In this document: positions 1 through 64,000 of the stretch, piece after piece
Numbering within the stretch: the stretch's first letter is position 1
Layout of the letters: each line of letters starts with the position of its first letter
Assembly: GCA_965250285.1 (NCBI GenBank)
Contig: OZ252299.1
Span: 704,001-768,000, forward strand
Source: Myxococcota bacterium
GTDB lineage: Bacteria; Myxococcota_A; UBA9160; UBA4427
DNA length: 64,000 bases
Direction: 5' to 3'
The notes under the pieces: model-generated
Seen by the model: the letters and a program-made list of their open reading frames with translations, nothing else
Told to the model about the DNA's origin: nothing
Database searches by the model: none
Program-made: the position numbers and the translations under genes

Positions 1-9739: not shown

Positions 9740-10996
9740 TCAGTCGCGCTCGATGCCGTATCGCGACGCGTAGTCGTCGAACTCTTGCGCGAGCCCGGCG
9801 TAGGTCCACCCGAAGTCGGCTGGATCGTACGCGTGCAGCCCGGCCGCGCTCGGGCTCGGGCGATTCATCCACGCCTGCATGCGACGTTCGTGAAGCGGCG
9901 AGATCGCCTGGCCGAAGTGGTCGTGAATTCGCCGCACGGTGCCGATCGGGTCGGCGACGAGATCCTTGTAGTGCATGTGAAAGCACCAGCCGTCGCGCGC
10001 GTCGTCGTCGAACGTCATGCCCGTCGCCAGCGCGCTGCCGAGCTTGGTCTTCCAGTCTTCGGCGACGGGACGCGGATCCGATCGTGTCGTGAACATGCGC
10101 TGCAGCGTGTTGACGAGGCTCGCGAGCGAAGTCACGACCGGGCCCGGATCACGGTGCGTCCAGATGATGCGCGCGTCGGGATACGTGTCGAGCAGCGTCG
10201 ACAGGCTCCACAGGTGGTTCGGCGTCTTGAGGATCCAGCGCTCGGTCGGTTGCGCGGCCTGCAGCGCCTGCAGGGCCAGCTTGTGCTGCGCATAGGCCGG
10301 TGCCATGTCGCACCGCGCCAGCCAGCGACCGTAGCTGGGCACGAAGGCCTGGGTTTCGACACCGAGTGTCCGAACGTCGTACATGAAGAAGGCGACGCAT
10401 TCCTGTGCCAGCATCGCCCCGGTCGGATGCATGAACGCGAAGGGCGGATTGAGCGCGTGCAGCTGATCGACCTCGCGCTGATTCTCGGCAATGCGGGGAT
10501 CGGTCGCGGCGGTCTCGAGGTCGGCGGGTGGAATCAGATCGGCGGCCTCCCAGTGCAGCGGTGCGCGGGCGAGCGGGTCGAGCCCCAGCAGATTCGAGAG
10601 CAGGCTCGATCCGGTGCGCGGGAGCCCCACGATCACCCAGGGCCGCTCGATGCGTTCGTCGCGAATCTCGGGGTGCGCCTTCGCCCAGGCGCTCAGCTTG
10701 ATGCGGTTCGTGAGCGCGCGCTCGAGCATGCCGCGTACGCCGAGCCGACCGAAGGTGTTGAGCTGGGCCTCGTCGCGCGCCGCGGCGAGGTAGCGCTCGA
10801 GCGGCTCGCGATAGCTGTCGCTTCCGAGGTCGTCCGAGCCGGCGGCCTTGACGGCTGCGCTCACGATCACGTCGGGTTCGAGCGAGGGCAGCGGGCGCCC
10901 CAGTCGTTCCAGGGCGCCGCCCACGCGATTGAGCACTCGCAGCGGCACCGACTCGAGCGTGGCGTCGCGAAACGTGTAGGCGCGGGGCTCGGTCAT
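9740..10996 (-). CDS. Sulfotransferase family protein
   Basis: PAPS-binding loop IVGLPRTGSSLL, WILKTPNHL, IIWTHRDP. RBS upstream. Confidence 0.9.
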   Translation of the reverse strand: MTEPRAYTFRDATLESVPLRVLNRVGGALERLGRPLPSLEPDVIVSAAVKAAGSDDLGSDSYREPLERYLAAARDEAQLNTFGRLGVRGMLERALTNRIKLSAWAKAHPEIRDERIERPWVIVGLPRTGSSLLSNLLGLDPLARAPLHWEAADLIPPADLETAATDPRIAENQREVDQLHALNPPFAFMHPTGAMLAQECVAFFMYDVRTLGVETQAFVPSYGRWLARCDMAPAYAQHKLALQALQAAQPTERWILKTPNHLWSLSTLLDTYPDARIIWTHRDPGPVVTSLASLVNTLQRMFTTRSDPRPVAEDWKTKLGSALATGMTFDDDARDGWCFHMHYKDLVADPIGTVRRIHDHFGQAISPLHERRMQAWMNRPSPSAAGLHAYDPADFGWTYAGLAQEFDDYASRYGIERD

Positions 10997-11074
10997 CTTC
11001 CTTCTCTCTCCATGCCTGGATGCTTCCTCGATCGTGCGATGGCGCGATCTGCTCAGGGACGATTCGGCCCGTCA

Positions 11075-11680
11075 TCAGCGCGTTGCGTCGAGACGACGCA
11101 TCGTCGCCTCGATCGTGGGCGCGAGCATCGTTCGCAGGAATCGCCGGGTGTCGTCGGCATCGCTCGCCGAGCGCTCGCTCGGCCACGCCACGAAGGAGAG
11201 CAGCAAGCGCAGGATCCACTCGGTCAGGTCGTCGACGGCGCGCGCGGCGTCGTCGTCGCCTGCGTGCGTCGGCGACGCGTCTGCTGCATGCGGGCTCAGC
11301 GAATGAACCACGAGCGCGCGGGCCATGCGCCGAAGGGCGTCCGACCCGAGGAGCTGGTCGGCCGACCACAGCGCCGTCTCGCCCGAGAAGAAGTGTCGGT
11401 GCAGCGGCCGCAGCGGCACCTGCTCGAGACAGAAGAGGACGCCCTCGACCACGCGGTCGACCGGGTCGCTCACGCGCGCCAGCTGGATGGCGGCGTCCGC
11501 GGCCATCTCCTGCGATTCGATCTCGAGGACGGCGAGGAAGACCTGCTCGTGCGTCGCGTAGCGCCGGTAGAGCGTGGCGCGCGAAAGCCCCGCTTCGGCG
11601 GCGATGTCGGCCATCGTGGTCTTGCGGACCCCGAGGCGCAGATACAGCGACCGGGCGGCTTCGAGAATCTCCTGAGACAT
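11075..11680 (-). CDS. TetR/AcrR-family regulator
   Basis: TTMADIAAEAGLSRATLYRRY HTH. Confidence 0.9.
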   Translation of the reverse strand: MSQEILEAARSLYLRLGVRKTTMADIAAEAGLSRATLYRRYATHEQVFLAVLEIESQEMAADAAIQLARVSDPVDRVVEGVLFCLEQVPLRPLHRHFFSGETALWSADQLLGSDALRRMARALVVHSLSPHAADASPTHAGDDDAARAVDDLTEWILRLLLSFVAWPSERSASDADDTRRFLRTMLAPTIEATMRRLDATR

Positions 11681-11707
11681 GACACGTAGTTTGTATCACG
11701 TCTCAGG
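11671..11707. promoter_or_regulatory. Inverted repeat over the TetR start codon, putative autoregulatory operator
   Basis: cctgagacatgaca...tatcacgtctcagg, arms match at 12 of 14 positions. Confidence 0.55.
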
Positions 11708-11819
11708 GGCGTTGGGCCAGGGGAATCCCGTTGCGTCGAACGCACGGAGGCGACTGCGCGATCGTGCGCAGGCAGGGCTTGTTCGAGGCGGGGCGTGCGT
11801 AGGGTGGGGCGGGCTCTCG

Positions 11820-11848
11820 GCGCGGCGGCGGTCGACCCGCCGCCGCGC
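11820..11848 (-). terminator. GC hairpin downstream of PEP-CTERM gene
   Basis: gcgcggcggcgg-tcgac-ccgccgccgcgc, 12-bp stem just after the stop at 11860. Confidence 0.5.
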
Positions 11849-11859
11849 GGAGCCGAAGC

Positions 11860-12540
11860 TCAGCGCCGGCGGGACGCCAGCAGCGCCAGGCCTGCCCCGA
11901 CGAGCAGCGCGGTCGAGGGCTCGGGGATGATCCCGACCTTGAAGCCGTACTGCGACGACGAGCCTCGACCGTCCGTGAGCTGGCCGGTCGAGGTGAGCGT
12001 GAAGCCGTCGGCGATCCGTGCATCGGTGATCACGATGTACTCGGCGTTCTGATCGCCGATCAGGTCGCCGAGCAGGATCGGCGCGCCCGAGCTGAACGTG
12101 ATGGTGATCCCGCCGACGAGGTTCGCGGCGTCGCCATCGTTGGCGCGCGCGCGGATCGCGAGCGCGTTGAGACCCGTGCCCGGAAAGCCCGAGGCCGTCG
12201 AGGCACCGGCGGCCAGCGAGGGATCGAGCGTCACCGCGTCGACGCCGTCGAACGAGAACGTCACAGCGTGATCGTTCGTCGACGGGCCGGGCAGCCAGGC
12301 GTTCTGTCGGGGGTTGCCGGGACCGACGGGGATGTCGGATGCATCGACGACCGAGTACTCCCAGTCGCCCGAAGCGCCGCCGTTGCCCCAGCGGACGTTG
12401 CCGCCGAACGACTTCACGAAGTCGGCGTTGGCCAGAAAGTCGGCGTCGCTGTCGTAGTTCGTCACGATCGGCACCGCGGAGGCGGTGCTGGTCGCGAGCC
12501 CAATCGTCAGCAGCAGGAACAGGGGTGTCGCAAGTCGCAT
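11860..12540 (-). CDS. PEP-CTERM sorting domain protein
   Basis: Signal peptide MRLATPLFLLL...ASA, C-terminal IPEPSTALLVGAGLALLASRRR, RBS ggaggag before ATG 12540. Confidence 0.92.
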   Translation of the reverse strand: MRLATPLFLLLTIGLATSTASAVPIVTNYDSDADFLANADFVKSFGGNVRWGNGGASGDWEYSVVDASDIPVGPGNPRQNAWLPGPSTNDHAVTFSFDGVDAVTLDPSLAAGASTASGFPGTGLNALAIRARANDGDAANLVGGITITFSSGAPILLGDLIGDQNAEYIVITDARIADGFTLTSTGQLTDGRGSSSQYGFKVGIIPEPSTALLVGAGLALLASRRR

Positions 12541-12571
12541 CAGGTTCTCCTCCCAGAGGCCCTGTGTGGTG

Positions 12572-12587
12572 TGCAAGCCCCGTTCCA
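12572..12587 (-). promoter_or_regulatory. Sigma-54 (-24/-12) promoter of PEP-CTERM gene
   Basis: Minus strand TGGAACGGGGCTTGCA (GG-N10-GC), about 30 nt upstream of the start. Confidence 0.75.
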
Positions 12588-12771
12588 TCCGAAACATTGA
12601 CAAAAAATAATGATTTCAGGTACTTGAGATCGATTGGGTTCCGAAGTGGAAACCCCGCGACGCGAATGTTTTTCCACAGATGGAACCCCTTTTCCTTCGT
12701 TCCGCCCGTCTCGTCTCGGTTCTGGCCCTCTCGAGGGAACGGCCGGGCGCGCTCGGTATGCTCCGCGCCCC

Positions 12772-14715
12772 ATGCCGCTGGTGAACTTCGAGCAGCTCAC
12801 GGTTTCGTTTGGTCAGGCGCCCCTCCTCGACGAGGCGAGCTTCCAGATCGACGCGGGCGAGCGCGTTTGCCTGATCGGGCGCAACGGCGCCGGCAAGTCG
12901 ACACTGCTCAAGATCGTCGAGGGCAGCCTGGCCCCCGATGCGGGTGGGGTGTGGCGCGAGCCCGGGCTCGAGATCGCGCGACTCGCTCAAGAGCTGCCAG
13001 GCGATCTCGAAGCCAGCGTCTATGACGTCGTCGCCGAGGGGCTCGCCGAGTCCGGTCGGCTGCTCGCGCAGTACCACGCGGCGTCGCTTGCCGTCGCCGA
13101 AGACCCGACTCGACTGGGTCAGCTCGAGAAGCTGCAGCACCGCGTCGATGCGGTCGATGGGTGGCGGCTCGGTGAACGCATCGATCAGATGCTCGCGCGG
13201 CTCGAGCTCTCTCCTGACGCGCGCATCGCCACGCTCTCGGGTGGGTGGCGACGGCGCGTCGCGCTCGCGCAGGCACTGGTGGGTGAGCCCGACCTGCTGC
13301 TGCTCGACGAGCCGACGAATCACCTCGACCTCGAGCTGATCGATTGGCTCGAAGCGCAGCTGCTCGATCTGCGGTGTGGCGTGCTCTTCGTCACGCACGA
13401 CCGCACGCTGCTCACGCGCCTCGCGACGCGGATCGTCGAGCTCGACCGGGGGCAGTTGACGTCATGGCCGGGCGACTACGCCCGCTTCGTCGAGAAGAAG
13501 TCGGCCGCGCTCGAAGAGGAGGCTCGCCACGCGGCCCTCTTCGACAAGAAGCTCGCGCAAGAAGAAGCGTGGATCCGCCAGGGGATCAAGGCGCGTCGTA
13601 CCCGCAACGAAGGGCGCGTGCGCGCGCTCGAGCGCATGCGCGAAGCGCGTGCGGCGCGTCGCGAAGTCGAGGGCAAGGCGAAGCTGTCCCTCGACGAGGC
13701 AGAGGCGTCCGGCAAGCTCGTCGTCGAGGCCGAGCACGCGTCGTTCACCTGGCAACCCGGGGATGCGCCGGTGATCGACGACCTCTCTGTGCGCATCATG
13801 CGCGGGGACCGCATCGGGCTGGTCGGCCCGAACGGCGTCGGCAAGACCACGCTCCTGCAGCTGCTGCTCGGCGAGCTCGCGCCGACGGCAGGCGACGTGC
13901 GACTCGGGACCAAGCTCGAGATCGCCTACTTCGATCAGCTTCGGGCCGAGCTCGACCTCGACCAGACCGTCGTCGAGGCCGTCGCCGACGGTCACGATTT
14001 CGTCGACATCGGTGGGCAGCAGCGCCACGTGATCGGCTATCTGCAGGATTTCCTGTTCGAGCCGGCCCGTTCGCGCACCCCGATTCGCGCGCTCTCGGGG
14101 GGCGAACGCAACCGCCTGCTCCTGGCGAAGCTCTTTGCGCGCCCGGCGAACCTGCTCGTGCTCGACGAGCCGACGAACGATCTCGACATCGAGACGCTCG
14201 AGCTGCTCGAAGCGCTGCTCGTCGACTTCAACGGAACGATCCTGGTCGTCTCACACGACCGAGCCTTCCTCGACAACGTCGTGACGTCGACGCTCGCGTT
14301 CGAAGGCGCGGGTCGCGTGCGCGAGCACGTCGGCGGCTACAGCGATCTGCTCGCGTTTCGGGCCAGAGCGGCGAAGCGCGCCTCGGCCGACGACGGAGCG
14401 CAGAAGAAGGCGCAGAAGACGAGGAAGTCTGCGCACGCAGATGCCAGCGCTTCGAAACGCCCCCGCAAGCTCAGCTTCAAGGATGCGCGGGCCCTCGAAG
14501 CGCTGCCGAGCGAGATCGAAGACCTCGAGGCCGAGCAGGCCGAGCTCGTCGAACGCATGAGCGACCCGGCCTTCTACGCAACCGATGGCGACGAGCAGGC
14601 GGCGGCGCACGATCGCGTCGCCGCGCTGACCACCCAGCTCGAAGCGGCGTACGAGCGGTGGACCGAGCTCGAGGCGTTGCGCGAAGAGATCGAGGCCGGC
14701 GCGAAACCGGGGTAG
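12772..14715 (+). CDS. uup: ABC-F family ATPase Uup
   Basis: Two ABC domains (GRNGAGKST, LSGGW; GPNGVGKTT, LSGGE), WIRQGIKARRTRNEGRVRAL linker, C-terminal KLSFKD coiled coil. Confidence 0.92.
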   Translation: MPLVNFEQLTVSFGQAPLLDEASFQIDAGERVCLIGRNGAGKSTLLKIVEGSLAPDAGGVWREPGLEIARLAQELPGDLEASVYDVVAEGLAESGRLLAQYHAASLAVAEDPTRLGQLEKLQHRVDAVDGWRLGERIDQMLARLELSPDARIATLSGGWRRRVALAQALVGEPDLLLLDEPTNHLDLELIDWLEAQLLDLRCGVLFVTHDRTLLTRLATRIVELDRGQLTSWPGDYARFVEKKSAALEEEARHAALFDKKLAQEEAWIRQGIKARRTRNEGRVRALERMREARAARREVEGKAKLSLDEAEASGKLVVEAEHASFTWQPGDAPVIDDLSVRIMRGDRIGLVGPNGVGKTTLLQLLLGELAPTAGDVRLGTKLEIAYFDQLRAELDLDQTVVEAVADGHDFVDIGGQQRHVIGYLQDFLFEPARSRTPIRALSGGERNRLLLAKLFARPANLLVLDEPTNDLDIETLELLEALLVDFNGTILVVSHDRAFLDNVVTSTLAFEGAGRVREHVGGYSDLLAFRARAAKRASADDGAQKKAQKTRKSAHADASASKRPRKLSFKDARALEALPSEIEDLEAEQAELVERMSDPAFYATDGDEQAAAHDRVAALTTQLEAAYERWTELEALREEIEAGAKPG

Positions 14716-14816
14716 GCTGCGGCACGCGACCAGAGTGGGGATCGCAATAGCCGGCTGCCGTCCGCTCGACGCGCCCCCGGCGCAGACCTCGAACTGGCTC
14801 GCCGATCGGAGACCGA

Positions 14817-16286
14817 TTGCCCGACGTCCGCGAACCCGTCACGTACCGCGAGGCCGACGTCGGCTACTTCGAGGCGCGCCGGCTGCGGCGCTTCGCCGGC
14901 GTCTGGTCGCTCTGGGCGCTCGGCGTCGGGGCGGTGATCTCGGGTGACTTCTTCGGGTGGAACTTCGGGCTGCTGGCCGGCGGCTTCGGCGGTCTGCTCG
15001 TCGCGACCGCGATCGCCGCGATCATGTACGTCGGCCTCTGCTTCTCGATCGCCGAGATGAGCCCGGCGCTGCCCCATACCGGCGGCGCCTACTCGTTCGG
15101 TCGCACCGCGATGGGACCGTGGGGCGGGTTCATCACCGGCCTGGCCGAGTGCATCGAGTACGTGTTGACGCCGGCGGTCATCGTCGTCGGCATCGGCGGC
15201 TACGTCGGCTCGCTCGCCGACCAGACCCTCGGCCTCGCGCTGCCTTCGCCCGTCTGGTGGGCGCTCTTCTATGCGCTCTTCGTCGGGATCAACATCGCGG
15301 GCGTCGAGCTGACTTTTCGCGTCACGATCGCAGTGACGGCGCTCGCGCTCATGGTCCTCGTCGTCTTCTGGATCGGCGCGTGGCCGCACTTCTCGTGGGC
15401 GCATGCGCTCGACGTTCCGCCCGAGCCCGGGCACGGCGTCTGGTTCCCCCGCGGCGCGGCGGGCGTCGCTTCGTCGCTGCCCTTCGCCATCTGGTTCTAC
15501 CTCGCGATCGAGCAGCTACCGCTGGCGGCCGAAGAGAGCCACGACCCGAAACGCGACATGCCGAAGGGCCTGATCTACGGGCTCGCGACGCTGGTCGTCG
15601 CGTCGATGCTGACGCTCTTCTTGAATGCAGGGATCGCGCCGGGGGCCGCCACCGTGGGTGCGTCCGAAGAACCGCTCATTCTGGCGCTGCGAACGATCTT
15701 CGGCGACGGGCTGTCGAGCGCGATGCTCGGGCTCGCCGCCTTGACGGGCCTCGTCGCGAGCTTCCACGCGATCATCTACGCCTACGGACGAAACATCTAC
15801 TCGCTGAGCCGCGCCGGGTACTTTCCGACGTGGATGTCTCGTACCCACGCCACCCGCCATACGCCCCATGTGGCACTCGGCGTCGGGGCTGCGATCGGCT
15901 ACGGCGTCGCCCTCGCGATCGAATACGGCGGGGCGGTCTTCGGCGACGTTCCGGTCGGAGCCGTTCTGCTGAACATGGCCGTCTTCGGGGCCGTGATCGC
16001 GTATGTGATGCAGATGCTCGCGTACGTCCGACTCAAGCGACTGACGCACCTCGAACGGCCCTACGAAAGCCCGCTCGGTGTCGCGGGTGCGTGGATCTCG
16101 CTTGCGATCGCAGCCGCGACGCTCGTGGCCCTGTTCGTGAATCCCGACTACCGCCCCGGCGTGTACGGCGTCGCGATCTGGTTCGCCGTCGGGCTCGGCT
16201 ACTTCTACTTTCGCGCCCGCCACCGGATGATCCTGTCGCCCGAAGAAGAGTTCGCGCGAGATCAACGGCGCGATCCGCCGACCTAG
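14817..16286 (+). CDS. APC-family amino acid/ethanolamine permease
   Basis: About 12 TM, GVGAVISGDFFGWNFG, PFAIWFYLAIEQLPLAAEE. Confidence 0.88.
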   Translation: MPDVREPVTYREADVGYFEARRLRRFAGVWSLWALGVGAVISGDFFGWNFGLLAGGFGGLLVATAIAAIMYVGLCFSIAEMSPALPHTGGAYSFGRTAMGPWGGFITGLAECIEYVLTPAVIVVGIGGYVGSLADQTLGLALPSPVWWALFYALFVGINIAGVELTFRVTIAVTALALMVLVVFWIGAWPHFSWAHALDVPPEPGHGVWFPRGAAGVASSLPFAIWFYLAIEQLPLAAEESHDPKRDMPKGLIYGLATLVVASMLTLFLNAGIAPGAATVGASEEPLILALRTIFGDGLSSAMLGLAALTGLVASFHAIIYAYGRNIYSLSRAGYFPTWMSRTHATRHTPHVALGVGAAIGYGVALAIEYGGAVFGDVPVGAVLLNMAVFGAVIAYVMQMLAYVRLKRLTHLERPYESPLGVAGAWISLAIAAATLVALFVNPDYRPGVYGVAIWFAVGLGYFYFRARHRMILSPEEEFARDQRRDPPT

Positions 16287-16365
16287 GCCTTCACAGCGGG
16301 TCGCGGAACGAGGCGGTGCGCGACAGCGACGGACGTGGGGGGGAGGGCGAGGCGCGGCCCTCGAC

Positions 16366-18570
16366 CTACTTCGGCTCGAGCGCGTCGATGGCCGCGCCGA
16401 CCGGACGCTTGCCCAGCCAGGTGAGCAGCGATTCGACGGCCTGTACGTTCGAGAGTCGACGGCGGGCCTTCGTCGCCTGATCGGCGGCGCCGACGCGGAA
16501 GGTCGCCCCGAGGCCACTCAAGGCGTTGAACGCGTCTTCGTCGGTTTCGTCGTCACCGACGTAGATCGTCCGAAGCTGCTCCGACCACCCGGGCCCGTAG
16601 CACTCGCGCAGCACGTGCAGCACCGCGTGCCCCTTGTCCCACCCGATCGGCGGGCGCGCCTCGACGGCGCAGAGTGCATCTCGGGCCTGGAACCCGGCCG
16701 CACGGATCATCTCGCGCGCCCGCGCGGCCGTGTCTTCTTGCGCCGACGCGTCGGCTTGGCGGAAGTGCAGGGTGAGCGATGCCCCCTTCGCTTCGACCCA
16801 GGCGCCCTGGACGCCGAGCGCATCGAGCTTGTTGGCCAGCTCTCGCGCCCGCTGCGTGTAGTGCTCGATGTCGGGGTGGCGGTAAGGGGGGAGCCCCGGC
16901 CCCTCGATCTCGAGCCCGTGATTGCCTGCGAAGACGAGTCCGTCGATGTCGACGAGGCCGCGCACATCGGAGAGGCCTCGGCCCGAAATGATCGCGACCC
17001 GCGTGTCGGCCCGATCGGCACACGTCTGCAGCGCCGCCTTCATGTGCGATTCGAGCCGGGCCTTCGAGGGATGGCTGGCGATCTCGGCGAGGGTGCCGTC
17101 GTAGTCGAGGAAGAGGAAGAGCGGGCGGGTCTTCAGGAATTCGCCGAGCCATGATTCGAAGTCGGTCGCGCCCACAGGGGCGATGTGCCCGCGCGGCGTC
17201 TGGGCCTTGGCGAGGAACGAGGTCAGCCAGGCGCCCAGATCGTTGCGGCGCTCGCGACGCTGCAGGGCCCGCATCCGCGCCTCGCGCTGATCGGCGGGCA
17301 TCGTGAGCGCCTGGTGCAGCACCTCGGCCACGCTGTCGATGTTGTACGGGTTCACGAGCAGCGACTCGAGCATCGTCTCGGCAGCGCCCGCGAGCCGCGA
17401 GAGCACGAGCACGCCCGGATCGTCGACCTGGCTCGCGACGAACTCTTTCGCCACGAGGTTCATTCCGTCGCGCAGTGGCGTCACGACCGCGACGTCGGCG
17501 TCTCGGTACAGCGCCGAGAGGCGCGCCGCGGGCACCGAACGGTGGAGATAGCGAATCGGGGTCCAGTCGCTCGCGCCGAAGCGTCCGTTCACGCGCCCGA
17601 CCAGCTCGTCGAGCTGTCGCTTGAGGCTCCGATACTCGGAGACCTGCTCTCGAGACGGCACGGCGACCTGGATGAGCTCGACCTGCCCGCGGTGCTCAGG
17701 GTGCAGCTCGAGGAGCCGCTCATAGGCAAGGACCCGTTCGGGAATGCCCTTCGTGTAGTCGAGCCGGTCGACCCCGAGCAGGGTCTGCACGGGGCCTGCG
17801 CCTTTGCGCGTCGCCTCGCGTGCCTGCTCGTCGTAGTGGTCGTAGTCGATGCCGAGCGGAAAGGCCTGCACCGAGACCGTGCGCTCTCCGTGCTCGATCT
17901 GGCCCATCTCGCGGTCGATTCGCTCGCCCAGGAGCCGTTCGACACAATCCATGAAATTCGACACGTAGCCGGGATGGTGGAAGCCGATCAGGTCGCAGGC
18001 CAACATGCCGCGCAGCACCTCGCGACTCCACGGCAGCACGCGAAACAGGTCGAAGGGCGGGAAGGGGATGTGCAGGAAGAAGGCGAGGCGCGCGTTGCGT
18101 CGAAGGGCGCGCAAGTGCTCGGGACAGCGCGTCAGGTGGTAGTCGTGGATCCAGACGAGGTCGTCTTCTTTCATGAGCTCGTGCGCGCGCTGCGCGAAAA
18201 GTGCGTTCACGCGCTCGTAGACGTGCCAGTCCTTGCGGTCGAGCGACGTGCGCTCGAGCAGGGAGTGGAACAGGGGCCACAGCGTCGCATTCGAGAAGCC
18301 GTGGTAGTAGCGCTTGATGTCGACATTCTGCAGCGGAATCGGCTCGAGCGCGTACTCACCGCCCGGCACGGCGAGCTGCTCACCCGGGCGAATCGGGCCG
18401 CCAGGCCAGCCGATCCAGGTGCCTCGGCGACTCTTCATCGCTGGGTCGAGCGCCGCCACGAGTCCCCCACTCGAGCGCTCGACGCGCAGCTCGCCGCGGT
18501 TGCGTTTCAGGGTCACAGGGAGTCGATTCGAGAGGACGAGCAATCGCTGGTCTGTCGCCGCGGCAGCCAT
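16366..18570 (-). CDS. otsAB: Bifunctional trehalose-6-phosphate synthase/phosphatase
   Basis: GT20 motifs SNRLP, WIHDYHL, FLHIPFP, GVDRLDYTKG, RDGMNLVAKE. HAD domain FLDYDGTL...YVGDDETDED. Confidence 0.93.
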   Translation of the reverse strand: MAAAATDQRLLVLSNRLPVTLKRNRGELRVERSSGGLVAALDPAMKSRRGTWIGWPGGPIRPGEQLAVPGGEYALEPIPLQNVDIKRYYHGFSNATLWPLFHSLLERTSLDRKDWHVYERVNALFAQRAHELMKEDDLVWIHDYHLTRCPEHLRALRRNARLAFFLHIPFPPFDLFRVLPWSREVLRGMLACDLIGFHHPGYVSNFMDCVERLLGERIDREMGQIEHGERTVSVQAFPLGIDYDHYDEQAREATRKGAGPVQTLLGVDRLDYTKGIPERVLAYERLLELHPEHRGQVELIQVAVPSREQVSEYRSLKRQLDELVGRVNGRFGASDWTPIRYLHRSVPAARLSALYRDADVAVVTPLRDGMNLVAKEFVASQVDDPGVLVLSRLAGAAETMLESLLVNPYNIDSVAEVLHQALTMPADQREARMRALQRRERRNDLGAWLTSFLAKAQTPRGHIAPVGATDFESWLGEFLKTRPLFLFLDYDGTLAEIASHPSKARLESHMKAALQTCADRADTRVAIISGRGLSDVRGLVDIDGLVFAGNHGLEIEGPGLPPYRHPDIEHYTQRARELANKLDALGVQGAWVEAKGASLTLHFRQADASAQEDTAARAREMIRAAGFQARDALCAVEARPPIGWDKGHAVLHVLRECYGPGWSEQLRTIYVGDDETDEDAFNALSGLGATFRVGAADQATKARRRLSNVQAVESLLTWLGKRPVGAAIDALEPK

Positions 18571-18665
18571 TGCGCGAGCATACCGCGTCGGCGCTGCGTC
18601 GTGGAGCAGGCAGCGAAGCCGCTGCCCACACGATGGGATTGTTTCGAACGGGAGACGAAGTGACG

Positions 18666-20450
18666 ATGAGTGCGCGACCGAATCTCGAGCTGGCCGTGGT
18701 CGGCAACTGCACCTGGGCCGGCCTCGTCGACGAGCGAGCGCGTCTCGTCTGGGGCTGTCTGCCGAGGTTCGATTCCGACCCCGTGTTCTGCTCGCTGCTG
18801 TCGGGCGATGAACCCGACCGCGGCGTGTTCGCCGTCGAGATCGAAGACTTCGAGCGCAGTGAGCAGCGCTACGACGGCAACACCGCGATCGTCGTGACGA
18901 CGCTCTACGACAGTCGAGGCAGCGCCGTCCGCATCACCGACTTCGCGCCCCGCTTCGCGAATCTGGGGCGCATGTACCGGCCGACGATGATGATGCGCCG
19001 GGTCGAGCCGATCGCGGGCGATCCGAAGGTGAGGGTCGTGCTCACGCCGTGTTCGGGGTACGGCGGCGGCGAGCCTGAGACGACCATCGGCTCGAACCAT
19101 ATGCGGTTCATCGGGCCCGATATCACGCTGCGTCTCACGACGGACGCACCTCTTTCGTACGTCATCGACTCGACGCCGTTCCTACTCACGGGCCCCCTGC
19201 ACATGGTGCTCGGCCCGGACGAGACCTTCCCCGGCGACGTCGAGCGCATCGTGCGCGAGTTCGAAGACAAGACCCGCGAGCACTGGACCGAATGGGTGCG
19301 CACGCTCTCGATCCCGTTCGAATGGCAGCGCGAGGTCATTCGAGCCGCGATCACGCTGCAGCTCTGCTTCTTCGAAGACACCGGTGCGATCGTCGCGGCG
19401 CTCACGACGTCGATCCCCGAGGCGCCCGGCAGCGAACGAAACTGGGACTACCGGTTCTGCTGGATCCGCGATGCCTACTTCGTGATCCACGCCCTGAATC
19501 GACTCGGCGCCACGAAGACGATGGAGAGCTACCTCGGCTATCTCTCGAACCTCGTGGCGAGCGTCGACGGCCGATTGCAGCCGGTCTACGGGATCGGTCG
19601 CGAGGCCGAGTTGGTCGAGCGCTTCGCCGAGGGTCTCCCCGGCTATCGGGGCATGGGGCCCGTGCGCGTCGGCAACCAGGCCTACACGCACATCCAGAAC
19701 GACGTGTATGGCTCGGCGGTCCTGGCCGCGACGCAGATCTTCTTCGATGAGCGGCTGCTGAGGAGCGGGGGCGACCGCCTCTTCGAGCTGCTCGAAGCGC
19801 TCGGTTCACACGCCGTCGCCCTTGCGGCCGAGCCGGATGCCGGCCTGTGGGAGCTTCGGAACCGAGCGAGCGTGCATACGTTCTCGGCCGTGATGTGCTG
19901 GGCTGCGTGCGACCGACTGTCTCGGATCGCCGTGCGGCTCGGCCGCAGTGATCGCGGCCGGCACTGGCGCGAAGAGGCCGATCGGATCCGCGCTGTCATC
20001 GACGAGAAGGCGATGACGAAGGAGGGGGCGTACGCAGCGACGTTCGGAGGCGACGAGACGGATGCTTCGCTTCTGCTGCTCGAGTCGCTCGGGTTCGTCG
20101 ACGCGGCGGACTCTCGATTTCGCGAAACGCTCGCCCAGGTCGAACGAGATCTGCGGCGTGGTTCGTACCTGTACCGGTACGCCGTGGCGGACGACTTCGG
20201 CGTGCCGGAGGTCGCCTTCAACGTCTGCACGTTCTGGTACGTCGATGCCCTGGCCGCGAGTGGTCGCGTGGACGAAGCGCGCGAGCTCTTCGAGAACATG
20301 CTCTCGAAATGCAACTCGGTGGGGCTGCTGTCGGAAGACCTCCAGGTCGAATCGGGGGAGCTCTGGGGGAACTTTCCACAGACCTACTCGATGGTCGGGC
20401 TCATCAACTCGGCGATGCGCCTATCGCGGAGTTGGGAGGAGGCGTTCTGA
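18666..20450 (+). CDS. Glycoside hydrolase family 15 (trehalase/glucoamylase-like)
   Basis: GCLPRFDS, AALTTSIPE, RNWDYRFCWIRD, GLWELR, LWGNFPQTYS. Start placed at ATG 18666. Confidence 0.92.
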   Translation: MSARPNLELAVVGNCTWAGLVDERARLVWGCLPRFDSDPVFCSLLSGDEPDRGVFAVEIEDFERSEQRYDGNTAIVVTTLYDSRGSAVRITDFAPRFANLGRMYRPTMMMRRVEPIAGDPKVRVVLTPCSGYGGGEPETTIGSNHMRFIGPDITLRLTTDAPLSYVIDSTPFLLTGPLHMVLGPDETFPGDVERIVREFEDKTREHWTEWVRTLSIPFEWQREVIRAAITLQLCFFEDTGAIVAALTTSIPEAPGSERNWDYRFCWIRDAYFVIHALNRLGATKTMESYLGYLSNLVASVDGRLQPVYGIGREAELVERFAEGLPGYRGMGPVRVGNQAYTHIQNDVYGSAVLAATQIFFDERLLRSGGDRLFELLEALGSHAVALAAEPDAGLWELRNRASVHTFSAVMCWAACDRLSRIAVRLGRSDRGRHWREEADRIRAVIDEKAMTKEGAYAATFGGDETDASLLLLESLGFVDAADSRFRETLAQVERDLRRGSYLYRYAVADDFGVPEVAFNVCTFWYVDALAASGRVDEARELFENMLSKCNSVGLLSEDLQVESGELWGNFPQTYSMVGLINSAMRLSRSWEEAF

Positions 20451-20548
20451 CGGGATGGCGCAGACACACGTCGGCGCGTGGGGCCTTCGCGCGTCGCCGA
20501 TGAAGTGGGCCCCGTCATGAATCTGAGACTCACTCGGACACCGCGGGC

Positions 20549-21502
20549 GTGAGCGAGCGCGATGGGTCGGATCGGCCGGCGCGCGATCCTGATTCGTCGC
20601 GGCCCCCGACCGACGTGCGTTCCGACTCGAGCTTCGCCGGCGCCGGACTCGCACTCGTCGGCGGCCTGCTCATGGGCGGCGTCGGTGTGGCCGGCAAGTT
20701 CGGCGCCCAGGCCGGTCTTTCCCCGTTCCAGCTTCTCGCAGCCCAGGTCGCTCTGCTCGCGCCGCTCGCGGGTGTTGTGCTCGCGCGCCGTTCGGGCGCC
20801 GCGGGCTTCGTTCCGGTTCGGCCTTCGATGCTCGTCGTTCGAACCGTGTCGGGCTTCACGTACTTCGTGAGCTTCTACTGGGCGCTCCAGGGCATCCCCG
20901 TGGCCGACGCGCTGGTGCTCGAGAGCACCAACCCGTTCTTCTCGATGTGCATCGCTCGCGTGCTGCTCGGTCAGCGGGTGGATCGAGGCTCGATCGCCAT
21001 GGCCGTGATCGCGTTCGCCGGGGTCTGTCTGATCCTGATCCACCACGACGTTCAGGGGCTGTTCAATCCGTACTCGCTGCTCGCCCTCTTCGCGGGCTTC
21101 GCGCGGGCAGCCGGGAGCGTGTCGACCGGGCTGGCGGGAGAGACCGAGCCGCCCGAGCGCATCATGTTCTTCTATGCAGCGGGCATGTTCTTGCTGTGTG
21201 TCGCCGTACTGCCGTGGCAGTGGACGCCCATTTCAGGAACGCACACGTGGTTGATCCTGGCCGCCCCGGCGCTGCTCTTCGTGCCGCAGAATCTCGCCTA
21301 CACCATCGCCAATCGGCGGGCTCCGGCCTATCTCGTCGGCGCGCTCTTCTACAGCGCCATCCTCGTGGGCGTCGCCGCCGATCGACTGCTGTGGCACTCG
21401 ACGATTGGCCCGCGCGGACTGATCGGCATGGCTCTCACGGTCGGTGCCGGCCTCGGCCTCGCCTGGCTCCGCGCGCGGCGCAGCGGATCGTTCCCAGGCT
21501 GA
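20549..21502 (+). CDS. DMT/EamA family transporter
   Basis: About 10 TM in two repeats, VLLGQRV motif. Confidence 0.85.
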   Translation: MSERDGSDRPARDPDSSRPPTDVRSDSSFAGAGLALVGGLLMGGVGVAGKFGAQAGLSPFQLLAAQVALLAPLAGVVLARRSGAAGFVPVRPSMLVVRTVSGFTYFVSFYWALQGIPVADALVLESTNPFFSMCIARVLLGQRVDRGSIAMAVIAFAGVCLILIHHDVQGLFNPYSLLALFAGFARAAGSVSTGLAGETEPPERIMFFYAAGMFLLCVAVLPWQWTPISGTHTWLILAAPALLFVPQNLAYTIANRRAPAYLVGALFYSAILVGVAADRLLWHSTIGPRGLIGMALTVGAGLGLAWLRARRSGSFPG

Positions 21503-21574
21503 GCGATGTCCTCCGTGTCGACGTGACGGTCAGGCGAGTGTCTTTGCCCTCGTTTGAGTGACACATCCGCGCGA

Positions 21575-21586
21575 CCCCCCCCCCCC
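21575..21586. repeat. C12 homopolymer upstream of amine oxidase
   Basis: Twelve consecutive C in the intergenic region. Confidence 0.9.
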
Positions 21587-21691
21587 GAGTCAACTGACGG
21601 TGCTGCGAGCGATTCGCGTCGAGTGTTCAACTTGCTTGCGATCTTCTTCGCGATCGGATCATGATGAGCGCCGACACGGGAGGGCGTCGCA

Positions 21692-23284
21692 ATGACCATC
21701 GAACAGTCGAAACAAGATGCTTCGAAGCCGAAGAAGGTGGGTGATCTCGACGTGACGGGCGTGCGCCCGGGCGGGGTGACTCGACGTTCGCTGCTGACCG
21801 GGGTGGGTGCGCTGGGCGCGCTCGGTGCCACCGCGGCGCTGGCCGGACCGGCACGCGCGACCGAAACGGCGCTGTGTCGGCCAGCCGACGAATCGGTCGA
21901 CGTCTGTGTCATCGGTGGCGGGTTCGCTGGGTTGACCGCAGCCCGCGATGCCGTCGCGCGAGGGGCGTCGGCGCTGGTGCTCGAAGCGCGCGATCGCGTC
22001 GGCGGCCGCACGCTGAACGGCTCGCTCAGCACCGGCGAAGACATCGAAGAGGGTGGTCAATGGGTCGGGCCCGGGCAGGATGCGGTGCTCGAGCTCGCAC
22101 GCGAGGTCGGTGTTTCGACCTTCGACACGTACAACACCGGCGACAACCTGCTCGAGTACAAGGGCTCGATCTCGACGTATCCCGCACAGCCCGGCATTCC
22201 CCCTGTCGGCATCCGTGACTTCATCGAGTTCTATGTCGCGCTTCAGAAGCTCAACGCGCTCGCGGCTCGAGTCGGTTCCGAGGCACCGTGGGATTCGCGT
22301 CTCGGACGTCGCTTCGACCGCATGACGGTGCGTGAATGGGAAGACGAAGCCATGACGACCGACGGGGCCCGCTTCTTGTTCGACGTCACGTTTCGGACCG
22401 TCTTGACGGTCGAGCCGTGGGAAGTCTCGTTCCTGTTCTTCCTGGCCTTCGTCGAGGCGGGGGGCGGCTATGGCAACCACATCACGATCACCGGAGGAGC
22501 TCAGGAGTCGCGATTCGTCGGGGGCTCGCAGCTGATTCCGATCAGAGTGGCCGAAGAGCTGCCAGAGGGCACCGTCCGCCTCAACGAGACCGTCACACGA
22601 CTCGAACAATGCGAGGGCGGTGTTCGCGTGCACTCGGGTGGGCGAACCGTGCTCGCCGAGCATGTCGTCTGCGCGCTGCCACCGACGTTGGCCGGTCGGA
22701 TCCAATACGATCCGATCCTGCCGGCTCGGCGTGATCAGCTCACGCAACGGATGCCCCAGGGCAGCGTGGTCAAGGTCAACGTCGAATACGAAACGCCCTT
22801 CTGGCGCGCGGCTGGCCTATCGGGGCAGTTCATCCGCGACCGTGGGTTCGCGACGGCTTGCTTCGACAACTCACCGCCGTCGGCCGATGTCGGGGTTCTC
22901 GTCGTCTTCGTCGCAGGGGACGCAGCGCGCCAGTTCCAGCAGCTGCCCGCGGCGGTCCGGCGGCGAAGGATCTTGCGGACGCTTGCACGGTTCTTCGGTG
23001 GACAGGCCGAACGGCCCACTTCCTACATCGAGAAGAACTGGTCGGACGAGGAGTTCACCCGCGGCTGCTACACGGCGATCGTTCCGCCGGGCGGCGTGGT
23101 GCCTTTCGGTCCCGCGCTGCGCGAACCGATCGACCGCATTCACTGGGCGGGGACCGAGACGGCCGACAAATGGTTCGGCTACATGGATGGCGCCGTGCGG
23201 TCGGGTCGCCGCGCGATCGCCGAGATCGTCGGCGACGACCGCGCCTACGCGGTGAAGTCGCAGGCCAAGCAGTCCCTCGTCTGA
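21692..23284 (+). CDS. Tat-exported flavin monoamine oxidase family protein
   Basis: TRRSLL Tat motif, VIGGGFAGL...LEARDRVGGR, GGQWVG, IHWAGTETA...GYMDGAVRSG. Confidence 0.92.
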   Translation: MTIEQSKQDASKPKKVGDLDVTGVRPGGVTRRSLLTGVGALGALGATAALAGPARATETALCRPADESVDVCVIGGGFAGLTAARDAVARGASALVLEARDRVGGRTLNGSLSTGEDIEEGGQWVGPGQDAVLELAREVGVSTFDTYNTGDNLLEYKGSISTYPAQPGIPPVGIRDFIEFYVALQKLNALAARVGSEAPWDSRLGRRFDRMTVREWEDEAMTTDGARFLFDVTFRTVLTVEPWEVSFLFFLAFVEAGGGYGNHITITGGAQESRFVGGSQLIPIRVAEELPEGTVRLNETVTRLEQCEGGVRVHSGGRTVLAEHVVCALPPTLAGRIQYDPILPARRDQLTQRMPQGSVVKVNVEYETPFWRAAGLSGQFIRDRGFATACFDNSPPSADVGVLVVFVAGDAARQFQQLPAAVRRRRILRTLARFFGGQAERPTSYIEKNWSDEEFTRGCYTAIVPPGGVVPFGPALREPIDRIHWAGTETADKWFGYMDGAVRSGRRAIAEIVGDDRAYAVKSQAKQSLV

Positions 23285-23434
23285 GAGCTCGAGCCGCGAG
23301 TCGGAACCGCGCTTCTCCGAGCCGTGAGCAGCGTCGCTTGAGGTGCACTCTCGGCCCTCGAACGTCGCTACCGGGGTCGATGTGCCGGCATCCGAGATCA
23401 GCGGCTGCATCGAGACCGCTCGAGAGGGTGAGGC

Positions 23435-24514
23435 ATGTTCGGGGCGCCGCGCGCGTCAGCTCGGATCGCGTTGATCGTGGCGTTGTCGTTCTCCGTGGGC
23501 TGCGGCGCGAACAGCCTGGCCGATCGAGGTGACGCCTACGTCGAGGCGGTCGCGAACGCGATCGGAGTGGCGCCGCCGACGATCGCGCCGCCGAAGCGCT
23601 CGACCGCGCTGCCCCGCCGGCGGGTGCGCCGCCTCGAGCCAACGGATCATCGCATCGGCATCCTCGATTTTCTCTCGATTCAGGGCTGTGAGCTCGGCGT
23701 GCTCGCGGCCGTGAAGACCAGCGCCATGGGTCGTCAGATGCCGTACTCGATGCGCCTCACCCACGAACTTGCCGTGCTCGAAGTGAGCGACGCGTGCATC
23801 GCCGAGCTCGACGACGAGGAGCTGCAGCTCGAACTCGAATCGATCGTGGCGTCGAAGCGCGCCGAACGCGGCGTGCACGTCTGGAACGCGCTCTGGGCGG
23901 GCGACGAGATCGAGGCGTATCTGACCCCGACGCCGAGAGTCGCGCTGGAGTCGTCGTCGGGCGACGGCGCGATGTCGGCGCTCGATCGGCTACGGATCGG
24001 TGTCGAAGGGATGCGCGAGCGCGAGGCCGATGGACGAGCCGTCGAAGACGCACTGACTCGACTCATGCGCGCGCGCTCGTTGGGGCGTGCGCTTCGCGAT
24101 CTCGACGTCGCCTCTGCCCGGCTCGATGCCGCGAGTGAGATGGTGTCGTCGGTCGACAGCGAAGCGTGCGGTCCCGTGCAGGCTCGACTCGTGGATGCAT
24201 TCAAGAGCACGTACCTCCAGTTCGTGCAGCAGCCGCTCGGCTTCGCCCACCGTCGCGTCGCCGACGAGCTGCCCGGCCTTCACGCGCTCGTGCTCATGTC
24301 GATGGACGCGCTCGACGCGGCGGGTCGACCCACGCCCGCCCCGATGCGCGTGTGGTTCGAGACCGTGCTCGACCCCGATGCGCCCGACGCGGTCTGGCCG
24401 ACCTACCAGGGCGCGCTTCGACGCCATGTCGCGGCCTGGGCGCCGGTGCTGAGCGTGTGTGGTGAGCTTGCGACGTCGAGCGCGGCCGATTCCGCCGATC
24501 GGGAGCCTCGGTGA
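23435..24514 (+). CDS. Putative lipoprotein, DUF3080-like
   Basis: Lipobox SVGC. ILDFLSIQGCELGVLAAVKTSAMGRQ resembles DUF3080 from memory. Confidence 0.65.
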   Translation: MFGAPRASARIALIVALSFSVGCGANSLADRGDAYVEAVANAIGVAPPTIAPPKRSTALPRRRVRRLEPTDHRIGILDFLSIQGCELGVLAAVKTSAMGRQMPYSMRLTHELAVLEVSDACIAELDDEELQLELESIVASKRAERGVHVWNALWAGDEIEAYLTPTPRVALESSSGDGAMSALDRLRIGVEGMREREADGRAVEDALTRLMRARSLGRALRDLDVASARLDAASEMVSSVDSEACGPVQARLVDAFKSTYLQFVQQPLGFAHRRVADELPGLHALVLMSMDALDAAGRPTPAPMRVWFETVLDPDAPDAVWPTYQGALRRHVAAWAPVLSVCGELATSSAADSADREPR

Positions 24515-24618
24515 ATCGGAGCGCGATCGTTCGGTGAACCGGGCATCTCCGACACCGCGGTACCAACGGCCATGACGAATCGTATGCAGGCGCCGCGCAG
24601 GCGGCGCCGCGTGTCTGG

Positions 24619-27600
24619 ATGCCGACGATCACGCCGTCAAGTGTCGTCTGGTTATCACCCGGTGCGACGACGAATCGAGTAGAATCGGGGATCGTGGAGA
24701 GCACGAACGCCCCGCTGCGAGTCCGGAGCACGGCCCCCCTCGTCAATCGACAGCGCGAGTTCGCCTGGCTGACGGCGCACTGCGATGCCGCGGAGCGGGG
24801 TGTGCCCGGCGTGTGCCTGCTGCATGGGGACGCGGGGATCGGCAAGTCGCGTCTCGTTCGTGAGTTGGCCGCGCGTTCGCACGGGCGGTCGGCGCACGTC
24901 GGCATCGGTCGGGGGCACGAGTATCTCTCCGCACCCTATCTGCCGCTCGCCGAAGCCCTTCGCGAAGGGCCGGCCGCGGCCGCCGGGGCGCTGCTTCGGC
25001 CCGACCGGGTGTCTGCACCGAATCGCGCGGAGCGCGATGGCGAAGAAGAGCACGCGCGGGTGCAGCTCTTCACCTCGGTGGCCGCTGCGCTGATCGATGC
25101 CGCGGCCGAGCAACCGCTCGTGATCGTGCTCGAAGATCTGCACTGGGCCGACCCCTCGACGCTCGACCTGCTCGGGCATCTCGTGTTCGCTGCGGCCGAT
25201 GCGTCGGGCCTGCGCCCGGTCCATCTGCTCCTCGTGCTCACGTACCGCAGCAGCGAGCTGAGTGAGCGCTTGCGTCCCGGTCTGTCTCGAATCGCGCGCG
25301 AAGCCGTGAGCGAGAGCCTCGAGCTCGAAGGGCTCGACCAGGGGGACACCTCGCGACTGGTGGAGGCCCACGGCGTCGGGGTCGCTTCTCACCAGCTGGT
25401 CTCGGCCATTCAACGCGCGACCGAGGGCAATCCACTCTTCGTGGGCGAAGTGCTGCGCGAACTGGTGGCGGACGGTGGGGTGCAGCAGGTCGAGCGGTAT
25501 GCCGCGGTCACGCGCGAGCCCCAACTCCAGCTTCCCGCAGACGTGTCGAGCGCGATCTCGCGGCGGCTCACGACGCAGTCGTCCGAAGTGCGGCGAATGC
25601 TCGAACGCGCCGCCGTGATCGGCGAGTTGGTCGACGAGGCGTTGCTGCGGGCCACGGCGTCCGAAGAAGAGGGGGTGCTCGAGTCGGCGCTGCGCGAGGC
25701 GATCGACACGGGTTTTCTCGAGCGCGACGGGCGCACCTTGCGGTTCCAGCACGGGTTGCAGCGACGCGTCGTGCTCGAAGAGGCGGCCGCCGATCGCGTC
25801 GAGAAGCTGCATCGTCTGGTGGCCGAAGAGCTCGAATCTCGTCCGGTCGGCCACGATGATCCAGGGTTGGGCGTGGCGATCGCCGAGCATCTGTTTCGGG
25901 CGGGCACGCTGGCCCCTGTCGAGCAGCGCGTGCGTGCAGCGCGCCGCGCCGCCGACGACGCGGCGCGTGTCTTCGCGTGGGGCGAATCGGGTCGCTGGTA
26001 CGCCGCGGCCGCCGATGCGGCGCGCGGGATCCTCTCCGAGACCGAGGTGGCCGATCTCGACTACTCGGCGGGCCTCTCCTTCAACCACGACTGGGATGCC
26101 GGCCCGTGCCTCGCGCACTACGACCGTGCGCACGAGGCGTACGCACGGCGCCAGGATGCGCCCGGCATTGCACGCACGTTGAATCATCGTCTTCGCGCCA
26201 CGTTCACGTTCGGCGGGGCGTCCTACGGTGAGTCACTCGACCTCGAGCCGCTTCGCGAGGCCGTGGCTTCGCTCGGCGAGGGGGCGCCGGTCTTGCGAGG
26301 GATGGCCATGGCCACTCTCGCCGAGGCGCACTGGACGGCCCGCGAGACCGAAGCGTCGGTTCGGATGGCCGAGGCGGCGCTCGAGCTCGGCCGGCGTGAA
26401 GGCGACGCGCACTTGTCGCGCAATGCCAGCGTCGCGCTCGGTCTCGCTCGCGTGCAGCAGATGGACCTCGCGGGGGCCGTGCAGGCCTTTCTGGCCTCGC
26501 GCAGTCACGCCCGAACCGCGCGGGACCCCTGGCTGGCCATCGCGCCGATGGTGCGTGCGACGACGGCGCAGATTCAGCTGGGTCGGATCGCCGAGGCCGT
26601 CGCGGTCGGCGCCGAAGCACTCGCTGAAGGGCGTCGTATGCACGACGTGGCCGAGACCTCGATGTCGCTGTGCGATCACGCTCTACTCGCCGTGCTGCGG
26701 GGTCGCTTCAGTGAGGCCGAAGCCGTGGTGCGCGAGGCGATGATGCTGTCGTATCGCGCGCAGTACCCGTGGAGCGGCGTGCTCGGCCTCGCGACGCTCG
26801 CGGCTGCGCGGTGGCTGCGCGGGGAGACACTCGAGGCGGAGGACGCGCTGTCGGCGCTCGCCGAGCCCGGAGGCGCCTTCGAGGATCCGAGCCCGGCGAT
26901 CCTGATTCTGGTCGAGGTCTATCGCACGCTGCTGCGTCTCGGGCACAGGAGCATCGACGATGACGAGCGGGCTCGTCTCGGCGGACTGGCTCGCGCACTC
27001 GGCCTCGTCGGCCCCGACGCGAACGCGATCGGACCCCACTGCGCGATGGTCGAGATCGCCGCGTACTACCGGCTGCCGGAGCTCGTCGAGGTCGCGCGCC
27101 CGTTCCTCGAGCTGGCGGTCGAGCGCGGCGTCGTCTTCAGCAGCGGCTGGCCTTTCAGCGTCGAGCGTTCTCTGGCGCTCGCCGAGCGCCTCGTCGGGGA
27201 CGACGCGGGGGCCGAGCGTCATCTACGCCACGCCGCTTCGGAGATGGATCGCCTCGATGCGCGCCCCGAGCTCGGACGCAGTCTGGTCTCGCTGGCCGGT
27301 CTGTTGCTCGACCGTGGCGATGACGCGGGTCGGGCCGAGGCGCAGGTTCTGTGCGATCGCGCGCTCGCGCTGTTCGAATCGCTCGCGATGCCGACGCTCG
27401 CTGAAGAGGTGCTCGTGCTCGCGAAGGACGCCGAGCTCGACGTCTCGCCCGCTCCGTCGGCGCCGCGCTCGCCCGCGATCGATGCCGGGGACGTCGCGCG
27501 TCGAATGGCTCGCGGCGAAGACTTGAGCCGCATTGCCGGCAGCCTCATCCTGAGCCCGCGCTCGGCCAACGAGCATCTGCTTCGGGCGTTCACACCGCGG

Positions 27601-28179
27601 CCCGAGTCGGCGCGTGGCTTCACGCCGGCGGGGGTGCTCGCGAAGCTCGACGACACCGCGGCGGTCTCGCCCCGGGTGCTGACGATTCTGATCACCGACA
27701 TCGTCGGCTTTACTCCCCTGATCCACGGCCTGGGCGACGAGGTTGGGCACGCCGTCATCAAGGCGCACAACCGCATCGTGCGGGAGTGCTTGACGCGCCG
27801 AGACGGCGTCGAAGTGGCCCACACGGGCGATGGCTTGATGGTGTCGTTCGAGGCGCCTTCGAACGCGCTGCGCTGTGCGACCGAGATCCACCGCGCGTTC
27901 GCGGCGTATACCGCCGAGCACCCGGAGGCGCCCGTGCGCGTGCGCATTGGCATCCACCTGGGAGAAACGCGATCCGAAGAGCATCGTCTCTTCGGCACCG
28001 CGGTGAACATGGCCGCCCGCGTCTGCGCCTGCGCCGAAGCAGAAGAGATCATCGTGTCGAAGGCCGTGCGTGACGTCAACGAAGAACGCACTCGACGATT
28101 CGAGTCACGCGGAGAGGTCGAGCTGAAGGGCCTGCCCGGCCGCTACGAGCTCTTCGAGATGAAGTGGCGCAGCGATTGA
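24619..28179 (+). CDS. STAND (AAA_16) ATPase with TPR-like region, degenerate LuxR-type HTH and C-terminal class III nucleotide cyclase
   Basis: GDAGIGKS, VLEDLHWAD, EGNPLFV, ITDIVGFT...HTGDG...VNMAARV, ELKG. True start may be GTG near 24694. Confidence 0.88.
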   Translation: MPTITPSSVVWLSPGATTNRVESGIVESTNAPLRVRSTAPLVNRQREFAWLTAHCDAAERGVPGVCLLHGDAGIGKSRLVRELAARSHGRSAHVGIGRGHEYLSAPYLPLAEALREGPAAAAGALLRPDRVSAPNRAERDGEEEHARVQLFTSVAAALIDAAAEQPLVIVLEDLHWADPSTLDLLGHLVFAAADASGLRPVHLLLVLTYRSSELSERLRPGLSRIAREAVSESLELEGLDQGDTSRLVEAHGVGVASHQLVSAIQRATEGNPLFVGEVLRELVADGGVQQVERYAAVTREPQLQLPADVSSAISRRLTTQSSEVRRMLERAAVIGELVDEALLRATASEEEGVLESALREAIDTGFLERDGRTLRFQHGLQRRVVLEEAAADRVEKLHRLVAEELESRPVGHDDPGLGVAIAEHLFRAGTLAPVEQRVRAARRAADDAARVFAWGESGRWYAAAADAARGILSETEVADLDYSAGLSFNHDWDAGPCLAHYDRAHEAYARRQDAPGIARTLNHRLRATFTFGGASYGESLDLEPLREAVASLGEGAPVLRGMAMATLAEAHWTARETEASVRMAEAALELGRREGDAHLSRNASVALGLARVQQMDLAGAVQAFLASRSHARTARDPWLAIAPMVRATTAQIQLGRIAEAVAVGAEALAEGRRMHDVAETSMSLCDHALLAVLRGRFSEAEAVVREAMMLSYRAQYPWSGVLGLATLAAARWLRGETLEAEDALSALAEPGGAFEDPSPAILILVEVYRTLLRLGHRSIDDDERARLGGLARALGLVGPDANAIGPHCAMVEIAAYYRLPELVEVARPFLELAVERGVVFSSGWPFSVERSLALAERLVGDDAGAERHLRHAASEMDRLDARPELGRSLVSLAGLLLDRGDDAGRAEAQVLCDRALALFESLAMPTLAEEVLVLAKDAELDVSPAPSAPRSPAIDAGDVARRMARGEDLSRIAGSLILSPRSANEHLLRAFTPRPESARGFTPAGVLAKLDDTAAVSPRVLTILITDIVGFTPLIHGLGDEVGHAVIKAHNRIVRECLTRRDGVEVAHTGDGLMVSFEAPSNALRCATEIHRAFAAYTAEHPEAPVRVRIGIHLGETRSEEHRLFGTAVNMAARVCACAEAEEIIVSKAVRDVNEERTRRFESRGEVELKGLPGRYELFEMKWRSD

Positions 28180-28209
28180 TGCAGCGAGAAACGATGCAGA
28201 GGAGAGTTC

Positions 28210-29007
28210 ATGCCGACCGGAATGCCTGGCAACACCATGCGCGGACACGTGATCAAGCAGATCGAGCGGGTGATCAACAACTGTGGCGAAGACGCGCTCA
28301 AGATCCTGATCGAGGATTTGAGCACGCAGAAACAACCGATGGTCAAGATCCTGACCAACACGTACGGGGGGCAACGCGCTCTCGATCCGAGTAAGGAGAT
28401 CGACAAGTTCAACAAGCGGCACCTGCGAGTCGACTGGTTCGGTCGCCACCGAAAGCGCGACCCGAAAGACAAGGACAAGAAGATACCGGTGCCTCCCCAG
28501 GACTGGCGGGGGCGCTGGTGGCGAGGCACGACGCGGCGCACGGGGTATCAGCCGATCGATCCGATCGTCCGATTGGGGCTATGGACGACCTGCAAGCTCA
28601 AGCTGAAGCTCCAGGGTGAGAGCGAAGACGCGGTGCCCATTCATATGGTCTGGATATGCGCCGGCCACCACTTCGAGGTCCACTCGCTGCCGCAGTACCT
28701 GGTGGACTCTGACGGCAAGCGAGGGGCTGCTCACGGCATCTCCGTCCTCATCGTGACGCCGCATGAGGGTCTACCCCTCGAAGACGCCGGGATGTCCGAG
28801 GTCGGTTCCGACGTCAGTGCCGACATCGACGACGAGATCTACATCGTCCGCGGAACCCTCGTCGAGGACGACGAATCGAGAGCGGGATACGCGAGAATCG
28901 AGAAGTGGGAGGGGAGCGACGCAGTCCCCACCTACTACGACGATGCGGTTACGAAGCTTCCCCCCGCAGCGCTCTACAACCCGTTGAAGCAGCAGGATCC
29001 GTTCTAG
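28210..29007 (+). CDS. Hypothetical protein, paralog A (WICAGHHFE family)
   Basis: RBS ggag, typical codon usage, clear homology to the convergent neighbour. Confidence 0.85.
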   Translation: MPTGMPGNTMRGHVIKQIERVINNCGEDALKILIEDLSTQKQPMVKILTNTYGGQRALDPSKEIDKFNKRHLRVDWFGRHRKRDPKDKDKKIPVPPQDWRGRWWRGTTRRTGYQPIDPIVRLGLWTTCKLKLKLQGESEDAVPIHMVWICAGHHFEVHSLPQYLVDSDGKRGAAHGISVLIVTPHEGLPLEDAGMSEVGSDVSADIDDEIYIVRGTLVEDDESRAGYARIEKWEGSDAVPTYYDDAVTKLPPAALYNPLKQQDPF

Positions 29008-29011
29008 TCGG

Positions 29012-29758
29012 TCAGTCGATGGGGTCCGAGACCAGCGGGTTGTAGATTTCCGCGTCGTAGGCGGGCACGTTCACGCCTTCGACGTGTGGGGCGGCCTTGT
29101 ACCCGACGGCCTCAGGATCGGCGAGCTTCTGGCGGACGATCCAGATCGATTCGTCGACGTCGGGCCCGACCTCGACACCCGTCTCGGACATGCCCGCATC
29201 TTCGACGGGCATGCCTTCGTGGGGCGTGACGATGATCGTCGTGAGCGAGTGGACGACCTCCTTCTCACCCCCACTGCCGTCGTCGACCATCGTCTTCTGA
29301 CGGACGATGTGCGTTTCGAAGTGGTGGCCGGCACAGATCCACAACACTTGCACCGGCACCTTCTCGCTCTGCAGGCTCTCGTAGTGCCTTTTCAGGACGC
29401 ACGTCGTCCAGAAGCCCATCCGGACGACGGGATCGATGGGCTGATAGCCCGGTCGGCGGGTCGTGCCGCGCCACCAGCGTCCGCGCCAGTCCTTCGGGTC
29501 GATCGCGTCCCCGTTCGACCTCTTGTGCCGGCCGAACCAGTCGATGCGGAGGTGGCGAATGTTCCACTTGTCGGGGTCCTTGGTCTTGTCCAAGGCTCGC
29601 TGCCCGCCGTACAGATCCCTGAGGATGCGGATCATCGGCTTGCTCTGGTTGGACAGGTCGCCGATGAGCCCATCGATGTCGGTGGTCTTGTTGATCACGC
29701 GCTCGATCTGCTGGATCGCAAACCCGCGCATCGTGTTGCCAGGCATTCCGGTGGGCAT
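29012..29758 (-). CDS. Hypothetical protein, paralog B (WICAGHHFE family)
   Basis: Starts MPTGMPGNTMRG like paralog A. RBS aaggag before ATG 29758. Confidence 0.85.
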   Translation of the reverse strand: MPTGMPGNTMRGFAIQQIERVINKTTDIDGLIGDLSNQSKPMIRILRDLYGGQRALDKTKDPDKWNIRHLRIDWFGRHKRSNGDAIDPKDWRGRWWRGTTRRPGYQPIDPVVRMGFWTTCVLKRHYESLQSEKVPVQVLWICAGHHFETHIVRQKTMVDDGSGGEKEVVHSLTTIIVTPHEGMPVEDAGMSETGVEVGPDVDESIWIVRQKLADPEAVGYKAAPHVEGVNVPAYDAEIYNPLVSDPID

Positions 29759-29829
29759 GAGAACTCCTTCGTCTGCTTCAGCGCGGGCATCCGGACTCAG
29801 CGTCGGAGACCCGTTCGAGTGCATGGCGT

Positions 29830-29845
29830 AGCAATCGCGACACCG
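29830..29845 (-). promoter_or_regulatory. Possible sigma-54 promoter for paralog B
   Basis: Minus strand CGGTGTCGCGATTGCT (GG-N10-GC with TTGC). The -24 box is imperfect. Confidence 0.35.
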
Positions 29846-30071
29846 AGGCGATGTCACACCCGATACATATCATGTGAGTGCGCACGGGCTGATGAAATCT
29901 GCTGTGCGTAGGCAAGTGAGAACGCGCGCGAGCCGATGGCGTCGGGGGTTTCCGCCACACCCGCCCGCGAGTCTGCCGTGCTCGCGAATGCGAGTCGGGT
30001 GCGCAGGGTTGGGTCGCGAGTTGCCGGTCGCGTCGAGGCGAGCCGAGCCCGCGCGTCGGGTCGAACCCCGC

Positions 30072-31652
30072 TCAGCTCCGCGTCGAGGCCGCGCGCGCCC
30101 TGCGCCAACCGAGGGCGCCGAGGGACGCGGCGACGATGGCACCCGCGGCGGGCACCAGCATGGGCACGCTCGGCGTCGACGTGATGCTCGTGATGAAGAT
30201 GTCGTTCTGACCGTTCGATGTGAACAATGCGGTGCCGTCGCCCGGGTCGAAGTCGACATTGGCCCCCGAGAAGTCGCCCACCAGGTGAGGTCGATCGCTC
30301 GGGTCGACCGTGATCGAGTAGCCGAACGAGTCGGCGGTCGAAGGCGCCTCGTAGATGTCGAGCGATTCGAAGACGCCCGTGTTGGAGTAGCGCGCAATGA
30401 AGGCGTCGAAGGGGAAGGGCGGCATCTCGGCCGCGCCCGGGCCGGGGTCGAGGTCGACCGTGCCGAAGGTCTGGCCCGTCAGCAGCAGGGCCCCCGTGCT
30501 GTCGACGACCAGATCGGTACCGGTGTCGTCACCGGTGTCGCCTGCGGCGAACGCGAATCGAACGCCGCCAACGGAGTCGTAGCTTGCGACGAAGAGGTCG
30601 CGGTTGGCCACGGCCGTGAGCTCGAGCAGACCGACCGCCGGATCGAAGTCGGCAGTGCCGAGAAAGAAGCCCGTGATGAAGGCCTGACCAGCGTCATCGA
30701 CGTCGACGCTGCGGGCCTCGTCGCGTTGGGTTCCGCCCATGCGGACGGCGTACCGATACGCCCCCGAGCTCGTGTAGCTCGCCAGGAACGCGTCCTCCTG
30801 TCCGGCCGACGTCAGAGTTGCCACCAAAGGACCTGGATCGAAGTCGGCGCTCTCTCGGAAGAAGCCCGTCACGTATACGTTGTCCGCGTCGTCCAGGGCA
30901 ACGCCCCAGGCGTTGTCACCTGCGGTGCCACCGAGGGCGAAGGCGAAACGCACCTCACCGTCGTTCGAGTAGCTCGCCAGGAACGCGTCCGTGTTGCCTT
31001 CGCTCTCGACGATCAGCTCGTCGACTTCGTCCGGGTCGAAGTCGGCTTCGCCCGGGAAGAGGCCGGCGACATAGACGTTGCCGATGCTGTCGACCGCGAT
31101 GTCGCGGCCGGCCTCGAGCACACTCAGCTCGTCGCCCCCGATCTGAAACGCGAAGCGGTATGCGCCGGTTGGGCCGTAGCTCGCCACGAAGGTGTTGCCA
31201 TCGGTGCCGACCAGAGAGACGAGATCGGGGCCGGGGTCGAAGTCGCCGACGCCGGTGAACCAACCGGTCACGAACACGTTGCCGGCCGCATCGAACGCGA
31301 CGCCGCGCTCATTCACGAGACCGCCGCCGGGTCCGAGCGGCACGACGAAGCGCAGCGCGCCGGCCGGGGTGTAGCTCGCGACGTAGTTCGTGAAGCTCGA
31401 GACCGACGTCAGCTCGGTCACGCCGGGGCCGGGATCGAAGTCGACGGTACCCCGAAACTGACCGGCGATGGCGACGTTGCCCGCCGCATCGATGGCGATC
31501 GCGCGCCCTGTGTCTGACTGAGTCCCGCCGATCTGATACGCGAGCTGGGCGCGCGCCGGCGCGGCGTCCAGGAGGAACGCAAGCGCGGCCACGACGAAGA
31601 TCAAGTGCGCGCGGGGCAGGGTGAATCCGGCAGAAGGCGAGCGAAAGGGCAT
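30072..31652 (-). CDS. SBBP-repeat beta-propeller surface protein with IPTL-CTERM-like tail
   Basis: Repeats of the type D.AGNV.V.G.F.G..DFDPGP...D.F.ASY, signal peptide, C-terminal PSVPMLVP-TM-WRRAR. Confidence 0.85.
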   Translation of the reverse strand: MPFRSPSAGFTLPRAHLIFVVAALAFLLDAAPARAQLAYQIGGTQSDTGRAIAIDAAGNVAIAGQFRGTVDFDPGPGVTELTSVSSFTNYVASYTPAGALRFVVPLGPGGGLVNERGVAFDAAGNVFVTGWFTGVGDFDPGPDLVSLVGTDGNTFVASYGPTGAYRFAFQIGGDELSVLEAGRDIAVDSIGNVYVAGLFPGEADFDPDEVDELIVESEGNTDAFLASYSNDGEVRFAFALGGTAGDNAWGVALDDADNVYVTGFFRESADFDPGPLVATLTSAGQEDAFLASYTSSGAYRYAVRMGGTQRDEARSVDVDDAGQAFITGFFLGTADFDPAVGLLELTAVANRDLFVASYDSVGGVRFAFAAGDTGDDTGTDLVVDSTGALLLTGQTFGTVDLDPGPGAAEMPPFPFDAFIARYSNTGVFESLDIYEAPSTADSFGYSITVDPSDRPHLVGDFSGANVDFDPGDGTALFTSNGQNDIFITSITSTPSVPMLVPAAGAIVAASLGALGWRRARAASTRS

Positions 31653-32304
31653 GGGACGCGAGCTCCGTTCGAGAATGAGTGCTTCGAGCCAGCCTACGCG
31701 AGCAGGCTGGGCCTGTACAGCATTCGGTGTCGGCCGACGCGAAGCGCGCCGGAGCGCGCGAGCCCGTGTGGCGGGCTCGCTTCTTCTAGACACCACGCGC
31801 TCGGTCAGCGTGTCTCGGCCTCGAGTCGAGGCGTCGGCGGTCCGCTTTCGGCCGACCGCTCGATCCCTCCGAGCGGATGCGCGGCCAGGGCGGTTCGCGT
31901 TCGATCGTTGGGAGCGTGCGTTTCGCCGGTGCCGCCGTTTGATCGGGGCTGCGGCGGTCTTGCTCGTCGTCGAAGGCGCCCGACGAACGGGCACGACCCG
32001 TGCCGAGCGATCGACCCGCCCGGCCGCGCGAAGGCGCGTTCGGGCGCACGAGGCCCATGTCAGCCTCAGCGCGTAGGTTGGTTCGTCGGTGGATCGATTC
32101 TAGTTCGAATCGGCACGCCCGTGCGAAAAACGGCCCACTCGCCTTGGCATCGCCCTCGCATCGCCCTCCCTTCGCCATGGTCTCGATCCAGCCGAGCGTG
32201 CCCGGAGGTTGGGCACACTGCCTCGTGAGCGATCGGCTTCGGCCCGCTTGGCGGGGACGCGGGACGCGAAGCGGATTCGGGCGCAGTTGGGCCGCCGCCG
32301 GCTA

Positions 32305-32320
32305 CGGCACGCGAGTTGCA
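32305..32320 (+). promoter_or_regulatory. Sigma-54 promoter upstream of ppk2
   Basis: CGGCACGCGAGTTGCA (GG-N10-GC), 47 nt before the ATG. Confidence 0.65.
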
Positions 32321-32367
32321 CGATTGGCGGAAGAGAATTCGAAGATCGACCGACGGAGGCTCTTTCT

Positions 32368-33240
32368 ATGGCCAAGGTGAACCCGAAGCCCGAAGACGTG
32401 GCGGTGGCAGGCGTGCACTCCATCCCGGCGAATGGGACAGGCGGCGACGTCCAAGCGGCGCGCAGCAAGATCGACCGGGCGCACTACGAGAAAGAGCTCG
32501 CGCGGCTTCAGATCGAGTTGGTCAAGCTCCAGGAGTGGATCAAGCACGCCGGGCTCAAGGTGGTCGTTCTCTTCGAGGGCCGCGACGCTGCGGGCAAGGG
32601 CGGTGTGATCAAGCGCATCACCGAGTGCCTCAACCCTCGAATCTGCCGAGTCGTCGCGCTCGGGCGACCGACCGAGCGCGAGAAGACGAGCTGGTACTTC
32701 AAGCGTTACGTCGAGCACCTGCCGGCTGCGGGCGAGATGGTGCTCTTCGATCGAAGCTGGTACAACCGCGCCGGTGTCGAGAAGGTCATGGGGTTCTGCA
32801 GCGACGAGGAGCACGCCGAGTTCATGCGCTCGTGCCCCGAGTTCGAGCGCATGCTCGTTCGCTCGGGCATCGTTTTGATCAAGTACTGGTTCTCGGTCAG
32901 CGATGGTGAGCAAGAGCGTCGATTCCAGAAGCGGATGAAGGATCCGACGCGGAGCTGGAAGCTCAGCCCGATGGACGTCGAATCTCGCTCGCGCTGGGTG
33001 GCGTACTCGAGGGCGAAGGACGAGATGTTCGCGCACACCGACATCAAGCAGGCGCCGTGGTACGTGGTGAAGGCCGACGTCAAGAAGGCCGCGCGGCTCA
33101 ACTGTATCCACCACCTGCTCAGCATGATCGACTACAAGGACCTCACGCCCACGCCGGACGCGCTCCCGCCGAGGCCCGAGCCCGAGGGCTACGTGCGTCC
33201 ACCCTTGTCGGATCAGACCTTCATTCCCGACGTCTGGTAG
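32368..33240 (+). CDS. ppk2: Polyphosphate kinase 2
   Basis: FEGRDAAGKGG, FDRSWYNRAGVE, WKLSPMD. RBS ggagg before ATG 32368. Confidence 0.95.
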   Translation: MAKVNPKPEDVAVAGVHSIPANGTGGDVQAARSKIDRAHYEKELARLQIELVKLQEWIKHAGLKVVVLFEGRDAAGKGGVIKRITECLNPRICRVVALGRPTEREKTSWYFKRYVEHLPAAGEMVLFDRSWYNRAGVEKVMGFCSDEEHAEFMRSCPEFERMLVRSGIVLIKYWFSVSDGEQERRFQKRMKDPTRSWKLSPMDVESRSRWVAYSRAKDEMFAHTDIKQAPWYVVKADVKKAARLNCIHHLLSMIDYKDLTPTPDALPPRPEPEGYVRPPLSDQTFIPDVW

Positions 33241-33300
33241 GCCCGCTCGCCGGCGCGCCAACGCGGCGAGCGACGCATCGTGTGAGGTCAACGAAGAACG

Positions 33301-34362
33301 GTGTCTCGACCGCTCGGGCGTGTGATCGGAGGGATCGGCGCCTTCGTGGCGGTGTGCGGCGTGGGCGTCGCGGGCTACATGGTGGCCGGTTGGAGCGCCC
33401 TCGACTCGCTCTACATGGTCGTGATCACGGTCTTCGGTGTGGGCTACGGCGAGGTGCGCCCTGTGATCTCGCCGCCGCTTCGTGGGTTCACGATCGGTGT
33501 GATCGTCGCGGGCTATGCAGCTGCGGTCTACGCGGTGGGGGGCTTCATTCAGCTCGTGACCGAGGGTGAGATCCGGCGAGCGTTGGGAGCGAGACGAGTG
33601 ACGACCGACATCGAGCGGCTACGGGGCCACGCCATCGTCTGCGGGTACGGGCGGATCGGTCGGATCCTGTGCCGCGAGCTGCGCGCAGCACAGACCGACG
33701 TCGTCGTCGTGGATGACGACGAGGGCAAGGTGGCCGACGCTCTCGCCGACGGCATGTTGGCTCTGAGGGGGGACGCGACGCGCGAGGAAGATCTGGCGCG
33801 CGCCGGGCTCGAGCACGCGTCGGTCCTCGCGACGGTGCTGCCGCAGGATGCGCTGAACGTCTTCGTGACGCTGACGGCCAGTGGTCTCGCACCCGAGCTT
33901 CGCATCCTGGCGCGCGCCGAGCACCCGAGCAGCGAGTCGAAGCTCTTGCGCAGCGGCGCGGCCGAGGTGGTGCTCCCGGCCGCGAGTGGCGCCCGGCGGC
34001 TCGCCCATCTCGTCACGCAGCCCGACGTGGCCGCGATGCTCGAGAAGATCGACCACGTGGGCGAACTCGACGAGGAGCTCGGGCGCATCGGCCTCCAGCT
34101 CGAAGAGTTCATCGTGCCCGAGGCCTCGCCGCTCGTCGGGCGCACCGTGGCCGACCTCGAGATCGGCGGCAACCACGGGTTTCTGATCGTGGCCGTCCGC
34201 CACGTCGACGGCCGCGTCATTGTCAACCCGCCCGATCATACCCGCGTCGTCGAGGGCCAGGCCGTGATCGTGGTGGGGCATCTCGACGATCTGCCTGAGC
34301 TGAAGGCGCGGTACGAGCTGAAGCGCGAGCGCACGTACCGGGGCGTGCGATACCGCTCATAG
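33301..34362 (+). CDS. Potassium channel with RCK (TrkA-N/TrkA-C) domains
   Basis: 2 TM plus pore VITVFGVGYGE, Rossmann CGYGRIG. Confidence 0.9.
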   Translation: MSRPLGRVIGGIGAFVAVCGVGVAGYMVAGWSALDSLYMVVITVFGVGYGEVRPVISPPLRGFTIGVIVAGYAAAVYAVGGFIQLVTEGEIRRALGARRVTTDIERLRGHAIVCGYGRIGRILCRELRAAQTDVVVVDDDEGKVADALADGMLALRGDATREEDLARAGLEHASVLATVLPQDALNVFVTLTASGLAPELRILARAEHPSSESKLLRSGAAEVVLPAASGARRLAHLVTQPDVAAMLEKIDHVGELDEELGRIGLQLEEFIVPEASPLVGRTVADLEIGGNHGFLIVAVRHVDGRVIVNPPDHTRVVEGQAVIVVGHLDDLPELKARYELKRERTYRGVRYRS

Positions 34363-34466
34363 AGCCGCCGCGGCCGTGTTGCCAGCGCGTTGCAGCTCGC
34401 TGGAGTGAGCCAGTTCACCGAGGGCCGGCCGAGACCGGCCGATGGAGACGACAGGAGGTCGTCCCC

Positions 34467-34781
34467 ATGAAACCCCTCCTGATCTTCGTTGCCCTGTTCG
34501 CGGCCGTGACGATGCATCGGTTCTGGATCGGGCCCGCGCTCGACGATCTCGCTGGCGCGTCGCTCGACGCGGATGCGCATCGTGCGCTCGACCTGCGCTG
34601 TGGCGCCCCCGAACATCGGGCATCGCACGCGTGTCGAGCCCGCCTGGGGCGGCTGTTCGCCAGCGGCGCACTCGATCCCGAACGGACGCTCCGCGCGCAC
34701 TGCGAAGAGATCGTCGCCGCGCCATGGGGAAGAGCTCATCCCGCGCCGCCGCCGATCTGCAGCGAACGCTTCGGGATGTAA
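34467..34781 (+). CDS. Small secreted hypothetical protein with four Cys
   Basis: Strong RBS aggagg, hydrophobic N-terminus MKPLLIFVALFAAV. Confidence 0.6.
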   Translation: MKPLLIFVALFAAVTMHRFWIGPALDDLAGASLDADAHRALDLRCGAPEHRASHACRARLGRLFASGALDPERTLRAHCEEIVAAPWGRAHPAPPPICSERFGM

Positions 34782-35208
34782 GCGCACCGTTCACGTCGCG
34801 TGCGCACGTCGCCCGATCGATGGCGTCGATCGGGCCGCGCTCCCACATCCGCCTTCGTTCTCTTCGTGTGCTGCGTCGTCGAGGTGATTCCGACCTCGAC
34901 GGAAGGCACCGTTCTCACGCCCTTCGTTGCGTTTCGAGCTGCCCGCCCGTTGCCGGCGGTTTGCCCCACAGTGAGTGCGCAGCTCATGCCGAACCGGCCC
35001 GACGCGCTTGGGTGTCGGGTCCCCCCGTCGTCGGGCCCGTCGCCGATCCCCCGAAAAGGTGGGAGAAAACCCTCAATCACGAAGCGGGTTGGCTCGATTC
35101 AAGAAGCTGGCGCATTGCCTCTCTCAGGCGGCTGCGCTCGACGCACATCGTGGTCGGCACGCGGGAATCGCCTGCGGTCGAGCGCGCAGAGTCCAACCGG
35201 AGATGGAC

Positions 35209-35931
35209 ATGTCAGACCAGACGATTCGATTGCATTCCAAAGTCAAGCGCCGAGTCGGGGGCTACTCGGTGGCCGAAGTCGCGATCACGCTGGCGATCAT
35301 CGCTGTCGCGGCAGTGATCGCCGTGCCGAGCCTCAACCGGGCGACGCAGAATCGCGAGCTGAAGGATTCGGCCAACGCGCTCAACTCGGGCCTCACCGGC
35401 GCGCGCGGCGAAGCGATGCGCACCGGCGACGTGCATCTCTTCTTCGTCTTCGAAGATGCCGAGGGCAACCGGCTCGTCGATCAGAATGGTGACCAGGTGC
35501 CGGCGCTCGTGCTGAACGACGGTGCTCCGGGCTCGGCCGGTCAGAACTGCCGGATCGACGCCGGCGAAGAGGTGCAGCCGCTGTCGTCCGAGCAGGTCAA
35601 GCAGCTCGCCGAGCTGATGGGCCAGGGCATGCAAGGCGGCACGATCGGGGGTGAGACCTCGAACGGCTACGTGAAGGCGGCGTCGAGCTTCGAAGACCCG
35701 GCCGGCAATCTCGTGACTTGGGTGATGTTTCGGCCCGAAGGCATGCCGGTCGCGTTCGACGCGAACTGCAACCTCGGCGAGCCCGGCAGCGGTGCCGGTG
35801 GCCTCTACATCAAGAACGAGCAGCAGGCGTTCGCGATCGAGATGAGCCCGATGGGCACCACGAAGGTGACGGTCGTCGGCGGCGTCGGTTCGGCCGGCGG
35901 CGGTGGCGTGGGCGGCGCTCCGGTGCAGTAG
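35209..35931 (+). CDS. GspH/FimT-like (pseudo)pilin
   Basis: Class III signal GGYSVAEVAITLAIIAV..., ARGEAMRTG, VMFRPEG. Confidence 0.82.
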   Translation: MSDQTIRLHSKVKRRVGGYSVAEVAITLAIIAVAAVIAVPSLNRATQNRELKDSANALNSGLTGARGEAMRTGDVHLFFVFEDAEGNRLVDQNGDQVPALVLNDGAPGSAGQNCRIDAGEEVQPLSSEQVKQLAELMGQGMQGGTIGGETSNGYVKAASSFEDPAGNLVTWVMFRPEGMPVAFDANCNLGEPGSGAGGLYIKNEQQAFAIEMSPMGTTKVTVVGGVGSAGGGGVGGAPVQ

Positions 35932-35984
35932 CCCCGACCGGACACCAGCCCGCGAGGGCTGCATCCTCGAACGGTCGAACGTCG

Positions 35985-37082
35985 CTAGGCCCCGGCGCGA
36001 CCAGCTCGCCACGCGTCGAGGTGGGCGCGCAGGCCGAAGCAGATCTCGGCGCCCCAGATCGATCCCGCGAGCGCCAACCATGCCCACTGTGCATGGGGGC
36101 CGAGCCCCTGACTCAGGAGCGACACGCCCTCGCGCGTCGCCGCGACCCCGAGCGCCGCGCCGCCGATCGAGACGAGGGGGCGCCTCGCCATGCGCGCATA
36201 CAGCCGGTCGAAGAACGGGCCGACGCGTTGCTCGAGTCGGCTCCAGTCGAAGAAGAGCGGATAGAGCCCGGCAAAGCTCATCGACGTGATCTGCAGGAAC
36301 CACACGTTGTTGAAGTGAAAGAAGGCCGCCGCCGTACAGAAGGCCCGAAACGAGACGATGTGGAGCGCGGCGAAGAGAAAGCCGACCTCCAACGTCACGA
36401 CGAACCAGTCGGCGGTCTCCCAGAGCCAGCTCGCCTCGAAATCGCGGATCGAGCCAGGACCGACCCAGCCGATCCCGAGCGCCTCGTAGAGCATCGCGTG
36501 GGCATACGACGCCTGGACCTCGGGTCCGAGCCATCCGAAGAGCGCCTTCTCGAAGCCGGCCGTGAACATGCCGAAGCCGAGCAGCAGCGCCATGATCGCA
36601 ACGGGCCCCCCGGCGCTCGATGCGCTCGGTTGCGCGCGACCGAGCGCCGCATCGAGTGAGTAGCGTTCGCCCCAGCCCGAGAAGGCCATCACGAGCGGCA
36701 GCCAGTCGAGGATCGAGTGGATCGACTTGCCGAACGAGAAGACGAAGCTGTTGCCGGTGATGATGGCCGCAAAGAGGAGCAGGGACGCCCAGCGCGTGCG
36801 ATAGCCGAGCAGCAGCGCGCACCCCGTGACGAGCACGAACAGATCGAGCGCCAGAAAGAACGGCTCGGGCGGAAAGCCCGAAAAGACGCTCACAACGCTC
36901 ACCGGCGGATGGAAGAAGCTCGCCGGGAACCCGTCGATGAAGCGTGTGCGGAAAGGGATGAAGAGAAACAGCCAGAGCACGAAGAACATGCGGTAGAGCC
37001 CGAGCTTGCCCGGGCTCGGCGCGTAGAAGCCATGGATCCAGCCGTCGAGCCAGGTCAGCGCACGTCTCGACAGGGCCGTCAC
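35985..37082 (-). CDS. HTTM-like multi-pass membrane protein
   Basis: LLLGYRTR, SFGKSIH, YSLDA, FTAGFEKA, FFHFNN. GTG start overlaps the upstream stop (GTGA). Confidence 0.7.
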   Translation of the reverse strand: MTALSRRALTWLDGWIHGFYAPSPGKLGLYRMFFVLWLFLFIPFRTRFIDGFPASFFHPPVSVVSVFSGFPPEPFFLALDLFVLVTGCALLLGYRTRWASLLLFAAIITGNSFVFSFGKSIHSILDWLPLVMAFSGWGERYSLDAALGRAQPSASSAGGPVAIMALLLGFGMFTAGFEKALFGWLGPEVQASYAHAMLYEALGIGWVGPGSIRDFEASWLWETADWFVVTLEVGFLFAALHIVSFRAFCTAAAFFHFNNVWFLQITSMSFAGLYPLFFDWSRLEQRVGPFFDRLYARMARRPLVSIGGAALGVAATREGVSLLSQGLGPHAQWAWLALAGSIWGAEICFGLRAHLDAWRAGRAGA

Positions 37083-37744
37083 GGCGTGCCGCTCTCGGAA
37101 CGATGCGCGAGCGGCACGCGGCTCTCGACGATGACTTCGATGCTCGGCGCGTCGCCGAGCAGGCCATCCGGGCTGCGGGTGTAGATCTCGTTGATCCACT
37201 GAAAGTGGATCGCCCGCGCTTGCTCGAAGCCGAGCGGGCGCATGCGTCGGCGGAGCCACTCGACCGTATCGGGCGTCACGTCGACCGGGATCGAGTATCG
37301 CGGCTGCAGCCAGGTCGGTACCGACGCGCGCATCGTGTTCAGCAGGCGTCGCTGCCAGCTCCCGCCTTCGCCCCGGCGCCGTGGCTTCTTGTAGGTCAGA
37401 AACGTCTTCTTGTACGTCTCGTAGTGCGTGAACTTCGGCAGCTGGGCGAGCAGGTCGTCGAGCGGCAGCTCGGTGAGGTGGCCTTCTCCGGTCTCGACGA
37501 AGGTGCGGGGCCGCATCAGCACGGCGGTCTCGCCCACGGCCGGTGCCTCGGCGAAGCTCGGCAGGATGACGTTGGGGTAGGTCTCGCCGACGAGTCGTCC
37601 GAAGACGAGCTGGACCGGAAGCAGGACCAGCACGACGAGCACCACGAAGCGCCACCGCAGCCGCGTCCTCGAATCGAGCGGACCAGACACGCGATCGATG
37701 TGCGCGGCGCTCGACTCCTCGGGTCGATCGGGTGACGTCGCCAT
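37079..37744 (-). CDS. Hypothetical single-TM protein coupled to the HTTM-like gene
   Basis: One TM followed by ETYPNVILPSF. Stop overlaps the next start. Confidence 0.7.
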   Translation of the reverse strand: MATSPDRPEESSAAHIDRVSGPLDSRTRLRWRFVVLVVLVLLPVQLVFGRLVGETYPNVILPSFAEAPAVGETAVLMRPRTFVETGEGHLTELPLDDLLAQLPKFTHYETYKKTFLTYKKPRRRGEGGSWQRRLLNTMRASVPTWLQPRYSIPVDVTPDTVEWLRRRMRPLGFEQARAIHFQWINEIYTRSPDGLLGDAPSIEVIVESRVPLAHRSESGTP

Positions 37745-37850
37745 GGCGGCCCACTCTACATGCGGCGGTGCCGCCGGATCAACTCGATGCCTCGCGTCGT
37801 CGAATCGCGAAGGCTTCCTTCGACGGGCGCGCGCCGCCGGCAAGGCGAGC

Positions 37851-37915
37851 GCGCTCTCGGCAACGCTCGCGCGCTCCCGGCAACGCTCGCGCGCTCTCGG
37901 CAACGCTCGCGCGCT
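37851..37915. repeat. 20-bp tandem repeat, about 3.25 copies
   Basis: Unit gcgct(c)(t/c)cggcaacgctcgc at 37851, 37871 and 37891. Degenerate copy at 37831. Confidence 0.9.
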
Positions 37916-37922
37916 GGTTCGA

Positions 37923-39680
37923 TCAGCGCGCGCCGACTCGACCCCGAAGTAAGAATCCCACCGCCAGCATGGCGATCGAGAGCACCAGCAGCGCCGTCGT
38001 CCACGCGGACAGCGTGGGCACCGGTGCCCCTGTGAACGCGCTGCTCTCGATGATGCCCGTCGTGACGAACGTGGCCGACGACGCCAGCCCGAAGATGCGC
38101 GCTGCTGAAAGCGTTGGATCGGCGTTCACGGCGGCGGCGAGGGCGGCCGCGACGTCGGCATCGCTGTCGCCTGGTTGACGCGTCACGCTGACTTCGACGC
38201 CGTCGATCGTGACCGAGACGCCGAATGCACCCGGTGCGATCTCGAGCGCCTGGCTTGGATCGGCCAGCGGCAGCGGCCGAGCGAACACGACGTAGTTCGA
38301 GCCTGCGCCCGTCGCCTGGTTGCCTCCGAGCACGACGGTGCCGGCTGCGAAGTCGCGTCGAAGCACGCGGAACTCCTGCTCGGGCGAGGGGTCGGCGATG
38401 TCGACGATGTCGCTCGAGGGCGTGAAGCCGCCCGAGAGCCACGCAGGCTCGGCGGTCGCGCGCGTGTCGTAGGCCACGTAGACCGACGCATCCGACGCCA
38501 GTGCGAAGCTCAGGTGATTCGGGTTCGACACGTTCTTGTCGTCGTTCGCCGTGCGGATCCACTCCGAGCAGAGATAGGGCTCGGGGATGTCGACCAGCAC
38601 GTGTCGCCCTGCGTTGAGTCGGTCGGTGTAGTAGTGGTCACCGCCCTGCAGATTGGCCGTGACGTACGTCTCACCCGTCGACGTCACGACCCCTGAGATG
38701 AGGGGCACGACATTCGGGCACGCGCGCTCGCGCGCGACCACGAGCAGGTAGTCGAACGCCTCCTCTCGATGATCGCCGGTGAAGGCGTCGTCGCCGAAAC
38801 CGGTCACGGCGATCGTCCACGTGCCGTCCGCTGTGGCCGTGAAGAGCTGGTTCGCCATGCGGCCGGGCCCGCCGTCGTCGTTCACGCCGCCCGCGGCCAG
38901 CGCGTTCCACGGGTCGAAGACGCCCACGACCGCGTCGTTGCGCTCGCCGGCGGCGCTGGCGAACGATCCGTTCTGCAGGTCGAAGACCGAGATCGCGACG
39001 CGGTCGCCCGTCTCGAGCTCGATCCGGTAGTAGTCGACGTCGCCGACGGCCAGGGTTGCGCCGAGCACGCCGCCCGCCGTCGGCAAGGGCGTCGCTGCAA
39101 AGGGCGTGTCGTTGCCCTCGATCTCGACGAGCGCCGGATGATTGGGCGTCGCGGCTACGACCAGGCGATAGGGCACGAGGCCGCCCTTGGCCTCTTCGTG
39201 CTCACCGTCGAAGTCGTCGTCGCCGAAGCCGGTCACGCCGATCTGGTGTTCTCCGCTCGACGCGACGTTGAAGGCGAATCGCGAGAGGAACCCGCTCCCG
39301 CCGTCGTCGTCGCTGGCGAGTGCGGGGGTCGCACCGCCCGTGAAGATTCCGAGCTGCGTGTCGTTGCGCTCGCCGGCCGTGTCTTCGAAGAGGGCACCGA
39401 GCACGAGCAATCCCGAATCGAAGTCGAACGCATACGCATCGATGTCCCCGGCATCGAGTGACCCTCGAATCAGCTTCACGCCGGTTGGAAACGACGTCGC
39501 GAACTTCGCCTCGTCCCAGGGAACGGGGGCGGGGCTCGAGAGTGCGTTGACCTCGGTGTCGCTCGGATCCTGGAACGGGCTGTCTTCGTACTCGGTGAAG
39601 TCGGCATGAGACGCTGCAGCGAACGCGAGCGTGATCAGGCTGGCCGTGATGGTCCAGAGGCGGGGGCATCGGTTGCTCAT
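37923..39680 (-). CDS. Secreted protein with two PPC/DVUA0089-like domains and IPTL-CTERM signal
   Basis: Signal peptide, duplicated GD.D.Y...GERND..G.F...DDGG.G...VTGFGDD.F.G.H.E unit, tail APVPTLSAW-TM-RGR. Confidence 0.82.
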   Translation of the reverse strand: MSNRCPRLWTITASLITLAFAAASHADFTEYEDSPFQDPSDTEVNALSSPAPVPWDEAKFATSFPTGVKLIRGSLDAGDIDAYAFDFDSGLLVLGALFEDTAGERNDTQLGIFTGGATPALASDDDGGSGFLSRFAFNVASSGEHQIGVTGFGDDDFDGEHEEAKGGLVPYRLVVAATPNHPALVEIEGNDTPFAATPLPTAGGVLGATLAVGDVDYYRIELETGDRVAISVFDLQNGSFASAAGERNDAVVGVFDPWNALAAGGVNDDGGPGRMANQLFTATADGTWTIAVTGFGDDAFTGDHREEAFDYLLVVARERACPNVVPLISGVVTSTGETYVTANLQGGDHYYTDRLNAGRHVLVDIPEPYLCSEWIRTANDDKNVSNPNHLSFALASDASVYVAYDTRATAEPAWLSGGFTPSSDIVDIADPSPEQEFRVLRRDFAAGTVVLGGNQATGAGSNYVVFARPLPLADPSQALEIAPGAFGVSVTIDGVEVSVTRQPGDSDADVAAALAAAVNADPTLSAARIFGLASSATFVTTGIIESSAFTGAPVPTLSAWTTALLVLSIAMLAVGFLLRGRVGAR

Positions 39681-42043
39681 GACGAGATCTCCTCCTGGTC
39701 GCGAGACCAGGTCCAGACGTCGATCGGGGCGCTGCGGCCCTTCACACGAAGGGCGGGGTGGGCTTCGAAGTGGTCCGCCTCGTGCCCCGCGGCTCGGTGG
39801 GTGGCGTCGTCGGTGACGAGGGCGACGTCGAGCGTGCGCGTCGCCGCCTCGAGGCGGGCAGCCAGATTGGTCGTGTTGCCGAGAGCGACCCAGATCGAGC
39901 GGTCGGCGGTCGCCAGGGGGCCGACGTAGGCCGATCCAGTGGCAATCCCCAGACCGACGTCGAGCGTGTGGGGCGTGCCGTCCGATCGCTGCACGTCGAG
40001 GCCCGGGACGGCCTCGGCGATCCGCAGGGCGGCGCGAATCGCAGCCGAGGCCTTGTGGTCGAGTGGCCGCGGCGCGCCGAACACCGCCATCAACCCGTCG
40101 CCCTGAAACTCGACGACCGAGCCGCCGCACTCGTCGACGATCCCCGAGACGAGGTTGGTGTACTCACTGATCGCCGTGAAGATGTCGGCCGCGCGCTGCC
40201 CCTCGGCGAAGCTCGTGTAGCCGCGTACGTCGACGAAGAGCACGCTGACCTCGCGCTCGCCGGGCTCGAGAGACAGGCCGGCATCGAGCTCGCGAGCGAC
40301 GGCGCTCGGCACGAAGCGGCGCAGCTGGTCCGACAGCTGTCGCGTCTGCCGCTCGACGTCAGCGCGCTCGAACCGCGCCAGCTCGTCGCCCACCTTGTCC
40401 GCGAGGGCCAGCAGCAGCGCGATATCGGGGGTCGTGAAGACGTCGCCCGAGGCCTTGCCGCCGAGACACACGAACGCGGCCAGATCGTGGTGCAGCGAGA
40501 TCGGCAGAACGAGCTCGACGCCCATCGATTCGAGCGCCGCCCAGTCGGCGCGTTCGGGTGTGCTCGGTCGCACTCGCGCGGGCTCGAGGGGCTCGCGGGC
40601 GAGCTCGAGGCGCCCGACGAGCGGCCCATCGGGATCGAACGACGGCGAGATCGCGGCGCCGCGCGCGAAGACGGGCGCGAAGCCGCTCTCACTCCGCGCG
40701 TAGATCACCACCGTCTGCAGCCGCAGCAGGCCCCGCAAGCGCTCGCCCAGCGTCGTCAGGAGATCGGCCGGCTTCTCGCAGTCGGCGAGCAGGAGCCGAA
40801 CCAGCCCCGCTTCTTCTTCGAGCGCGCGGCGCTCGGGGTAGAGCCTTTGCTGGAGCGTCGTGTCGAGGCGGCGGAGCCCGAGGATCGCGCCGCCGCCGAG
40901 GCACAGCATCAGCACGGGCTGACTCACGGACGGGTCGATCACCGGCTCGGCGAGTGCCGTGACGGGCGGAACGACGACGAGGATCGCGGCGAGCGCGATC
41001 GTGCCCACCACCGAGTAGATCATCGCGGCCGTGAGCAGCCGGTGGACGTCGAACAGGTTGAAGCGCACCAGCGCGATGAAGAGACAGATCGGGATCGCCA
41101 GAACGAGCACGAGCGACGCTTCGTAGAGCCACCAGAGATCGGGAACGGCCACGGCGATGACCGAGGTGAGAATGACGGGGACGAGACCCACCCAGAAACC
41201 GAGCACGACCCATTTCAGCTGACGCCGACCGCTGGGCCCGCTCGCCCGGTAGTTCCACGTCACCAGCGCGACGAGCGTGGCGAGGAAGAGCAGGTTGATG
41301 GCCGTGGCACCCGCCTGGGCATGGGGCAGGGCGCGCGGCCAGCCGAAGGCCCAGACGAGAAAGGCCGGACCCATCACGAGAAACAGCCACGGCCACCACC
41401 GAGCGGGGCCGGCCGGGGGGACGATCTCGGCGGGGAACGCCTGGAAGGCCCGCAAGGCGAGCGGTGCGGTCAACGCGGTCGCCAGCCCGAACGATACGAT
41501 CGCCGCGACCGTGACCCACGCCGGCCCGCCCCAGAAGTCGGTCCAGTGAAACGCGTAGGCCATCATGGCGAGATAGAAGATGCGCCCATGCAGCGACCCA
41601 CGCGTGCGCCAGAACGCCAGCGAGCCGAGCAGGGCGAACGCCGCCGCCACCAGCGACTTGCGCCAGGCTGACGCGATCGGCTGCAGCTCGAGCGAGGCGC
41701 CGAACCGAGCGTGGCCGCGCCGGGCGACCACGTCGATCGGCGCATCCTGGGGCCCGGCATAGATCCGCGTCAGCACCTCCATCGACCCGGCGCCGAGCAG
41801 ATCCTTTCCGTGGACCGACTCGATCTCATCCCCGGGCGCGAGCGCGGGGGCCAGATCCTCTGTGCCCGGCCAGAACCGCAGGAGCGTCGGGTAGGTGTCT
41901 TCCGACGCCGCGGCGCTCACGTAGACGGGGATCCACGCCAGCCCACCTCGCACCACCTGGTTGGCGTGGAGGACGAAGCACACGCTCCACGTGCCCGTCA
42001 GCGCGACGAGTAGGAGCGTGTCGAGTCGGCGGATCCCTTCCAA
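39677..42043 (-). CDS. Membrane class III nucleotide cyclase (PDZ-like, multi-TM, GAF-like, cyclase)
   Basis: VLFVDVRGYT, EFQGDGLMAVFGAP, GNTTNLAARLE, VKGR. Confidence 0.9.
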   Translation of the reverse strand: MEGIRRLDTLLLVALTGTWSVCFVLHANQVVRGGLAWIPVYVSAAASEDTYPTLLRFWPGTEDLAPALAPGDEIESVHGKDLLGAGSMEVLTRIYAGPQDAPIDVVARRGHARFGASLELQPIASAWRKSLVAAAFALLGSLAFWRTRGSLHGRIFYLAMMAYAFHWTDFWGGPAWVTVAAIVSFGLATALTAPLALRAFQAFPAEIVPPAGPARWWPWLFLVMGPAFLVWAFGWPRALPHAQAGATAINLLFLATLVALVTWNYRASGPSGRRQLKWVVLGFWVGLVPVILTSVIAVAVPDLWWLYEASLVLVLAIPICLFIALVRFNLFDVHRLLTAAMIYSVVGTIALAAILVVVPPVTALAEPVIDPSVSQPVLMLCLGGGAILGLRRLDTTLQQRLYPERRALEEEAGLVRLLLADCEKPADLLTTLGERLRGLLRLQTVVIYARSESGFAPVFARGAAISPSFDPDGPLVGRLELAREPLEPARVRPSTPERADWAALESMGVELVLPISLHHDLAAFVCLGGKASGDVFTTPDIALLLALADKVGDELARFERADVERQTRQLSDQLRRFVPSAVARELDAGLSLEPGEREVSVLFVDVRGYTSFAEGQRAADIFTAISEYTNLVSGIVDECGGSVVEFQGDGLMAVFGAPRPLDHKASAAIRAALRIAEAVPGLDVQRSDGTPHTLDVGLGIATGSAYVGPLATADRSIWVALGNTTNLAARLEAATRTLDVALVTDDATHRAAGHEADHFEAHPALRVKGRSAPIDVWTWSRDQEEISS

Positions 42044-42055
42044 GGGGCGCGCGCC

Positions 42056-42877
42056 TCAGGGACCGACGACGGCGACGTCGACCTTGTAGCGTCGCACCGT
42101 GGCCAGCACGTCGGTGCCGCCGCTGTGATCGGAGAACTTGTCGTTGCGTGGGCCGTGATTGCAGGGCGTCGCATCGGTGCAGATCGGCACCTCGTCGGTG
42201 CGCGACAGGGCGATGCGCTGGCTGGCACTCTTGCCGACGACGGCGCCGACGGCGTTCTCGACCGCAGGCGGCAGGCCGCCCCAGCGAATGCGCACGAACG
42301 AGCTCGAGTCGAACGCGGCGCGCTCCGACAGGATGCTCTCGACGGCCTGCTGGGTCCATCCGGCCTGGGACCCACCACCGACGGACCAGTTGGGGATCAG
42401 GAACTCGCACGGCGGCGAGCCGCACGCGTCGCCGTCCGGCAGCTGCTTGAAGCTCTCGGCGAAGAGGTACCGTTCGCCGTTCAGCGTGAACTCGAGCACG
42501 AGCGTGAGCAGGCCGCTGTCGCCGTCCTCGCAGTCGGACAGATTGCCGGGGGTCGGCTCGCTGCACGTGCCCGGGTAGCTGGTGTCCTCCCAACCGTTCC
42601 CGGGCGGCTGGGTATCGGAGATGATCGTCAGCACGCCGCGCGCGACGATCGTGACGTCGGCGATGTTCGAGCAGAAGCCCCCGCCCGTGCAGTCGCCCGA
42701 AAACGAGCACGGCGTGCCGTCATTCGAGCCGCCTTCGCAGACGGTGGTCGAACCGGCCGTCGTGGCCGTCGCCTCGGCCCGGCTGTCGGTGCCCGGATTG
42801 AACGCCCCCGCCAGCGACGCGACGATCATCGACAGCGACGCAACGATGAGAAAGAGAAGAAGGTGCGATCGAGTCAT
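42056..42877 (-). CDS. Secreted Cys-rich hypothetical protein
   Basis: Signal peptide, CEGGSNDGTPCSFSGDCTGGGFC and further Cys pairs. ATG overlaps the lnt stop. Confidence 0.8.
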   Translation of the reverse strand: MTRSHLLLFLIVASLSMIVASLAGAFNPGTDSRAEATATTAGSTTVCEGGSNDGTPCSFSGDCTGGGFCSNIADVTIVARGVLTIISDTQPPGNGWEDTSYPGTCSEPTPGNLSDCEDGDSGLLTLVLEFTLNGERYLFAESFKQLPDGDACGSPPCEFLIPNWSVGGGSQAGWTQQAVESILSERAAFDSSSFVRIRWGGLPPAVENAVGAVVGKSASQRIALSRTDEVPICTDATPCNHGPRNDKFSDHSGGTDVLATVRRYKVDVAVVGP

Positions 42878-44421
42878 GGCATGACCTCCCGATGGTCTGA
42901 TCCGCGCCGGAGACCGGTCCCGACGGCGAGCGTGATCCACGCCGCGGCCGCGGCGATGGGCCACTCGCCGACGCGGTGATAGGGGGTGACGGCGGCCGAG
43001 AGGCGCAGCTCCGCCTGGAGCACCTCGGGCCCTTCGCCCTGGCTGCGCGTCATCGCGCGGCCGTGGGGATCGATGACGGCACTCACGCCCGTGGCGGTCG
43101 GGCGAACGAGGTAGCGCCGGTTCTCAATGGCGCGGAACGAGGCCACCTGCAGCTGGTGCGCCCGCGCCTGCGGATGACCGAACCAGTAGTCGTTCGACGG
43201 ATTCGCGAGCAGCTCGGCGCCCGCCATCGCGAGCTCGCGTGCCACCTCTGGATACAGGGCCTCGCCGCAGATGAACGCGCCGAGTCGCATGCCCCGGGTC
43301 TCGAGCAGCGTGAGCGCGTGACCGGGCGAGTAGACGGCGGTCTCGGCGCGCAACGCATCGCCGAAGGGACCGTACTCGGCGAACGGCACCAGGCGACGCT
43401 TGTCGTAGCGATCGGTGCGCAGTCGTCCACCGGCGTCGACGACGTACACCGAGTTGAGATACTCGGTGCCCGCGGCGTCGCCCGGGTCACCGGCCCGGCG
43501 ATAGTGCGAGCCACCGAGCACGAGATCGGCCCCGACCGCACGCACGCCGTCGAGCAGGCGCGCGCGCTGGAGCGTGGGCTCCTGCAAGTAGAAGTCGACG
43601 GCGAACTCGGGCCAGAACACCACCGCCGGATCGCTGGCCGCGGCGCGCCGGGTCAGCTCGAGGTAGCGGTCGAGTCGCGCGTCGCGCAGCGAGCGGTCCC
43701 AATCGGCCTCGCGTGCGACCGCGCCCTGCACCAGGGCGACCCGCACCGTCTCGCCGTGACCGAAACTCTGCCCGAGCCGCATCGCGCCGTATCCGAGCGC
43801 GATGAGGGCGACCGTGGCCATGGCCGCGACGCGACGCCAAGGCCGCGCCCCGCCGATGGCGGGCGACCAGAGCCCGGCCAGGGCGGCGTTGAACGCCGCG
43901 ATCAGAAAGCTGACGCCGTAGGGCCCTGCGACGTCGGCGAGCTGGGCGAAGGGTGTGCCGGTTTGCGAGTACGCGAACTGCGCGAAGGGGTTCGCCACGA
44001 CGCCGTTCGCGCGGATCCACTCGGCGAGCACCCACGCCGCCGCGATGGTGAGCGGGCCCAAGACCCGACGCCGCGCGCCCCAGCCCAGGAAGAGCCCGAA
44101 CGCGGCGTAGGGGAGGCCGTCGACGACGACGCCGAGACCGAGCAGGCCCAGCCAGGCGACCGGCGCAGGCAGCGCGAAGTAACGCTCGAGCATCGCTGGA
44201 AACCACCAGGCCACTCCGAGCGTCGCCACGGTCGCCCAGAGGAGGCCGAACCCGCACGCGCGCGCCGGTGTTTCCGACGCGAGCACGAAGACCAGCGGGG
44301 CGAGCACGACCCACGCGAGCCATGCCATCTCGAACGGCGGCAGCAGCAAGGCATAGGCGCCACCGGAGAGCACGACGAGCGCGAGGTTGCGTGTGGGGGT
44401 TTGGGAAGGCGCGAGCGTCAT
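42874..44421 (-). CDS. lnt: Apolipoprotein N-acyltransferase
   Basis: Multi-TM N-terminus, nitrilase triad WPE, YDKRRLVPFAEY, FICGE; SNDYWF, RAIENRR. Confidence 0.9.
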   Translation of the reverse strand: MTLAPSQTPTRNLALVVLSGGAYALLLPPFEMAWLAWVVLAPLVFVLASETPARACGFGLLWATVATLGVAWWFPAMLERYFALPAPVAWLGLLGLGVVVDGLPYAAFGLFLGWGARRRVLGPLTIAAAWVLAEWIRANGVVANPFAQFAYSQTGTPFAQLADVAGPYGVSFLIAAFNAALAGLWSPAIGGARPWRRVAAMATVALIALGYGAMRLGQSFGHGETVRVALVQGAVAREADWDRSLRDARLDRYLELTRRAAASDPAVVFWPEFAVDFYLQEPTLQRARLLDGVRAVGADLVLGGSHYRRAGDPGDAAGTEYLNSVYVVDAGGRLRTDRYDKRRLVPFAEYGPFGDALRAETAVYSPGHALTLLETRGMRLGAFICGEALYPEVARELAMAGAELLANPSNDYWFGHPQARAHQLQVASFRAIENRRYLVRPTATGVSAVIDPHGRAMTRSQGEGPEVLQAELRLSAAVTPYHRVGEWPIAAAAAWITLAVGTGLRRGSDHREVMP

Positions 44422-44894
44422 CAACAGGGTTCCCTGGGGCACAAGAGTGTCACATGACGCCGCGCGTTTGGAATAGCCGAATCCGATGTTTGCGTGATGA
44501 ATGAGGCTTGGCGGGTCTGCGTCGAGAGGCCATCGTCGTGCCCGACGTGCGCTCGCCCCCTTTGGGGCGAGCGGGGGCCGGTCCCTCGGGCCGCGCGCGT
44601 TCCCGAACGACATCGAGCCGGTCCGCGCCGTGCGCAACGCCGCTCGTGTGCTCGGATCACGACACGGCGTCGAGCTCGGTGGGTGAGGGGGGGACACCCC
44701 GACCTGTCGCGCAAGGGGCTCGACCTCTCGCGGCGCCCATCGCGCAGTGCAGCCAGAGGCGGTGCTGCTGCAAGGGACCCTGCGCCGCTCGCAGCGCGAT
44801 GGGTCGTCCTGGTCGACTTCGAGGCGCACATCGTTGTGGGCGCGGGGCGTCGGCCCTTCCCCCGCGTGCGCCGAACTCGAGGCATGCGTCCCTG

Positions 44895-45479
44895 TCAGGC
44901 CGCGAAGCTGGCGATCATCTTTCGCAGCGTTGCTTCGGCTTCACTGCGTGCCTCGCGCTTTCGCTTCGCGCGCAAGATCGACAGCGCTGCCTCGGTGAGC
45001 GCCGCATTCAGGATCCGCGCAGCGAGGTCGACCGAGGCGACATCGATCTCGCCGGCCCGGTCCGCGGCTTCGAGCGTGTCGCGGATGCTGCCCAGACCGT
45101 AGGTCTCTTCGATCTCGCGGCACCGCTCCCAACCGAGGGCCGCCGGGCCCTCCACTGCGACGACGCGGGCGACGTCGGGTTTCGAGATCTCGCCGAGCCA
45201 GGCGAGACATGCGGCCTCGAGGTTCGCGAGATGGGAAGCACCGGGTGTGCGTGCGGCGAGTGCGCGCTCGATCGCGCCGGCCGCTTCGGCCTCGTAGACC
45301 GCGGCGAGCAGAGCCTCGCGCGAGGAGAAGTGGTGATACATCGCGCCTCGGCTGACCCCCGCGACCGCGAGGATGTCGCGGGTGGTCGTGTGGGCGCTGC
45401 CGCGCTCGAGAAGGAGCTGACGGCCGGTGTCGATCAGGCGCGCGCGGGTCGCTTCACGGCGTTCGGCTTGCGTAGCCAT
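44895..45479 (-). CDS. TetR/AcrR-family regulator
   Basis: AGVSRGAMYHHFSSREALL HTH, GPAALGWE. Confidence 0.92.
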   Translation of the reverse strand: MATQAERREATRARLIDTGRQLLLERGSAHTTTRDILAVAGVSRGAMYHHFSSREALLAAVYEAEAAGAIERALAARTPGASHLANLEAACLAWLGEISKPDVARVVAVEGPAALGWERCREIEETYGLGSIRDTLEAADRAGEIDVASVDLAARILNAALTEAALSILRAKRKREARSEAEATLRKMIASFAA

Positions 45480-45496
45480 TGCCCGAGCATAGCGCC

Positions 45497-45545
45497 TTTA
45501 CAGACCGTTGGTCGGTTTGTATGATACCGACCAACGGTCTGTAAA
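45497..45545 (+). promoter_or_regulatory. Sigma-70 promoter inside a perfect 20-bp inverted repeat (TetR operator)
   Basis: tttacagaccgttggtcggt-ttgtatgat-accgaccaacggtctgtaaa, containing TTTACA-17 nt-TATGAT. Confidence 0.85.
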
Positions 45546-45575
45546 AGAGCCCAGTGCTCTGAGAGAGGAGATCCC

Positions 45576-45944
45576 ATGCCCGACGTCCCCGCGAGCTTTG
45601 GCCACTACCTGGCCGCCTGGAACGAGATCGATCCCGTGAAGGTGCGCAGCCACCTGGAGGGTCACGTCACCCTCGACGTCGTCTTCGACGACCCGCTCCA
45701 CACCACGCACGGCATCGATGCGCTCGAGGCGATGATCGTCGACGCCCGCAAGACCCGCCCCGGTGGCACGTATCACCGGGTTTCGGGGGTCGATTGTCAC
45801 AATCGCCGCTACCGCTACCTCTGGGAGACGCGGATCGACGGCAAGACCGTCCTGCCCGGAATGGACATCACGCACGTGAACGAGGCCGGCGTCATCACGC
45901 GCATCGATGGCTACTTCGGCGCGTTCCCGCCGCTCGAGGACTGA
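45576..45944 (+). CDS. SnoaL/NTF2-like protein
   Basis: YLAAWNE...FDDP...RYLW...GMD...ITRIDGYFG. RBS gaggag. Confidence 0.85.
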   Translation: MPDVPASFGHYLAAWNEIDPVKVRSHLEGHVTLDVVFDDPLHTTHGIDALEAMIVDARKTRPGGTYHRVSGVDCHNRRYRYLWETRIDGKTVLPGMDITHVNEAGVITRIDGYFGAFPPLED

Positions 45945-46048
45945 CCTGGCGCGGCTGCGTTCCCGCTCGCTCCGACGCAGGGGCGATTCGAAAGCGCCGG
46001 CGACGCCGGTTCGAGCGGGATGTTCCGTCGCGTCGTGACGGATGCGGG

Positions 46049-46651
46049 TCAGCCGAAGAGCCACCAATTCCAGCTGCCGTCGTTGGGGCAGTCGCCGAAG
46101 CCGCACTCGGCGAACGTCGTCAGGAACTCGAGCGTGGCGACGACGAGCAGAGTTGCGACCCCGATCGTCGCCATGCGCTGAATCCCGGCCGTCGGGGGCG
46201 ATGACTCGCGAAACTGAGAGTCGAAGAGCAGCACGATGCCGATCAGAAAGCACGCGACGCCGAAGATCACGACACCCCAGACGTAGAGGTGCAGCCCGAA
46301 GAGCGCCTCGCCGAAGGCTGGATTCGCGGTCGACGACAGCGTCGGCTGGCCCGTGGCCTTGTCGAAGTAAGGGTTGATGTGAAGGAGCGTCTGTCGGAGC
46401 GAGATCAGCAACCCAAAGGTCGCAGACACGAGCGACACGCCGTAGTGGCGGGGCCGCGGGCCCAGCATCAGATTCATGGCGGCCCCGAACGCGACCCCGA
46501 GCATGGCGACGCGCTGAAGCAGGCAGAGCGTGCAGGGCAGCTCCTCGTGCGTGAACTGGTAGCCGTAGGCCCCCAGCAGGATCGCCACGATGCCGAGCAT
46601 CGCGATCAGATTGAGGATGCGGGCAGCGTCGGGGGAGAGGGCCGGGCGCAT
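46049..46651 (-). CDS. dsbB: Disulfide bond formation protein B family (DsbB/DsbI-like)
   Basis: ELPCTLCLLQR, RQTLLHI, FGLHLYVW, C-terminal ECGFGDCP. Confidence 0.85.
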   Translation of the reverse strand: MRPALSPDAARILNLIAMLGIVAILLGAYGYQFTHEELPCTLCLLQRVAMLGVAFGAAMNLMLGPRPRHYGVSLVSATFGLLISLRQTLLHINPYFDKATGQPTLSSTANPAFGEALFGLHLYVWGVVIFGVACFLIGIVLLFDSQFRESSPPTAGIQRMATIGVATLLVVATLEFLTTFAECGFGDCPNDGSWNWWLFG

Positions 46652-46809
46652 CACAGCTGCACGCCGAGGGCGGCGTCGCCGACGTCGAGATAGAAGGCGA
46701 GGGCGCCGAGCACGAGCGTCGCGAGCGCGAGCATCCAGCCCCACTGATCTCGGCGCCAGAGCAGACAGGCCAGGTTGATCGCGAACAGCAGAAAGAGAAG
46801 GGTCACCAT
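46651..46809 (-). CDS. 52-aa membrane protein, DUF5993-like, not in the ORF track
   Basis: MVTLLFLLFAINLACLLWRRDQWGWMLALATLVLGALAFYLDVGDAALGVQL*. Stop overlaps the dsbB ATG (TGATG). Confidence 0.75.
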   Translation of the reverse strand: MVTLLFLLFAINLACLLWRRDQWGWMLALATLVLGALAFYLDVGDAALGVQL

Positions 46810-47058
46810 CGACTGGGCGGAGCTCCGGTTGGAGGGCGAGAAGGCGCACGCGAACGACCCGTTCGCGCCACGACGCGCGGCCGGCGACTGTGAGGCCCGT
46901 GCTCGAACCCGGTTGGCGGCGCATTCGATCGGTGTGGACCGGAAGCGATTCGAGACCGGCTCCGAGAAGCTATGACAGGTCGATCGTCGTTGGGAGCGAC
47001 CTGCCGCCGTGCTCTGGAATCGAAGCGAGTCACCCGGCTACCCCCGGAGCCTGCGCCG

Positions 47059-47478
47059 ATGAGCCGTCGATCGCACGAACGACGCAACGAGAGCAAGCTC
47101 TGTCCGGCCTGCGGTCGCCCCTTCGCCTGGCGGAAGAAGTGGGCCTCGTGCTGGGATCGTGTTCGGTACTGCAGCGATCGCTGTCGTCGCCGGCGCGGCC
47201 ATCCGATCGACCACCACCTCGAGCACGCCATCGTCGAGCGACTGGCGCGTCGGGCCGGCACGCTCTGCCCCTCGGAGGCGGCGCGCCAGGTCGGCGGAGA
47301 CGAATGGCGCGCCTTGATGGAGCCTGCGCGGGCAGCCGCTCGCCGCCTGGCCGCTCGCGACGAGGTCGAGATCCTGCAGAAGGGGCGCCGCGTGGACCCG
47401 GCCCGTGCTCGAGGTCCGATTCGGATCGGACGCGGCCGGAGGTTCGGGCAGGCCGGGCGACACAGCGAATCGCTCTGA
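47059..47478 (+). CDS. DUF2256-DUF3253 fusion protein
   Basis: [16 protein letters not shown]...VRYCSDRCR followed by TLCPSEAAR...ILQKG...RGPIRI. Confidence 0.8.
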
Positions 47479-47884
47479 CGCTGGCTTCGCCTCCGCGCGA
47501 GCCGACCATGGTGTCGACGCACTTCGGCTCTGGCGACGCATCCGCGTCTCGAAACGGCCGAAGTTGTACAAGGGCGAAATCTGTAGCGAGAGCGGCACAC
47601 TCGCGCCCGGCCATCGAGCGCTCGCTCGATCGGTTGAAGTCGCTGGGCCACCCAGCGCTCGTGTCCCTGATCTCGCCGCCGGCACTGTGACCGCGATCGT
47701 CTATGTGGCGAGTGCGTGTCCGTCGGGTGAAACGACGGGGCGAGCGACTCGCGCGCTCTTGTGGCGTCCGCGAAGACGTAGACCGCGATCTCCGCCGGTT
47801 CGGTTCCGCGTGACTCGCTCGCGCTCGGGCCCAAAAACAGCCGCTCGGCTCGCGCGCCCGAGGCGCCCATGCGATCCTGAGCCG

Positions 47885-49162
47885 ATGGACGAAACCGCTC
47901 GATTGACAATGCGCGACCAGAAGATCGACCTTCCGCTCACCGAGGGGAGCGAGGGCGAGATCGGCATCGACATCTCGAAGCTCCGGCCGCAAACGGGCAC
48001 GGTCACGCTCGATCCCTCGTTCGCGAACACTGCAGCATGCGAAAGCGCCATCACGTACATCGATGGCGAGCAGGGGATCCTCCGGTACCGCGGCTACGAC
48101 ATTGCCGAGCTCGCCGAGCACGCGAGCTTCCCCGAGGTGTGCCACCTGCTGATCTACGGGCGTCTGCCGACGCGCGACGAACGCGTCGAGTTTCGCCGCT
48201 TGTTGACGCGCCACACGCTCGTGCACGAAGACATGAAGATCTTCTTCGAGGGCATCCCAGCGTCGGCACATCCGATGGGGATTCTCTCGTCGATGATCGC
48301 TTCCCTGGCTGCCTTCTACCCCGCGGAGGAGACGCCCGAGGTCATCGACCTCAACATCATTCGGCTGCTCGCGAAGGCGAAGACGCTGGCCGCATTCTCG
48401 TACAAGACGGCCATCGGCCAGCCCTTCGTCTACCCGAACAATCAGCGATCGTACATCGAGAACTTCCTCGCGATGATGTTCGCCGTCCCGGCCGAGCACT
48501 ACGAGGTGAATCAGGTCGCTCGACGTGCGCTGAACAGGCTCTTGATCCTCCACGCCGATCACGAGCAGAACTGCAGCACGACCACCGTGCGTACGGTCGG
48601 CAGCAGCGGGGCGAACCTGTTCGCGTCGATCTCGGCGGGCGTGAGTGCGCTCTGGGGACCGCTGCACGGTGGGGCGAACCAACGCGTCATCGAGATGCTC
48701 GAGATGATCCGGGACGATGGCTCGAACTACCAGAAGTACGTCGACATGACGAAGTCGAAGGATTCCGACTTCAGGCTGATGGGTTTCGGGCACCGCGTGT
48801 ACAAGAACTTCGATCCGCGCGCGACGATCTTGAAGCGGACGGCCGACGAAGTGCTCGCGGAGCTGGGCGTCGACGATCCGCTCCTCGACATCGCCAAGCA
48901 GCTCGAAGAAGTCGCCCTGGCCGACGAGTACTTCATCGAGCGAAAGCTCTATCCGAACGTCGATTTCTACAGCGGGGTCATCTACCGCGCGATCGGCATC
49001 CCCACCGACATGTTCACGGTGATGTTCGCGCTCGGGCGCTTGCCGGGCTGGATCGCACACTGGCTCGAACAACGAAACGATCCGACGGTGCGAATCAGCC
49101 GGCCGCGACAGATCTATACCGGCGAGCAGCAGCGAGCCTGGGTGCCCCTCGACGAGCGCTGA
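47885..49162 (+). CDS. gltA: Citrate synthase (type II)
   Basis: ITYIDG, ILHADHEQNCST, LWGPLHGGAN, LMGFGHRVYK, YPNVDFYSG. Confidence 0.97.
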   Translation: MDETARLTMRDQKIDLPLTEGSEGEIGIDISKLRPQTGTVTLDPSFANTAACESAITYIDGEQGILRYRGYDIAELAEHASFPEVCHLLIYGRLPTRDERVEFRRLLTRHTLVHEDMKIFFEGIPASAHPMGILSSMIASLAAFYPAEETPEVIDLNIIRLLAKAKTLAAFSYKTAIGQPFVYPNNQRSYIENFLAMMFAVPAEHYEVNQVARRALNRLLILHADHEQNCSTTTVRTVGSSGANLFASISAGVSALWGPLHGGANQRVIEMLEMIRDDGSNYQKYVDMTKSKDSDFRLMGFGHRVYKNFDPRATILKRTADEVLAELGVDDPLLDIAKQLEEVALADEYFIERKLYPNVDFYSGVIYRAIGIPTDMFTVMFALGRLPGWIAHWLEQRNDPTVRISRPRQIYTGEQQRAWVPLDER

Positions 49163-49213
49163 CGACGAAGCGGGGTTCGGCCCGGTTTCGCGGCGGCCGC
49201 CATCTGGACTCGA

Positions 49214-50080
49214 TCAGGAAACGGTCGACTTCTTCCGGGCTCGCGCGGTGGGCGCGGCCGGTCCTCGCTGGCACTCGGGGCAGTGGAAGACCTTTCGGCC
49301 GCCGAGCACCTGGCGGACGATCTCGGTGCCGCACGTCCAGCAGGGGAGACCTCCGCGCGTGAAGACATGATGGCGATAGGCCGACCGGGTCAGCCCCTCG
49401 GCCTTCAGTTTGCGCACCCGGTCCCGATCGTTCGTGATGCCGCCGGTGCGATAGGCCTGGCGGGTGACGCGCAAGATCGAGTCGGCAAGCTGCTTTGCCT
49501 GAGACGGAGAGAGCTCACCCGCGCGCAGGGTCGGCGGGAGTCCTGCTTCGAAGAGGATCTCGGATCTCAGGTAGTTGCCGAGACCGGCCACGAAGCGCTG
49601 GTCGAGCAGCAAAGCGTGAAGCTGGCGCCGCCCGAAGCGGCGGTCGGTCACCCGGTCGAGGAGGGTCTTCTTCTCGAGATCACGCGAGAGCACGTCGGGC
49701 CCGAGCTTCGACAGAAACGCGTGCTTCTCGACCTGCGCCGGGGTCAGTACCTCGATGTCTGAAGCGCTGAAGAGCAGCGCCGACTTGTCTTCGTTGTGGA
49801 TCTCGAAGCGGAGGCTTCGGTTCGTTCGCGGTGGCTTGTCTCGGGCGACGACGTACCAGCGACCGTAGAGCTGGCTGTGCGTGTACACGCTCAGCTCGTT
49901 CTCGAAGCGGACGAGCATCGCCTTGCCGCGCGTGTCGATGCGAGTGACCCGTTGGCCCGAGAGTCGGCGCTCGAATCGCTTCAGGTGACGAAAGGCGAAC
50001 CGCACATCGGTCGCGACACGGCCAGCGACGGCACGCTCGATCCGGTCGGCAGCGCGTCGGATTTCAGGGCCTTCCGGCAT
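49214..50080 (-). CDS. nei: Endonuclease VIII
   Basis: MPEGPEIRR N-terminus, RGKAML, H2TH GLGNYLRSEILF, Zn finger CWTC...CPECQ. Confidence 0.93.
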   Translation of the reverse strand: MPEGPEIRRAADRIERAVAGRVATDVRFAFRHLKRFERRLSGQRVTRIDTRGKAMLVRFENELSVYTHSQLYGRWYVVARDKPPRTNRSLRFEIHNEDKSALLFSASDIEVLTPAQVEKHAFLSKLGPDVLSRDLEKKTLLDRVTDRRFGRRQLHALLLDQRFVAGLGNYLRSEILFEAGLPPTLRAGELSPSQAKQLADSILRVTRQAYRTGGITNDRDRVRKLKAEGLTRSAYRHHVFTRGGLPCWTCGTEIVRQVLGGRKVFHCPECQRGPAAPTARARKKSTVS

Positions 50081-50409
50081 TTCGATGCACATCCTCGGCT
50101 GAGTTCTGATTGCGGTTGTAGGATGCTGATTCGACCCAACGCGTCTCGAGCGATGTGAATCGCGGGTCGGTGCGCGCGCTCCGATCGCGAGATGCGTCCA
50201 GATCTTCGACCGCCGACCCTCGGTCGCGGTGGCTGGCAACGCACATCCGTGGGAGACCCGCTGGCTCGGCGGGTACGCCGCCGCTCCACGCCCCTGGTTG
50301 TCCAGTGGGATCGGCGCTGCGTATCATGTCCGTCGAGCGCAGGTGGGAACGGCGAGATCGGGGCGAGGACTGACGTCGCGCGGCGTTCGATCGACGTAGG
50401 TGATCGAAG

Positions 50410-51096
50410 ATGAAGTGGTGGTGGCTGGGAGTGGCTCTGTGGTTGACCGCGATGCCGGCGTCGGTCGAGGCACAGGATCACGCCGATTCCGAGGGGCTAC
50501 CGGATTGTGAGGCTCAGTGTCCGCCTCCGACCTACGTGCCCCCGCCGAATCGATATGCGCGTCCCGGCTTCTACGTCGGTCTGTCCGGAGCGATCGGCGG
50601 CGAGGCCTTCGGTGACCTCGTGACCGATACCATCGCGTCGATCGGACTGCCGACGACGGTCGACAGCTCGGCCGGGCTCAATGCTCGCGTGGGATACCGA
50701 TGGAAGAGCTGGCTTGCGATCGAAGCCCAGTATGAGTGGATGTCCCGCTTCCAGTTCAGGCTGGGTCGGATCAACGCCGCTGAGCTCGGGATGCACACGT
50801 GGGTCGTGAGCCCCAAGGTCTTCGTCCCGTACAAGAACATCCAGCCCTACATCCTCTTCGGGATCGGTGGCCAGCTGTCCGTGATCGATGCGCCCCCGCG
50901 GTTCGTCGCCGATCGGACCGATTTCAACTTCGCCATGCGTCCCGGAGTCGGCCTCGACTACTCCATGGCCGAGAACTGGGTGCTCAACGCCGAGTTCGCT
51001 GGCGTGCTGCCCATCGCGGACACGCAAACGGGGCTGGTTCAGGTCGACCAGCTCTTCTACGTCTCGGGCAGCCTCGGCCTGCAGTACCGATTCTGA
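50410..51096 (+). CDS. Outer-membrane beta-barrel protein (OmpA-like TM/porin family)
   Basis: Signal peptide, amphipathic strands, C-terminal LGLQYRF. Confidence 0.85.
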   Translation: MKWWWLGVALWLTAMPASVEAQDHADSEGLPDCEAQCPPPTYVPPPNRYARPGFYVGLSGAIGGEAFGDLVTDTIASIGLPTTVDSSAGLNARVGYRWKSWLAIEAQYEWMSRFQFRLGRINAAELGMHTWVVSPKVFVPYKNIQPYILFGIGGQLSVIDAPPRFVADRTDFNFAMRPGVGLDYSMAENWVLNAEFAGVLPIADTQTGLVQVDQLFYVSGSLGLQYRF

Positions 51097-51382
51097 AGCC
51101 TTTCGGCTCGCTCACGCGGGCGTGATCGATGGGGCGAGGCCCGTCGGCTGCGCCGTGGGTGCGGGTGTCTCAGCCGACACTCGTCGCGCATTTCGACACC
51201 ATGCGTCTCGGAACGTCGGGTGCGCCGGTTCGTTCTGGCTGCGGGGGGAGGCGAGGGCGGCGCACGAGCGACCTGCCGCCGCGGTGCACCTGCTGGCTCT
51301 GCCAGCGTGTCGAGGTACATTGAAGTCGCGACCGCAGTCGAGGGGATGGGTGCTGATGGGCTCCTGGTCTCTGTGAGGTCCC

Positions 51383-52507
51383 ATGATCGATCTCGAATCG
51401 GCCATTCATGCGAACCAGTCGATCGTCCCGCAGATCTACGAAGCGGCGAGCGATCCCCCGCTCTGGAACAAGGTCGTCTTCTCGCTCGCCGAGTTCCTCG
51501 ACTGTGAGATTGGGTTCATCGGGATCTCGTATCTGGCGAGCGGACGCGGCGAGACGCTGGCGTCGGTGGGGCTGCCCGACGACATGCTCGAGCTCTGGCA
51601 GAACGAGCATGCCGTCAACGACTGGGTTGACTTTCTGGCCAAGGTGAAGCCCGGCGAGACGGTGCACGCGAACCGCGACGTGCCGGTCGAGCAGATCGTC
51701 GAGTCTAAGCTGGGCAAGGCCATGATCCAGCCGCTCGGCGTCGTCGATGGCGTGGGTACCAAGCTCACCGATTCGCCCCTCTTCATCGGGCACATCAGCA
51801 CGTATTCCACCACGGGCCTGCTCGGGCAGCGCGAAGTCGACCGAGTCGACTTCCTGGCGCCTCACCTCGCACGCTCGCTGGCGCTCCACCAACGGTTCTC
51901 GATTCTCGAAGGGCAGTCGCGTTCCTATGAGCAGGCGATCGATCAGCTGCCCGTGGGTGTCGTTGTCCTGCACGTCTCGGGCGACGTCATGCATGCGAAC
52001 GAAGCCGCGCACGGCATCATCGGCGAGTCGGACGGCGTGCGGCTGATCGATGGGCGGATCGTCTTGGACGACCGCGAGGCGCAGGCGGCGCTCGTCGCCG
52101 CGCTGAGCGCGACGAAGCAGCCCGACCCCGGCAGCGGGCCGGGGGCGCTGTTTTCGGCGCAGCGGCCGTCGGGTCGCCGCGCACTGCACCTGGTCGTTTC
52201 TCCGCCGCTCGAGCGCGTGCCGGCCGCGGCCGAGGCGGGGGTCGTCCTCTGGATCGTCGCGCCCGACGAGATCCGGCCACCCGATCCCGATCGCCTGGCC
52301 ACGCTGCTCGGTCTCACGCCGGCCGAGGCCCGAGCCGCCGCCGCCATCGCGGCGGGTCGCACCGTCAAGGAGTACGCAGCGCAGTCCGGCGTATCTGAGG
52401 GCACGGCGCGCTGGACCCTGAAGCAGGTGCTCAACAAGACGGGCATGCGATCGCAGGCCGATCTCGTTCGGCTGGTGGTCGGGAGCGTTCCGAGTCCGCC
52501 CTTTTAA
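51383..52507 (+). CDS. GAF/PAS-containing LuxR-type HTH regulator
   Basis: LAPHLARSL, PAS-like QLPVGVVVL...HANEAA, GLTPAEAR...KTGMRSQADLVRL. Confidence 0.85.
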   Translation: MIDLESAIHANQSIVPQIYEAASDPPLWNKVVFSLAEFLDCEIGFIGISYLASGRGETLASVGLPDDMLELWQNEHAVNDWVDFLAKVKPGETVHANRDVPVEQIVESKLGKAMIQPLGVVDGVGTKLTDSPLFIGHISTYSTTGLLGQREVDRVDFLAPHLARSLALHQRFSILEGQSRSYEQAIDQLPVGVVVLHVSGDVMHANEAAHGIIGESDGVRLIDGRIVLDDREAQAALVAALSATKQPDPGSGPGALFSAQRPSGRRALHLVVSPPLERVPAAAEAGVVLWIVAPDEIRPPDPDRLATLLGLTPAEARAAAAIAAGRTVKEYAAQSGVSEGTARWTLKQVLNKTGMRSQADLVRLVVGSVPSPPF

Positions 52508-52672
52508 ACGCGCGCGAAGCGTTGGGAGGCCGATGACGCCCCGCGCCGCAAAGCGGAGCCCGCGACTCGACGATGTCGCCTCGCATCGCCCTGGCGTGCG
52601 GTCCGGCGGGTGTCCGAGGGTGGCCCTTCTTTGCGCGGCACGTGAGGGGCCCCGGCACGCGAGCTCGACGTC

Positions 52673-54616
52673 ATGAAGCTGCATGCGCTCGATGTCTTGA
52701 TCATCGGCGCGTTCGTCGCGTGGGCCGTCGCGAACGGGCTGCGGGCACGTCGGCGCGCGTCGTCCGATCTGGAGCAGTACTTCCTGGCCGGGCGGAGCCT
52801 GTCCGGCTGGCAGGCCGGGCTCAGCATGGCGGCGACGCAATTCGCCGCCGATACCCCGCTGCTCGTGACGGGTCTCGTTGCGACGGCCGGCATCTTCGCG
52901 CTCTGGCAGATGTGGGTCTACGCCCTGGCGTTCCTGCTGATGGGCTTCGTGCTCGCCCCGAGCTGGCGACGGGCCGGCGTGCTGACCGACGCCGAGCTGA
53001 CCGAGCTGCGCTATGCGAGTCGCGCCGCGCCCATCCTTCGCGCCGTCAAGGCGGTCTACTTCGGCACCGTCTTCAACTGTGTCGTGCTGGCGTGGGTTCT
53101 CTTCGCGACGCGCACGATCGCCGAGCCCTTTCTGGTCTGGCATGCATGGCTGCCGAGCGGGCTGTTCGAGCCCGTGCTCGGGCTCGTTCAGCTCGTCGGC
53201 GTTCCGCTGGCGACCGACCCGGCCGGGCCCGACGTCTGGATCCATACGGCCGACAACCTGCTGTCCGTCACCGGGATCGTGACCGTGACGCTCTTCTATT
53301 CGGCCACGGGGGGGTTGCGGAGTGTCGTCTCGACCGATCTCGTTCAGCTCGCGATCGCGCTCGGGGGGACGGCGATCTACGCCGGCTGCGTCGTCGCCCA
53401 CTTCGGCGGCATGGAGGCGCTGATCGACGCCCTGCGAACGCGCTTCGCGGCCGGTGGCCCCGGCGGCATCTCGCCGGATCAGATCCTCGCCTTCACGCCC
53501 TCGCAGGCGCGCGACGCTTCGTGGGCGGTGCTCGCCGTCTTCAGTCTGCAGTGGTTCATCCAGCTGAACGCCGACGGCACGGGATATCTCGCGCAGCGCT
53601 CGATGGCCTGCCGCAGCGATCACGACGCGCGGCTCGCGGGCGTCGTGTTCAGCTTCGCGCAGATCGTGCTCCGAAGTCTGCTCTGGCTGCCCATCGCGCT
53701 CGGCCTGCTCGTGCTCTTTCCGCCCGATGGGACGCTCGCCCCCGAGCTCGTGAGAGCGGATCGCGAGGCGACGTTCGTGCGCGGGATGGCCGAGCTGCTG
53801 CCGGTGGGCGTTCGTGGACTGATGCTCGCGGCGATGCTCGGTGCCCTCGCCTCGACGATCGACACGCATCTCAACTGGGGGGCGTCGTACTGGACCCGCG
53901 ATCTCTACGAACGCTTCTATTGCCGATCGTTGCGTGGCATCGAGCCCGATCCGCGCGCGCTCGTCTGGGTCGCCCGGCTCTCCAGCGTCGGTCTCCTCGC
54001 CGTCGCGCTCGGGGTCATGACGCAGCTCACCTCGATCGAGCGCACCTGGCGAGTGGCGCTGCTGCTCGGGGCGGGCATGGGGCCGATGCTCGTGCTGCGC
54101 TGGCTCTGGTGGCGCGTCAGTGCGTGGGGCGAGCTCGCGTGCATCGGCGTGTCGGCAGGGGTTGCCTTGCCGTTGATCGCTGCACCCTTGGGCGAGGCCG
54201 TTCGACTGCTCGCGATGGCCGCACTTTCAACGGCGGCGGGCGTCGCCGTCTCGCTCGCGACGCCCGAATCACGCGATGCGCTGCGTGGCTTCTACGAGCG
54301 GGCGCGGCCACCGGGCTTCTGGGGAGAGATCGCGATCGCGGCCGGCGACGACCCGCACGAGCCGCGACGGCGTCTTTCGCGGGGCGTCGCCGCGGTCTTG
54401 GCGACGGCCCTGGTCTGCTTTGCGCTCCTCACGGGTCTCGGTTCGTGGCTCGTCATGGCTCCGCCCCCCGAAGCCTGGCCATGGGGGCGCACCAGCTGGG
54501 TCGTGGCGCTGCTCGCAACCGCGGGCCTATGCGCACCCTTCGCGTGGCGCTGGGGCTTCACGGTCGACGGCGAGGCCGAGACCGATCGGGCCGGCGTCTC
54601 GAGGGCAGGCGGCTGA
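52673..54616 (+). CDS. Sodium:solute symporter family protein
   Basis: YFLAGRSL, SMAATQFAADTPL, GGLRSVVSTD, ASTIDTHLNWGASY. Confidence 0.92.
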   Translation: MKLHALDVLIIGAFVAWAVANGLRARRRASSDLEQYFLAGRSLSGWQAGLSMAATQFAADTPLLVTGLVATAGIFALWQMWVYALAFLLMGFVLAPSWRRAGVLTDAELTELRYASRAAPILRAVKAVYFGTVFNCVVLAWVLFATRTIAEPFLVWHAWLPSGLFEPVLGLVQLVGVPLATDPAGPDVWIHTADNLLSVTGIVTVTLFYSATGGLRSVVSTDLVQLAIALGGTAIYAGCVVAHFGGMEALIDALRTRFAAGGPGGISPDQILAFTPSQARDASWAVLAVFSLQWFIQLNADGTGYLAQRSMACRSDHDARLAGVVFSFAQIVLRSLLWLPIALGLLVLFPPDGTLAPELVRADREATFVRGMAELLPVGVRGLMLAAMLGALASTIDTHLNWGASYWTRDLYERFYCRSLRGIEPDPRALVWVARLSSVGLLAVALGVMTQLTSIERTWRVALLLGAGMGPMLVLRWLWWRVSAWGELACIGVSAGVALPLIAAPLGEAVRLLAMAALSTAAGVAVSLATPESRDALRGFYERARPPGFWGEIAIAAGDDPHEPRRRLSRGVAAVLATALVCFALLTGLGSWLVMAPPPEAWPWGRTSWVVALLATAGLCAPFAWRWGFTVDGEAETDRAGVSRAGG

Positions 54617-54878
54617 GCTGACCGGTCAGACGTTGGTCACGCGACCGCGGTCGAGGCCCGCGGATGTGTTCGACGAGGCCCAACGGCGCCTCTTTCCAGT
54701 CAGGTCTCGCGCCGAGTTCGTGTGCGCCTTCGAAAGCGGAGGTGCGCGCGTCTCGGTCGACAGCGAGGTCGCGGTCACGGTTCGGCTTCGGAGCGTGCCC
54801 GACACGACGGTGGCCATGCCCCTCCAGGTGCTTCGAGACGCTTCTGCGGTATCTTGTCGCCGAACACGGAGGGGTTTC

Positions 54879-55181
54879 ATGATTCGTCGATTCCGACTCG
54901 TGCTGGGCACCCTGGCGATGCTGATCATGGTGGCTTCGGCCGCGTGGGCCGAGCCCGTCACCTACGTTCTCGAGACACCCGGCGTCGTCTGAGGCGGCAC
55001 CTCTCAGAGGGCCCGTGCGGCCGTCGAACAGCTCGATCACGTCTCCGCCGTCAGCACCGACATGAACGCCCACACGGTGACCGTCACCTTCGATGACGAT
55101 CAGACCGATGTCAGCGCGATCGTCGCGGCGCTGAACGACGCAGGGTACGTCGTCAAGAAGCAGCAGAAGCAGATCGAATAG
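54879..55181 (+). CDS. Secreted HMA/MerP-like protein with in-frame TGA at 54990-54992 (putative selenocysteine)
   Basis: RBS ggagg. Read-through gives MIRRFRLVLGTLAMLIMVASAAWAEPVTYVLETPGVV(U)GGTSQRARAAVEQLDHVSAVSTDMNAHTVTVTFDDDQTDVSAIVAALNDAGYVVKKQQKQIE*, an HMA pattern on both sides of the TGA. Confidence 0.8.
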
Positions 55182-55459
55182 GGCTCGGATCTTCGTCGAG
55201 TGCAGCGACGAGCCGCGCGACACGTGTGCCCTGCGCGCGGTCGCGGATCGCGTGAGGGTCGCTCGATGCGGATGCGACGGCGATTGCTTCGCGTCGTTTC
55301 ATAGTCAACGAGTGCGTCCCTTTTTCGACAACGAGAGGTGTCACCGCGAGCCGCTCCGGGCCCGGCGCCACGGCCGTGCGGCCCGCCGACCCGCGCGCTG
55401 ATCACAGAACGAGGATCGATCGGTCGGTTTCGGCAGGCAACGTGTTAGCTTAGGCGCGT

Positions 55460-58400
55460 ATGAGCACCGCATGTCCGTCCTGCGGCCAGGAGAATGCCGA
55501 CGACGCCCGAGTGTGCACCGGTTGCGGGGCAACGCTCGGTGTCCCGTGCCGTCAGTGCGGGGCGATCATGTCGCCGACCGCCAAGTTCTGCTCCGAGTGC
55601 GGCGCGGCTGCGCAGCCCGTGGTCGAAGAGGGTGAGCGCCGACACCTGACGGTGCTCTTCGCCGATCTCGCCGGCTCGACTTCGATCGCCGAACGCCTCG
55701 ATCCCGAAGATTGGCGCGACACGGTCGTGCGCTTCCAGCAGGAGGCGGTGCGGGTCATCGAGCAGGCCGGAGGCTACGTCGCGCAGTATCTCGGCGACGG
55801 GCTTCTCGTCTACTTCGGATACCCCCGCGCAAGTGAGAACGACGCCGAGCGTGCGGTGCGCTGCGGCCTCGAACTCGTCGAAGCGACGCGGGCCCTGAAT
55901 CCCGAGCTGCAGTCGGCCCACGACGTCCAGCTCAGCCTGCGCGTCGGTGTGCATTCGGGGCCGGTCGTCGTGAGTGAGGTCGGCGGCACCCGGCGCGAGA
56001 CGCTGGCGCTCGGCAAGACGGCGAACCTGGCGGCGCGCGTGCAGTCTGCCGCGAAGCCGAACACCGCGTACGTGACGCAGGCGACGCTTCGTCGGATCGC
56101 CCCGATCTTCGTGACGCACGATGTGGGCGAGTTCGAGCTGAAGGGCATCGAGCGCCCGGTTCGCCTCCACGAAGTGCTGCATCCGAGTGAGTCGCGCGGA
56201 CGATTCGCGGCGCCTGGTCACGCGCTCACGCCCTTCGTCGGGCGCCAGCGTGAGCTCGACGAGCTCGAAGATCGCTTTGCGCGTGCGCATGCAGGGCAGG
56301 GCCAGCTACTGACGATTCGAGGCGAGGCCGGGATCGGCAAGTCTCGACTCGCGCATGCGTTCGAGCGATCGCTTCCGGTGGACGCGCACGCCTGGCACGA
56401 GTGCCAGGGTGCTGCGTACAACCGCGACAGCCCGCTGCAGCCGTGGCTGCATCTGCAACGCGATCTACTCGGCATCGGCGCGGCCTCGACCGATGAAGCC
56501 AAGGTCGCCGCCCTCGAGACCGCGCTGGGCGAAGCCGGGCTCGATCTCGACGAGGCCGTTCCGCTCTTCGCTGCGGCACACGGTCTTGCGCTGCCTGATC
56601 GCTACACGCTGCCCGATGTGAGCCCACTCGGCTTGCGCAAGCGCACCCTCGCGCTCATGGCCGACTGGCTGATTCGGCTCGGGCGCGATCAGACCGTCGT
56701 GCTGCTCGTGGAGGACTTGCACTGGTTGGATCCGTCCTCGGTCGAGCTGATCGGGCAACTCACCGATCGCATCGGCGAAGCGCGTCTCCTCGTCCTGCTC
56801 ACACAGCGTCCGGAGTTCGAGCCGCCGTGGCAGGAGGGCCCCTCGGTCTCGAGCATCGCGCTCGAACGTCTGTCGACGAACGAGCTGCACGAGCTGATCG
56901 CTCACGCATCCGACGAGTCGCCGCTCGGGGACGATTGGGTCGAGGCCATCCACAATCGCTCGGACGGCGTGCCGCTCTTCGCCGAGGAGCTGGCCCGGGC
57001 GGCCGCGCAGAGCACTGACGCGTCGGGTGGCGCAGCCTCGGCGCAGAGCGTGCCCGAGACCCTGGAAGACCTCTTGATGTCGCGCCTCGAGCGGATGGAC
57101 GACGTGAAGACGGTGGCCCAGCTCGCATCGGTGCTCGGTCGCGAGTTTCCGATCGGGCTGCTCGAGCCCCTCTGGCGGGGTGAGCGTGCAACGCTGCGCT
57201 CCGGCCTGGAGGCGGCCGAGCGCGCGCGCATTCTCACGCGCGTCGAGGGGGCGCACGAAGACCGCTATGCGTTTCACCACGCGCTCATTCGAGACGCGGC
57301 CTACGGCTCGATGTTGCGGCGCACCCGGCGACGGCACCATCAGGCCGTGGCGACGGCGCTGCGCGAGCACTTCCCCGACCGGGTCGCCGAACAGCCCGAG
57401 CTGCTCGCGCACCACCTGACCGAAGCCCAGGCGATCGATGCCGCGATCGAAGCCTGGCGCGAGGCCGGTGCGCTCGCGCTCGGTGGGGCGGCCTACGAAG
57501 AAGCCATTCGCCATCTTCGGCGCGCGCGCACGCTGCTGCACGATCACCCCGACGATGTGCGCAACCTCGACGTGGTGCAAATGCTCGCGGGCGTCCTGCT
57601 CGCGGAGCGCGGCTGGGCGCACGAAGAGACACACGAAGCCTGGGAGGCCGCGGCCGCGCTCTGCGATGCAGACAAGGAGCCGCTGCGGGCAGGCGCGATC
57701 GCCTGCGGGCTCGGTGATGCGTACTCGTCGCAGGATCTCGGCAAATCGCTCGACCACTTCGTCGCGCTGGCCGATCGCGGTCGCACGCGGGAGCTGCCCT
57801 TGCTCACGATCGCGGGCCATCAAGGGGCCGCGATTCCGCTCCGCTACCTCGGTCGCTACGCAGAGGCGCGCGGACACCTCGACCGCGGGCTGGCGACCTA
57901 CGACGTCGATCGGCATCGCTTCGTCGATGCCGGGTTTCATGAGGAGAAGGGCATCAGCCTGCTGCTCTGGTCGGCGTGGGTGCACTGGGATGTCGGCGAC
58001 CTCGATCGCGCACGTGAGGACGCTCGACGCGCGGGCGAGCTCGCGGATGCGCTCGACAGCCCCTTCGCGCGCGCCTTTGCCGATTCGTGGGGCTCGGGTG
58101 TCGAGGTCTTCTCGGGCAATTGGCCGCAAGCGCTCGAACTGGGCGCGCGTGCTGCGAAGCTCGCTGCCGATCACGGGTTCCTGCTGCTCGAGGCCATGGG
58201 GCGCTTCGCTGAGCTTGCATCGCGCGGCGTGCTCGAGGATCTGAACGAGGCGCCCGACCTCTATCGCATCGAAATCGGCCGACTCGCGGCCACAGGCAAC
58301 CAGCTCGGTGGCGCCGAGGTCTTCGCAATTCTGGCGCGACTCGAGCTCGAGATGGGGCTGAACGACCAGGCTCTTGCCACTGTCGATGTCGGGCTCGGTC

Positions 58401-64000: not shown

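Follow-up and report, generated by a model that had tools for sequence, protein, structure and literature searches.

Gene content of the locus

The window analysed here, a 64,000-nucleotide stretch of contig OZ252299.1 from a Myxococcota bacterium, carries a gene for a MalT-type STAND protein followed by two related genes, which we refer to as copies A and B (Table 1). As a sequence-only reading of this DNA had described, two intact, convergent reading frames have stop codons separated by 4 nt, and A starts 30 nt past the stop of the STAND-cyclase gene (28179), with which it is likely co-transcribed. The sequence blocks said to be common to A and B are indeed present, and in a 262-column alignment the two proteins are 52% identical (E 2e-93). 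One study supplied three DNA runs, one of which may come from the source sample, with contigs that span the STAND/A and A/B junctions with zero differences; no RNA run was listed as containing the locus. No further copies were found in the 6.25-Mb genome. The GC3 of A and B (0.82 and 0.89) is like that of neighbouring genes, so a local dip in GC is no sign of foreign origin. The hydropathy of A peaks at 0.87 over 19 residues, and the protein is without a membrane helix.

Selection on both copies, also claimed earlier, is upheld, as purifying selection, by an NG86 estimate over 244 codons (dN 0.38, dS 0.96, dN/dS 0.40, away from 1), in which dS is near saturation given that 26 of 48 four-fold sites differ between A and B. 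In a quick tree built from 47 rows (45 of 148 family members plus 2), A and B are sisters (SH-aLRT 91) within a four-member clade (SH-aLRT 98), which points to a local duplication; with a single copy in most genomes, the idea of an obligate pair is not sustained. The sigma-54 box suggested for B reduces to a minimal GG-N10-GC spacing that occurs twice upstream of the gene, a region in which no TGGCAC-type sigma-54 match was found; a search for sigma-70 sites found none.

Table 1 Features of the locus, with domain positions of the STAND protein given as residues.
Feature	Position	Strand	Description
MalT-type STAND	24619..28179	+	1186 aa; AAA_16-TPR-HTH-cyclase
AAA_16 NTPase of STAND	residues 41-189		Pfam AAA_16, E 7e-25
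TPR sensor of STAND	residues about 405-940		
Degenerate LuxR-like helix-turn-helix of STAND	residues about 955-1000		alignment to GerE-positive L007 homologue
Class III nucleotide cyclase of STAND	residues 1021-1177		Pfam Guanylate_cyc, E 6e-16
Copy A	28210-29007	+	265 aa; AGGAG ribosome site; new STAND-partner family
Copy B	29012-29758	-	248 aa; convergent paralog of A; GAAGGAG ribosome site; own upstream region
PDZ-like/membrane/GAF/class III cyclase receptor	39677..42043	-	about 10 kb away

The gene upstream of A shows the hallmarks of a MalT-type STAND, namely an AAA_16 domain with Walker A/B motifs, helical domains and then a TPR sensor. Its motif columns are intact both for Walker A/B and for the cyclase catalytic D, D, N and R. 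The cyclase stretch (27670-28176, + strand) matches the NCBIfam LipJ cyclase at E 4e-34, far under that model's cut-off. Canonical adenylyl cyclases select adenine with a Lys and an Asp; in the window these base-selecting residues are replaced by A and R, and the positions are variable among relatives (A/Q/D/E and R/K, from six other cyclase-bearing rows). Judging from these residues, the cyclase is likely active, and a product other than cAMP is possible. Searched against the 2023 PADLOC library, the STAND gave only partial matches to PycC, CARF and mad8. The window holds a second strong AAA_16 STAND gene at about 56231-56794 (+), in an open frame of 1089 aa, which has no adjoining family member.

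The PDZ-like receptor in the window is 35% identical over about 780 aa to genes that are convergent with family members in two other genomes (G061 and G043), and this type of receptor has no non-cyclase domain in common with the STANDs. The same genome encodes a second full-length homologue of it about 55 kb off (G000:C1:687763-690078).

An unnamed family of soluble proteins

Neither A nor B matched any family in Pfam, NCBIfam or PADLOC. A 12-sequence profile searched against 1.84 billion sequences recovered a family of 741 cluster representatives at 50% identity (E ≤ 0.001) with a median length of about 200 aa, and the best 150 of these representatives were drawn on for family analyses. Word-indexed protein searches returned only 4, 4 and 12 matches, and alone would have led to an underestimate of the family's size. 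Across 136 members there were two weak single-member matches in Pfam (DUF4242 gave none), one in NCBIfam and none in PADLOC, 148 members gave no match to PHROGs, and a PDB sequence search with the family found nothing under E 0.02. The earlier view of A and B as members of an unrecognised family thus stands for all of these collections. Among the papers listed by literature searches, mostly from outside subscription journals, no title or opening of an abstract describes the family.

The distribution of the family is patchy. In the order to which the window belongs, at least 14 of 193 genomes have a member; a sample of 301 genomes from the phylum gave at least 9, and one gammaproteobacterial family at least 6 of 201, these counts being lower bounds because a limited number of candidates was scored per genome. 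None of 250 other genomes sampled from the order of G193, a genome with two members, was matched, and a first scan of genome contigs gave no family match. A search of viral contigs with A found none; the sole profile match among them, on L018, was rejected as motif-only similarity within a phage-tail region. Three members depart from the usual architecture (P0032, P0039 and P0058): one is a tandem domain duplication in a single chain of 351 aa, and in two the domain is interrupted by an insertion of about 90 aa.

Conservation centres on one histidine and several aromatic residues. In 160 sequences near the seed profile, a set biased toward the CAG motif, conservation is high at Met5, Lys11, Gly12, a His, three Trp, an Arg, a Cys and a Thr-Pro pair. 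In A numbering, His71 is kept in all 19 genome-derived members that adjoin a STAND, Trp148 and Thr183 in 18 each and Trp104 in 15; His71 is replaced by Tyr in 16 of 148 members. The Cys/His/His/Glu cluster that had been put forward as metal-binding or catalytic fares poorly in the same 19 members (Cys150 in 9, His153 in 0, His154 in 7 and Glu156 in 9). Nor does the proposal that a Trp/Arg block binds nucleic acid hold up, as RWWRG occurs in only 4 of 148 members and the family's median pI is 6.0, with a pI above 8 in 9% of the 148. TPHEG likewise occurs in 4 of 148, and the proposed catalytic and nucleic-acid-binding motifs are thus features of the small A/B clade. Mutual information mostly reflects a conservation artefact; the Met5-Cys150 pair reaches z 5.9, and its covariation may be of phylogenetic origin. 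In P0007, which is 82% identical to P0006, the CAGSH motif has lost its Cys, Gly and His, a further sign that this motif is dispensable unless a sequencing error is responsible.

AlphaFold2 models of copy B (pLDDT 81.6, pTM 0.84) and of a second family sequence (pLDDT 82.1, pTM 0.82) both show an alpha+beta arrangement of a short strand, four helices, a Trp-Trp loop, a long helix and a sheet. Foldseek found no match at E ≤ 0.001 for the two models in the PDB, and none among viral structures; the best rows of a fold search had Z of 3.9 and 4.8, below the tool's trust level of 8; the absence of a fold match does not prove a new fold. The nearest likeness is to the ligand-binding FCD domain of GntR regulators (Z 4.8, rmsd 3.4 over 106 residues, for the P0040 model, residues 3-135). 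FCD folds as a helical bundle, whereas the family models have a sheet of 3-6 strands, and identity is 4-15% with Z under 8. A complex prediction for A (148 rows) with STAND residues 405-940, which covered the TPR region (25 rows), returned 0.00, a "no answer".

Genomic linkage to STAND-TPR genes

We compared the neighbourhoods of 31 members outside the window for which DNA was at hand, all recovered by the family profile; one locus was first fetched through its STAND and later recovered independently by the profile, and some of the loci are close kin. A MalT-type STAND-TPR gene adjoins the member, at gaps of -8 to 140 nt, in 24 of the 31, including L008, where the contig is cut and only the cyclase end is visible, and the linkage of homologs to STAND genes that the sequence-only reading had anticipated is therefore confirmed. 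At three loci the adjoining gene encodes a PDZ-like/membrane/GAF receptor, which carries a cyclase in G061 and G043 but not in L011. Neither receptor type is found at the remaining four, which are G020, a second copy in G193 that lies 20 kb away from the other, a weak match in G168 and the 1.7-kb L010. Counting copy A, 20 of the 28 adjacencies are downstream and co-oriented (gaps of -8 to 195 nt), and the others are convergent (4), divergent (3) or upstream (1). Five families of the window's class show the linkage, as do one gammaproteobacterial family and metagenome contigs. Genomes carry 2-6 strong AAA_16 genes (>70 bits), and adjacency to one of these by chance is estimated at roughly 0.2% per gene, assuming about 5,500 genes. 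G027 has two STANDs of the partner type, each with its own family member.

What stays constant in the partner STANDs is the NTPase and TPR part, and the output domain varies. Among 24 with a visible C-terminus (window included), 8 have a cyclase and 16 show none; other outputs are a Ser/Thr kinase in three by Pfam and in a fourth by inspection, a TIR domain in one, and other or no domains in the rest. TPR_MalT matches, below cut-off, occur in four partner STANDs. With no cyclase seen in 16 partners, the earlier suggestion of a cyclase-dependent effector is not supported, and a constant receptor beside the family combined with a variable output argues against an effector activated by cyclic nucleotide and in favour of an input-side role.

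The converse relationship is looser. A profile of the TPR region searched within the order gave 14 matches above 340 bits, all others scoring under 163, a separation that is partly circular, as 11 of the 14 had built the profile. Two of four held-out high scorers lie on contigs that end at the STAND; the informative two, in G144 and G145, have no family member nearby and are each faced by a GAF-sigma54 activator gene, so the partner is not obligatory. No member was found within the 1.5-kb flanks of 17 low-scoring STAND loci. The family is thus almost always accompanied by a receptor gene, and the STAND is not always accompanied by the family. Mantel tests of member against STAND pairwise identity gave no correlation (rho -0.2 to 0.08, p 0.3-0.9), at a power kept low by the 12-29% identity between A/B and the tested members.

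Several loci show arrangements of their own. STANDs of the partner TPR class lie beside GAF-sigma54 genes in G144, G145 and G027 (L103:5077-10541, L104:1-3832 and L044:6998-12342), and the partner family is absent in two of these three. In G193 (L013:3323-13578 and L017:7020-10515), one member follows genes for a Tle1-like hydrolase, a 610-aa membrane protein without annotation, an Ig-like protein and a lipase-like protein, and faces a TIR-STAND; the other precedes a metallo-beta-lactamase-fold hydrolase, and the context is like that of a conflict island. A weak, His-less member in G168 (L072:2388-5640) lies downstream of a gene that we take, by eye from a motif, to be TIR/DUF4062-like. G639 and G609 (L064:7484-14035 and L066:897-7434) each have a head-to-head pair of STANDs of this TPR class, one of which is followed by a family member. 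Decay is seen in G433, where the member is frameshifted, and in G614, where the STAND is split across two frames (L067:7291-7829 and L065:7694-10967).

A possible input role and its alternatives

The explanation that we favour for these observations, at a probability of about 0.45, is that A, B and their relatives are dedicated accessory input subunits that bind a ligand or cofactor and gate the STAND switch. Beyond gene linkage the steps are inferred. A pocket would form around the near-invariant His71 with Trp76, Trp104, Trp148 and Thr183-Pro184, the conserved MPGxxxKG segment at the N-terminus might close it, and a ligand-dependent contact would keep the STAND in its ADP-bound resting state or free it, as MalY does for MalT. 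In the window the C-terminal cyclase would deliver the output by making a cyclic nucleotide, with A as a co-transcribed partner and B as a separately regulated second input. Linkage at 24 of 31 loci that survives inversion suggests such a role, as does conservation focused on one His and aromatics with no multi-residue catalytic set. The three loci at which the neighbour is instead a PDZ-membrane-GAF receptor, with or without a cyclase, suggest it too, as pairing with different receptor types is known from stand-alone sensor proteins. Against it stand the STANDs of G144 and G145, the four members with no receptor beside them, the lack of a member-STAND identity correlation and the Tyr found in place of His71 in 16 of 148 members. 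The PDZ-membrane-GAF receptor, with no non-cyclase domain in common with the STANDs, is as compatible with a diffusible signal as with direct binding. That a separate protein can keep a STAND inactive has a precedent in MalT and MalY (PMC10427625).

A more specific version of the input role, which we consider unlikely, is that the family is a new-fold, stand-alone haem or metal sensor with a His ligand that feeds both a whole subfamily of NLR-like STAND switches and membrane cyclases. The exchange of His for Tyr and the conserved Met5 and Cys150 have the look of haem ligands and are what raises this reading. His71 would be one ligand and Met5 or Cys150 an exchangeable second, the role would be H-NOX-like, and the duplication in the window would give one switch two inputs.

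Alternatively, the family may be an enzyme that makes, modifies or destroys a small molecule sensed by the receptors, following a synthase-receptor logic of the LuxI/LuxR kind; we regard this as unlikely. Pairing of the family with two unrelated receptor types speaks for it. His71, Asp19, Arg121 and Thr183 are conserved polar residues, and the convergent and divergent layouts need no co-translation. However, the 19 genome-derived members have a single invariant polar residue, with the same Tyr exchange elsewhere in the family, and no biosynthetic or transport gene recurred among the neighbourhoods inspected.

We consider it rather improbable that, in line with the sequence-only reading, the family acts as a downstream effector in an NLR-like module for signalling or defence, with a cyclic nucleotide or a STAND oligomer as its trigger. 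Its position directly downstream of the STAND at most loci, its patchy distribution (14 of 193 genomes of the order), the one TIR-STAND partner and the lipase-, MBL-hydrolase- or TIR-like genes near the G193 and G168 members are all compatible with such a role. Yet 16 of 24 partner STANDs show no cyclase and most have an output domain of their own, PADLOC matched 0 of 136 members, the family has no nuclease-like acidic cluster and shows membrane-like hydropathy in only 5 of 148 members, and the genes around the window pair are metabolic and signalling genes.

We are more doubtful still that the protein is a ligand or guarded bait, the loss, cleavage or modification of which would trip a STAND that monitors it through its TPR region. 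The TPR profile sets the partner-linked STANDs apart (>340 vs <163 bits), and the N-terminal MPG segment is conserved yet modelled with low confidence, as binding peptides often are; on the other hand, that separation is partly circular, both informative held-out high scorers are without the gene, and the membrane-receptor loci would be left unexplained. That the gene is simply carried along in a block of signalling genes, with no functional tie, might account for the four orphan loci and the absent distance correlation (Mantel), but it is very improbable in view of immediate adjacency in four orientations, in distant lineages and with differing flanks, against roughly 0.2% by chance.

The family is real, under selection, unnamed and linked to STANDs, and a regulated STAND switch is a known kind of system. 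We know of no activating input for most bacterial STAND-TPR proteins. A large, unnamed family of soluble proteins of about 200 aa that marks one STAND subfamily across cyclase, kinase and TIR outputs offers a direct handle on that input, and the cyclase offers a read-out for the window pair. A cofactor sensor, if the family proves to be one, would be a new route for signal entry into NLR-like switches.

Comparison with known systems

Avs proteins are antiviral STANDs, and Pycsar systems pair a cyclase with a cNMP-binding TIR or membrane effector. The window gene shares a STAND-TPR core with Avs, but it has no match to an Avs model in the 2023 PADLOC library. It resembles Pycsar in its class III cyclase and a weak PycC similarity (E 1e-7, for part of that model), but neither A, B nor the 136 members gave a match to a cNMP-binding domain, and most partner STANDs show no cyclase. 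Mycobacterial cyclase-STAND-HTH proteins of the Rv0386 type and SWACOS-type STAND cyclases join a class III cyclase, AAA_16 and TPR in a single polypeptide, as the window STAND does. Its cyclase differs in being C-terminal, in having LipJ as its nearest NCBIfam stretch and in its non-canonical base-selecting residues, and the libraries searched held no such partner family for these STAND cyclases. In vWA-MoxR ternary conflict systems, one operon encodes a MoxR ATPase, a vWA protein and a VMAP or inactive STAND (PMC7159879). STANDs adjoining our family keep their Walker A/B motifs, and no MoxR-vWA pair was found beside the window genes or among annotated flanking genes.

Closer parallels exist among sensors and STAND inhibitors. 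H-NOX (about 200 aa) and NosP are soluble stand-alone sensors with a conserved His that occur beside varied signalling outputs. The family resembles them in its length of about 200 aa, solubility, varied output neighbours and conserved His, but its 136 members gave no H-NOX or FIST match in Pfam, and these folds were absent among the listed fold-search rows. E. coli MalT is inhibited by Aes and MalK as well as by MalY, the last a moonlighting enzyme of known fold that is encoded elsewhere. Common to that system and the window are a MalT-type STAND and its TPR sensor; control by a separate protein, which for MalT blocks oligomerisation (PMC10427625), would be shared as well. By contrast, the partner in the window is an alpha+beta protein unmatched in fold and encoded next door, and outputs across the family's loci are a cyclase, a kinase or TIR. 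Judged by sequence a member of neither group, the family would appear to work like MalT-MalY or like sensors of the H-NOX kind.

Follow-up and report, generated by a model that had tools for sequence, protein, structure and literature searches.

A conserved in-frame UGA in a Myxococcota gene for a predicted exported HMA-fold selenoprotein

The window analysed here, a stretch of 64,000 nucleotides, holds a small gene located 262 nt after a sodium:solute symporter gene and 278 nt before a gene encoding an adenylate cyclase/AAA protein (Table 1). A preliminary description of this DNA had proposed that it encodes a hidden selenoprotein, citing a good ribosome-binding site, a signal peptide with an AWA/EP cleavage pattern, a TGA at codon 38 and 62 further codons up to the TAG. 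All of these are seen in the sequence, the signal peptide by inspection, and the readthrough product comprises 100 residues without any Cys. Most orthologs also carry GGAG-like sites upstream of their start. The signal-peptide pattern is clear across the family, by inspection only, with Ala24 invariant in 16 out of 16 orthologs, and the structure model returns this region as a low-confidence helix. A promoter and terminator scan at the gene found nothing, as expected.

Table 1. Position of the selenoprotein gene, its parts and its neighbours in the window.
Feature	Position	Strand	Remarks
Sodium:solute symporter family gene	52673-54616	+	Pfam SSF, 114.7 bits; no subfamily model reaches its cut-off
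Shine-Dalgarno-like GGAGG	54868-54872	+	6 nt 5' of ATG; from sequence
HMA/MerP-fold selenoprotein gene	54879-55181	+	100 codons plus TAG (55179-55181)
Predicted Sec-pathway signal peptide	54879-54950	+	basic start, hydrophobic core, A-W-A site, without lipobox Cys
In-frame TGA, predicted Sec38	54990-54992	+	codon 38; from alignment with MerP
Thr41, replacing second Cys of CxxC	54999-55001	+	from alignment with MerP
Conserved SECIS-like hairpin	55007-55025	+	stem GAGGGCC/GGCCGUC, one G.G mismatch; RNAalifold consensus, pair counts
Met62, candidate second metal ligand	55062-55064	+	from alignment with MerP
His65, family-specific, candidate ligand or catalytic base	55071-55073	+	residue counts, Sec group versus CxxC domains
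Double zinc ribbon, adenylate/guanylate cyclase and AAA ATPase fusion	55460-58723	+	1087 residues; Pfam

Analysis of the readthrough protein reports a hit with the Pfam HMA domain (PF00403; 47.1 bits for a cut-off of 24.8), which bears out the HMA-like pattern noticed earlier, and the structure model and Foldseek agree on this fold. In the alignment with MerP, the selenocysteine (Sec) at position 38 and Thr41 face Cys14 and Cys17, while Met62 and Tyr90 face Phe38 and Tyr66. The TGA thus falls at the first Cys of the metal loop and Thr at the second, as had been proposed. The two-Cys MxCxxC clamp of HMA domains is absent, the motif being VxUxxT/S. Both the HMA fold and the export of the protein are predictions.

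The TGA column is strongly conserved. A protein search across the class (225 genomes) matched 42 genomes, 39 of them with one TGA. Checked at the DNA level for 39 of these 42 matches, with one locus per genome, the column is TGA in 36, Cys in two (one TGT, one TGC) and Glu in one (GAA), and the downstream half is intact, with none of the decay that the preliminary description had associated with a nonsense pseudogene. A search of 61 genomes returned 17 matches, one being merely a generic HMA match and the 16 others being strong, each with one TGA at the identical column. In a sample of the phylum, 13 out of 401 genomes matched, 12 with TGA forms, all in the same order, and one with an ordinary CxxC protein. 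The orthologs with TGA show roughly 37-66% identity and intact frames, and TAA or TAG never occupies the column. A DNA-pattern scan of metagenomes yielded at least 120 loci and at least 102 distinct C-terminal sequences, among which a few tails look cut or frameshifted and three (L075, L098, L118) contain Cys. More than 100 distinct metagenome copies, among the matches listed, all read U-x-x-T/S. Among the 120 loci listed, the third position after Sec holds Thr 95 times and Ser 25 times, with a pattern that also permitted Cys or TGA there; it is Thr in 27/36 and Ser in 9/36 genome loci. The three pattern matches in viral contigs are all unrelated. A search of longer proteins for fused forms reported three generic P-type ATPases and no fusion, which is weak evidence.

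The preliminary description had also suggested looking for the TGA in reads. It is unchanged in the contigs from all three runs of one study, possibly the source of this DNA, and in one RNA-library contig from a second study. The RNA-library run X4 gave two 151-nt contigs of depth 2 over positions 54874-55173 and no other in 44500-64000. Since this run was found via the gene itself and the contigs give neither level nor strand, they are not evidence of transcription.

The Sec machinery that the preliminary description had proposed to look for is present in the host genome (6.25 Mb, 95% complete): selA, selB and selD score over their cut-offs, and the tRNA-Sec (selC) has the anticodon TCA. Among the 61 genomes, selA occurs in 54; among the 15 relatives carrying the gene it occurs in 14, the fifteenth (G008, 87% complete) having selB and tRNA-Sec. 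The host SelD (L010; G000:C1:5312234-5313154, minus strand) displays an active-site motif with Cys, not Sec, and belongs to a frame of 781 residues whose N-terminal extension is long. The genome holds 18 or more additional Sec candidates, their TGAs being located on G000:C1 at 2490359+, 3873825+, 4424435+, 2320738-, 2346508-, 1311786-, 3754820-, 3186092-, 3573817+, 5740006+, 121328+, 3706377+, 3939510+, 3020228-, 2261940-, 1068662+, 305916+ and 4930965-. Judging from their motifs, we take them to be peroxiredoxin-, AhpD-, GrdB-, UGSC-, SelW-, UXX-star- and deiodinase-like. The frame of the candidate at 3754820 continues into a short-chain-dehydrogenase-like domain. Because the first genome-wide TGA screen missed the HMA selenoprotein gene itself, this list is not the full selenoproteome.

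The SECIS is not where it had first been placed. The fold suggested in the preliminary description (lower stem ggcggc/gccgtc, upper stem cctc-tca-gagg) can form in this sequence taken by itself. Its upper helix is paired in 64% of cells over 16 orthologs, shuffling attains its covariation score 114 times in 500, and its UCA loop, 11 nt after the UGA, fails the bacterial SECIS model as given in the accessible text of PMC13188914; this candidate was rejected. The conserved hairpin is a different one, 17-35 nt further on. The same text describes a loop of 3-9 nt with a G as its first or second nucleotide, a stem of at least 4 bp, a distance of 16-37 nt from the UGA and an energy of -7.5 kcal/mol or lower. 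The hairpin at 55007-55025 agrees with this model, with its 5-nt loop CGUGC (55014-55018; G second, then U) located 21 nt after the UGA and an energy of -9.2 kcal/mol; taken by itself, the 19-nt piece folds less stably than -7.5 kcal/mol in 11 of the 36 orthologs.

The support for this hairpin is its conservation, not its energy. Its folding is not unusual for G+C-rich DNA (z of -0.21 to +1.23 in one test and -1.7 in another), some hairpin follows 20656 of the 126676 host TGAs (16%) under loose criteria, and single-sequence folding energy was discarded as a SECIS criterion since it does not discriminate. In the alignment, 87.5% of cells are paired and the outer pair exhibits four two-sided changes, a score that 0 of 500 shuffles reach, in a test inflated by sequence relatedness and with a structure picked from the same alignment. 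The outer pair, which the scan pattern leaves free, is paired in 84 of 94 distinct metagenome copies among the matches listed, for 70.9 expected. The codons GCC-CGT lie under the hairpin in every one of the 36 genome loci that the protein search retrieved; CGT accounts for ~9% of Arg codons in the host, and other four-fold or synonymous sites vary. Arg46, invariant and always CGT in the Sec forms, is mostly replaced in the Cys forms, a case of a SECIS constraining the protein sequence. The hairpin is lacking in two divergent relatives without TGA. Three CxxU candidates of the host, which we take to be AhpD-like, possess the identical CGUG(C/A) loop 24 nt from their UGA.

These observations bear on whether the TGA might instead be a true stop (in a pseudogene, or ending a 37-residue peptide that an independent fragment follows), a sequencing error, or a Trp codon under another code. 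The ordinary stability of the hairpin, the frequency of chance hairpins after host TGAs and the presence of W or R at the site in some database entries would fit such a reading, which the rest of the evidence makes very improbable. The frames are intact around a column that holds TGA in nearly all genome loci and no other stop codon; most orthologs themselves terminate in TGA, so TGA is a stop in these genomes; the hairpin codons are fixed amid varying synonymous sites and the hairpin is lost in divergent relatives without TGA; and three runs agree on the codon. The in-frame UGA pairs with Cys in L033, in relatives with GVVCGGT and in MerP (Cys14), and it is retained in different organisms, where coding sequence flanks it on either side. 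The selenoprotein gene is thus almost certainly real, with Sec inserted at the conserved UGA.

Gene callers truncate the family, as had been anticipated. Public databases hold 38-residue N-terminal pieces annotated "hypothetical" (e.g. HIG69913.1) and 53-56-residue C-terminal pieces labelled "copper chaperone CopZ" (e.g. MFK7894471.1), other entries having W or R at the Sec site; family fragments there are also labelled Myxococcota. A Cys ortholog, L033, contains TGT at the column (57% identity) and still possesses the hairpin; its genome, labelled Myxococcota, contains selB. As the metagenome locus L089 is near-identical to it but has TGA, the TGT of L033 reflects either a recent change or a mistake in the sequence. 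A scan of a genome collection with a pattern that required Cys, which gives no range for the Sec forms, returned L033 and two chance matches.

A wider group comprises exported single-Cys HMA proteins with CxxS/T (P0011, P0015, P0019, P0038, P0080, P0085, P0086, P0109 and others). They resemble the Sec family by their signal peptide, GVxCxxS/T loop, Asp61 and, mostly, His65, but have Cys for Sec and mostly lack Met62 and Arg46. One of them checked at the DNA level, L197, has no hairpin, and none of those scanned scores over any NCBIfam cut-off. An atlas query with P0011 reports HMA clusters at 0.87-0.88, which are leads only. In a tree of 71 columns, poorly resolved and without a root test (P0131 skipped, P0124 mis-anchored), the CxxC proteins group in a separate clade (95/91), and several Cys forms are interleaved among Sec forms with weak resolution. 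Four exported relatives (P0081, P0083, P0157 and L198:2120-2395, minus strand) keep the fold signature without either Cys/Sec of the metal loop.

The surroundings of the gene are not conserved. Neither the symporter nor the cyclase/AAA gene is conserved next to the orthologs, the 1.5-kb flanks of 19 loci have no common neighbour except within close kin, and clustering the flanks of 139 loci reveals no family-wide neighbour and no conserved operon. Out of 104 ORFs called within 2.5 kb at 21 loci, 81 flanking ORFs belong to assorted metabolic Pfam families, with no metal-related neighbour. The host genome has no MerT or MerA over cut-off and one other HMA match over cut-off, within an 857-residue frame. 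In one metagenome clade (L057, L102, L112, L122, L126 and kin; L081 with the downstream gene only), the gene lies between a multiheme cytochrome c, presumably similar to ammonia-forming nitrite reductase, and an aldo/keto reductase that bears a twin-arginine-like signal and has a cluster of Cys at its C-terminus. One genome has a SAM methyltransferase (L204:4126-4932) 85 nt from the selenoprotein gene, which we assume to resemble arsenite methyltransferases.

Profiles of NCBIfam release 20 place the protein close to several known systems and inside none of them. MerP (TIGR02052; PDB 1osd, 1afi), also made of a signal peptide and one HMA domain of ~72 residues, is the best profile and structure match, with 58 bits for a cut-off of 92.55; however, MerP has GMTCxxC, whereas the selenoprotein has PGVxUxxT/S, no Cys and no mer operon. 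A search of the open literature revealed no paper on Cys mutants of MerP. The metal-binding (seleno)protein NF041115 is likewise HMA-type, Sec occupying the first ligand position, but carries two Sec (UxxU) instead of one (UxxT), and the selenoprotein reaches 29 bits for its cut-off of 95. The MerT/CopZ fusion-like selenoprotein NF045683 and the cation-transporting E1-E2 ATPase selenoprotein (UxxC) also contain an HMA domain but are membrane transporters; the match with NF045683 (32.5 bits, cut-off 375) covers the HMA part only and the MerT membrane domain is absent. CopZ/Atx1 (NF033795; PDB 2qif) has the same fold (39 bits, cut-off 91), but CopZ is cytoplasmic, with MxCxxC, and often beside copA according to the available text of PMC7558416, whereas the selenoprotein is predicted to be exported, with one chalcogen and no Cys. 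With the GPx-like UxxT selenoproteins, of thioredoxin fold, it has the motif spacing alone in common. We infer that the selenoprotein works like a periplasmic HMA metal carrier without being a member of MerP, CopZ, NF041115 or NF045683.

With the conserved UGA very likely read as Sec via the hairpin at 55007-55025, the product would be an exported HMA-fold protein with a single selenolate at the first-Cys position of the MxCxxC loop. This selenolate, likely helped by the nearby Met62 and His65, would capture a soft metal, most likely Cu(I), and the protein may serve as a stand-alone periplasmic buffer or chaperone. Sec would remain ionised and withstand over-oxidation, unlike a lone Cys in the periplasm. 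Thr or Ser at the third position after Sec makes the usual two-thiolate clamp impossible, and the second soft donor would hence have to come from Met62/His65 in the β2-β3 hairpin or from a second monomer. Met62 is found in 106 of 110 sequences of the Sec group, the top three residues at this position in 211 CxxC domains being Leu, Phe and Val; His65 is found in 105 of 110, as well as in 12 of 14 close single-Cys relatives, and is outside the top three residues in the same 211 domains. These counts leave aside six loci as well as every short or duplicate sequence, and both residues lie outside the metagenome search pattern. We presume that Phe38 of MerP, the counterpart of Met62, adjoins the metal loop. 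Precedents exist in CusF, a periplasmic chaperone for Cu that uses His/Met donors, and in CopZ, which dimerises on Cu(I) (both in the accessible part of PMC7558416), and the HMA-type selenoproteins already in the catalogue bear metal-binding or metal-transport annotations (Table 1 of PMC13188914). A periplasmic soft-metal trap built on Sec and the family-specific Met62/His65 is the reading that we prefer, with a probability of about 0.5; the preliminary description had proposed either binding of Hg, Cu or Ag or a redox function.

Several observations weigh against metal capture. None of the 14 close Cys relatives has Met62. Since Met62 takes the place of a hydrophobic residue and the Met of MxCxxC has become Val, it may be no more than a packing swap. 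The clamp has lost its second Cys, some relatives have lost the Cys/Sec entirely, and the gene has neither metal-related neighbours nor MerT or MerA over cut-off in the host. According to Table 1 of PMC13188914, UxxT/S motifs usually signal redox chemistry, as in the GPx-like, OsmC-like and arsenate-reductase selenoproteins. The protein could accordingly be a periplasmic redox catalyst in which Sec38, aided by His65 and by the hydroxyl of Thr/Ser, reduces peroxides, sulfenic acids or mixed disulfides, with the HMA domain as a scaffold. The hydroxyl residue, present in every one of the metagenome and genome copies counted above and kept in most single-Cys relatives, would suit such an enzyme, as would the lack of metal genes nearby and a host with many Sec candidates that are presumably peroxiredoxin- and AhpD-like. 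Yet the fold is HMA and not thioredoxin-like, a resolving Cys and a conserved reductase partner are both missing, and Thr/Ser is the simplest isosteric swap for the Cys capping helix 1, which leaves the redox reading less likely than metal capture, though it is the main rival. Still less probable is a carrier or store of selenium or sulfur, or a redox/metal sensor signalling to an unlinked membrane partner. A small exported protein with one chalcogen and no operon, in a host rich in Sec candidates, could fill such a role, but one Se per 76 residues makes a poor store, Cys forms exist, and no partner gene is conserved.

Returning to the soft-metal trap, we tentatively suggest that the family may exhibit a new HMA site in which selenolate, Met and His replace the CxxC clamp, either as a Se/His/Met periplasmic trap or as an HMA domain turned selenol redox enzyme. 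Should the new metal site hold true, natural Sec and Cys versions would allow a direct comparison; L089 (Sec) and L033 (Cys), two orthologs nearly identical to each other, and the wider single-Cys sister group are at hand. The ~76-residue domain, with one Sec and no Cys, would be among the simplest natural tests of Sec in a metal-binding, not catalytic, site.

HMA-fold selenoproteins are an already known kind, and their stand-alone UxxT/S form is uncatalogued in the literature covered. The 119 families of Table 1 of PMC13188914 include NF041115 (UxxU, as "putative mercuric reductase"), the E1-E2 ATPase (UxxC) as well as a C/SxxU mercuric transport protein; a stand-alone UxxT/S protein of HMA type is not among them. 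The accessible parts of the Haft and Gwadz preprint, deep-Sep and BSepDB (Table S1) contain no description of the family. With this gene comes a further selenoprotein family that is conserved, missing from the catalogue and systematically mis-annotated. Trp stands at the HMA Cys position in two proteins of the databases, P0192 (VPGCVWPGT) and the two-domain P0097 (GMTWGGSC), which look, from their sequences, like other HMA selenoproteins with the TGA misread as Trp; P0097 passes NF041115.
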